Source: Octopus vulgaris (lineage: Eukaryota). From it: a stretch of DNA of 64,000 nt. The translations under genes and the position numbers were made by a program. Positions within the stretch are counted from its first letter, which is position 1. Every line of letters begins with the position of its first letter. Where the stretch lies: NCBI GenBank assembly GCA_951406725.2, contig OX597815.1, positions 136,276,001 to 136,340,000 on the forward strand, given 5' to 3'. Below, one piece after another: positions 1-64,000 of this stretch. The notes below the pieces were generated by a model. The model did not search any database, was not told the origin of the DNA, and was given only the letters and a program-made list of their open reading frames with translations.

Positions 1-400
1 AACCAGTTGAACATGTCCCTTAGTTGCTGACGATATGTGCATCTCTGATCACGAGCAGAAGCAGTGGGGGAGCATCATAGCCATGTGTTGAGAGGGATTC
101 TATGGGGTTTGAATAATTCATCTTTGGAAACATGGGTGTTTCGTTCAACATCCTTAAACGACCCTTATTCAGGGACCTTTCGAGCAGGATGGGTTACTCA
201 ACCTGAAGAAAATTCTAACTGGGTCCCACCTGCAAGGTCATGTGCTGTTTATCTTGATATTAGATCACCATGTCGCGCACATATGTTTGTGATGCATGTG
301 CCTGGTGTACCCTTATCAGACGGGTAGTCATATTGAGTACACTGGGCCTCGTATATTTTACCCCAGTGTCACTTTGGTGGCATGAACTGCTCTCTCACTC
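1..400 (+). mobile_element. Interspersed ~550-bp non-coding repeat, 3' part, ending in (TAA)n
   Basis: Closely matches 35999-36400. A partial third copy lies at 42225-42413. Followed by an (AAT)n run. Confidence 0.8.
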
Positions 401-711
401 AATAATAATAATAATAATAATAATAATAGAATCCGGGATTGAAAAGATAAGCACCAGGTAGGAGTCGATAAATCTGTGGTCACCGCCTATGGTTGATGAA
501 TAGCAAGTAGGATATTCCGGTTGTGCACAGTCCTGTGTGTATTTAGCGCCTAGGAGCTAGTCCAAACTACACATGACGTTCATTTTACATTGTGGGTATA
601 CTCCAGGGTATGTGACATTTCGTAAAACCCAGCAGTGTATTATAATCAAACGAATAATATCAGACGATGGATTGTTGTCAGCTCATATATGCTGACAATA
701 ATCCATCGTTT

Positions 712-747
<36 letters not shown>

Positions 748-763
748 ATGCATGCATGCATTC

Positions 764-819
<56 letters not shown>

Positions 820-2333
820 ATTACTTGTACATATATGCATATTTATATACATTTATGAATATGTATGTCTCGGGTGAAGTGTATGTGTCTATGTGTATGT
901 ATTTTAGATGAAGGAACATGTGAAGTTATTCGTAATTTGTTCGCAAACTCGCTGTTTTAGTGATGTACTTATTTAAACCATGACAGTGTATCTAGTTATA
1001 TCTAAATGAATAAAACCAGTGCTTACGTACCTCATTTTCATATCTAGCCCTAAGTAACTTGTTTTAACTATAGGACGAACGCAAATAGGTGCATTTCGCA
1101 AGGGGAAAGGTATTAAAATAGTTCAAACTAGACAAACTGTTGTCAGTTTCATTCTGCAGTGATTAAATGAGATTGAGGCAGGCAGGGAGAAAGAGATAAA
1201 GAAATAGAGAGAGTGAGAGAAAGAGAGAAGGAGATCATTGTGTAGTTACCAAAGATCTATTTACACAATAGACATGATGCTTAGTTATTATTATACATAA
1301 GAAGAAAGTTAAAGTTTAGTAATACCCGCTACCTTGATATTTTCTTATACGCATTCAATTGAATACACTGATATAAGCAAAATTTACGTGTCTAAATTTC
1401 ATGTTCTCCACAAGTAGGTCTAATTTACTTGCTGCTTTTCTTTAGGACAAACACACTTGGTAATGATGTCAGTAGTCAGTCAAATATACTCGAAATGCTT
1501 TCTTCAATATCGTCCGGTCTAAAGGATCCTATGGTTCTATCACAGACTATTTTCACTAAAATATTATATTTATTCTATGCGATGAGCCTACGGTAATTTA
1601 CTCACAATTCATCCATTTATTTACGTCTTAATATTATCAATATTTACTACACACAGTCAGTGGAAACTTTATAATGCAAATAAAATAAGTGACTGTTACT
1701 TGTAGCATTTTTCGCAAATAGCACCAAATTATTTACTCTCTCTGTCTGTCTCTCCTTCCCTCTTAGTCTCTCTCTCTCTTTCTCTTAGTTTCTGTCTATC
1801 ACACTTAATCTTCTCCCACTTCTCTTTCTCCCACTTTCTATCTGTCTCTGATGCAGGCATGTTGACATTATCGGTAAATTTCAAATAAAAGGCACAGATT
1901 CATCTCGCTGTTCTCGCGTTTGTCTTCCAGAGAAATCCTTAAAATTTAGAGCATATATTAACGGCGTGTTTGAAAGTTCGTTTCTCTACCGCTCAGAAGT
2001 AAACTTTTTCGTAATTTATCCACGCATGCGCCGACTTCATACTTTAGGTAATTAATACAGACTGCCAGTGAATATACTGATTTGGAAATGAGAAGAATCA
2101 CCGCCTTCTATGCACACCATTATTTTTACATAAGATATAAGTGCTTGATCTATGTATAAGGTGTTCACAAGTACTCAAAATTATTAAGGCGACTAAAGCC
2201 TCTTGAAATATGTCGAACTGTTTTCGAGTTCGTGATGTAAAGGGAAAGGTGCCCGAGGGGTGGCGGAAGAGAAAGGGAGCCTGCAATTCACCCCAGTCGA
2301 CGCTGTATCAGTGCGTATAACTGAAGATATTTT

Positions 2334-2605
2334 TTTACTTGTTTCAGCCATTTGACTGCGGCCATGCTGGAGCACCGCCATTAGTCGAGATATTCGATGC
2401 CAAGACTTATTCTTTGTAAGCCTAGTACTTATTCTATCGGTGTCTTTTGCCGAACTGCTAAGTTACGGGAACGTAAACACACTAGCATCGGTTATCAAGC
2501 GATGTTGCGGGACAAAGACAGACATACAGACATATATACACTCATACATATATTTATGCATATATACGACGGGCTTCTTTCAGTTTCCAACTACCAAATC
2601 AACTC
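2334..2605 (-). mobile_element. tRNA-derived SINE, 3' part (family A), interrupted by a LINE fragment
   Basis: Homologous to 38420-39080. The 5' head (revcomp GGCGCAGGGGTGGCTGTGTGGTAAGAAGCTTGC, A-box-like) resumes at about 4272-4310. Confidence 0.75.
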
Positions 2606-3711
2606 CTGTCTCCCGCCATTTCCCATGCCTCACTCATGTAGGACATGTAAGTCGTGTGAGGGCCACCCGGCCATATGCGACATTCCTCCCCAAATCCTTT
2701 AAGCCTCCCCAAATCCTTTAAGGGAGATCTTATGACCTCTACAGCTATTTGCGGAGGCCATTCGGGATCCGGTGTGAAGGGCATATCTACTGTCTCTTTA
2801 TGTTCTACTATTTTTTCCACCTCCCCGCCCTGGTAGAAAAAGATAATTAATTCATCATCTTTAACGGTGGGGGTCATTTCTTCCACCGTGGGTGAGTGGC
2901 ACAACTTCTTTCTTTTATTTTTTTCTTCCTGATTTCGGGAGAGTGGATCTCTTCCGCCTTGTCCGGAGTCTCTCCCCCACCTCCCACGGCCTTAAGGTTC
3001 TTCGGCGGGCAATCATTGTTGCCCACCTTCTTCCTTTTTAATCCTTTTTGGGTCCTCAACCACATCCACCTCTCCCTTTGACCGGGTAAGGGAGGGGACA
3101 TCCAGTGACTGTTCCAGGACCTTACCATGGTCCTGGGGCAGTTCATTGTAATGTGGACTGGCTGCAGGCACAAGTGACACTTGGTGGGGACGTCCCTCGA
3201 GTATCACCGGTTACCTGCAGCTAGCCATTTTAAAAAAATCTGGAAAAAACCATATATGTTGCGGCCGATGGGGTCCACGGGGTCAAGATCGCTTTTGACC
3301 CTTCCCAATCGACCGCCGGCAATACCCTTACATTTAAGAGCCTGGTCCCGCTATCGCCTAGTCCCCGTCGGATGGTATTTTCAATCCAATCCGAAGGTAA
3401 CCCACATACCCAGGTCTTATTAATTTCCTCCCGCAGTACGACGAGAGGAACAGAATTTCGTTACCCTCCAAGGGCTGACTCGCGAAATTGCGAGCCTTCT
3501 CCAGAGTGTCAAACAGCAACCATACGGTTGCTTGCTTGACACTGCGGGATATGTATTTCACAGAGGACAAATAGTCTTTCAGTTCATTTTCTATAACTGG
3601 TTTTGTGAAGACGGTGATGGTATCAAAAACTTTAGAATAAGTTCTGAACACCACTGTCCTCTCCTCCATATCTTTTAGCCACTGCTTCGGTGGGACAATC
3701 TCCCACACCAA
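2606..3711 (-). pseudogene. LINE ORF1 (gag-like nucleic-acid-binding protein), frameshifted
   Basis: ORF pieces 3358-3711, 3013-3207, 2874-3173 and 2599-2904 join into one frame. Contains EGRP-x-K-CHLCLQPVHITMNCP (CX2CX4HX4C) followed by a basic, low-complexity tail. Confidence 0.65.
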
Positions 3712-4262
3712 AGCAGCGACAGTTCAAGTGTCCACAAAAATAGAAATACACTAAAAAAAGAAAAAAAGTTCGACCGAAAAAAATAGACAGTAAAAAAATA
3801 AGACAAAAGAAAACAAAAAGGACAGTTCAAAAAACAAGAAAAACACGGAAGAAATAAAAATATGGTTCCAAATGGCAACTACACAATTCCGGCCACAGGT
3901 ACTCCTGGCCTTCTTCTTTGGCTGGCACACCGAGCTGGAATCTTAAATCCACAGAAGACGAATCTTCCCCACAATGGGCCACAAAAATTTTCAGTGACTG
4001 GAACAAACTTCAATTTTTGGGCGGAGATACGCCCCCAACATTTTTTCAACAAGCAAAAATCACAATAGCCGCCAAGAGCAGGCGAACTTGTCCCAGAGCT
4101 GGGCGAAATTTACTGAAAAAATTCCAAAACAATAAATCACGCCCAGCTGAAAGCAAACAAAATCACCCTACCTCGACGGACTTCTTAATTTTCAGTTTTA
4201 GGACGGGGCGCACTAGCTCATGTCCTCCTTGTTCAAGTGTTGAAGTAAGAAACACCAACATG
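2606..4262 (-). mobile_element. L1/Tx1-type LINE 5' fragment (5'UTR plus ORF1)
   Basis: GC-richer island inside a SINE, carrying a frameshifted ORF1 with a zinc knuckle. No ORF2 follows. Confidence 0.6.
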
Positions 4263-4632
4263 CATGTGCGGATAAGCAAGCTTCTTACCACACAGCCACC
4301 CCTGCGCCTATATTTTCATTAATTATATATATATATATACGTATTTATGTTTTATCTTCTGTGTGTATTCTACTGACGAGTCAGAAATCCGAATCTAGAA
4401 TTATCCAGAAATGTTTTACTAGTTTTATCTTGTCGCTTTGTTTTCTCTCCGTGCTGATATATGGACAATTTAAGTGGTTTTAAAGTCAGATCATCAGATC
4501 ATGGCTGCTATTTTCAGCATGGTGGTATCTCTTAATTTATAATCTTAATAATTATTACCTTTGAATGTTATCTTTTCCATGCTGACCACTTGATAAAATC
4601 GTTATTTTATATATTAATTAACGATCTTATCC

Positions 4633-4710
<78 letters not shown>

Positions 4711-5094
4711 CAATAACAGAGATGCAGCACAGAACTTTGTCAGTGATCAGGTCGCGGTCTCAAAGCGACGGAAATATCTTGGCAAATTAAATTTTAATGT
4801 TGAAGTGAATCTAACGATGTTAGTGTGTTTTTAAATGGCTTATAAACACATTCCACGCTGCAATTGTTCTTCTTTCAGCACACAATTTGATCTCAGATCA
4901 GGTCACTTGCTATGCAAGTACATCTCTTTCTATCCCTGAGTACTCTGGTTGTATTCAGTCTAATGAAAATAACGAAAAATACGTCGTCTGTATGACTTAA
5001 TTTGGCCGAAATTCTATATTTAAATCTTCACATCTAATGTTGTTCGTATCTTGGAGTGCAAAACCAAAAACAAATAAACAAAGAAATGAATAAA

Positions 5095-5175
5095 GGCAGG
5101 AAGGAAGGAAAGAAGGAAGGAAGGAAGGAAGGAAGGAAGGAAGGAAGGAAGGAAGGAAGGAAGGAGAGAAGGAAG
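5095..5175. repeat. (GGAA)n microsatellite
   Basis: Direct reading of the sequence. Confidence 0.95.
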
Positions 5176-5559
5176 CAGTGTCAAAATTAACGACAGCAAA
5201 TGCTAAATTGATATATGTGGAGCTCGTTCATTAATTATATCCGTCAGATAAATAGGAAAGATAACGAGAAATGTTGCACGCCACCAAACGGCGGTTACTC
5301 TCACGATGTACCTTACATGCGCACTAGCACATACACCTATTCATACACATATACACATGCACATACGCACATGCATGCACACACTAAATGAGCGCATGCA
5401 CAAATACTTCTATAAATAAAAAACACGTATATCTTCGTATATAAGTAAAAATGTGTGTACGCTGTTATATATATATGTGTGTGTATTTATATTTAATATA
5501 TGTATACTCACTGACAAGGCATACATCCACAAATGCATGAGAGCACACACAAACATAAA

Positions 5560-5591
<32 letters not shown>

Positions 5592-5776
5592 ACACAAACA
5601 TAAACACACACACACTGATGCACATCGATTTGTGTATGTGTTTATCAGATAAGTCAGTAAAAGGAGAGTTGAGGTAATGAAAGTTAAAAAAGATGTAATG
5701 CATATATACATATGTGTGTGTGTGTGTGTGTTTGCGGGTGGGTGTGTGCATGCGTCTGTGTGCGTGTGTGTTTGAG

Positions 5777-5814
<38 letters not shown>

Positions 5815-5885
5815 ATTATATATGTTTAAATATATATGTATTTATGTGTGTGTGTATATATATACACACACACACACAAACACAC

Positions 5886-5926
<41 letters not shown>

Positions 5927-6498
5927 GTGAGAAAGAAATGAGTTGGTGAGAATGAAAGTTAGAGAGAGTGGGGGGAGAGAGAGAAAAATTGGAGTGCAAT
6001 GTAACACTGAAAGGGCTAGAAAGTGAGGAACATCTGAAAGCGACAGATACGAAAAGATAAATTTGCGCCGATGAGTGAAAAATTTAGAAACAACGTAAAG
6101 CTTTGTGATAAAAGCACGTTGCTAAAATTGTAAATAGATTAAGATAATTATAAATAAGACTCGAAAGAAGACAGAAGCTGGAAGTATATACAAATATTAA
6201 TGTCTTGTTCCATAGAAATGATGGTGCAAATAATCTCCCCTAAACTCTATGTTGTATTAAGAATACTATCAAAGAAATGATGACAGTGAGTTATGTGCTG
6301 ACGTGCTTTTAAATCATATGTATTAGCTTTTACAGTACACCAGGTATGTAAGCCGGACGGTACGATGCTCGTTTAGATAAACGAGCATCAAATGGTGTAA
6401 CGAAAGAAAGATAATACAAATTCAAAATATATCGGTTTAATTGTACAACAGTTTACTGACCGAAAAAGTAGTTTCTTCTCAGTTCAAATATAAAACAG

Positions 6499-6499
<1 letters not shown>

Positions 6500-6539
<40 letters not shown>

Positions 6540-6612
6540 GACGCACACACACACACACACACACACATTCACATATTTATATAAAAACAGAGAAAGAGAC
6601 AGCCAGCCAGCC

Positions 6613-6643
<31 letters not shown>

Positions 6644-6660
6644 TAGACAGACAGACAGAC

Positions 6661-6739
<79 letters not shown>

Positions 6740-6740
6740 C
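6500..6740. repeat. Compound (CA)n/(GACA)n/(GATA)n microsatellite
   Basis: Direct reading of the sequence. Confidence 0.95.
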
Positions 6741-7003
6741 TACGTATTAAACCTCATATATATTATCTGGTTGAGACACTAAACCATATTCTCGGAGTTT
6801 TCATTTCTTTGAAGTCATGTTGAGTTTCAGGCTGAAGTAGAAAATTTTTTTTTGTTGAATGTTAGCGCTCTTCCTGATTATATGTGAAATGCTGGAAATT
6901 TATATTTGTGCGGCACATTTTCTGCCGGCCATAAGTACATCATCAAATGATGGATACTTCTCCTGAGCTTGTCTCACTTCTTCCACAATTCTCTCAAGAC
7001 CCC

Positions 7004-7053
<50 letters not shown>

Positions 7054-7260
7054 CACTTGGATAACACTGGTGGCGTGGAGAGGGGAGGCTGGTATGCATG
7101 GGCGACTGCTGGCCTTCCATAAACAACCTTGCCCGGACTTGTGTCTAGGAGGATAACTTTCTAGGTGCAATCCCATGGTCATTCATGACCGAAGGGGTTC
7201 TTTACCCTTTATATGTGTGTGCATATATACATACATATATGCACATACCTAATATATATA

Positions 7261-8442
7261 CACAGACATGCAGGAAGTAAATAGACAACTTTGATTTTCA
7301 AAATTTCTGATCTAAGCCTCTTGATATGCTTTCAGTGGTGTAGAATTTACAATGTAATTATTCTTTTTCATTCAAGGGGTCGTTATCTTAAACTTTTGCA
7401 AAGAGTAACCATGCTACGCACAAAATATTCAACAGAACTGTCAGATTTTCAAAGAGGTCATATTATTGGTCAATCTGAGGCTGGTCTTAGCCAGCGAAAA
7501 ATTGCCGAAATTTTTCATATTCCTCTTGCTACTGTTAATAGAATTATCGTGCAATTCAAAAGCCAAGGAAAAGAATCAACAGATTCTCGTCCCGGCCGAC
7601 CTGGGCTCTGAGAAAGGAAGCTTCGCTGTTTGAAGAGAATTGTGGAAAATGAACCCCGTTCAAAGGCTTCTGACATTGTAAAACCGCAAGAAGTTAGTCC
7701 AAGAACGTGTGTTATATATCTGCATAGGCTTGGGTATTATGGACGAGCAGCTAGAAGAAAAGCTCTTCTTCAACCAATTAATATCATGAAAAGAAAGAAA
7801 TGGGCTAAGGAGATGTCAGAAAAATCCAGTTTATTTTGGGATAGAATGATTTTCTCAGATTTATATTATTTTCAGACAGTGGACATGTTTGGGTTTGGAG
7901 AGTTCCCAGGGAGCTGTCACCAGCAATGGTTGTTCTGAGCTGATCGAATGTGTTGGAACAATAAACTCTGATAAATCCATCGAAATACTTAAGCAAAGAT
8001 TACTTACGATGTATTCAAACGATAATATAAGGAAAAATGAGTTTTTATTCATGGAAGATGGGGCTCCATGACACACAGCGAAAAGGAATCAACAATGGCT
8101 AACTGAAATTGGAATCAAAATGCTTCCTTGACCGAGCCAATCTCCTGACATCAACCCAATTGAAAATCTTTGGTGCATACTAGATAGCTTTATACGAAAA
8201 CCTCGACAGAAACCTCAATCTAACGATGAACTGCTTCGATTTCTGCGTGAAAAGTGGGCCGAAATTCCACAAGAGACAATCACAAACCTTATCAGTTCAA
8301 TGCCAAAAAGAGTTTCTGAATTAAAAACTGCAAAGGAAATGTGAATTAAATATTAATGCATGTACATTTCAGTTGTTCGTGTACGTATTAAATAAAAGAT
8401 TTTGAAAATTAAAGGTGTCTATTTACTTCCTGCATGTCTGTG
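7261..8442 (+). mobile_element. Tc1-family DNA transposon with both TIRs
   Basis: TIR CACAGACATGCAGGAAGTAAATAGAC at 7261 and its inverse ending at 8442, flanked by TA at both ends. Confidence 0.92.
7411..8356 (+). pseudogene. Tc1 transposase, with stops and frameshifts
   Basis: HTH region ([12 protein letters not shown]...GLSQRKIA), GRP motif, 'GYYGRAARRK', 'IFSD', 'FMEDGAP', 'PSQSPDINPIENLW' and terminal 'KY*'. Confidence 0.9.
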
Positions 8443-8550
8443 TATGTATATATATATACATGCATATATGGGTACAGGACGTCAAAAACCATGAACAAAA
8501 TGCACACACACTTATGCATACATACGTATCTAAACTTATCTATACACATA

Positions 8551-8605
<55 letters not shown>

Positions 8606-10696
8606 GTGTATGAGTGTGTGTGTGTGTGTATTGATATACATGTAGATATAGATACATATAAGTACGTATGCGCGTCTGTGTGCGTATGTGGGCTTATGTG
8701 TGCATGCGTGTGTGTTAGACTACGACAGAGAGCGAATAAGTTATATGAATACTCAAGATGAAGAAGAGGCGTTTTGTTCAAAGAACCAAGGCACACTTTA
8801 ATGAAAACTATGCATTATGTTGTACTAACAGATCAAATATCATCTGCTCACAGTCAATTTCTGTAAGCTGAAGACATAGGCATTCCTAGCTGGAAATAAT
8901 GTATGGCTATGCCAACACACAAGCGCAAATATGAACTTTTATCATTACATATTTAATATCTCGCTCGCAACTTCATAAAAGAGACAAATGATGTTTTTAT
9001 TCGTGTTTACACTATATTTAGTTGTTTGGTTTTTGTAGTAGACAGCAGGTTGCCAATGTCAAGGCAAATAAATAAATATACTGATAATTGGTTTTTATGT
9101 AATAATTAATTCATTCTCATGCACAAAAACCGGGCACTGACATACTGCAGTGGCGCCTTGTCCGCACAATCTCTCTCGAAACTTTTTGAATCGCAAAGTC
9201 CATGCACTTGTACTCTTCGTATTTCGACATGAACGGCTTCTAAATTTTAGAGGATATAAACAGTGACCGACTATTGTTATTCTTTCTGCAATCGCGCAGA
9301 GCACTGTACTTCCAAGTATGAAATATATGTCAGGAAAAATTTGACGCCTCATGACACCGTTATTTTTGTCATTGAATGGCTCTTTCAGTATTAAATTACA
9401 TCCTCTCTATCTTTCTCTCCATCTCTAACTCACTCTCTCTTACTCTCACTCTCTTTTCTCTCTATCTCTCTCTCTCTTATGGATTGAAGTTTGAGCTTTT
9501 CAAGCCGATCTCATACGGTCTATTTTTGCTGTTGGATACTTCAGAGACAATAGCAAACAGCTATATTCAACATGACGATGGGTGAATATGGAAAATAGAA
9601 AGATCGTAAATGTCTGAGAATGCAGGAGCACGCCCTGCCGGCGAAGTCATCGTTTTATATGTGGGCACACCAGATTAAGTTGTCAAGAGTTAATCTGACA
9701 TTCATAGCTGTGTTTAATGCCATTAGGTTTTTGTCCAATGAATTCCCTTGCATATACCAATATTAATATTCAGTTCTTAGTATTCAATATGTTAATACTT
9801 TAGATTAAAGCATGAGGTGAGTATAGAAGATAATATTATGCTCCACATTAACCTACAGGTATTTCTCTTATAATTTACAAAACATTAAGATGGAATGAGC
9901 AGTCTTTAATTTCTAATTACAATAATTGTTTCTGTGAATTGTTAACATATGTTAGCTGTTGTGTTTTCCTTATGTAGCATATAAATATAACGCAGCAGCT
10001 ATGCTCCCGCACGTCATCAAGTGAGTGGCATTGATAGAACTACTGGGATCACACCTAATTTCATATCGTTTTATACAATATTCTATTTTTAACATTCCCT
10101 CTATACTGAGTAGTATAGAAATTCAAGTTGACATACGCCATAAGATATCAAATAAAATAATGGGCGTTAACATCCAAAATAAAATTACAAAATAAATAGA
10201 GCAAATTAGTTAATGGATATAAAAATCAAAACTATAAACATAATTTAGACAAACCTAACTTCTGTCTTTCTTATTGTAAGCGTGCCACTTTATATGAAGA
10301 TAGATTAAAAGTCTGAGATGTCAAGATATAGACTAGAATTATTCGTTATCACTTTTAACTGTACATATTTAGTCTACAAAAGACGCAATATCGCCCTTTT
10401 AATCCAGTGGGATGCGAACTTGTCTTCCAATCCATTCGTAAAATTTAATTTCATATGTCCTGGTTTCCATCACAGTCGCTTAATCAGTCACTACATGAAG
10501 CTTTCTCACTGCAAGTGAGTTGTTCGCCTGCACCGATATACAGACATATTTTCAATCACTCGGTGTAAACACAGAAATAATTATCTTTAAATATACATAT
10601 ACATATGTGTGTGTTCTTTATTCTTTTATTCTTTTACGATTTTACGGTTTCAGTACATACCTCATATACTGTCATCGGTATACATGATTTTATACA

Positions 10697-10779
<83 letters not shown>

Positions 10780-11503
10780 CAACATATTCATATACTTACA
10801 TATACACATTTATGGTCATGTACATACAAAGAGAGATAAAAAGAAATGAAAGGAGGGAGAGAGTATTGGCTAGTAGTCAGTCAGGATAAATTGATAGAAG
10901 GAAAGAAGAGGTGAGGGTGAGAGAGAGAGAGTGAAAGATATGAGAGTGTAAAGAGATGAGAGGGTAAAGGGTAAAGATAGGGGTAGTAAAAAGCTGGAAT
11001 GAAGAATTAGGGGAAATAGGTTTGGTTACTTAGAGGACAGGTCAGAGGTTAGTAATAGAAGAATACATATATGTGAAGATATATACACATGCATACATTA
11101 AACATATACATATACATTTACATACATCAACACATGCATTTGCATACAAAACTCATGTATGTTACATGCATTCCCGTATATACACAATCATTTGTATCTA
11201 AATTTTACATATATAAAAATTCTTGCATACATAGAGACATGCATGCAGGCTTGCACATGCGTATAATTGTATGTTAATGAACATACACACACACACACAC
11301 ACATACACATAGACATATATATGTGTATGTGTGTGAGTGTGTGTGTGTGTGTGCGTGTGTGTTTGTGTGTGTGTATGTGTGTGCATCCATGTATGTATGC
11401 ATGTATTAGTCTTCAATATATTCCAAGTATCAATTCGTACTTAAAGCATTTAGTATAGCTCTCTGGCAAATTTCATTTGTATTGAAATTATGTTAGACTT
11501 AGC

Positions 11504-11582
11504 TTCCTGCTGAAGAGAGCTTCGCCAAGTGTAAATTATTTTATTTACAAAAGATTGCTTGAAACTATGCATAGTCCAGGAA
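11504..11582 (+). ncRNA. Type I hammerhead ribozyme with long stem-loop II
   Basis: TTCCTG-CTGAAGA-GAGC...GCTT-GAAA-CTATGCATAG-TC-CAGGAA. Stem I is 6 bp, stem III is palindromic and the triplet is GUC. Confidence 0.8.
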
Positions 11583-11938
11583 AAATAGGGTAAATATCTT
11601 TATCTTTCATTCCCTTTCAGAATTACAACTAGTAGTGATTTGTAGTTTAACTACTCTTTCTAGCGAGTCAGATGTCCTGTTGTGGCCATCTCTTATATGT
11701 TTAAATGTACACTGTCTTTTTAGATGAATAATATATATAGACTATTGACTATTTTTTTCTTCTCGCTAGACAACTAGTAGCAAAGAATTTTTCTAATTTT
11801 TTTTGCTACCCTAAGATTTATTAATTAATGATAAAAGGTTTTTTGGCTAATTTTGAAAAAAAATCGGCACTTGTACTTGATGCAAAACAACCGCGCGTAT
11901 ACATATATGTATACGTATTTATGTATGTATGTATATAT

Positions 11939-11978
<40 letters not shown>

Positions 11979-11984
11979 TAAAAC

Positions 11985-12732
11985 AAATTAATAAATAAAA
12001 CATATGCATATATACATACATATATGTACGTACCTACATCTACATGTATATATACATGCATATATATATATATGGGTACAGGACACTAAAAAAACACGCC
12101 GAAAACAATGAGAAACGAAAACATAAACACAAAACCAAGGAAATGGACATTTTTCTTAAACAACGAAAAAATAGAGTACAAGACATAGAACACAAGAAAA
12201 ATTTCCCTTCTTCAGTCGTCTCTGTTTCATCTACTCCGTGTTTCGAAGGTCAAGGCGCGACACGACCTCGTTGAAACATTCCTTCCCTGAGATTTTTTGC
12301 GGAGGGGTAAAAATGGTAACAAAAACAGTACAGTAAAGACAGTACAAAATATAAACAGTAAAAGACAGGACAAGGAGAATAACAGTAACACAGAGAAGGA
12401 AGGCTGTTAAGCCAAACGAGAGAAAATATTACGAACGCTTTTTTGAGAACGGCGAAGGAGGTACATACATATATAGATAGATAGATATATACATATCTAT
12501 ATGTACATGCCTACATATCTATATGTACAGATCTACATATCATATATGTACATACCTAAACATATATGTATATACACATGCATATATAGGTACAGGACGT
12601 CAAAAGAAAAAGTGAACAACATGAAACGAACTCTTTCTTTTTTCGAACAACGAAAGAAACTGTTAGAAAAACGAGACAGGCAAAATTAAGTACAATCCCT
12701 TCATCAGTTGTCCCCTGTTTTATATACTACGC

Positions 12733-12735
<3 letters not shown>
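11985..12735 (-). mobile_element. Non-autonomous PLE-type repeats (two adjacent subfamily copies) in (TA)n
   Basis: Shares the GTACAGGAC motif, AT-rich tail and HHR segment with 37015-38046 and 49680-50056. Confidence 0.65.
12204..12279 (-). ncRNA. Non-circularly permuted hammerhead ribozyme (diverged subfamily)
   Basis: Minus strand reads TGTTTCA..CGTG-TC-GCGCCTT-GA-CCTTC-GAAA-CACG..TGAAACA-GAGACGA-CTGAAGA-AGGG. Confidence 0.6.
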
Positions 12736-12771
<36 letters not shown>

Positions 12772-12774
<3 letters not shown>

Positions 12775-13047
12775 TTTCAGCTCAGAGCTGCGGCCATGCT
12801 GATGCACCACCGTTTTGCACTACACTGTTATTACCAGGAGCCTCCTCTAATTTTTGGCACTTGATGAAGAATGGAGATTGATATAGCTACCCTCATTTGC
12901 ACCTCTTGCCGTGAGGTAGGCTCATCTGGGACTCTCGACAGGAAGAGATCCAGCTTTGATTTAAAAACCGCTACATCTACTTTGTGCAAGTTCCTCAGAC
13001 TCTTTCGGAGAATATTAAAAAGCTGTGGGCCCTTGAAACCCAGGCTG
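12772..13047 (-). mobile_element. CR1/L2-group LINE 3' end
   Basis: 'GPQLFNILRKSLRNLHKVDVAVFKSKLDLFLSRVPDEP' resembles a CR1-group ORF2 C-terminus. A short 3'UTR follows. Confidence 0.75.
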
Positions 13048-13231
13048 TATACATAAATATAGCGAACAATGACATACATACATACATATATGCATAGTAT
13101 TTATGTATGCATATATATATATATCGTATGCGTGGAATGTGTATGCGTATTCGTATGTCTATATATTCATGTACTAAAGTTAATTTATAAATTCATTTCT
13201 TTTTAACATAGGTAGTTACTTTTGAGAGCTC

Positions 13232-13315
<84 letters not shown>

Positions 13316-13330
13316 GTATATATATATATG

Positions 13331-13364
<34 letters not shown>

Positions 13365-14618
13365 CGAGTGTATATGTTTGTGTGTATGTGTGTATATTTG
13401 CAGACGGTGGTATAAACTAATTATTTTGTTTTGAAGTTTACCTTAATTACAATTTAATTTAAATGATGTTTATGTTTACTTCTAAGGCTTTCAACGTTAA
13501 ACATCCTCAATCAACGTCTGATATCAATGTTTTAGTCTACTCATTTCCAATTTCAGTGATTATAGTATTTAATAACAATTGTATTATTTTATTGTGTGAT
13601 CTCTAGATGATACTTAGAATCAGAGAATATTACAAATTTCACTTTTAATAAAGTATATTAAATTTTATGTCCTATTTATACCGGTTAATCATCGCTTTAT
13701 GTCAGTATAGTAAAATATGTTTCGGGGTATATTTTCTATAACTGAGCTATTCAATTTATCTTTGTTGACTCGTCTGCTAATGCTTTTCACTCTAGTCTTT
13801 GGTATTATAATACCTTACAATGGTACTCTTTATACACTTACACAATTTAGTATTTGTATCCTGTGTCTAAAAGAGATAATTTTCAGTCATTCGGGAGATT
13901 ATTCTGTTTTAAAATATTTTTTGATTTACTGCTTCTTCCTACATTTGAGCGACTTTCACTTTTCATGCGGTATCTTTTCATAATAAATACTACCATTGTG
14001 TGCAATCAACTGACAAATATGACTTTGTACTTAGTCAAAAGAAATCATTGTGTTTTTATATAATTTCCTGGTTATAAGTCTCAGAAACTATAATATTAAA
14101 ACAGAATATCAGGAAATAATGTTTTTAAAAAATTTAAATTTATAGTTGATGTTTTCAATAATATTTCGTTAAAACCATTCTACATTTTTGTATATTGTTT
14201 TTCTTCCAATTTCATTTCGGTTCCAGTAGGTGTGCGCAATCATGAAGCTTAGAATACGAAATAAAAAACTATGACGACCATTAACCAACGAGTGTTAATG
14301 CATGCACATTTAATAATTAGTCACACCTAGTTTGTCATCTCGGAAAAAATACTGTTTGGTTAACTGGTAGTTTCATAGCAATTTAACTTACTAAACTATA
14401 TATGAAGGAAATATGCCTTGTCTCTCTTTGCTTTTATACGCTTGGATGTTCACACTTCGCTAAAAGAATAATATCATAGAAAATAAATGAACCCTGCATA
14501 TTTACACCATTCGTTATCGTGATGTGTGCTGAATGTTAAACATTTTTCTGATAACGGTGTATATGAAGCCAGAATATTGGCATCATATGTAGATTTTGAA
14601 AAATATCAGTTTAAGCAT

Positions 14619-15005
14619 GGATGGAAGCACTCCGTCGGTTACGACGATGAGGGTTCCGGTTGATCTGAATCAAGGGAACCGCCTGCTCGTGAAATTAACG
14701 TGTAAGTGGCTGAGCACTCCACAGACACGTGTACCCTTAACGTAGTTCTCGGGGATATTCAGCGTGACACAGAGAGTGACAAGGCCGGCCCTTTGAAATA
14801 CAGGTACAACAGAAACAGGAAGTAAGAGTGAGAGAAAGTTGTGGCGAAAGAGTACAGCAGGGATCACCACCATCCCCTGCCGGAGCCTCGTGGAACTTTA
14901 GGTGTTTTCGCTCAATAAACACTCACAACGCCGGGTCTGGGAATCGAAACCGCGATCCTATGACTGCGAGTCCGTTGCCCTAACCACTGGGCCATTGCGC
15001 CTCCA
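14619..15005 (-). mobile_element. Full-length tRNA-derived SINE (family B) with 12-bp TSD
   Basis: The minus-strand head has A box TGGCCCAGTGG and B box GGTTTCGATTCCC. The TSD CAGTTTAAGCAT lies at 14607-14618 and 15006-15017. Confidence 0.9.
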
Positions 15006-15079
15006 CAGTTTAAGCATATATGCTAAGGAAAACAGTACGACATTCGTGTACCAAAGTAGGAATACGCTCATGTATTTGT

Positions 15080-15258
15080 AAGGGCGCTGTAGAAATTAGA
15101 GTAGAAGCGAAACGAAAAAATAATTTCCGCCGAGGTCAAGTTTGCCTTTCATCCTTTCGGGGTCGATTAAATAAGTACCAATTACGCACTGGGGTCGTTG
15201 TAATCGACTTAATCCCTGACCCTAAATTTGAGGCCTTGTGTTTCCAGTTGAAAGGAAT
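15080..15258 (+). mobile_element. SINE family C (Meta-domain-like core)
   Basis: Core GCCTTTCATCCTTTCGGGGTCGATTAAATAAGTACCA recurs many times in the window and resembles the Meta/MESC SINE central domain. Confidence 0.65.
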
Positions 15259-15667
15259 GTCTCTTATACGTACTATATTACATATAGTATATTGCATATA
15301 TAAATAACTATGGTGAGAATGTGGCATTCACGATCACTAGATCGTTGTTTCGATCACCAGCCCTTCGATGTGTTGTGGTCTTGCATAAAATATTTCATTT
15401 TATGTTGCCTCAGTCCACACAGTTGTAAATGGATTACCTTGCGACAAACTGGCATCATTCGAAAGCTAAAGCCATACGATACAAAGAGGCGCATTGTGAG
15501 CAGCCGTTTCTATCAACATCTAATATATCGACTGATATTGTGATTATATATTTTTTGTGATATATTTTAACAAATATGAGTGTCGTAAATTTTTGCATAT
15601 TATATTTTACATATATTTCTAATTTTGTTTTACATACAATACATGAATGCCATGTACATAAAATATA

Positions 15668-15892
15668 TTGGGGTGTCCGGAAAGTTCGAGCTGATTTATA
15701 GTAGCTTATCTTTCGACTTACCCTCCTAGGCACCTCAATTCTGGGAAGAGGGTATTTTCAAGTTAAAGGAAAGATGGAGACGTATTGTGCAACACAATGG
15801 TTCATATTTGGTTGATTGAAAATGTAATGGCAAATATTTATTAACCTTTTTTTTTCCTTTAAAAATCGGCACGAACTTTTCGGATAACCCAA
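15668..15892 (+). mobile_element. Mariner-derived MITE
   Basis: TIRs TTGGGGTGTCCGGAAAGTTCG and CGAACTTTTCGGATAACCCAA. Retains the transposase C-terminus 'GIFKLKERWRRIVQHNGSYLVD*'. Confidence 0.85.
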
Positions 15893-18164
15893 AATATGTC
15901 ATATTTTAAATACCCAATACACTTGTTACTTCATAATTAAATCAGCAATGAGATTCACATAAAAATTATATATTTTGTTTCTTTTTAGGTTTGCATTATG
16001 CCCAACCTTTGTTCTGAAGATGGCAGAATCGTTAGCACGCTGGGTAAAATATTTCGGAGCATTTCGTTCGTATTTAGGTTCTGAGTTCGACTTCCGCTTC
16101 AGGGTCGTTAAACAGTGCCAGTCACGCACTGATTTCAATGTAGCAGGCGAGCATGCTCCTAAAAAATTCCAGGCGTGATGCTATTGTAGAAAGAATTATC
16201 ACCGAAATATTAACGATTACATTTAGGCAAACAATTTGATTAATCAATATAGAAAAAACAAGTAAGGAAGTACTCAATAGAATATTTTGATGGGTACATT
16301 TGCAGTATGGGACTGAATTCTCTTATACAAATCAGATCAATACTAATCTGAATTCAACGTGTTTGATAAGTACTATCGACTTACTTGATCTTATGTAAAA
16401 TAGAATTTGTATTCCTAATGCTAAAATGTAAAATTTATGACTATTGTAAATTTTATCGTATGCAGTAAGCATTTTCTTTCAGTTCTGACTGATTTTTTTT
16501 CTAGTATCAATATAATTCCAATAATTTCAGTTATGTTTACAAATGGTAGCTCTCTGGAAAGTAGAATTGCCCCCAAGATTAGAAGCCATTATTTTTGCCT
16601 AAAAGTTAAGTGATATCAACTTTAGATAATTTTGTAAATGCTGTACGTACAGCAAAAGAGAATGTGGGCAGAGTGACGTATTTGAAGAATTCACTTCGCA
16701 ATCACTAAGCAACGCCTTCATTGTTATGTAGTTTCGGTTTTATTTCCACATTGTGACGCTTCGTGCAAGCATCTTCTAATATGGGATTGTTCAATTTGAT
16801 TTTGAATTAGATCAATTAACGTTCTGCATCTTTTCATTTCGTATGAGAGCGTGGGAGAGTGAGAAAATGTTGTTGTTTCGGTTATAGGCAAGAGAAAGCG
16901 TAGTGTGATAACAATGCAAAGATTTATTGGTAAGTCTGAGAAAGAGAAGTGGTTTGATAAGGCTAGATATTTGTGGTGCAAGGGGAATGATGACAGAGAA
17001 ATAATTGAAGAATAACAAGAGTGAGTGTTTCAAATAAGGCATATGTTGAAATAAAGATGGGAAACACGCCGATAAGTAAAGAAATGGAGACAAAAGACAA
17101 CCGTAATAGAATATCCCTAGTGTATAGATAATTACAAGGTACATGAGAGAGACAGAGAGACAAAGAGAGAGAGATGGACGAGATTGTGTAAGTAGGTCAG
17201 ATGTTTGGGAAAAGAAGTGAACGAAATGGGGTAAAAATTGTAGCGAGGAATTGCAGGCAATGAATATCTAAAACCATGTGTATGGAATTGTTGGTGTTCA
17301 ATAAAGATAGGTGAACGGTAAGTGGATAAAGCAATAGAAACATTCTAACTACACAATGAACAGATATTTAGGTTTAAAGGGGCGGGCAAAAGAAAATACA
17401 TGATATAAGAATTACTGAATTACTTGACCATTAGTTGACAACAAATTCATATTAATTAAAATGTACATCCATAGAGTCAAACCCCCAGCGCAATGAGAAA
17501 AATAAATGAATATATGCTCTCATACATATAAAATTATATACACGATGCTGACAAAATAATTGTAATTATAGCAACTGAAGGGACGACAACAATATCATAG
17601 CTTTGGAGAGAAGCTAGTCACCTGAATGGAACTGAATACGTAGAATCTGTATAAGAAGACCGTTGGGCGGACAGTATGCATTTAACAGAATGCAGTCTGT
17701 AGCAATTGTTAGAACTATATACCTGATATAAGAATAACACATTATCCTTTCCTGATCGCTCCAATAAAGGAAAGTATTTACTCTCGTCATTCTACATTTG
17801 GCCTTCATCGTTATTTACTATAAGTTGATTACTATACTTAATTTAAGCAGTTACTATACTCGCATTATGAAAATATATTAAGAACTTTAATGTAGAATGT
17901 ACAGTTCAAAGAAATGCACATCATTATAAAAGTGTCTATGAATGAATGTTTTGTACCAATTTCGATCCTTCAGTGAAGCAGTGAGCAAGCCCCTGCCTTC
18001 TGCCCTCAATCTTTAATTGAATTTGCATTATAAAAACTCTTCAGTCAATTACAATTCTTCAAGTACTTCTCTTCAAAACTAATAATGTTTTTTTAGCCTA
18101 CATAATATCTTTTGCAATTAGAAATGATTTTCGCGACATTGGTATCTAAGAAACTGTGGACATA

Positions 18165-18625
18165 ATATTGGTTTTAAGTTTTATCACAAGAGCAGTAATT
18201 TCCGAAGAGGGAAAACGTCGATTACAGCGACTCCCAGTGCCCAACTGGTACTTATTTATCGCCCTTGAAAGGATGAAAGGCAAAGACAAAGGCGGGATTA
18301 GAATTCAGCATGTAAAGACGCACGAAATGTCGCAACTGATTTGCCCGTCGTGTTAAGGTTTTTACCAGCTCACCGCCTTCCCTGTGGACATAATATCAAT
18401 ATAATGGTTTCAAATATTTGCTTAAGGCCAGCAATTTTAGAGACAAGAAATTAGTCGACAACATCGACACAGCACCAAATTCTTATTTCTTTTATCAACC
18501 TCGGATAGATGGAGAGTGAAGTCAGCCATATAGAAAATTGAACTTAAAACGTAAAGAGCCAGAAGAAATGCGGTTAAAAATTTTCAACCACGCGCTTGAT
18601 GATTCTGACAGATCATCGTCTTACA
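18165..18625 (-). mobile_element. Two degraded SINE family C copies
   Basis: Reverse complements of the family C core (ACTGGTACTTATTTATCG...GAAAGGATGAAAGGCAAAG). Confidence 0.6.
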
Positions 18626-19939
18626 TAATAACAAAATAATACTTTTTATGAGACGAAGTCCTGAGATAATTAGTTTTGAGTTACGTCGAAATTGTGAGCC
18701 TAAAATATCGCTTGTAACTTCTCGCTAATCTCATATTTTGCAGATGACAATGTTTTAGAGATACTTCCTAATATATTTACAAATACAAATCATAAATTAT
18801 TTTCAACCGTATATATATTTTGAGAAGTAATCGTCCCTCCAAATTTTTGTCTACGTAGCGTTGACAAAATACACTTGCTCATCTCGTTATTGTCATTAAT
18901 GTGTTAAATTGTAAATTTATAAAAATAAAAATGAGAGAGATAGCATTTTAATCCACTCTAATCTAATCATGGTGTATAATTGTTTTCTCGTTCGTTTAAA
19001 TTTAAATCTTTCTCAGTTTTACTTTCTTCCTGTATTTAAAATTATAGTTTGTAATCGAGATGCAGTAAGCCAGAAGCAATCTCTGAACTTGTTGAGATTT
19101 CGATCCTCTGTCCATTTTAGCTTGGCATAAAATTATTTCCTCCGTAATGAAGACTAAATCCTTTGATTAGAGAGAGAGAGTGGGGGGGGGGGGGGAGAAA
19201 CAGAGAGACAGAGATACAGACAGAGCATTGCGACATTGTCAGGGTTTTCTTTCCTCTAATGTTTGTGCTTGCACAAAAGAAACCAATATAATAATACTTG
19301 TGTTGTTTGCAGAATTTTCATGATAGAAATATTAGATTCCATAAAGTGAATAATATACGTCTTAAATCGTAGATTAAATAAGATATGGTTAAAGGGAAAT
19401 ATGTTAATAAATATATAATACATAATCCGAATATGCTAGAGGAAATTGTGGAATCAACACAGAAATAAATACTATATTCAACAAAATATGACTAGAAGCG
19501 CTTTTGGAAAGCTATTTTTTGGAGATGAAAGTGGATATAACAAAAGTATTTGGTTAGAAGATTATAGGAATTCAATAACGAGATGAAAAAAGAAAAAAAA
19601 TAGCGCCTCGTAACATTTTTATCTATGATGTAAAACGAGCTGTAAGTAGCTAAAGTAATATGAAGAATTCTGCTTTTTAATCATTAGTTACTTTTTCTTC
19701 TATATATACTACAATGCAAAGTATTGCTAACACAGTACAGTTTTCTGCTCACTATTTAAATTTTGCAAACACAGGATATCTATGTTATAACTGACAAGCT
19801 CGGTTGCAAATGATTCTAATTATGTATGTGTTATTGCCAATAAAATTATTTGATTTGAAATGTATACAGTTGGAACATTTCTTTATTAGCATTTAACTAT
19901 AATTCTTGAATTGATACAGGTGACTGTAGATTATCAGTA

Positions 19940-20690
19940 GCGAGCTTGCTCCATCTCCAAGAATGAAATCAGTGACATTTCAATAACTAAATAGCGAATA
20001 GAAAAATGAGACCACAGAATGAGATGAAAGAATGTTTTAAAGATGCAAGAATTGTTTGATGAGAATGAATGTGATTTATCAAAAAAAACCGAAAGCCGGA
20101 CTGAGTTAATGCTACACTTGTTGAGGGACACAAATGGTCGATTTCCTTGATTATTGGTAGTTAAAATATCCATGCTCGGTAAATGAAAGGTAAAGACAAG
20201 TTTTGTGTAACTCAGCCCAGCACTACCGTTTGCATTACTTTATATGATATTTATGGAAAGGGGAATTGTAAGGGCAATTTGTCTGCGATTCCGAATCCAC
20301 GAAGCCCTGACATATGCATATTTCGTGAAACCACAGGATGCAGATTTTAAATGCTGTTCTGAAAGAAAGCTCAACAACAACTTCAACTATGACACTGCAT
20401 TCATATTTACGGTATATTGTGATTTTAATAGCAGCATATTGTGTTTTTTTTTCTGCCCATCCTTCCCTGTTGACGGCCTTCAAAATCTTAGAAGTCATGT
20501 GCGAAAATTCTAATGTGCTGTATCTGACATCAAAGATGTCATTGATGTAAGTACTGAAAAAGAAGGGGTCAAATACATTGACTTGTAGGACGTACCTAGT
20601 GACTCTTGGTGATATTGATTGAACACATTATGGGTTCTATTGGTAGTAGATCATACCGTGTAAACTGCCTTATGCAAGAGAGCTTTAGAC
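19940..20690 (-). pseudogene. Highly degraded CR1/L2-type reverse transcriptase fragment
   Basis: The minus strand near 20480-20600 reads 'VLQVNVFDPFFFSTYINDI...SKILKAV', a decayed version of GVPQGSVLGPLLFxxYINDL...FADDxK. Confidence 0.5.
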
Positions 20691-21408
20691 AATAGAATTG
20701 CGTAATGAATTACGTAATAAAATATCTATAATGAATACAAGCATAATAAATAGAGGTTGAGAACTTATTGCAACATCTGCGTGACATTTTTAATCTGTAC
20801 AAGTAACAGTACTTAGTTTTAGGTGCTGTTTTGCATTCAAGAAATATTAATGGTTCATAGACAAATAGATTATCGTTATACTTGTTATCAAATTTCTTTC
20901 GCACTTATTTTCCATAATTTTCCGAGTGCAGCAGCAGTACATATTTGTGAGCGTATATAAATTATAAATATATTTGACAGAATTATAAATTAGAATTATA
21001 AATACGTTTAACTGTCTTGTCCCCCTAACATACGAAAACTATTTCGTCAGACGTCAAATAAGCATAAGTAATAATTTCACATCCCATATCCTCTTTATAT
21101 AAGCGTTCAGTAACGGAATATGAAGCATAACGCCAGGAAAATAATGTTGCTATTTAGCACCAGGTAATCTCTGAATAAGAAGAAACATTTCATCAATGAT
21201 TGTTCTGACTTGTGTTCACTCATATGTTTAGCAGTAAATTATACACGTACTTTTGACAGCATACCTAATTTGGCTTGATATGTCTAACTGATTGAGCTAC
21301 CCCAGCTATGCAAAAGTTCTCCCGTAGGATTGTTCTATAGCAGGAAATAACAGATTTGTAGCTTCGATACTAAAGATAGTTTATATTATTTGAATAACTG
21401 TTTAGTCA

Positions 21409-22462
21409 TCTCTCTATATATATAAAACTGAGAATGTGTGTCTGTGTGTTTGTCTGTCTGTCTGTCTGTGTGTTTCCCTAAAACTTGAGAACTACACAAC
21501 CAATTTCATTCAAATTTTACACATGCCTTACTTAGGGTCCATGTACTTTCATGGGCAAAAAGGTTTTCAACTTCTTGCCTAGAGCGAGCCCATAGCAATA
21601 TCATATCTTCTCCACTATTTCAGTATTACGTGTTAAAAGTGAAACAAAAATATTTCTCTATTTTTATGTCAGATACTTTCACTTTAACAATAAAAATAAT
21701 AATAACTATTGAATTATATGTAGTAAGTAATAATTAAAATCAAACTAAAGTATAATATAATCGTAACATAATAAAAGTAAAAATAGCAATTGGTACAAAA
21801 TTGCATCAATGACTTGAACTTGAATAAGTGGTTTCACATGAATGGGAATAAATTAAAAATAAAATTAGCGTGCAGAAATCGAATAGTCCAGATGGATAAT
21901 AAAAAATTAAATTAAAGAAAAGACTATTGTCTATAAAGTATACAATGTAGAGAAAAAAGAAGATTTGAACACCTGGAAGAAAGCACCATCGAAAAGTGTC
22001 TTGGTGCGACTATGAAAGATATCTAACCAGAGGCGGTAAATTCGCCACAATAGAAGCATAGGGTTCGAGTCAACGGAGCGTGCAAGGGAGTACTCGACTC
22101 GAACTTGCAAAGTGGAAATATTTTATTTTTACCTTTATATCTGGGACGTAGGACGTGCCGGATAGAAATTAAAAATGCCCCATCCCCCAGAAGTTGAGGT
22201 AGGCTGGATTGTAGCCAAACCTCTATACAAGAGGGAGGACAAGATACAATTGATCTAAATTGCAAGAGACGGGCTTGCAATTCCAGTCTGTTATATATTT
22301 TGAGTATTGTTATCACTAGCGATATCAAGATATAACTTTATATTTTGTATTTTATGTGTAGATGTATATATATATAGATGTACATGTAATACGTACACAT
22401 ATATATACTCATATATACATGCACTAGCACTATAACCCGGCAACGACGGGTCATAATGCTAG
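21409..22462 (+). mobile_element. Non-autonomous Helitron
   Basis: 5' TC(TC)TATATATATAAAA followed by (GTCT)n. A 3' hairpin ACCCG-GCAACGA-CGGGT lies about 7 nt before the terminal CTAG. Inserted between A and T with no TSD. Confidence 0.85.
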
Positions 22463-23692
22463 TCTCGTATAAAATCTAAACACTGATAAACACTTAATCG
22501 AAATGTGATTTTCAGTTTTATATATGAAACAATGTACTTACTGGCAATCATATCAACATTGCATAATTATAGCAATAATATTCGTGCGTTTAATAGTCTA
22601 AGGATAAGGGTCGGTACTAGTGTGTGTTATTTGGGGACTTAAGGTACCTAGAATTAACTGTCGCCCCAGTTACTTAATGAAACATCCATGCAACAGGATG
22701 AATTGGTTGCGAACGTACTGCAATATACACTTATTCGTGTCAATCAGTACATCAACCATTATATTTGATTTCAAATGCATTTTTACATTCAACAATCATT
22801 TCTTGTCTCACGAACAAATAAATTGCATTTGTTATTTTATAATTTTTTTAACATTAATTCACTTCAATTTATCAACAGCAGCTTTGCTACGCAATAACAA
22901 ATGTGAAAACTTGGAAATAAGATTTCACTAAAAAAAGGAAAACTAAATTATATTAAACTTCACACAAATTGAATTTACTTACAAGATAAATTAAATTATA
23001 TAAAAAGTATATTATTTAGAATAAGGAAAATAACAGAACATCCACCTAAAAAAGCAAGAAAAGCCCTCCCATTTGACTTCATATTAAAGTCCGCATAACT
23101 CGAAGACATTAATTTACGTACCTGTTACCTTTCTGACGCCTTGATAGATGCACGTAAATACATTGAAGAAAATAGACGAGAAAAAAGTATTAAATACTCA
23201 TTGGTGTTAAATTGTTTTTATTTCGATCTTTCACGTGAGGTGACGCAACATAAAAACTGCCAGCAAAATGTGTGAAGATAAAGTACGAAATACCTGCTCA
23301 ATAAAGAAAATTAATTACATTCAACAGTCACAATCAAGCACAATCATGCAATGACACACACATGCACATATAATACACAAACATACACACACATACACAC
23401 GCAGAGAGGTCTATGTATGCATGTGAAAGTATGTGGATATGCTTGAGGTAAGCGTGTGTGTGCATGCGTGTGTCTATATGCTTCTATGTGTGCTAAGACA
23501 CATATCAAATATTCAGCAGTAAACATCTGTTGATATTTGTCATTTAACGGCCCTTACATTAATAGATACAGACATCCCATATCACAATCACCTTCTCTGT
23601 CTCCGCCTCTCTTTTTCGCTCTTTCTCTTTATCATACACACATACTTATACATGCGTACATACATAAACCCACACACACAGACATATATATA

Positions 23693-23772
<80 letters not shown>

Positions 23773-23892
23773 TATATGTGTGTATATATAGTTAATCCAA
23801 ACATGAAAACACAAGGAAAAAACACAATAACACGAGGACGTGAAAAAAGTATAGCGTTATTGGACGCTCAGGAAGGAAAGAAAGAAGAAGGA

Positions 23893-23925
23893 TTTAATGT
23901 TTCGAACGGAGCTCTTCGTCAGAAA
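23893..23925 (-). ncRNA. Minimal type I hammerhead ribozyme, slightly decayed
   Basis: Minus strand reads TTT-CTGACGA-AGAGC-TCC-GTTC-GAAA-CA-TT-AAA, within a ~210-bp repeat (23790-24000) flanked by (TA)n. Confidence 0.65.
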
Positions 23926-24003
23926 CATAGGAAAAGGAAAGATCCAAGGAAGAAAAGACGGAGGGAAAAAAATCATCAACCATACATACGCGGTCACATT
24001 TTA

Positions 24004-24061
<58 letters not shown>

Positions 24062-24107
24062 TGTATGTATCATTTAAATATAATTATGTATGTTGTATGT
24101 ATGTATG

Positions 24108-24148
<41 letters not shown>

Positions 24149-24152
<4 letters not shown>

Positions 24153-25108
24153 ACTCTCATCCCCTCTTCACGTGCTAGCTCTCGAGTCAGTCATAAGGAA
24201 GTTGGATATTTCGTCGGGCATCCCGCGTGAGATAAAATGCAGAAAGTTCGCATCGGCTTATGCGGACGACGTCACAGTAATAGTGTCGGACAACATGGAA
24301 ATAGAGGTGATCAACACTACCGTAAGGGAGTATGAAGCAGTAACTGAAGCAAAGATTTACCAGGACAATTCGGTGGACCTGCATCTTGGCACCTGGAGAC
24401 GCATGACCATGCCAACCAACAGCATTGTAGTGAGCTGAACCGAAGGAGAAGTTAAATTGCACGGGATCTAGTTTAGTGTGGACCTCTACCTGGACAAGAA
24501 CTGGGGGGAGGAGACGAGCAATTTCGCTCATCTCCCCCAGAAATGGGCAAAGATTAAGTGTCCCTAAAGGGTCGGGCGGAGGTGGCGAATACGCACTTCA
24601 CTTCCGTTATCTAGTACCGCCTGACCGTGGTCCATTGCTCTGCTTTGTGGATGATTAAGATGGAGCGCTTGTTCTTTCAGGTTCTGTGGAAAGGATGTGT
24701 CCGCTCGTAAGCCGCTAAGTGGAGGACTGGGCATGCTGTGGCTAATGATGCGAAGACAGAAGCTGAGGCTGCGACATCACCACCGTTTTTTTCACGGTGA
24801 GCGGGTATAATCACCGTTTGTTAGACAGAATTTTTCCGCAGTTCGTCTCGTTGACGGAACTACAGTCTTGCTTGAAGCGTAAACCAAGAAAGGGCGCGTG
24901 TCACTTGGATTGTCAGCAAGCGGTGGTAACCAGGATGTGTGGAGTTTCTCGGTTGGCTCTGGAGTGAACTCTCCGCTTTTGGAGAATATTTTTGCTTTAC
25001 TTTTATTGTTAATTTTTTTAGATTTTTTATTTTTATTTTTACACAACTTTGTACTAAACCCCACTTATGCCTTGTGCTGTATTGTCCATATGTGTTTTGC
25101 GCTCGGCC
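24149..25108 (+). mobile_element. L1/Tx1-type LINE ORF2 fragment (RT motifs 4-7) with 3' end
   Basis: '[12 protein letters not shown]...[11 protein letters not shown]...YEAVTEAKI' and a later 'GGLGM' motif. Has stops, frameshifts, an internal deletion and an A-rich end. Confidence 0.8.
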
Positions 25109-25153
25109 CTTGTAACCAGTAAAGAAAACATCATTATTATTATTGTTATTGTA

Positions 25154-25230
<77 letters not shown>

Positions 25231-25275
25231 CAATACCCTGCGCAGCTCTGTATGCCTTGGGTATGTGCTATTATT

Positions 25276-27183
25276 ATTATTATTATTATTCTATGTTTGA
25301 CTTTTGCTTTATATTTGTACAAGTTGGCTCCAAGTCTCACCCAGAGACCTCAAGAGACAACAGGGTTGGAAGTTCATGTTGTTGTTATGCCTAGTGTGCC
25401 ATATATTTGGGGGGTGGGGATGTTGTACTAATGAATGTCTAAAAAGAAAAAAAAAGGTTTTTTTTTTTGTTTTTTTTTTTTGTTTTTTTTAAACCGAAAA
25501 TTATGTTTGTTTTAAACCTTGAGATTACATAGAGAGTATTTTGCGTAGGATATGAGCAGTTCCCATGAGCACTATCTTTTGAACTTCTGCCATTTTTGGG
25601 TTTCCTGGTATCTGAGTTAGGTAGCTATCAGCCCCTTTTGCTATCATTCCCAGGGCACCTATGACAACAGGTATTGTTTTTAGTCTTCAGCTTCCACATT
25701 TTGCTGATTTCTATTTCAAGATCTTTATATTTGCTCAGTTTTTGGTAGGTCTTGACAGATACGTTTATATCGATTGGGACAGTCATATCAATGAGGAGGC
25801 ATGTTCTTTGTTTGAAGTTTTTCAATATGATGTCTGGCCTATTTGCATCTATCTTCCTGTCAGTTTGAATGGTGAAGTTCCAGAGGAGTGAGATGTGGTC
25901 ATTTTCAAGCACTGGGGGTGGTTTGTGTTCCCACCAGTTTTTTTCATGGGGCAAATCCAGGTTTTTACAGATTACCCAGTGAATATATTGTGCAGCTCTA
26001 TCGTGCCTGTTGAGATACTCTGTAGGCGCTAGAAGACTGCACTTGGAGACCACATGGTCAATGGTTTCATTTTGTTGCTTGCATACACGACACGTTGGAC
26101 TGCTTCTGATCTTTAATATGTTGGCCTGGTAGTTTCTTGTTGGTAGGCATTGATCTTGAGCTGCTATGATAAACCCCTCTGTTTCAGATTTTAAGCCAGA
26201 GGCCATTAGCCATTGATGGGTCAGGGCTTTGTCGATATCTGCATTATTCGCTCTCTTTGGGTATTTGCCATAGAGAGGTTTTTCTTGCCATTTATTATTC
26301 AGAATATCTAAGGCCGCAGTTTTGGCACGGGTTTTCATGCGCCTAGCTTTTTCTGTGCTTGTTTCTTGTATATCTATCTCTAATTCCGAAATTGGTTGTA
26401 TTCGGAATTCACTTAGATATTCCTTTGCCTGTTTTGTGACTGAGTATGATGCTTTCTTGTTTTCATGTTTTGAGACAAGTTTTAGCATCCAGTCCTCAGA
26501 GTTTTTCAGGTAGGTGTCTAGGCCAATTGTAGCAATCTTCATTGTTATTGCCAGTTGCAAAAGACCACGGCCTCCCTCTTTTCTTGGCAGATAGAGTCGT
26601 TCTGTATCTGCCTTAGGGTGGTGCATTCTATGCATTGTCAACAGTTTCCTTATTTTTCTGTCGAGCTGACATATTTCAGTAATTGACCAGTTAACAATAT
26701 TGAAACTGTAAGTCACGACTGGTATAGCTAATGCATTGATTGCTTCGATCCTGTTTCTTGCATTCAGCTCTGTCTTGAGTATTGCTCTCACTCTTCGATA
26801 GCATTCTCTCCTGATCCTTTCCTTCATCTCTGAATGCCTTATTCCGTTCCCTTCAATTATCCCTAGGTACTTGTAGCTCTCCGCTGGGTCTAGTTCTTTT
26901 ATGACATTCTGTTGGTCAAGGTTAACGTTAGATGTTTCTGTCATTTTTCCTTTGATAAAGGTAGCCTTTGCACATTTATCGAGGCCGAATTGCATTCTGA
27001 TGTCGTCACTGAATTGTTTGACTATCGCTAGTAAGCCCTTGAGTTGTTGATCATTTTTTGCAAAAAGCTTTAAATCATCCATCGAGATGATTTATATTTT
27101 TATCAAACATTTTATATCGTCATCTTTGAGAGAGGTATTAAGGATCATCAGTGAGTCACCCTGGAAAATGCCACACGAAATTC
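25276..27183 (-). mobile_element. R4/Dong-like RLE non-LTR retrotransposon, 5'-truncated
   Basis: RT 'GIFQGDSL' (about 27150-27170) and 'MDDLKLF', plus 'GGRGL', a CCHC knuckle and RLE motifs. Flanked on both sides by (ATT)n. Confidence 0.9.
25628..27082 (-). pseudogene. R4/Dong ORF C-terminal 484 aa: RT, zinc knuckle and restriction-like endonuclease
   Basis: CRVCKQQNETIDHVVSKC, RHD, RPDIIL, IDMTVP and KLSKYKDL. A frameshift near the end continues as 'IPVVIGALG'. Confidence 0.9.
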
Positions 27184-27202
27184 ATCATCATCATCATCAT
27201 CA

Positions 27203-27272
<70 letters not shown>

Positions 27273-27349
27273 TATTATTACTATTATTATTACTATTATT
27301 ATTACTACTATTATTATTAGGCTATTATTATTATTATTATTATTATTAC

Positions 27350-27419
<70 letters not shown>

Positions 27420-27493
27420 TAGTTTTATTATTATAATTGCTCTCACTTCATTACCGAGCGCAGCTCTGTGTATTGGGTATGTTATTATTATTA

Positions 27494-27581
<88 letters not shown>

Positions 27582-27610
27582 GTTATTATTATTGTTATTG
27601 TTATTATTAT

Positions 27611-28311
27611 CATTCTTCCGTAGTTTTATTTTTATAGCGTGCTTTCACTTCACTACCGAGCGCAGCTCTGTGTGCCTTGGGTATGTGCTGTGATTTGTTG
27701 AGATGCTCTGATGGTTATTGTATGGAAAGTGTTCTGCGTAGGATGTGTGCAGTGCCTAGTAGTGCAATTTTCTGTATGTTATATGTGTTTGTAAGTCCTG
27801 GTCTTTTTGTTATGTATTTGTCTGAATATTTTTTTATCATGCCTAATGCACCTACTATGATAGGAATTGTTTCTGTTTTTAGATTCCACATTCTGGTTAC
27901 CTCTATTTCTAGGTCTTTGTATTTTGAAAGTTTCTCCATTTCTTTTAGAAACACATTGTTATCTGCTGGTATTGATACATCAATTAGAAAGCATTTTTTT
28001 CTTCATGATCTCTAACAACTATATCTGGTCTGTTGGCCTTAATTTATCTATCCCTGTGTATCGGCATATCCCAGAATATGGTTGCTTTCTCGTTTTCTGT
28101 GACCTTTTCTGGTGTGTGCCTATACCATCTTTTTTCTGTTGTTATTGCATAATGTTGACATAACTTCCAGTGTATGTAGGTCCCAACTCTGTCATGTCTG
28201 TGAATATATTCCTTCTTAGCCAGGACTGGGCAGCCAGAGATAATATGATTTATTGCTTCTTGTCCATCTTCACATATTCTGCAGTTACTTGTTATATTTC
28301 TTTTCATTACA

Positions 28312-28312
<1 letters not shown>
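27611..28312 (-). mobile_element. Second R4/Dong-like subfamily, 3' fragment
   Basis: CRICEDGQEAINHIISGC, HRHD and KLSKYKDLEIEV...IPIIVGALG. It has a different 3'UTR and (ATT)n on both sides. Confidence 0.88.
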
Positions 28313-28375
<63 letters not shown>

Positions 28376-28400
28376 ATTATTATTATTATTATTATTGTTA

Positions 28401-28452
<52 letters not shown>

Positions 28453-29558
28453 CATCATTGTTATTACTATTAGTTTGTTGCTGTTGTTGTTGTTGTTGTT
28501 ATCCTATTGCTACTAAAGAATAATTGCTGTTACACTATTTACTTTTATTTTTCATTTCTTGATTTTAAGTTTTGCTGGAGTGTGAAAATCATAACTAGAA
28601 AATTCGATTAAATTTACTCAGCACAATCTTTAGTAACTATGTTTTTGCAAGAAATGATTAGTTTAAAATTCCAATATACTTTTTCTACAACCTTTCATGA
28701 ACTCCATCTCAGAAAGAAACTGAATTTATCCTTCTGTGCAATACTTATAAAATGCAATACTTATAGAAAATATTGCCTGTGTTGTAGTAATTTAGATCCA
28801 TGTTATACGCACTCCAACCCATTAGCTGCTGTAAAATCTTTTTGATATAGTTTAAACATTATTGTGTGAAACCCGACTACATAGTCTTCGACATTTGTCT
28901 GACATATTCTCTTGGTATTTCTAGAATTTTCGGTTTCTCCAGCTGTTATCAAAAGTAATGAAAATAAGAGTAATAAACCTAGCAAATTAAATGCCTGTAG
29001 TCTGGAATTTAGATATTTTCAAATTTTAAATTACTGTAGGTGATATTTCATCGTCTGTATTTACGATAATGGTGATAAGTTTGAGTTATTCATAAAATAT
29101 CAAAATACAACAGAAAATCGTTTGACACAAACAGCTGAACATTCCTGTTACTATTCGCGTGAGAAAATATCTGCCAACGGGTCAATGGGTCGTGTTTCAT
29201 AACCAGTACTGAGCAGTGCTCATGGTCAGGGCAGAAACCGACGCTGACTAACTTCATTCATTTGCAATTAGTTAATAATCATATGTAACAATACTAAACC
29301 GATTTCATGAAAAAAGAGGCAGCTGAAAATATTTTATTGTAGAAAATAAAACTGTTCATAAAAGATTCCATCCCAAGACCTACAGTAGTTTTTGTCTCGG
29401 AGTTTTTCATTAACTGTACACTGTTTGTCAGGTTGACTCGCATGTTTGTTTAGCATAAGGCATCATTTAGTACAACCATCACACGCTACAAGCTCCCATC
29501 CAACAGTCTATTAGAATCGTTTACATCTAATAGACTGCAGATTTTCAGGTTTGAGACT

Positions 29559-29658
29559 NNNNNNNNNNNNNNNNNNNNNNNNNNNNNNNNNNNNNNNNNN
29601 NNNNNNNNNNNNNNNNNNNNNNNNNNNNNNNNNNNNNNNNNNNNNNNNNNNNNNNNNN
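29559..29658. other. Assembly gap (100 N)
   Basis: Run of N. Confidence 1.
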
Positions 29659-30109
29659 AATGTAAGGCGGAGAGAGGGAGGAGGACTTCAATGACACAGA
29701 GGGTGGGGTGAATAGAGCTAGAATAAGTAAAACAGAGAGAAGATGGAAGAAAACTAAAATCAAGGTTACTGTGGTTAAAGGATACACCGATAGTGATCAG
29801 AAAGCATACTAGGCAAACTTTTGATCAATTAGAGATAGTAGTTGGCAATGCAAAGAGACAGGAAGGGAGAAGTAATTAACTAAAGGAATTGAGGTGAGGT
29901 AGCAAAAGAAGGTATACTGAGATAGGGGGAAAGGTCGAAGGAGAGAAGAGAAAGAATATGTTGCAAGCGTAGCTAAGTAATAAGTAAGAGTTTAACCATA
30001 AATAAGAGAAATCATAACGACTTTACGTAATGGGCAAAGGTTGAATAAAATTTATGCTTACACGAGAAGGTTACGCCAAAGAACAGATTGAGTAACTCGG
30101 TTTTATCAT

Positions 30110-30423
30110 GACAAAGGTTAGCGCATGTTTCTCTGCAACACAACTTACAAACACGATGGTTAGTATTACAGGCGGAAACTTCAACAACTAGGGATCAGAG
30201 TAAGGTATAGGAAACATTGTGAGACTTAAAGGTTGTGTATATATGTAACTAAGGAGGAAGAAAATCTAGAGGTGTTCTTTGAAAATGAATTCATGCGATC
30301 CCGGTAGTGGAGCTTGAAATCAACCGTTTCACCAATGTAGACCCTAGCTTGATGGAGCTGCTGGTTATTTCTCAACATATATATTTGTGACGATGTGGCG
30401 TAGAATGAGCATCCAACACACAC
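30110..30423 (-). pseudogene. Degraded PLE GIY-YIG endonuclease
   Basis: 'VYIGETVDFKLHYRDRMNSF...SSSLVTYIHNL' followed by 'CNTNHRVCKLCCRE'. Confidence 0.65.
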
Positions 30424-31499
30424 AGTTGGGAGGCCCGGGAATCACAGGTTTTTCCACTAGAGGTGGGCTTAGGATCAATACCTATTCTGATCTGATTCAT
30501 ATCATCCATTACACTCGAAGTAGGACTGATGTTACCTTTACCAGTACGGGGCCGAGGAGTGCATCACCACTGTCACATGTGGTAAAGTTGCTGATAGTAG
30601 AGGATATAGTACCAGGGTTGCTTTTATAAAAAAGGATAAGATTCCTGCGGCTCATAGTATTAGTATCTGGCGAGCGAGGGTGACATCCAGGTGGATAGTT
30701 TGTTGTGCCCAGAATAAGGAGCCTTAGTTTGCGCACTTGGCAGAGGCAATTACAGATCCAAAGTTTGGTGTTGTAGAGCATAGGATTTTAATCGAAGCTT
30801 CTTTGGTATTTAAGGTGAGCTTATGATATTGAAAAAATAACTAAGGCAAAGATTAAACCTGGAGAGAGTATGGTGGCCCACCACGTATGATCCCTCGCTT
30901 TCTGCAACACATTAATGATCACATCTGTGATATCTTCCACAGAAATGTGACATAATCGATATTTCCGATTGCATCTTTGGGCCCCAAGGGCTGCACTATC
31001 TCTTTCATGCATTAGGTATTTTGAAGCAATTACCTGTTACAGTATTGCAGGTGCCTAGCCTTCGAAGTATGATGTGATACAACGATCGCGAGTCCAAGCA
31101 AGTCTCCTCTTTATATGGATATTAGTAATACGCTCTAATATTAGCGAAACATACACATACATAATAATAGTTTGATATGCTGAGCGCTTTACACCTTGGT
31201 CGTATTTGAGGCATGCTAATGCTGTTATTTTGCAGTTATATGAGAGGTTATCTGGAAGAGGATACCTCTTGGAGGAGTTCGCTGTCGTCTTGTAGGATAA
31301 TGTTCTCTTCACTTGTCAGCGGTTAGTTTATACATTTATTTTTGCTCTTGCCATGCTATACGGTATTCAAAGCTTGACTGCACTGGTTGGATTTTCTACC
31401 TTCTCTGTGGCTGTTTAGATAGAGCCTGTCGATATCACTTTTCCAGTTGATCCAGTATTGCACATGCTACTTTTAGCAGTGAGACTGAAAATTTATTGT

Positions 31500-31790
31500 A
31501 GGCCATTGTCGTATGATTTGAGGACAGCTCCGACAGAGATATTTTTCTTTAATCTAGTATAATAATCTCGGCAGGCTGTCATTGTTCAAACCACCTCTGT
31601 ATGGTACGTTTTCATCAGTGCCTAAGTGTTTGTAATGTTCTTTATTTGGTACAGGAGAGATAGTGTGACTGTTAATGTACAAATTCTGCGTTTGAGACAG
31701 GGGTTTTCTATATTCAGTAATCAAATGTAAACACTTCTTTTGTCCAAATTCCATTCCTAACTTAGCTGAAAATGTAACTAATATCTATAA
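31500..31790 (-). pseudogene. Degraded R4/Dong-type RT fragment
   Basis: 'MEFGQKKC...YKHLG' parallels 'MQFGLDKC...YKYLG' in the 25628-27082 ORF. Confidence 0.6.
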
Positions 31791-33589
31791 TATCTATAAT
31801 ATCTTCGGATCACAGTTGTAAGCATGAGAGGTAATACCCGGGACTTTGTGTTCTTCTGAATAACAGTGATTAAAATAGCAGGTAGTTTTGACAGATATTT
31901 CAGCATGAGAGTGGAAGAGATCCGAATGTTTTCCTATTATCAAGTCATACCGTTACAAGTTTCCTGAAGTGCTTTCTAACTTCTAACAGCAGAGATTTTT
32001 TTTTTATCAAAGGTTGTTCGGCACATTCGGACACTACCTCTTTCAAACTGCTTGCCCATCAGTCTGTATATTTTTGAATTCACATGTAATGTACATACAC
32101 GTACATTCCGGCCTATACACACACACACACACACACGTTACGGTAGCGTATGCTGCATTCAGTTATTTCCTATAATGCTATATTGGTACTGTGATGTACA
32201 ATTAACGCATAACAATGATCATCTAACCACCTACATCCGTTTTATGCGCAAAGAAAAAAATTAATTATTTCTTTGGTTATATAACATTAGCCATTATTAT
32301 TTCGTAATTTATGTGCACTTATACGAACGATATATATCTCAAATGATCAGTATTTCTCTTTTTATTCAGTTGGTTTACATTCTCAGAATTATTTGCTTGT
32401 ATATCAGTGGTTATAATCCTGGAACACTCTTTCTACATTTTCTCCTTCGATGGTCACCACACTAGTTATGTGTATTAACTACACTATCGATATTATATAC
32501 TTATATCGAACAGGCTGGTATGTTTGGACAGTCGAAAATACAATCGAATTCGATCATTTTACTTTTGAACTGATAACAAATTAAAGCTCTAGTCTGCTGT
32601 AAAAATATACTTTGCACTCTTACTCAGATGAAGCCACTAAAATGAAAACCTATTTCCCAGTAGTATTGATGATACAGTACTTCATGACATCGCAATGTAC
32701 GTACTGTTATCTACTTAGTCTGACAGCATCACTAGCAATACATTAATATTTGTGTCGCCTATTCATAGTGTTAAGTTACATTATTAGAGATAGCATTATG
32801 AGACCAAAGGCTGGTCGTGTTTACTGTAGCAATTTAAAGAAAAGAGTTTAAAAATACGTATTGGGTTTATTGCTATTATTTAAATGTACGAATCGTATTT
32901 GTATTTGCTGTCAGCTATTATTGTGGGTCAAAATATTTGGTAAGAGTCACAAGGGTTAACCCCACACTCACTAATCACTGCACACACACTCACACAAACA
33001 CACACACATAAATATATGAAGTGCATGCAACCGACATTTCTTAAACCCTACTTTTTTTCTGTTTATTGATTTTTCTTGTAATTAGTCTTATAGTCTAAGT
33101 GATAAGGTATATATGACAACGTAAGCTAATACAACTCGCAAAACGCTTAAGCTAATTTATTCTCCTTTCTCAAACGTTTTCTATGCTATTTCTGAACCAT
33201 GTTGACAAAATCGACAAACTCACACGCAATGATTAGATATGATATTGAAGTGTATAAGCCTTTAGATATTCATGGTGTTGGGAACTTGGTACAATGATGA
33301 TTTAAACTAAGCCAATTAGATTACTTTGATCTTTTCTAAGAGCAGCATTAAAGCTAGAAATCTTAGCAGCTGATTGCTTGTACGTTGTGGTTATTTTCAT
33401 AAGATACACTTTAAATAGAATACAAGCTTTATCTTTCTATTTAGTCTGAGAAAATGTCGAAGAACATGTTCTCCGGCGAATATTTTTCAACAAAAAGAAC
33501 TTAATACTGTTTTATGTTTATTTGCAATTATGTTAGGTAAGTTCCATAACTCCTTTTATCAATTTCCATTGTGTTTTAATATATTGATT

Positions 33590-33800
33590 TCAAATTTGGG
33601 TACACGGTCAGAAAGTTCAGATGAGACGTTAAATCGATGTAATCGACACTAGTTTTCAATTAGCACTTATTTCATCAACCCCGAAAGGATGAAAATCAAA
33701 GCCGACCTCGGTGGAACTTGAACTGTGACCGAAAGGACAGACGAAATCCCGCTAAGCGTTTTGCCCGCCGTGCTACCGATTCGGCCAACTCGCTGTCTAT
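33590..33800 (-). mobile_element. SINE family C copy
   Basis: Reverse-complement family C core. Confidence 0.65.
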
Positions 33801-34341
33801 TTATGTTTTGATACACATCCTTATATATGATACACTGCTCTAAATTTCAACATTATTTACAACTTATATCATGTAACACATGTATTGGTGTAAATCTAAA
33901 TGTGAGATACATTGCAGCAGTATTATCTCAGCCCCGCCTACTTCTGCAAAAGTAAATTAAAGTGACATATTAATAATTGTCAAATATTTAAACCATCCGA
34001 ATCTCGTATTATGTTAATTTGTAGACAAGGTTTAATAATGATGAAATGAGTTTATAAGTCATTTTCTTGGGATAATTTCAATGATATTCATTTGAACTAT
34101 CAATTCAAATCGAAAATCATAAACGCTTTCCAATATTGAGATGAATTACTGGGTTAATTGTTTAATGCTCGGAATATTCTACTATGTTACCAACTTCTTT
34201 TGTTTAATCTCGAAAGTAATTTTACAGAAAAATAATATTTTGCAAATGTTACAACACTATATCTATAATATTGTCTATAGTTTAACGGGCAGGTGAGATA
34301 AATAGTACATATTTCTTTTTAAACGAGAATCATAAATTTTA

Positions 34342-35195
34342 CGAGGTGGTATCTAAAAAGTCGAGGAGTAGCTATGATTAATAAAATATAACTTATTGAC
34401 CTAGTTTTAACATTATTTCCTTCGAGCCGTACACCGGTCCCAGCATTGCTGCCACTTTTGGAATCCGACCTTGAAGTCAATTTCCGTAAGCGAGTCGAGG
34501 ACTTTCTGTGATTCGCTCTAGATCTCGACAACGGTGCTAAAGCGGTGATCTTTGAACTGCATTTTCATCTAGCGAACAGAGCGATTGCGGAAGCGATACC
34601 ATGTTTTTGGTGAGAAATCCACGTGTGAGAAGAGCTCGCTGACAATGGGCATTGTCCTCGTGAAGAATCTAATTCTTCACACCGCACAGAGCCGGTCGCT
34701 TTCGCCGAATGTCCTTTCTTAAAAGCCTCAAAACTTAGCACTAGAACTCTCGAGTGAGGATCTGGCCCTGGGGAACAAATCCTCGTTGCACAATACCGCA
34801 AATATCGAAAAAAAAAAACGAGGAGTATAATCTTAATAGATCTGCAGCTTTGTCCTGCGCCCGTACCTCTCGAAAAATTGCGTCTGATCCATTGCTTCCT
34901 CGCCATAAGGTTGCCGAGCATGGCCACTGTTTCTGTACAAAACTTACGAAGCTTAACAAAAAATTTTCTGCTGGTTCCTTGTTCCTACTTCCTCTCCATG
35001 ACAAAAAATCGTATACTTAAGAATACAGATGATCACAAAAACACAAATTTCACGACTTGCGTAGTATACACAGCAACGTCACTCGGCACACTACCTCATG
35101 GAGGCCACTACTATCTGTCATTGCGAACGCAACCGTGTGCTGTCATCTGTTGGCGCGCTACAGAAATTGTCCGGGAGCTTTATGATACCATCTCA
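34342..35195 (-). mobile_element. Mariner-type non-autonomous element
   Basis: Imperfect TIRs CGAGGTGGTATCTAAAAAGT and GCTTTATGATACCATCTC, with an interior resembling decayed mariner transposase. Confidence 0.6.
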
Positions 35196-35334
35196 AATTT
35201 TGATACAACTAATGCCATGAATATACTTTTCTAATGATCCTTTCTACTATAGACACCAGGCTTGAAATTTTGGGAGATTTTTTTTCCGGAACAGTAATGA
35301 TTCTGCAAGCACGCAGCCTTTATTATTATTACAA

Positions 35335-35760
35335 TATTGATTTTCAAATTTTGACCTCGGCAATTTCGAGGTGGAGTGAAGTCGATTACATCAATCCCAT
35401 CGCTTAACTGCTATTCTTTCATCGACACTAAAATGATAAAAGGCAACGAGGACCTTGGCGGAATTTGAACCCAGCAACAAAGGTGGGCGAAATATCATTA
35501 ATCATTTTAGCAATTGTTCCAGCTCGTCGGCTTATGTTTTGAATTAATATTTTCTAATGTAGGCGCAAGGCCTGATATTTTAGGAGACAGGGTAGTCGAT
35601 TACATCGGCGCCAGTACTTGACTGGTACTTATTTTATCGAACCCTGAAGGATGAGATGTAAAGTCAAGCTTAGCGAAATTTCAACTCAGAACGTGAAGAC
35701 GGACGAAACGCCGCGAAGCATTTTGCCCGACATGTTAATGATTCTCTCAGCTGCCACCTT
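35335..35760 (-). mobile_element. Tandem SINE family C copies
   Basis: Two reverse-complement cores with heads ending in ...GCTGCCACC. Confidence 0.65.
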
Positions 35761-35763
35761 AAT

Positions 35764-35824
<61 letters not shown>

Positions 35825-35830
35825 TAAAAG

Positions 35831-36400
35831 CCCTGATGCAGTACTAAATGCCCTCATGCAGTACCAATGCCCTCATGCAGTACCAGGCAGTGGCTCTCAT
35901 GGCTTCTGATCTTAACTGATTGGAAGTGTTATCATGTACATTGTTTTGTCAAATATTCTGCTCAATACCACAGATTTGCTTGTCAGTTGTTTGACCTTAA
36001 CCAGTTGACCATGTCCCTTAGTGGCTGACGATATGTGCATCTCTGATCACGAGCAGAAGTAGTGGGGGAGAATCATAGCCATGTATTGAGAGGGATTCTT
36101 TGGGGTTTGAATAATTCACTTCTGGAAACGTGGGTGTTTCCTTCAACATCCTTAAACAACCCTTATTCAGGAATCTTTTGAGCGGGATGGGTTACTCGAC
36201 AAGAAGAAAATTCTAACTGGGCCTCACCTGCAAGGTCATGTGCTGTTTATCTTGATATTAGATCACCATGTCGCGCACTATTGGTTGTGATGCATGTGCC
36301 TAGTGTACCCTTATTAGACGGGTAGTCATGATGGGTATACCGGGCTTTGTATATGTTACCCCAGTGTCACTTTGATGGCATGCACTCCTCTCTCACTCAA
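35831..36400 (+). mobile_element. Complete copy of the ~550-bp (TAA)n-flanked repeat
   Basis: Homologous to 1-400, with (AAT)n upstream, AAT/ATG repeats downstream and a triplicated 5' end. Confidence 0.8.
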
Positions 36401-37014
36401 TAAAAATAATAATGATGATGATGATGATGGTGCTGCTGCTGATGATGATGAAGATGATGATGATGGTGATGATGATGATGATGCTGATACAGGCTCTAAA
36501 CATGCAATTTAGGGTCACACATTTAGGAAGTGGAAATGGTTTGTCAATTAAATCGATGCTAATTCCTGGTAGGTGTATATTTCATAGATCCCGTGAAGAT
36601 GACAGTAAAACTTAAACCGTGTTGGACTCGGCAACAAAGCGCAAAGTTTATGAACGAATGTAGCAGCCAAAGCATTTCCGATAAATCAACGATTTGCTAG
36701 TCAACTTACCTGTCAAAATGAGTATGATATTCCTCGTTTTTTGTAGTATTACATTTCATTAGATAGATAACATGTATTATCGATTGACTGGTAATTAGTA
36801 TTTACAAACACTTGATATAATTTATGAAAGAGATTAACGTCAGTGTCGATCAGTTGTGAACTTAGTATCGAGTGAGACTAAAATTAATCACTACAGTACA
36901 TTTACTACGGCGCACTTTTACATCTTACATAACAAATATACACAAGCTTTCTCGTAACTGCCTGGTATGCACATACACACACACATACATACGTGTATAT
37001 ATATATATATATAT

Positions 37015-38046
37015 ATATATAAATTAATAAATAAAATATATGCATACATACATATATGTACGTAACTACATCTACATGTATATATACATGCATATATAAA
37101 TATATATATGTGAGTACAGGACACCACAAATAGACGTAGAACTCAACGAGAAACGAAAACGTAAAAACAAACATGGAAACGAACATTTTTTAACAACGAT
37201 AAAACAGAGAACAAGACAAACAATACAAGGAAAATTCCCCTTCATCAGCTGTCCCTTGTTCGACTCCGTGCGTGTTTCGAAGGTAAGGACAGAACACGAC
37301 TCGTCAAACTAGCCCTTCCTGCGAAAGAATTAAATAAAATTCCTTTGCCAAGGGGTAAAAACAAGGAAAGAAAAAAATGTGACAAAAACAGGACGTAAAA
37401 ACAATACAAATAAAAAACACAAATACTAAATAAAAATACAAATACAAAAAAATACAGTACAAGTAAAGAATAAAAACAGGACAAGGAAACAAACATTGAG
37501 GGCCTTTTTTTAGCCTAGACGATAGAAAAATTCAAGAGCGCAGGAAAAAAGCATGTTCACTTGTAGGAGGCCGCCAGCGAAAGGAAGTGGTCGACTCGGC
37601 TGTGTGAGAGATGAGGAGGAGTGAGAGAGAGAGAAAGAGAGGAAAGGAAACCAGAAAGGGTGAAAAATAAGAAGGAGAGAGACAGGCAAAGAGGAAGACA
37701 GACAGGAACGAAGGGAAGGTCAAGCAAAGGGTTACAGAGTTTCGCGTCATAATTATATATAAAAACGAAACGACGCGAGGGAGCTCAGTGATGCAATAAA
37801 TTAATAAATAAAATATATGCATACATACATATATGTACATACCTACATCTACATGTATATATACATGCATATATAAATATACATATGTGAGTACAGGACA
37901 CCACAAATAGACGTAGCCTGTACTCACATATATATATTTATATATGCATGTAGATGTAGGTACTTACATATATGTATGCATGTATGCATATATTTTATTT
38001 ATTAATTTATTGCATTACTGAGCGCCCTCGCGTCGTTTCGTTTCTT
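37015..38046 (-). mobile_element. Non-autonomous PLE-type element (partial tandem plus inverted segment)
   Basis: Direct repeat 37020-37140 / 37797-37917 (777-bp period). An inverted copy at 37918-38045 mirrors about 37762-37898. Has (TA)n flanks and an internal HHR. Confidence 0.75.
37237..37312 (-). ncRNA. Non-circularly permuted hammerhead ribozyme
   Basis: Minus strand reads CGTG-TT-CTGTCCTT-A-CCTTC-GAAA-CACG...AGGGACAG-CTGATGA-AGGGG. Confidence 0.7.
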
Positions 38047-38102
38047 TTCTGTTCTCCAAGTAAGTTTATATATATATACATATATATAGATTGTTAGCCA
38101 CT

Positions 38103-38186
<84 letters not shown>

Positions 38187-38238
38187 GGATAGTTAGCTAC
38201 TACACACATTATTTTCTCTCCTTGTTTTTTCTGTGTCC

Positions 38239-38274
38239 CTTTCTGTAGAAGAGCCTAGGCTTGAAACGTAAAAG
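38239..38274 (+). ncRNA. Minimal hammerhead-like motif with CUGUAGA core
   Basis: CTTT-CTGTAGA-AGAGC-CTAG-GCTT-GAAA-CG-TA-AAAG. Confidence 0.5.
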
Positions 38275-38357
38275 ACTTTTTCTAATCCTGAGCGTTATAC
38301 TAATACATCTATTTGTTTTGTACACCATCTTCGTCTTTTTTTTTCGTAAACTCTCCC

Positions 38358-38391
<34 letters not shown>

Positions 38392-38419
38392 TACATTCTT
38401 TCTTTTTCTTGTACTTTTT

Positions 38420-38630
38420 TCATTCATTTGACTGCGGCCATGCTGGAGCACCGCATTTAGTTGAACAAATTCGTTGGACTTATTCGTTGTAAACCTACTA
38501 CTTACTCCATCGGACTCTTTTGGCGAACTGCGAAGTTATGGGGACGTAAATACATCAAGATCAGTTGGCAAGCAATGGAGGCGATCAAACATAAAGACCT
38601 ACACACATATGCACGTATACATACATATAT

Positions 38631-38686
<56 letters not shown>

Positions 38687-38866
38687 AGATCGTTAGCCAG
38701 TACACACATTTTTTTCTCTTCTTGCTTTTTCTGTGTCTCTTTCTGTAGAAGAGCGTAGGCTGGAAACGTAAAAGACTTTTTCTATTCCTAAGCGTTATAC
38801 TAATACATCTGTTTGTTTTGTTTTGTACACCACCTGCCTTCATCTATTGTTTTTTTCGTAAACTCT

Positions 38867-38921
<55 letters not shown>

Positions 38922-39075
38922 ACGAGCTTCTTTCAGTTTCCGCCTAGAAAGTCCACATACAAGGCTTTGGTCGATGCCATACTAGAAGACACTTGCTCAA
39001 GATGGCGAGAAGTTGGAGTGAACCCGGAACCATTTGGTTGGGTAGCAAGCTTTTTACCATACAGACAAGCATGCG

Positions 39076-39080
<5 letters not shown>
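38420..39080 (-). mobile_element. tRNA-derived SINE family A, with a PLE-type repeat inserted in its internal (TA)n
   Basis: Homologous to 2334-2605. The tRNA-like head is at about 39000-39080. Confidence 0.75.
38738..38775 (+). ncRNA. Second CUGUAGA hammerhead-like motif
   Basis: TCTTT-CTGTAGA-AGAGC-GTAG-GCTG-GAAA-CG-TA-AAAGA, exactly 500 bp after the first copy. Confidence 0.45.
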
Positions 39081-39155
<75 letters not shown>

Positions 39156-39297
39156 GTATACTTATGGCAGTATTCACATTGATATGAAGGAAGGGGCACA
39201 ACTCCATGGATTTAAATATTTGAAGAGACTCACGAAATAAATTAACTACATTTGTTAAGAAATTGACATTCTTATATTTACTCACACGCATACTTCA

Positions 39298-39347
<50 letters not shown>

Positions 39348-41769
39348 TCAATAATAGTACACACACTATTATTTCCATGAAGATACATAATCAGATGCAT
39401 ATACAAATTTGCAAATGTTCAACGACAAAACAACAGAAATTGTTTAGTATAAATGGCAGTATAGAATTACAATGATTTAATACAAAATATAAAATTCTCA
39501 AGTGCAATCACAAAAAAAAATAGAGTATTAGAATAAATCAATAAAATCTTATGTACTCGCAATTAGCATATCTATTGCTTCATTATATATATACATGAGA
39601 AATAATATTGGAGTTACATACCATAAATTGAATTTAGGATGCAAATATGAACGTAAATTACTATCACACACAAACGTAAAATAATCACATTCATTTATAA
39701 ATATATTTAAAAGTAAAATTACTAAAGCAATCCAAGAAACTCAAAAATCTCCACTTTCATGGTTTGAAGTAAAGGGGAGATAATCTCTTTGATTTAGTTC
39801 CAAGCTAAGATAGTAATCTTTCGAAATGATCTGCTTTACATACTGCTCCCACGGGTTATATCGCCATAGCAAAACTATTAAAACAGCAGCGGGTTTGTGT
39901 CCATAACCTAATAGGAAGCTGTCCACTAAAACAAGTTTTATATATTGATATATACATATGGTACCAACTGAGCACTTTGGTCGATGTAATCGACTTACCC
40001 TGAACTTATGGGCCTTATGTTAAAATTTTAACCCAATGTATGTGTGTGTGTGTGTGTGTCTGAGTGTGTGTGTGTGTTGAAACAAAATGGAGAATATCTT
40101 AGCCAAATTATCGACATGTCCGCAAAAGTTTAGACAATAGTAATTATCTATAGATTTATATTAACCGCCAAGTTTATTTCATTTGAATATATTCCACTAA
40201 TGTAAGCACCACTGATTTGGCTGATTTGTTGTGTCGTCATTAATTCCACTCTAATACTTTAGTTCTATAAAAATCACTGAACAACAAATGTACCATTTTT
40301 ATCTTCAAACTGTCAAACATTTTTGTTTTTTTCCAAGTTTCTTTGCAAGGACTTTTCTTGTCATCCGGATAATCCTCTTCAATTCAGGTTCCCAATCTGA
40401 ATCTCCACTCTTTCAAAATCGTGTCTTGTAGGTTCCTTAACTCTTCTTGTCACTTCATTCTTTTTAATTGTTATCCTTCTTTTATTTCTGCATAACTTTC
40501 ATATCGGATGAACCATCCGGAATAACTGATATCGTATGAGAGAATTTTGTATTAAAATCTTCTCCAAAGTGATATTTTCAACTCTGAAGTACATCAGCCG
40601 AGTTTGTCTGCATATTACTGTCGTTAGCTTCCGCTACATTTTATGATTTTATAGTCGAAACTTCGATTTTACAGACCGACGCAAATGTTTCTATGGACGT
40701 CATGGCACATCTGTCAACATTCGCAGATTCTATGTTTGAGAGAAAAATCTATTGCGCACATAAATATCACCAGAAATTATTGCTCTTCTCAGTTGCTATT
40801 GTACCGTCATTATCAAAGTTCTTTTCTAATCCCTTTTAATTTCATCCCCTTCGTTTCATCTACTAGTGTAACATCCGTTATAGCAAAAAAGTTATGCACC
40901 CTAATTATTTGCACATTTTCTTCATGTCATGTTCTATTTCTATGCATTCAACATTGCTCCTTCTACTTACTCTCGCAAATTGCACTTCATTTTTTCAAAA
41001 TACAATTCTCTACTTCTATAATTACCAAGTTTACGGTAATTCGTACATGGACTAGTCTTGCACGTATCTTTTTTCTGTGATAGTTGTAATATTCGTACGA
41101 CAGTAACAACTTTTATCTATTTTTCTAAGTTCACTTTCTGACGACGTATCAAAAGTTACAGAACTGGTATTGACCAATTATCGATCGTTGTGATGATATT
41201 ACATCCATATAGTTAATTTCAGTTTCAGATCATCTTCCTGCGCCTCCTCTTATATAGTGTTTTTTCTCTTCTATTTCCTTCACAAGGAAATAATATAATT
41301 TTCGAATGTTATGTATAACCATTTACGAATTTCCAAAACATTTCCAATAACAATTTATTGTAGTAAAGCACTTGGTGTAAATCAAAATTATTTCCGTCGT
41401 AAACTAAGTCCAGTTTTAGTTTTAAGCACTGCTCGCATTCAGCAGCGGAACTAATTTTCCGGAGGAAATAATTTTGATTTTAGTTCAGTTACACAACTCA
41501 CCCAGTGCATGCTTAACGAACTCAGGACTTCGTGCTATAAAACTAATCACAAACGGCAGCAGAACAACACAGAAATTACAATAAATGAACTCTGAGCATA
41601 AATGCTATGTAAATGAAACAACTTCCTATTCCCGAAAAGCAATATTGCAGGAGCACCAGGAGTAAGTGGGTGCAGATATATGTGCACTGGATATTCAGTA
41701 GCAAATAAACATTAGTAGTAGTAATTGGAAGTGCTATATTGTACATGCTTTAAAGGATTATTGTTAATA

Positions 41770-42210
41770 ATCCTTTCTTCTGCAGGCACAAGGCCTCAAA
41801 TTTTCGAGCGAGGGGTCTAGTCGATTACATCGACCCTTGTGTTTCACTGGTATTTAAATCGATCCCGAAAGAATGAAAGGCAAAGTCGACATCGGCGGAA
41901 TTTGAACTCAGAACATGCAGACGGACGAAATGTCGCCAGGCATTTCGCTCATCGTGCTAAATATTCTGCCAATCGCTGCCTTAATAATAATAATCATAAT
42001 CATTTCTGCTAGAAGCAGAAGGCCTGAAATTTGGAGGAGAGGTATAATACGATTACACCGACCCCAATACTAAAATGGTACTTAATTTATAAATCGAAAG
42101 GATGAAGGGCAAAGTCAACCTCGGCGGAATTTGAACTCAGAAGGCAAAGACAGACGAAATACTGCTATGCACTCTGCGCGATCTACTAACGATTCTGCCA
42201 GTTCACCGAA
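41770..42210 (-). mobile_element. Two SINE family C copies
   Basis: Reverse-complement cores separated by a short (AAT)n. Confidence 0.7.
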
Positions 42211-44064
42211 TATCAATAAGTGTCGTGATGCAGTACCAGACACTGGCTCAAATGGCTGCTGGTCTTAACTGATTGGAAGTGCTATTATGTACATGCTCTG
42301 CTCAATACCACCGATTAGCTTGTCTTTTGTTTGACCTGAATCATTTGAGTATGCCCCATCCCGGCTTACGATATATGCATTGCTGATCAGGAGCAGAAGT
42401 AGTGGGGCAGCATCGCAGAGAGCATCCTAAAAGGATGAAATGCAAACTCAACCTCGGCGGAATTTTGAACTCAGAACGTAGTAACGGCTGAAATGCCACT
42501 AAGCATTACGCTGTACGTAGTGCTTAGTGGTATCTCCAATTCTAAATGTATATTCTGGCGGTATTACTTTAGTACTTTAAGGTGGCGTGAGTTATGATTT
42601 ATGAGCAGCTTTCTAGTTCTTCTATCTAGGAAACACCGTTAGTACTACGATATTTGGATTGAAAAAAATGTTATGCGAGTTGAAGAAAGAATACTATCAG
42701 TAGCTTGTGGCCCAAAAAGTAACTGAACGAGTAGGTACATTGAAGAAGAAAAGGAAGAACAGAGCAAGCAGATAAGGAGAGGCAAATTTCATGGCTAATT
42801 AATACCACAAACCGAGAATATTAGAAAGAACGTTCACTATCGCTAGCGGAGAGACTAAATATAGATGCTCAAGAACATGTCTTCAGGACAAATTTGTTAA
42901 AGGCAAAGGTCAACAAAGTCAGTAAGAGGGCAAATGTAGTATCTGTGATGACGAAAGTATCACTCATCACGGGATTGAGTGGTGTTAGATAACACAAAAA
43001 GAATATAAATGCAGCGATGACTGAGTAAATTACTCAGATTTCGTAGATAGTGAAAATCTGAGTAATTTACTCTTCTTAATTATTACTCTTCATAAAAATT
43101 AATCACCTTCAACTAAACCATGAAAACCTTTCTTCCTGATTACTACTCTTCCAGTTTTCCTATTATTTATATTTGACCCCTAATATATTCACTTGATTAA
43201 TGAGACCTTTGTCCTCAGTTAATGAGTATTATGCCTACTCATAATAAGTAATAGATTTTTCTCCAAAATGAAAAAATGTTAGATTTATTATTTCTCCCTT
43301 AATCCAACGTATCAAAATATTCAAAATCTACCAGCTAAGTATAAAACAGATGTATATAAGTATAAAAGAATCTCTGGATACTCTATACGTGGTCTCTATG
43401 ACCATTTGACATTGACCTAGTTTTCCAAAATCAAAATCTGCTTGCCAAATAGTAGTAAACAGCCTCTGTAGCATTACAACCCTCACTCTACCTAAATTTC
43501 TTTATATAGAACTTTGACATCTATTTCATCCCTATTTCTATAAATAGAAAATCTTTCTTGTCTCCTTTCAGTTGATCATTCTTCAAAACAACTGAATATT
43601 CTGAATATTCTTCAGTCAGTAATATGTAGACAAATTCGGCTGATGTACTTCAGAGTCGAAAATATCACTTTGGAGAAGGTTTTAATGTTCTTAAAATTTA
43701 AATCGACATCTTTGTCTATATACCTTCTCTATAATGTTATCAATTGATATGAAAATTATGTATTAATGGAAAACCTCTATTAATGGCTGATGATTGCTCA
43801 ACATTTTTAAAATGTTGTAATATTTACAACATTTAATAGAATGATGTAGCGTGAAACGATCTTACCAAATTACCGAAGTTATTCTTGTTGCTTATTTTGA
43901 TTATAATCACCCCATGGATTTATATGGATAACATCATACAAAATTCTGGTGCATCTAACTTAAGTAGCATATTCATTTGAATACAGATACATACACACAT
44001 ACATATATATGTATGTGTGTGTGTGTGTGTATAATTATTTATACATATGTATATACTTCTCATA

Positions 44065-44091
<27 letters not shown>

Positions 44092-44096
<5 letters not shown>

Positions 44097-44905
44097 ATCA
44101 AAAAGGGTAATAATATAGACTATTACCAGTGTCCCAGCACAAAGGACGAATTAGTCATTAGACAAAATATTATTCATATAGAAAAATATTATTCATGTAG
44201 AAATATAATTAAGGGCTCCTAAATAAGGATGCCAAGTGCTACGGACACAAAAAAGGGATAAATTTATCGAGAGTGTAAATCAAAAGTATTTACCATTAAC
44301 GATACATCCCGGACTGATATCAGTTTCTACCTCTTTCTAGCAAAACAGACAGAGTATGTTTGCTAAGGCCGGTTTCATCAGCGAGAATCCTGAGTTAAAT
44401 CGAGATGCGCAGCGTGTTAGACCCATGTGTTGATCTAAACAACTTGCTGATCTTAACTTTTCAAATCTCTGCGCAGACGCAGAATCTACCCGGCGATATA
44501 GGGCATGCCGGGAAAAAAATTTACGAATAAATCTATCAAGTACTATGTGAATATAATCAAAAAGGGTAATAATATAGATTATTACCAGTGTCCCAGCACA
44601 AAGGACGAATTAGTCATTAGACAAAATATTATTCATATAGAAAAATATTATTCATGTAGAAATATAATTAAGGGCTCCTAAATAAGGATGCCAAGTGCTA
44701 CGGACACAAAAAAGGGATAAATTTATCGAGAGTGAAAATCAAAAACATTTACCATTAACGATACATCCCGGACTGATATCAGTTTCTACCTCTTTCTAGC
44801 AAAACATATTTTCACTCTCGATAAATTTATCCCTTTTTTGTGTCCCTAGCACTTGGCATCCTTATTTAGGAGCCCTTAATTATATTTCTACATGAATAAT
44901 ATTTA
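44092..44905 (-). mobile_element. Retrozyme-like non-autonomous PLE repeat (459-bp unit, partial tandem plus inversion)
   Basis: 44092-44346 is repeated at 44551-44806, and 44808-44905 is an inverted copy. Has (TA)n on both sides. Confidence 0.8.
44307..44386 (-). ncRNA. Type I hammerhead ribozyme with long stem II
   Basis: Minus strand reads TCTCG-CTGATGA-AACC...GGTA-GAAA-CTGATATCAG-TC-CGGGA, with a palindromic stem III and a GUC triplet. Confidence 0.75.
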
Positions 44906-45084
44906 TATATATATATATAGTAAAATAAGCATTCAGATAGAATCAAGTACTTGAAAAGATATGCATCAGGTTGAGTTGGATAAACCTGTAGTTTCGGTCT
45001 ATGGTTGGTATGTATCAAATGGGATATTCCGGTTATGTATAGAGAGAAAATGAACCCTATTAGTATGTAGCGCCTAGGAACTTG

Positions 45085-46069
45085 GGATCTTTTCATTTTC
45101 AAGGCCTGATTTGTCAGATTCTTCCTACTTAACCAAACAATTTAAAACTTCGTATACTGGTAGAATGTGTCAAAAAAAAAACATAATTGTAAACCAGAAT
45201 GAAAACGGAATTGTAATTTCTAAGTTTAACGTTGTTTAATAATTAGAATTTTAACCAATGGTATTCGGTCTTTCGGCTTCATATTATTTACTCCGTCTCA
45301 ATAGACGTAAACGGCTATTTTGCTGACGTAGTTAACATACGTGAAATGTAAACACCCGGTTACCGTATTCCTTTCGTTTTTCTTCACATTTTTTTTTATA
45401 TATTATTAACTAACTTATATATCAAACTTATATATTATATATTGTATATTATATATATTATATATCAAACTTATATATTATATATTGTATATTATATATA
45501 TTATATATCATAACTAACTTAGTTTTTGTAAATTTTCGTATATTTTTTGTGATTTTTATTCCTTACTTTATTCGTGTAACTTTTTATCTTTGGCAATCTT
45601 TCGTTTGTAGTAGACCTTTCTGTGATAACTGAAATTTTTTACTCGGTATATGTGTATATGTATGTATGCATGTATGTGTGTGTGTATGTATCTATGTATG
45701 TGTGTATGTGTATGTATGTGTATGTATGTGTGTATGTATGTGTGTGTGTGTATGTATGGCCGATTCAGTGTTTACATTATTTCGAGTTAAAACACAAAAC
45801 ACAGACCTACGCACAGCTGTCTACGTCACAAAATAGCTTTCTACGTCACACTAAGATAATGCAGTTAATTATTTCAAATGAAAACAAACAATACGATTGG
45901 TTAAAATTCGCAGATTTAATCTACGTTTAAAGTTATAAAATACATTTTTCTCAAATAAACAAGTTGAAACTAGTGTTTTCTTTTGAGACACTCTACCAGT
46001 ACACGAAGATTCAAATTATTTAGTTAACTAGAAAAACCTGACAATCAGGCCTTGAAAATGAAAAAATCC
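45085..46069. mobile_element. MITE-like element with ~100-bp imperfect TIRs
   Basis: TTTTCATTTTCAAGGCCTGATTTGTCAG...ACTGGTAGAATGTGTCAAAA is inverted at about 45975-46069. Confidence 0.7.
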
Positions 46070-49012
46070 GGAACTTTTCCAAATCACATGTTATTTTGAA
46101 TAGTACGTTGTTGTTATACTCTAGTGTGTCTGAGAAGTCGTAAATCATCTTATTGTCTTATAATCAAATGAATAATAACGTACGATGGATAATTCTCAGC
46201 TTTTAGGGGTGTTTCTTACGTATCTTCTTGATTGAAGAATGAGAACATTACACCATAACAAAAAAGCTGTAATCATCAATTGAAACGTAAATTTAGAAGC
46301 AAAAAATATCCCAAAAATTCAGCAGGGATGTAGCAGAAGTCTGTGGATGCCAACTATGAAATTGGAAAATGACCAACAAAGTTGGCGGTGAAGGTTAAGA
46401 AGATAGCTCTTGAAAGAAAGTAATACGATATCTAAGGTCAGCGACCCGGCTGAGATAGGAGTCAGTTAGACTAGTTCTTAAGTATGTTGGAGTGGGGCGA
46501 AGGGGATATTTTATTATTTTAGACTTTGAGCAGTGGGTAGTAAGGAGTGGACCTAATATAAATTAAGGATGAAGAAAGAATAAAGAAAACAAAAGTAGGG
46601 CCGAAGAAAAATAAAAGCATTACAAGCCAATTAGGCATAGGGTAGCGGTTTAAGATTCGCTGGCTCAGGCTAAAGAACAAAAGGAGGACGACAGAGCTGC
46701 ACAGAATATAGAGGTATATTGATTGAAAGTAGGATGAGGGTACGAAGGCAATCGAATAATAAGACCTAACTTTTATGGAATTGTAATGTTAAGTGTGAAG
46801 AAGAAAGATCGAGGGTGCTGTTTTAGATACGAAAATGCCTATTTGGTAAGTGGGGACTACTTGTAATATTAGGATATGTTTGCCTGCGGAGGGAAAAGCT
46901 CGTAGTAATAGTAGAGTACTACTTATCATTAAGAAGTTTAAAGAAGGACGGAGTTATATAATAATATAGTTAGAGGAAATATTAGATCGGATACTAAAGA
47001 AAGCCAGCAGTAGGGAGTAGTCTAATGATTTACAATATGGAATGTTACTGGTGGCGTTGATATGATTTGATTAGATGATATAATCACCATTGTATGAATC
47101 AGGTAAAGCAACTCCAGATAATAGCCGCGGGTAAGAGAATTGGATAGTGTTCTGTCTATTGTTTAACAAGCGCAGCACAAATAACTGTATCTTGGTGTAA
47201 GGATTACTTACCTAGTAGAATTGGAAAAGGACTGGCTAGGGTGTGCAGACTGACGTTTCTTGGTTAGATATCTATGCTATTGCATAATACTGGGTACACC
47301 ACAGATAGAATGGTTCGTTCTTTCAATACAGCATACCATGTAAGAGCGGTTAGAAAATAAAGGTAAAGGGAAATGAGACTAGAAGGACTCGGAAACAAAT
47401 CCGCAGATCGATCGATTACTGGGGCAATAATACAGGGAGGAAATTAGATTGGTCCTAGTTTAGGAGCTATTATAGAGGTTGTGTAATATCCTTAAAATAT
47501 TTAAAGGTACGGGTAGCCTTTAATTTTACAGGCGAAACTTGTCTAATCTAGTGATCTAGCATCGCTTATAGGGCGGTTATCGCCCCCCCCCCACGTCGGT
47601 ATATGAAAATGTGCTTCCTTGCAGCTCTAAGGGTTTTAACTCTTATGTCTAGCAATATAGGTGCAACCCAGCATTTTTGGTATTATATGGCGTATAGCTG
47701 CCTTCGTTATTTTATAATTTTTACACCAGCATGTCGCTAACTCAGCCATAAATGTATATGATAAATATATATACTGACAGTCGGGATTTTGCCAAACTAT
47801 ACGGCGATGGAATAGTCACAACTAACATGCAATTTTACAGATGAAATTAATTTAGTCCAGTAATCTAGCTTTGCTTATGGAACGGTTATCTCCCTTGTCG
47901 GTTTATGAATGTGTGTGTGTGTGTGTGTGTGTGTATACATTATATATGTCTATATATATATGTTGTATATACAGACATTGTCTTATTAAAAACCCGCAAG
48001 CATATATGCAGGGACATATATTATTGAGAAACGAAACATATGTCTAAACCTTAAAGATTTTCTATTTTTCCATGAGTTCAGTTAAATTTTCTTTTTCTTA
48101 TGAAGACACAAAATACTCGTAATTGAGTACATCACAGCATGCAAATGAAGAACTTTCCAACAAAACAAATCGAGGTTGTTCAAAATGCTCCAAAGAAATG
48201 ATTGAAATGAAGATAGCTCAGAATGATTGAAACCAATTCCCTTTTACTGGCATCGAAAAGTACAAGTTTTTGAATTTTTGTGGTTAAAGTTAAGAAACGC
48301 TTCTAATTAAAATACCAGATTTAAGCTCAGGGAAATATCGAGATTTACACAAGCGGAAGCAATAAATATGTTTTTTGTACAGCTGAAATCAGTCATATTC
48401 ATCACATCCTACAAAAGTTGGTTTGAATTTCGAGTAAAAGTTAGTGCTCAACCTGCCCTCATCACGTATATGAACGCTATAAACAATACCTGTCAAGATA
48501 AACCTAATATTCACATATATATTTTTGAATATATAAATTTCCTTCATCTTTTTACTCCTACATATGAATACACTTTGATACACACAGGTGATATATGCGT
48601 ATATTCACCTGCACATTCTTGCATTACTCCCAGTAGCTAAAAGGTTTCGACGTTGAATTTGGCACATACTTCTTCTTTTCTTCTCATGACGTTTGCTTTC
48701 CAGCTAATATTTATTTTGACATTACAATGATATTCTTGTTTTCTTCGGACGTACACAGAAAAGGAAGAATAATATATTCATAAATAGAAACTTATGTCTT
48801 TGTAAATAGTGTGTCTTTTCCCGCAATGCTTAAAACAATTTCTCAAATATTCATATTTCGAAAACTTGCACAACCTAAATTAGTATTATCAGTTGAATTG
48901 CTAATTAAAATTAATTGAACATGACACATCAACTGACATAATTAATACTTTGTATTACTCACCTAATATTTGACTAACAACATTTTCTCTGCATAATCAA
49001 ACTATGCATGTT

Positions 49013-49116
<104 letters not shown>

Positions 49117-49148
49117 TATATATACATATATATATATACATACATATA

Positions 49149-49256
49149 TACTTTGTTTAAAGCAGCAGAAAATTCAACAAAACCTGTTACTCTGAGCTTC
49201 CCGTTACTCAGAGTAACAGGTTTTGCTGAATTTCTGCTGCTTTAAATAAAGCATAT
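49149..49256. repeat. Near-perfect hairpin (~48-bp arms)
   Basis: TTTAAAGCAGCAGAAAATTCAACAAAACCTGTTACTCTGAG pairs with CTCAGAGTAACAGGTTTTGCTGAATTTCTGCTGCTTTAAA. Confidence 0.9.
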
Positions 49257-49548
49257 TACTCTACCACTGGTATTTGAGTACTCTTTTTTCCACCTTGTTT
49301 CACATTTATGTGTTTACTCCGGGGTACATACATACATATATTTATATATATATAAATACTCTTATAATAAAAACAAAAACACAAAGGCTTGCTGGCGGAA
49401 ATAATAATTTATTCCGCTATTCATCAAACTCATAACAAGACTGTCAGTTGTCTTTTTGAGCTGAAAACATTTAATCAAGGGACGCTGGTAAAGACAAAAA
49501 AAAACACAACAGAGATAAACAACGTTGAAATAATTCGATATGCGGCAC

Positions 49549-49619
<71 letters not shown>

Positions 49620-49976
49620 TATATACACACTTATATGTACATGCCTACATATATATGTATATATATACATGCATATATGTGTACAGGACGTCAAAAAACG
49701 TGAACAAAATGAGAATTGAAACGACGCGAGGGAGCTCAGTCATGCAATAATTTCATAAATAAAATATATGCATACATACATACATACATATATGTACGTA
49801 CCTACATCTAACATGTATATATACATGCATATATATATAAATATATATACGTAGTACAGGACACCACAAATAGACGTAGAACTCAACGAGAAACGAAAAC
49901 GTAAAAACAAACATGGAGACGGACCTTTTTTAACAACGAGAAAACAGAGTAGAAGACAAACAACACAAAGAAAATT

Positions 49977-50052
49977 CCCCTTCATCAGCTGTCCCTAGTT
50001 CGGCTCCATGCGTGTTTCGAAGGTAAGGACAGAACACGACTCGTCGAACTAG
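49977..50052 (-). ncRNA. Non-circularly permuted hammerhead ribozyme
   Basis: Near-identical to 37237-37312, within a repeat spanning about 49715-50056. Confidence 0.7.
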
Positions 50053-50097
<45 letters not shown>

Positions 50098-50185
50098 TAT
50101 TAGAGACAAAACCACTATTTTGCAAAACAAACAAGGAAAGACTTAATCAATACATAAAATTTTAATAAATAGTCAAAAAAAACCG

Positions 50186-50228
50186 CCACTACAATTGTTT
50201 CTTGTCTTGATCGACAATCTTCAGGTGG
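50186..50228 (-). ncRNA. Minimal type I hammerhead ribozyme (left arm)
   Basis: Reverse complement of 54197-54239. Confidence 0.85.
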
Positions 50229-53200
50229 ACTTCCAATCTAAAATATCAATATTTTAAAATATAAAAATAATAATTTTTTTAAAATAATTAAAGTATGAAT
50301 GAAAAAATATAAATATATAATCCATATATAACCTATATATAATCCATATATAATCAATATATAAACAATATATAAACTAAAATAAACCTATCAACAATTA
50401 AATATAAAATATAAAATATAAAATATAAAACAAAACAAAAAAATAATAATAATATAATAATAAACTATATATACACCCATACACATATACCTAATTATAT
50501 ATAACCATATCTAACTACATACACTAAATCACACACCTATATATATATCCCTATACATACACATAAAAACGTCTAGGCAACTATAAATAAATAAAATAGC
50601 TAAATACTTCAACACAATACTTATTCATACTCCCACACACACACACATACAACCCACATTCACGCTCTAGAAAACGGACATCACTTAAAATTATGAACGG
50701 AGAAATGGAATAAATGGAATTAAAAATTATATTCACTTGGTAAAACGAACACTACTTAAAAATTATGAATGAAACAATGCAATAAAACAACAGACATCGA
50801 AAATAGACACAAATTACTACGAATTCCTTAACAAACCTACCATGATAAACCAAAACTCATAAAAACATATAATGATAAAATCTCCCTTTACTAAACTCTA
50901 TAACATACCTATATAGCAATCCCCCTAACCTAAACATTCACACACAAATACACACACATAAACCACACACCCACGACATATACAAATACCCACACCACTT
51001 ACACATACCTATACATACATATAAACCTCAACATACACTCCAAAAACCCATTCAACCCCACACAGACAAATAAACACAAAAATTATGAATGGATTCTTTT
51101 ATAAAACTACCATGATAAGCTAAAACTCACAAAACATAAATGATAAAACCTCCCTTTACTAAACACTATAACATACTTATATAGCAATCCCTTTACCATT
51201 CCCAATTCCAAACATCTGGATGTGAGTGGGTGTATGCGTATTGCTGTGGATGTCGAGCTTAATACGTATGTATATGAGTGTGTATTGGGGGGTTGTACGT
51301 ATTTATCTGTCAATTCAACATACCAAATAGAACATATTAAAAATCACCAACAAACAACCATCACAAATGAAACCTACACCCATACAATGACAAAACTCCC
51401 CCCTCCATACCCAATTTACACCCACATAGCAATCCCAATATATTCATCCATACATGGACGCACGTGCGTGAAGCACATGCACACAATAAATACGTACAAC
51501 CCCCCCAATACACACTCATATACATACGTATTAAGCTCGACATCCACAGCAATACGCATACACCCACTCACACCCAGATGGGTGAATTGCACAACCAGGG
51601 AACGCACACACACGTGTGCGTATTTTGATTGTGCAACTCGCCCATATGCATGTATGCGGGCGCGATTACATTGTTGCACATATCGAGCCCAACTAGCATG
51701 CATATGTACATGTGAGGGGGTACACGTACATGCCGTGCGCGTGTACCCCCTGCATTTATACCCGTGCGTGAATATACACATGGAGACTACCACACAGGTA
51801 CAAATGTGTATAGTAATGGGAGCCCCATCACTACACTTAATGTATACTCTCACCCATCCGCACGGATGTGAAAGCGAATCTCCGGTGTATATGTTGAGGC
51901 TTATATGTAGCGCTGTGGAGGTGAACGTCGTTGAAATTGTGAATGAATGGGTGGAGTTGGGAATTGTAACCGGGTGGTGGGCTAGCGTTGCTTGGAATTG
52001 GGAATGGAATAGTGTAGTAGTAAGGCAGGCATCGAGAATAGATTTGGGTTACTGCAAGTTGTTTGTTAGAGCTGCTAAGATGAGCTAAAGCTCATAAATG
52101 TATATAATAATTTATTATTATGGTAGTTTTATTAAAGAATCCATTCATAATAAATTTTTTTTTTTAAGTAGTGATGGTTTGCCACGTGGATATAGTTTTT
52201 AGTTCCATTTATTCTATTCCTCCATTCATAATTTTAAATGACGTTTACTTTCCATGGCGCGTATTCTTTTTTTACATAAGTCATATTTCTATGGTAACGT
52301 AATTTTGGTTTGATTTTTTTAACGGCTAAGAATTGAATTTCACTTCATAATTTGAAACTGACTTGTAAGTATGTATTTTATTTCTCCTTATGTCATATTG
52401 TTATTTTTGATATTCTGGTTAATTACGATGTATTTAATGTTGTTTTTTATTGGAGTGTTTATGTATATGAGATTGTGTGTGACTTTTTAGTTGTATAATT
52501 TATTTATCTGTATGAGTGTGGGTGTGTAAATATTGTTGTATATATCGAGTTTAGTGAGTATGTATATGCGTATATTGAGGGAGTATATGTATCTGTTGTG
52601 TGTGTGTGTTTTGCGTGTGTGTGTGTTTGTGTGTGAATGTGTATATGGGTTTGTTATTTAGGTTTTGGGATGTATGTGTTAATTTGTCTGTGTGGGGAGG
52701 GAGTGGGTTTTTGGTGTATATTGAGGTTTATAAGTTAGTATAGGTATGTGTATAAGTTGTGGGTCTGTGGTTTACGTGTGTGTTTTTTGTGTGTGAATGT
52801 TTAGGTTAGGGGGATTGCTATATAGGTTTGTTATAGAGTTTAGCAAAGGGAGATTTTATCGTTATATGTTTTTAAGAGTTTTGGTTTATCATGGTTTTTT
52901 TTAGGGAATTCGTGGTAATTTGTCTATTTTCGATGTTGGTTGGTTTATTACATTGTTTCATTCATAATTTTTGAGTGGTGTTCGTTTTGCCACGTGAATA
53001 TTATTTTTAATTCCATTTATTCCATTTCTCCATTCATTATTTTAAAGATGTCCGTTTCCAGAGCGGTTATATATTTTTTATACATATGTTAAGTTCCTTG
53101 GTAAAGTAATTTTGTTTGGTGTATATGTTGAGGCTTATATGTACTTGTGGGTGTGTGTGAGTGGGGTGGGTGTTTGTATTTGTTATGGGTGTGTGGTTTA

Positions 53201-54196
53201 CGTGTGTGTATTTGTGTGTGAATGTATAGGTTAAAGGGATTGCTATATAAGTATGTTATAGTGTTTAGTAAAGGGAGGTTTTATCATTTATGTTTTGTGA
53301 GTTTTAGCTTATCATGGTAGTTTTATAAAAGAATCCATTCATAATTTTTGTGTTTATTTGTCTGTGTGGGGTTGAGTGGGTTTTTGGAGTGTATGTTGAG
53401 GTTTATATGTATGTATAGGTATGTGTAAGTGGTGTGGGTATTTGTATATGTCGTGGGTGTGTGGTTTATGTGTGTGTATTTGTGTGTGAATGTTTAGGTT
53501 AGGGGGATTGCTATATAGGTATGTTATAGAGTTTAGTAAAGGGAGATTTTATCATTATATGTTTTTATGAGTTTTGGTTTATCATGGTAGGTTTGTTAAG
53601 GAATTCGTAGTAATTTGTGTCTATTTTCGATGTCTGTTGTTTTATTGCATTGTTTCATTCATAATTTTTAAGTAGTGTTCGTTTTACCAAGTGAATATAA
53701 TTTTTAATTCCATTTATTCCATTTCTCCGTTCATAATTTTAAGTGATGTCCGTTTTCTAGAGCGTGAATGTGGGTTGTATGTGTGTGTGTGTGGGAGTAT
53801 GAATAAGTATTGTGTTGAAGTATTTAGCTATTTTATTTATTTATAGTTGCCTAGACGTTTTTATGTGTATGTATAGGGATATATATATAGGTGTGTGATT
53901 TAGTGTATGTAGTTAGATATGGTTATATATAATTAGGTATATGTGTATGGATGTATATATAGTTTATTATTATATTATTATTATTTTTTTGTTTTGTTTT
54001 ATATTTTATATTTTATATTTTATATTTAATTGTTGATAGGTTTATTTTAGTTTATATATTGTTTATATATTGATTATATATGGATTATATATAGGTTATA
54101 TATGGATTATATATTTATATTTTTTCATTCATACTTTTAATTATTTTAAAATTATTATTTTTATATTTTAAAATATTGATATTTTAGATTGGAAGT

Positions 54197-54239
54197 CCAC
54201 CTGAAGATTGTCGATCAAGACAAGAAACAATTGTAGTGG
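54197..54239 (+). ncRNA. Minimal type I hammerhead ribozyme (right arm)
   Basis: CCAC-CTGAAGA-TTGTC-GATCAA-GACAA-GAAA-CAATTG-TA-GTGG. All three stems pair perfectly and the triplet is GUA. Confidence 0.88.
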
Positions 54240-54417
54240 CGGTTTTTTTTACTATTTATTAAAATTTTATGTATTGATTAAGTCTTTCCTTGTTTGTTTT
54301 GCAAAATAGTGGTTTTGTCTCTAATAATATTTTATAATATTTTACTATAAAATTGGATTTAATCCTAAATCTGTTTTTTTCCCTGTAAATTTGGATTTAT
54401 TCCCTAATATTTATTAT

Positions 54418-54454
<37 letters not shown>

Positions 54455-54609
54455 CAAGGAAAAATTGTAAAAATGCAGAATGCTCGATTGAAAGAAAATT
54501 TTAATGAAATGAGAAAATGAAAAAATATATAAATATATATAACACAAATCTTTAAAAAAACTCTTGACAAATGCCAAAATTCACACACCACATCCACCCC
54601 CAGCAGTAA

Positions 54610-55020
54610 AAAAAATGTGCACGCCCAAACTGTGGGACATGCCCCCTCCTACTTCAAGGTTCTGAATTTACCTTCAAACAAGGTACGAAGTTTAAAATCA
54701 AGACTAACTTCTCCTGTTCCTCCGAGAACCTTATCTACGTTCTCACATGCGCTGGTTGCCAACATAATTATGTTGGACAAACGAGTCTCCCGTTACGTAA
54801 ACGAGTAGCGGTGCATAAAGAACAAATAAATCTCCCGGAATACCGACAAATTCCACTGAGTGACCACATAGACTCATGCGCTAAAGACTTAAACCCCAAA
54901 TTCTATATATTCCCCTTCTACCAATGTAAAGACGGCATCACCACACAGGAGAGAATTAACAAGGAGAATCTCTTTATTGAAAAATTCCAAACACAACTTA
55001 ATATACAAACTCCTCGTTGA
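54610..55020 (+). pseudogene. PLE Cys-rich linker plus GIY-YIG endonuclease (3' fragment)
   Basis: One frame reads KKCARPNCGTCP...FSCSSENLIYVLTCAGCQHNYVGQTSLPLRKRVAVH...HIDSC...ERINKENLFIEKFQTQLN. No RT lies upstream. Confidence 0.88.
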
Positions 55021-55649
55021 TCAAACTTCCCTTTTCTACCTCATTCTTCATGGATGGACTCACACAAGTATATAAGGATACCATAGATTCATCACTTCAA
55101 GCAAAAACTTATATTCTTTAAATATCATTTTTACTATTGTTGTTATTACCAACATCTTTATTATTTATGATATAACAATCTGAAATGCAATTGTCTATGC
55201 AAATGTATATAATTAGAAATTAATATAAACAAAGTGTTAAAATCTGAAAGTTAAATTAACAAACAATTACATAAAAAAGATAATGCAAATGAAGCTAAAA
55301 TGACAATTTTATGATTTGGGGTTTTATCAGCAGCCTTTATCGAAGAACTCAAAAGAGTTGTCTCCCCTTATTCACAACACAGGAACTGAAGAACCACAAT
55401 TACTACTACTTCCTGTTTTGCCAACATCCTAAATTAAACCAAACAACACATGGCCTTACTCCCATTGGATCCTAATACCTCAAGGTAATTTTTTCGTGAA
55501 CAATCATTAAACTCAAGATACACAACGAACTCACAATGTATCGGAGTACTTATTTTTTAATTTTTATACATATTTACTATTATTCTTTTGCAAAAAACAA
55601 TGCAACTTTTTTTCCCCTTTCTCATTTTTAAAAAACCTTTTCACCTAAC

Positions 55650-55691
55650 TATTCTTGATAAGTCAAACTATGACGAAAACCGGTTTGAATA
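55650..55691 (+). ncRNA. Minimal type I hammerhead with U3:A8 core variant
   Basis: TATTC-TTGATAA-GTCA-AACTA-TGAC-GAAA-ACCGGT-TT-GAATA. Confidence 0.7.
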
Positions 55692-55835
55692 AATATATAT
55701 TTATATATTTTTTCATTTTCTCATTTAATTAAAATTTTCTTTCAATCGAGCATTCTGCATTTTTACAATTTTTCCTTGCTTATCATTTCTCCACGTGCGG
55801 TCAACACAACCCCACCATTTATTGATCTATATATG

Positions 55836-55866
<31 letters not shown>

Positions 55867-55899
55867 GTATGTAAGTATGTATGTATGTATGTATATATA

Positions 55900-56290
55900 T
55901 AGGGATTGGATAAAATAATGGAAACACCTTAAAATTTCAAACAAATTTATTTTGATATGGCGTAGGACCGGCTTTGGCATTAATTACAGCTCGAATTCTA
56001 CAAGATATGGACGTTTCCATTGGAAATTCCAAAGGAATTTTTGTCCATTCTTCAGCTAAAGCAGTCTCCAGTTCTTGTAGTGATGATAGTGGAGGATATC
56101 GTCTCTTTACTTGTTTTTCCTAAAATGCATCATAAATGTTCAATAATATTGAGATCTGGGGACTTTAGTGACCAGATAAGATGTTCACCTTTACTAGAAT
56201 GTTCCTCGTGCCATCCAATAACAACTTTAGCTGTGTGAATTGGTGCATTATCACCCTGAAAGATGGCGTTTCTCTCCAGAATAGTTCCGC
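55900..56290 (-). mobile_element. Tc1 transposon 3' fragment
   Basis: 'FQGDNAPIHTAK...SPDLNIIEHL...RIRAVINAKAGPTPY'. Confidence 0.85.
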
Positions 56291-56379
56291 AGCCATAGGA
56301 TATATATATATATGTGTGTGTGGAGAGAGAGAGAGACAGAGAGATACTGTGAATTAGTGGAAATCGCAGAGTAATTATA

Positions 56380-57240
56380 CGAGGTCTGATCAATAATTAT
56401 CCGTCAAGACTGTTGCTATAGTAACGAAGCTAGAGCAAACAAAGTGAGGCCGCTCGGCAAAGATTGACCGTAACTCTGCTCTGCTTGAGCACTAAATTTT
56501 AACGTTCTAGCATACTTTCACTATTTACACCAGTGAGTAGAAGGAAGGTGTGTAGCGTGCGAACGTCGGATTGACCATGATAGAAAAACTTGTCATGGTG
56601 ATACCTGCTCAGAAGCCTACCGAAGGTTGTATGAACAGGAATGTATGAGCCTCACACAAGTGTACTAGTGGTTCACAACTTTCCACGATCACCGAAAAAA
56701 TGTCGATATTGACGAACGTCTGGGAGACCCGCAACGAGCAGAGAAAAACATCGCAGCTGTGAGGAGAAAACGTCGAAGCACCATTCGTTAGCTATCAGAG
56801 GATTTGCAGATTAGTTACGGTTCAGTTCAGTCCATTATCACTGAAGATTTGTGTATAAGACGTATGTCTGCCACATTTGTGACTAAAATGCTTCCAACTG
56901 ACCAAAAGACTCTCGGGTTTCAGTAGCACAAGACCTCCTTGATTGCGTCCATAAAAATGAAAACATTTTGAAAACGTTGCGTAGGGCTTCGAGCAGATAT
57001 CACCAAACATTTGGCAAAATTCGATACAGATTCTCTGCTTAACTTTCTCTGTCATGGTCAATGCGACGATAAGTACGCTACATATCTTCCTTCCAAGCAC
57101 TGCGGAAAAGAGCTACAACGTTAAAACTTAGAGCGCCTGCACAGCAGAGTTCAAGATCAATCTGTTCCAAGCGGTTTTACACTTCGTGTTTTAGGTTCGT
57201 TACTATAGCAACAGTGGGGATGCTTACTGATCAGACCTCG
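56380..57240. mobile_element. Mariner-derived palindromic MITE
   Basis: TA-CGAGGTCTGATCA ... TGATCAGACCTCG-TA, with ~250-bp imperfect inverted arms. Retains the transposase N-terminus 'KQRICIEFCQMFG'. Confidence 0.85.
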
Positions 57241-58144
57241 TATACTCAAGTAGAAAACCGAAGCTGTTTTTTAATGTTTTTTATTTAATCAGAATTAAAT
57301 ATGATTCGGTATCGATAGGATTTACATAGGTACACATGTTGTAAAATTGTAAAATATTTACTACTATTAATTCTTCAAATCAAAAATTGAAATAGCACCG
57401 TCTTACCTTGGACTGAGGTGCAATATATAGTACTGAATATAAATGAGGTGTCATAAGGCCAGAGAAGAGTATAGAAAAGAAATAACACAGGCTCTGTATA
57501 TTCGTTCTTTACTCGTTTATTACTGTTCTCATTCTAACTCATGTCCATTATCAGGAAATCTTTCGTCATACATATGTCACCTCTTCAGCGACACTTCCCC
57601 TGCTAATGTATCCTCCTGCTTCGCTAAGTCCATTCTGTTCTTCTATCATGTGTATCCTTACATGCGCATACGTTTGCGTTTGTATTTGTGTGTGTGAGAG
57701 AGAGAGCGAGTATGTGTGTGTACATGTGTGTTTACGTGCGTGTGCGTATGCATGTCTATGTTTTTCGCATGTGTGCTTATGTATGTGTTATGGGCTTATA
57801 TTGTTGTCATCATTATCTTCGTTGTTCTTAGTAGCACGATGACCCTCCCCTCATCCCCGTGCTCCCCCCGCGTTGTCACTGCTGCTGCCCTTGACCTTGA
57901 CTTTTGGTACCGTTCCTGTATCTCTCTGTGTTTGTGTGTTCACCCACCCTGCTATAATCGTGGTAGTTGTTGCCGTTGTCACTTTGGTCATTGCTTTTTG
58001 GTCGCGTTGTCGATGTTGTTGTGGACGTTTGTGAAGTTAGTGTATGAGTATATGGGTTCGCTTTCTATGTTGTTTATATCCGTGCCTTTTAGACATATTT
58101 TTAATTCCTAAACATATCTATCTATATCTACATATCTACACACA

Positions 58145-58212
<68 letters not shown>

Positions 58213-58779
58213 ATTAATTTTAAAAGACGGAGAAAAAAGACTAGAAGAAATAAACAACGACGCGAGGATTTAGTAGATGCAAAGTATTAATGAGATGCCC
58301 AGAGAAGGAAAGAAACCGTGGCTGATATACGTTTCGAGCATTGTTCTTCTTCGAGAACAGGAAAGTCTAAAAGAAAAGAAAGAAGGAGGAAAAAGTCAAC
58401 AACAGTCCATGTGTAGTTTCATTTTTGAAATTACCGGAAGCAGATGGACAAAGAGAAAGTGCCCTCTGGGACAGGAGAGTGTGATGAATGGTTGATATCT
58501 ATGTGTATATGTAAGTGTGTGTCTGTGTGTGTGTATGGCAGCATGTGTGTGTTTGTGATAGCGTGTATGCGTATGTGTGAGGCCGTTATTTTTACGCATA
58601 TTTCACTACAATCTGGATTTGTGTCATTTATATTCATTATTTCCGTTTTGGAACACTTAAGAATCAGAACATGAATGACATCATGTCATATTAAGCTATC
58701 CGATATCCGTTGCCTTTTCAGTTGCTCTCCTTGTAATCACCTCTTGTCGTCAGAAAATTCTAGATCAGATAACATCTTT

Positions 58780-58819
<40 letters not shown>

Positions 58820-60954
58820 TTTTACCACACCCTTTTTCCTTCCACCCTCAGCCAATGAATGATTATCACAACAAGCACACCAGTTTCTGACAGCATTCCT
58901 GTTTTTAAAGGTGCCAGCTGTACTAAACATCAGGGATGTTCTGGCTTATAGTACAGCACTCTTACTTTACCTCTTTTATTCGCGCAGCTACTACATCGAA
59001 CCATGTGAATCAATCAGTAAATATTTAGCAATGCTGCAACTATGCAGATTGCTAAGGATTTAGATTTACGCCCTTTTTCGAATATGACTCTGCCATATCT
59101 GTGATAAAAAAAAAAACTGCTGTTACCCACTCTAGTTTGAGAAGAACTACCCTGCTTTCTTAGTTGGAGATAAAAGTTTGTACGACAGTTGTTGATCTAG
59201 CTACGAATCCACGGTATCCCACCTGTATTGAAACTATGACTACTACCGGTCTACAGATTTGAGAAATTTCAGTATGCATACAGTATACTTCATCTCACAT
59301 TCTCAAGACACTATCAACTCCAGAATCAAGACGTTTCTTATCATGTAATAAAACTCCACAATTTAAGGGTGTTGTTTTCATGCTGTAATATCTATTGGAA
59401 ATAAGAGCAGTTCCTTCAAATTCACCTGCACTTTTACTCATGACCACCATTTGGAAGTCTAGCTTCTGTATTTCCTATACTTACTGTCATGTTCTGTCCT
59501 TTTTCACTATAATTGTGATGTGATAGTGCACGATGTAGTGTTGCGTTTCTGTATTTATTAATCCTTAATTATAGTCAAGACTTGGTTATGTCATCCAAAG
59601 CATGGCAATTTCATGACAGTAACCTAACAAAGGAGCTGACAATTTTTACAGAAGCTAATGTATTGCTAACTGTAGTGTGACGCTCCACCTTGAAGGAATT
59701 TGTCACAGCTGAGTAATCCAACTCATTTTTTATGTATTGAGTGTCTTACCCATGACTACATTCAGTTCAAGTAACAAGATACAAACTTCGACACTTCTGG
59801 AGAAATTCTCAGTAGTCATCTTCAATTAGTTTTCCAGTCCCGTATCAACATATTCAAAATATAGTCAATTCTTGAAGTTGGTAATAAACTAACAATTGTT
59901 CTTATTCACAAATTTTCAAAGGCACAAATATTTATGAATATCTTTCTTCATACATCTATGCCGTTAAGGATAAAGGATAGACAGACAGACAGATACACAC
60001 ATACATACATAAATACATACATACATTGAGAGACAGAATGATAGATATGCTGGTTGAGTATTTGACCAAGGAATAATAAACTGATTAGTTACGCCAGAAA
60101 AATATCTATGGACCAATTGACTGCCTTTAAAAGTATTTTGTCCACTGATTAGATATGAATAATCAATGTGAATTATCAAATATCAAATAATTTCTAGTGC
60201 AAGCTGATTTATCTAATACGGAAACAAAGCAAGCGCTGATAAATAATGAAGTAAATGCAAATCGTGTACTTTTCTGGTGCACTAAATCTGTGGAGTGCAT
60301 ACGAGGATTGGGCAATGAATTAGTGATGGGGAAAGTGACGAAGGTGTGTTTATAGAGTGCAGAGGTAACAAATGAAATACCACACAATTATTAATTAAAA
60401 TAGTAGAACGAAATAATTCAATTCATGGCGCTCCTTTTTGTAAGTGACCGTGCTGCTAATGAAGAGCAATGCACAAGCAATCTGGAAGTCAGTGGTTCGC
60501 ATACTTTTACTTCAATCCTTCCTCTCCGCCATTGATGCCAATAATTCTCAATGGCAGAATAGTAAGCAGCTAGTGCAAGATGTTAGGTACATTATGCATT
60601 GTAAGATTAGTGATTCTCGCGCATGTTGTTTTGAGTTAAATTCTTTTGTCAGGAGAAATACCCTGATATACGTATGTTGTGTATAGAGGCATTCCATGTA
60701 ATTTCGGTTCCAACGGATCGTGTTTTACAATAAAAAGAGACCTGGACGAAAAATTACCATAGTTTCTGTCAATTCTGTTCCTTAAAACTTATAGCGTTGC
60801 CTGAAGTGTGGTGTGTAGATAATGAAAAATGCATTTAACATACAGAACATAAACGCCACATGACAGTCCGGTGATTATAAAATGCATCATCCGCTTCACT
60901 GGTATGGTTTTTACCTATCAAACTATCGTTTTACGCCTCCCCTTCAATAATTCT

Positions 60955-61016
60955 ACTGCCACTGCTACCACTGCTACCACTGCTACCACTGCTGCTACTA
61001 CTACTACTACTGCTGT

Positions 61017-61115
<99 letters not shown>

Positions 61116-61142
61116 CTCTACTACTATTACTACTACTGCTGC
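60955..61142. repeat. (ACT)n/(AAT)n trinucleotide repeat
   Basis: Direct reading of the sequence. Confidence 0.95.
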
Positions 61143-61167
61143 TGTGTCTACATAAAATCCATTTATA

Positions 61168-62530
61168 CAGTTGCGGCCAAAATGTTCTGAACGGCATTGT
61201 TTTCGCCAGAAAAGTAGGTATAAGTTTTTATCATAGTTGTTTTATATTCTATAATTTTCACATACAATAAATACAATATTAATTGTTATTGTCTGAGATT
61301 TTGGTGTAATTTGAGAGGATAATACAAAAGTTATGGATGATTTAGTGATTCACTGCAAAACCCATGGCGGCGAAAATTATCAGAACGGTTGCTTTTACTC
61401 CGTGTTTTAGTATATTTAACCGGCGAACTCTAATGTTTTGAATTTGTTTACGTGATGGTTCGTTTACTAAACATTAGTAAGAATATCTGCAGTGTACTTT
61501 GTTAATATAATGCCACTTACTCCGTTACCAATTCGTCAGCAGATTATTAAGCTTCGAAAGAAGGATAATTTAAGTATTGGGTCTATTGCAAAGATTGTTA
61601 ACAAGTCAAAAAGTGTTGTTCACGGTATTCTTAAGGTCTTCGATGATTGTGGTTCGTGTGAAGCAAGAAAGTCTACAGGTAGGCTAAGAAAAACGACCAA
61701 GAGAGAAGATTGTGCTATGGTAAAGTTGGTTAGAAAGGACAGATTTAAAACTGCTGCTGCTGTTTCTTGGGAAATGAGCATAGTAATGAAGAAAACGTTA
61801 TCTCGAAAAACAGTGTCTCATCGTTTAGTTGAACATAACCTACAAGCAAGATCACCTCCAGTGAAGCCACTGATCAGCTCCAAAAATAAGAACTGTCGTC
61901 TTATCTTTGCAATCGAACATCAGTTGTGGTCTCAAGAAAAATGGCAATCGGTGCATTTCAGGGATGAATCTAAGTCTATGTTATTTGGCTCAGATGGTTC
62001 GTTGAAAAGTAGGTGAAACATTGTCGCCTAAATGCCTTAAGACTAATGTTAAATTCGGTGGAGGAAGTGTCATGGTTTGGGGGATGATATCTGGAGATGG
62101 TGTGGGCTCTTTGGTGCGATTACATGGAAAGTTAAATGCAGGAGTTTATAAACAACATGTAAAAGATCATGTCTTGCCTGTGCTGAGAAATTCAACTAAG
62201 CGACCACCCATATTCATGCAGGACAATGCCCCATGTCACAAGGCTAAGGTGGTCATGAACTTCCTCAAGGCTGAAAAGGATCTCAATCCTATTGAAAATG
62301 TGTGGAATATTCTAGGAGAACGTTCGAAAGCCAGAAATCCTAAAACAACCGAGCAATTATGGAATGCCCTTCAGGAAGAATGGAATAAGATCACCTAGCA
62401 AAACATTGAAAATTTAATTTCCTCATGCAGTCAAAGTGTGATTGAAGCTAAAGTGCTTCACACTAAATATTAAATAATTCCAGTATTCTCTGTCATTTTT
62501 TATTATTTTGTTATTTTTTCGTTTAAATAA
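61168..62530 (+). mobile_element. Tc1-family transposon, left IR/DR end only
   Basis: TA-CAGTTGCGGCCAAAATGTTCTGAACGG, with an inner DR-like copy at about 61363. No right TIR was found. Confidence 0.8.
61510..62473 (+). pseudogene. Tc1 transposase, with deletions and stops
   Basis: HTH, 'KPLIS', 'VHFRDESK', 'VKFGGGSVMVWG', 'FMQDNAPCH', 'DLNPIENVW' and 'TKY*'. Confidence 0.92.
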
Positions 62531-64000
62531 ATTGCTGCGAGTAAAGCAGGAAGGGAGTAACAAAAAATTTCAAAAGACATAACTTTAAATGGATTCTAAA
62601 AATGAATAAGACAAAAGAAATCCGAAGTATTTACGATAGCAAGTAAGCCTTTTTAATGTCCATGAAAATCTGTGGATGCATCATCAATTTGACCCAAGTA
62701 GGTGAGTAAGACAACAGGAGGTTATCTCTTTAATCTGTACTTAGAGCCATGAATACACTAGCTGCAATTAACTTGCTGAAACTACAATGCTTTGATTTAA
62801 CCTCCAGTCAGCTCTGATTGATTCTATATTTCTTCAAGGCATTCCACACATGACCACACATTCTTTTTTACAGGATAAATGGAATCCAGAAACACTTTAT
62901 CGAATATATCAAATACATTGTTATGTATTTTGAGGGAAATTTGAGTGCATTTCTAGATTGTTGAGTGTATGGATTTTTCCTTCGCTGGAAATGTAGCAGG
63001 AATGTTGTTTCTCAGAAAACAAATGAAAATATTTCACTTCTATAAGTGTGTAATGGGCAATAGTGTTATAAATAAAAAGCTTTGCAACTGACAGGAAATT
63101 AAAACTGGATCATGGTCTAGCTGGAAATTAAAACTGGATCATGAAGATATATTTTCATTTCCAAGGTCTCTGCTTAAAGTATTTCTTTGAATGTGTGATT
63201 TCTTACGATGTTACAAATCAGCAACATCTGAAGTTTCATAACAGATTAAATAATGCAGCCGTTCCCAAAAGGTAAGAATAAAACTCAATGGAATCTGAAA
63301 TTAAAACGATCGTATTAGAACTTAACTTACGATAAAGTTACTGCACATCACTGTCGTTCTTGCCACTACCATTGAAAAAATTGTGTCGTTTTACTTGCGC
63401 AAACCGTAACATTTGCAGGAAAATGAAAATTTGTTTTAAATTTTATACTGTTCAGAGGCTTTTGGAAGATTTTAATTAAACAGATTTGTAATTAAATGAT
63501 TTTAAATCACCTCGGTCAGTACATACTGTTGCACTTGCTATTTAATTAATCAGTACTGAAGATCGGAATTGAGCAAAAAAAAAAAAAGAAAGAAAATTAA
63601 CAACTCAGATATTTCTCAATTGTATAATGCTTTTACGTAAGAGTTCCAGTGTCATCGCGATGGCATTTTTTTGAAATTTATAATACATAGGAAAATGAAA
63701 AAATTGGTGGGAGAAGGGCGGGGAGAGAGAGGGAGAAGAGTGTTCGTGAGATCTATATGAGAGAATTAGAGAAATTGTGAGTGAGGAATGAACGCAACGT
63801 TAGAGAGGGAGAAGGTATTATAGAATAAATATTACAAATAACGATACTGATTAAACGCTTTATAACATTCATTGGTAGGAAATTAGTTTTTTCCGACAGT
63901 TGCTTGGTATTTATAAATGTTAAATTGTTTCATTGATTCGTGAAAGATAGCAGAGTGCAAAAATTTGGTTGAAACTGGGTGAATTGTACTAAATTGTTTA

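What the first reader, a model, noticed from the sequence alone, without database searches (positions are those of the whole stretch)
12204..12279. Diverged subfamily copy provides covariation support for the permuted hammerhead
Seen: the ACB order and the core (CGTG-TC, CCTTC-GAAA-CACG, CTGAAGA-AGGG) are the same as at 37237, but the helices differ. Stem I is GCGCCTT/GAGACGA (5 of 7 pairs) instead of CTGTCCTT/AGGGACAG, and the outer helix is TGTTTCA/TGAAACA instead of CTAGTTC/GAACTAG. A further partial copy at 12697-12734 has GGGGACAA-CTGATGA-AGGG. Inference: a conserved core with swapped but still complementary stems points to selection on this RNA fold. The predicted GUC cut lies between 12259 and 12258.
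Basis: partly seen in the sequence, partly recalled or inferred. Interest (0 to 1): 0.75.

Follow-up and report, generated by a model that had tools for sequence, protein, structure and literature searches.

The report
Split-core hammerhead of Naiad-type retroelements
This stretch is a damaged copy of a repeat found thousands of times in this animal genome, whose RNA is predicted to fold into a self-cutting hammerhead wired in an order I found in no paper searched; the same predicted fold sits at the tail of Naiad jumping genes, which were reported to lack a normal hammerhead, and cutting is untested.

Summary
The motif is real, and the scrambled order (cut site, GAAA, CUGAnGA) and between-subfamily covariation hold: 13 of 27 pairs change on both sides in 43 copies. 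Subfamily stem I is fully paired in 25 of 32 copies. CCUUC pairs perfectly with an upstream GAAGG (12285-12281); the AGGGG after the core closes an extra helix IV with an upstream CCCCU, and a covarying hairpin V lies between. The catalytic strand is thus broken between A9 and G10.1 and rejoined by a predicted four-way junction, which differs from published type SGC. The carrier is a non-coding, roughly 0.8-kb Penelope-like repeat (2,088 exact pattern matches, control 0). The same fold, in different letters, follows Naiad reverse transcriptase in this genome and, read by eye, ends 10 published Naiad consensus sequences; seven others carry type CSG. This copy is decayed (two stem I mismatches, about 25 nt lost from hairpin V). 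Cleavage is untested and the mobilising enzyme unidentified. The scan noted this fold before on other DNA.

The parts
12204..12307 (-). Whole predicted split-core hammerhead, subfamily A, decayed copy
12303..12307 (-). Helix IV 5' strand CCCCT; pairs with the strand right after A9
   Evidence: 4 of 5 pairs here; 92% of cells paired in 40 rows
12286..12302 (-). Remnant of hairpin V (17 nt; 41-42 nt in intact subfamily A copies, so about 25 nt lost with most of its 3' strand)
12281..12285 (-). Stem II 5' strand GAAGG (G10.1 = 12285)
12272..12278 (-). Helix T 5' strand TGTTTCA (bridges distal ends of stems II and I)
12259..12264 (-). Stem III 3' strand CGTG plus U16.1-C17; predicted cut between 12259 and 12258
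   Evidence: cut site by analogy with hammerheads, untested
12252..12258 (-). Stem I strand after the cut, GCGCCTT (subfamily TCGCCTT)
12237..12249 (-). Stem II 3' strand CCTTC, GAAA (G12 = 12244), stem III strand CACG
12223..12229 (-). Helix T 3' strand TGAAACA
12209..12222 (-). Stem I strand GAGACGA (subfamily GAGGCGA) and core CTGAAGA (C3 = 12215, A9 = 12209)
12204..12208 (-). Helix IV 3' strand AGGGA (subfamily AGGGG)
11975..12442 (-). 5'-truncated copy of the non-coding repeat unit that carries the ribozyme, ending in (TA)n
   Evidence: blastn against tandem copy L022, 86% identity
12462..12725 (-). Second, more truncated copy of another subfamily (E type, stem I strand GGGACAA) holding only the 3' part of the ribozyme
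37008..37916 (-). Subfamily B copy of more than one unit; ribozyme 37355-37237, GUU triplet, hairpin V present; inverted truncated piece at 37917-38076
49702..50056 (-). Subfamily B copy truncated inside the stem II 5' strand

Best explanation
The stretch is a decayed copy of a high-copy, non-coding Penelope-like repeat whose RNA is predicted to fold into a hammerhead ribozyme with non-circularly permuted strands and a catalytic strand that is broken between A9 and G10.1 and likely rejoined by a four-way junction; intact family members would cut themselves after the GUH triplet. Strand order 5'->3': IVa - hairpin V - IIa - T - IIIb.U.H | Ia - 2-3 nt - IIb.GAAA.IIIa - T' - Ib.CUGAnGA - IVb. Shown: sequence, copy number, pairings and their covariation, tandem (803-898 nt spacing in five insertions) and inverted arrangements, and the same fold behind Naiad RT. 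Inferred: stem II stacks on the A9.G12 pair as in any hammerhead, with IV stacked on V, so the active site is ordinary (G12 base, G8 2'-OH acid); cleavage of tandem transcripts gives unit-length RNA whose two ends stay zipped by helices II, T, III and IV, which favours rejoining into a circle or a template jump; a Penelope-type RT acting in trans copies it into (TA)n sites. The fold is probably inherited from, or shared with, Naiad elements. This copy is probably inactive or slow.
For: Covariation in 43 copies (of 107 collected; at most 6 per cluster): stem I 4 of 6, helix T 5 of 6, stem III 3 of 5 pairs change on both sides; 94.5% of cells paired against 48-53% for slid controls. Hairpin V: 4 of 7 pairs change on both sides, 93.6% paired; stem II 99.5% paired (40 rows). 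Upstream stem II partner is 5/5 Watson-Crick in 67 of 87 copies, at a fixed offset in 73 of 87, against a mean of 2.0 of 5 for the downstream strand; duplex energy -7.3 vs -3.1 kcal/mol. A second family in the genome (326 exact matches, control 0) has GACACC/GGUGUC as upstream stem II, CUGCCC/GGGCAG as stem I, its own hairpin V and a UGG/CCA helix IV, and no downstream partner; it lies 3' of an RT (PF00078, E 1.3e-5) whose family has an N-terminal GIY-YIG (L257, broken frames), the Naiad order. By eye in Craig et al. 2021 File S5 all six helices recur with other letters in Beroe, a Clytia Naiad, three Acropora, Morbakka-2, probably Pomphorhynchus and Eulimnadia (assigned by file order) and two Octopus Naiads. 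That paper reports that Naiads lack canonical hammerheads but show 'HHR_core' or 'HHR_half_core' motifs.
Against: No cleavage data. Within the window's family stems II and IV hardly vary, so their support rests on comparison between families, mostly read by eye; AGGGG can also form a local hairpin with TTCCT (96.7% paired, two G.U) or a weak stem II (95.9%). Helix IV is only 3 firm pairs in the Naiad family of this genome; Beroe stem I is 2 bp. Hairpin V passed my strict test in only 65 of 113 copies (truncated and decayed copies included). No natural hammerhead with a break at A9|G10.1 turned up as a precedent. Nested folding gives no significant stability (z 0.7 to -1.75). Truncated copies do not pile up sharply at the cut. 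No coding element with this exact ribozyme subfamily was found; Naiad copies here are more decayed (median 8% from consensus) than the repeat (1.5-3%; samples chosen differently), so the present mobiliser may be another element.
Confidence: 0.72

Rival explanations
1. Ordinary type-SGC hammerhead: stem II is formed by the GGGG that follows the core after one extra A, and the upstream helices are unrelated.
For: The pairs G-C, G.U, G.U, G-C can form in 95.9% of cells; an extra base after A9 is seen in canonical Penelope-type hammerheads (File S2 rows); type SGC cleaves in vitro (PMC10085705).
Against: No double-sided change in that helix; a perfect upstream partner is kept at a fixed offset; the Naiad family in this genome and the published Naiads have no downstream partner but keep the upstream one; AGGGG is explained by helix IV.
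Confidence: 0.08
2. The fold is real and selected but does not cut by itself; it serves as a binding or priming signal for the Penelope RT, or cuts only with a protein.
For: Broken core has no precedent in the papers searched; no sharp pile-up of 5' ends at the cut; the T/III junction reads as a kink-turn, a protein-binding motif, in the Naiad family and plausibly subfamily B (by eye, recalled consensus).
Against: All catalytic letters (CUGAnGA, GAAA, U16.1, H17 = C, U or A) are kept across subfamilies and phyla while every helix changes; sister Naiads carry contiguous type-CSG hammerheads, a form shown to cleave (PMC10085705).
Confidence: 0.17
3. Chance complementarity hitch-hiking in a few master copies of a repeat.
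For: Subfamilies are few evolutionary events; cells count sequences, not events.
Against: Six helices recur with unrelated letters in seven sequence types from five phyla and in two families of this genome; reversed-pattern controls give 0.
Confidence: 0.03

Closest known systems
Type-SGC hammerhead (HRIMA-1 and variants), Eckert et al. 2023, PMC10085705 (read parts 2-6 of 8; supplement listed, not read)
   Same: Order cut site - GAAA - CUGAnGA; short linker from stem I to stem II; a helix joining the distal ends of stems I and II; all core letters.
   Different: There CUGAnGA runs straight into stem II ('Block C', assumed indivisible); here stem II's 5' strand lies upstream and helices IV and V are inserted at A9|G10.1. 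SGC was found only in metatranscriptomes, none in genomes of known organisms.
Type-CSG hammerhead (same paper)
   Same: Same circular class of strand order; seven published Naiad 3' ends (two Pristionchus, three Nippostrongylus, two others by file position) read by eye as CSG with a T helix.
   Different: CSG keeps the core contiguous and opens next to stem III; the present form is the same circle opened inside the core. CSG was known from two metagenome sequences only.
Pseudoknot (PK) hammerhead, Zhan et al. 2024, PMC11300833 (read parts 1-2 of 6)
   Same: Hammerhead core with extra helices and a pseudoknot.
   Different: A9, G10.1, C11.1 and G12 close one loop there and the order is circular; its 'helix IV' is another element.
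Naiad Penelope-like elements, Craig et al. 2021, PMC8557442 (passages; supplement metadata and searched passages)
   Same: (TA)n targets, partial tandem repeats, inverted 5'-truncated copies, 30-40 bp tail, core motifs that fit no descriptor.
   Different: The window's repeat has no ORF and no sequence similarity to the Naiad 3' end beyond the fold.
Non-LTR retrozymes (Li et al., bioRxiv 10.64898/2026.07.22.740005; abstract and passages; supplements closed)
   Same: Non-coding tandem units with one hammerhead, proposed non-autonomous derivatives of Penelope-like elements.
   Different: In the passages seen, no permuted or split hammerhead is described and Naiads are not tied to any retrozyme.

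Membership tests
Hammerhead ribozyme | Core letters CUGAnGA, GAAA, U16.1-H17 | tested here: met
   kept across subfamilies
Hammerhead ribozyme | Stems I, II, III next to the core, with covariation | tested here: met
   I and III covary; II invariant within the family but replaced between families; this copy has two stem I mismatches
Hammerhead ribozyme | Site-specific self-cleavage after H17 | not testable with these tools
   contigs gave no ends; truncation points inconclusive
Canonical types I-III (Rfam) | Circular strand order | tested here: not met
   order is S-G-C; no Rfam hammerhead hit
Type SGC | Order S, G, C | tested here: met
Type SGC | CUGAnGA directly followed by the stem II strand (Block C intact) | tested here: not met
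   a weak downstream register remains possible in the window's family only
Type SGC | Helix joining stems I and II | tested here: met
   helix T, 5 of 6 pairs covary
PK hammerhead | A9-G10.1 continuous, loop II pseudoknot | tested here: not met
Non-autonomous Penelope-like element / retrozyme | No ORF, head-to-tail units, one ribozyme per unit | tested here: met
   (spacings 803, 813, 816, 823, 898 nt; irregular 249, 651, 1135)
Non-autonomous Penelope-like element / retrozyme | Inverted truncated copies and (TA)n targets | tested here: met
   11 of 109 loci hold copies on both strands (two pairs of loci overlap); flanks
Non-autonomous Penelope-like element / retrozyme | Circular RNA | not testable with these tools
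   only contigs of runs guessed to be RNA were available
Naiad derivative | Sequence homology to a coding Naiad 3' end | tested here: inconclusive
   same fold but no blastn similarity to the Naiad family sampled; no coding element with this subfamily's ribozyme in 43 RT/GIY-YIG loci

The most novel reading that the evidence does not exclude
A natural, active hammerhead can have its catalytic strand cut open between A9 and G10.1 and rebuilt by a four-way junction; this form and type CSG are the missing ribozymes of Naiad retroelements across animal phyla, give non-circularly permuted hammerheads their first home in named genomes (tens of thousands of copies here), and zip the two ends of the cut RNA together so that the element replicates through a circle.
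Probability: 0.55. Interest if true: 0.88.

Novelty: new variant of a known kind. Interest (0 to 1): 0.78.

Why it matters
It breaks the stated rule that CUGAnGA and stem II cannot be separated, and so adds a wiring outside the six permutations of Eckert et al. It would answer why Naiads, among the most abundant invertebrate retroelements, seemed to lack the hammerheads of other Penelope-like elements: descriptors could not see them. It places non-circular hammerheads in animal genomes with a likely job, and offers natural compensatory variants and a short RNA (about 105-135 nt) that can be tested in a day. Contiguous (CSG) and split forms in one clade offer a route by which such permutations interconvert.

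Tried and rejected
Rfam scan: only microsatellite-driven miRNA hits. Nested folding: uninformative for a pseudoknot. Stem II = AGGGG: rejected as above. Local hairpin after A9: counted, then set aside for helix IV, not excluded. Splice-site idea (CAG before G10.1, GTAAGT downstream): the CAG is explained by hairpin V pairs that covary (CTGC/GCAG, CCGC/GCGG, CTAC/GTAG); the RNA check for a spliced joint was not done. One search used a structure shifted by one column; corrected. Two searches hit unrelated repeats. Neptune-type elements (intact 753- and 781-aa ORFs) as parent: no similarity to the repeat; one nearby ribozyme copy (L239) is absent from five sister copies; they remain possible mobilisers. 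HERO lead from earlier notes: the window's RLE-type element has no hammerhead core in its 3' UTR (0 of 30 copies); other HERO families were not sampled. Sequencing runs: no RNA holder listed; laid contigs show presence only. Truncation test: by eye, 22 of the first 100 of 874 matches begin within 19 nt upstream of CCTTC, 20 at or 3' of the cut but only 2 exactly at it, confounded by TA microhomology and by a filter letter that drops intact subfamily B copies; in the Naiad family 7 of 81 boundaries lie within 10 nt, 2 at the cut, 19 between 17 and 52 nt. My motif scanner found only the 37-kb copy in the window and 2 hits at the same threshold in 30 shuffles; it misses decayed copies. PMC10162972 and PMC13725137 (passages) describe no such fold; PMC3334697 was not held; PMC4209133 was not read.

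Full report
Observation. The motif lies on the minus strand as described, with small errors about the 37-kb copy (GUU triplet, CTGATGA, imperfect outer helix). The window holds three near-complete copies (12.2, 37.2, 50.0 kb) and one partial copy (12.7 kb). The host is a 2.8-Gb, microsatellite-rich animal genome; its Naiad 3' ends match the published Octopus Naiad ends by eye, so it is octopus-like.

A repeat family. DNA searches gave more than 2,300 first-look candidates for each of two subfamilies. A strict pattern has 2,088 exact matches against 0 for the reversed control; 5 hits in 709 kb of loci fetched for other reasons suggest some 20,000 copies, a rough figure. Clustering 107 copies gave eight clusters of two or more and 14 singletons. 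No protein-like ORF was seen in the unit (output partly cut). Units repeat head to tail at 803-898 nt in five insertions, come with inverted truncated partners in 11 of 109 loci and sit in (TA)n. These are the traits that Craig et al. (PMC8557442, passages) give for Penelope-like elements.

Subfamily A stem I is TCGCCT/AGGCGA, fully paired in 25 of 32 copies; the window's copy has a private G at 1.1 and an A at 2.4 that 2 of the 32 share. Across 43 copies (at most 6 per cluster; 3 of 46 chosen were left out), 4 of 6 pairs of stem I, 5 of 6 of the outer helix T and 3 of 5 of stem III change on both sides; 0 of 500 shuffles reach the covariation score, and slid controls pair in about half the cells against 94.5%. 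These cells count sequences, not events; the independent events are the handful of subfamilies.

Stem II is elsewhere. The order cut site - GAAA - CUGAnGA is type SGC of Eckert et al. (PMC10085705), who assume that CUGAnGA and the adjoining stem II strand cannot be parted. Here the strand after the core pairs with CCUUC only with an extra A and two G.U pairs, without double-sided change. An upstream GAAGG pairs 5/5 in 67 of 87 copies, at offset -39 to -41 in 73 of 87 (the script chose the best of 42 positions, so the fixed offset is the real signal). One subfamily extends it to GAAGGC/GCCUUC. Directly 5' of it lies a hairpin whose base covaries (4 of 7 pairs), and directly 5' of the hairpin lies CCCCU, the complement of the AGGGG after A9 (92% paired, no double-sided change within the family; 56 of the 65 copies with an intact hairpin pair at least 4 of 5). 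With no unpaired base between them, helix IV, hairpin V, stem II and the A9.G12 pair form a four-way junction (inference). The window's copy has lost about 25 nt of hairpin V.

The Naiad link. Craig et al. state that Naiads lack canonical hammerheads and mark 10 as HHR_core and 8 as HHR_half_core, among them an Octopus Naiad. Searching their supplement for core words and reading the flanks by eye (58 of 62 places of CTGATGA, 21 of 25 of CTGAGGA, 21 of 23 of CTGACGA, only 9 of 43 of CTGAAGA; not all 54 Naiads were seen), I found the full arrangement in 10 consensus sequences of seven sequence types from five phyla. Examples: Acropora IV GUAACUGU/ACAGUUGC, II GGCUCC/GGAGCC, I UAGGAU/AUCCUA; a sequence that is probably Naiad_Plae, IV AGAGG/CCUCU, V AAAUACAU/AUGUAUUU, II GGCCCC/GGGGCC. 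In these the bases after the core do not match the stem II 3' strand. Seven other Naiads read as contiguous type CSG, one as canonical type III. In the own genome the Naiad-type motif has 326 exact matches (control 0); 44 copies show II, V and a short IV; RT sequence lies upstream in L163/L206, L208 and L247, and a copy of the same RT family has GIY-YIG before the RT (L257).

How it likely works. Shown: fold by comparison, tandem units, Naiad context. Inferred: ordinary hammerhead chemistry (PMC11300833, for G12 and G8); processing of tandem transcripts to unit length; ends held together by about 20 bp in II, T, III and IV; copying by a Penelope-type RT. The enzyme is not identified: Naiads here are decayed, intact Neptune-type ORFs are abundant but share no sequence with the repeat. 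Evidence for cleavage in vivo is weak: 5' ends of truncated copies crowd just 3' of the cut in the repeat (20 against 2) but rarely hit it, and show no clear peak in the Naiad family.

Novelty. Nine literature searches found no paper that describes a hammerhead broken at A9|G10.1 or a permuted hammerhead in Naiads or in any animal genome; subscription journals are mostly outside the library. That a natural viroid hammerhead tolerates one extra base at this position, and the kink-turn consensus, are recalled and come from no call. The scan itself has noted the same fold many times on other DNA; I reached the split-core and four-way-junction reading before those look-ups (notes 34, 47, 76), and they are not independent support. 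Verdict: a new variant of a known ribozyme class, likely real at family level (0.72), seen here in a damaged copy; interest 0.78.

Noticed in passing
window 54198-54243 (+) and 50227-50182 (-): Two copies of a canonical minimal type I hammerhead (CAC-CTGAAGA-TTGTC/GACAA-GAAA-palindromic stem III) in the arms of a large inverted repeat (50175-54250), beside a GIY-YIG fragment.
   Followed up: partly
window 54610-55020 (+): C-terminal GIY-YIG endonuclease fragment (PF01541, E 1.4e-4) of a Neptune-type Penelope-like family with intact 753-782 aa ORFs elsewhere in the genome.
   Followed up: partly
window 25628-27091 (-): Young RLE-type non-LTR retrotransposon (150 scored genome matches 100% identical over 184 aa); its 3' UTR holds no hammerhead core.
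   Followed up: yes
window 7285-7938 (+) and 61471-62398 (+): Two broken Tc1/mariner-like transposase genes.
   Followed up: no
L245:7177, L323, L334: Another canonical Penelope-type hammerhead family (ACAC-CTGATGA-A-GGCTG...CAGCC-GAAA) inserted in (AAT)n.
   Followed up: no
L091-L110, L156-L185 (Naiad ribozyme): The loop between stem III and helix T reads as a box C/D-like kink-turn (A-A/G-U-G-A-U opposite U-G-A); plausible in subfamily B, irregular in A, absent in C. Lead from earlier notes, checked by eye only.
   Followed up: partly
Craig et al. 2021 File S5, nematode Naiads: Type-CSG hammerheads with a bridging helix at the 3' ends of Pristionchus and Nippostrongylus Naiads; CSG was known from two metagenome sequences.
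   Followed up: partly
L017:1075-1085, L059:1055-1065: GTAAGT, a splice-donor-like word, near the unit's 3' tail in subfamilies A, B and E, absent in others; role unknown.
   Followed up: partly
window 29557-29656 region: A run of 100 N (assembly gap) in the window; coordinates approximate.
   Followed up: no
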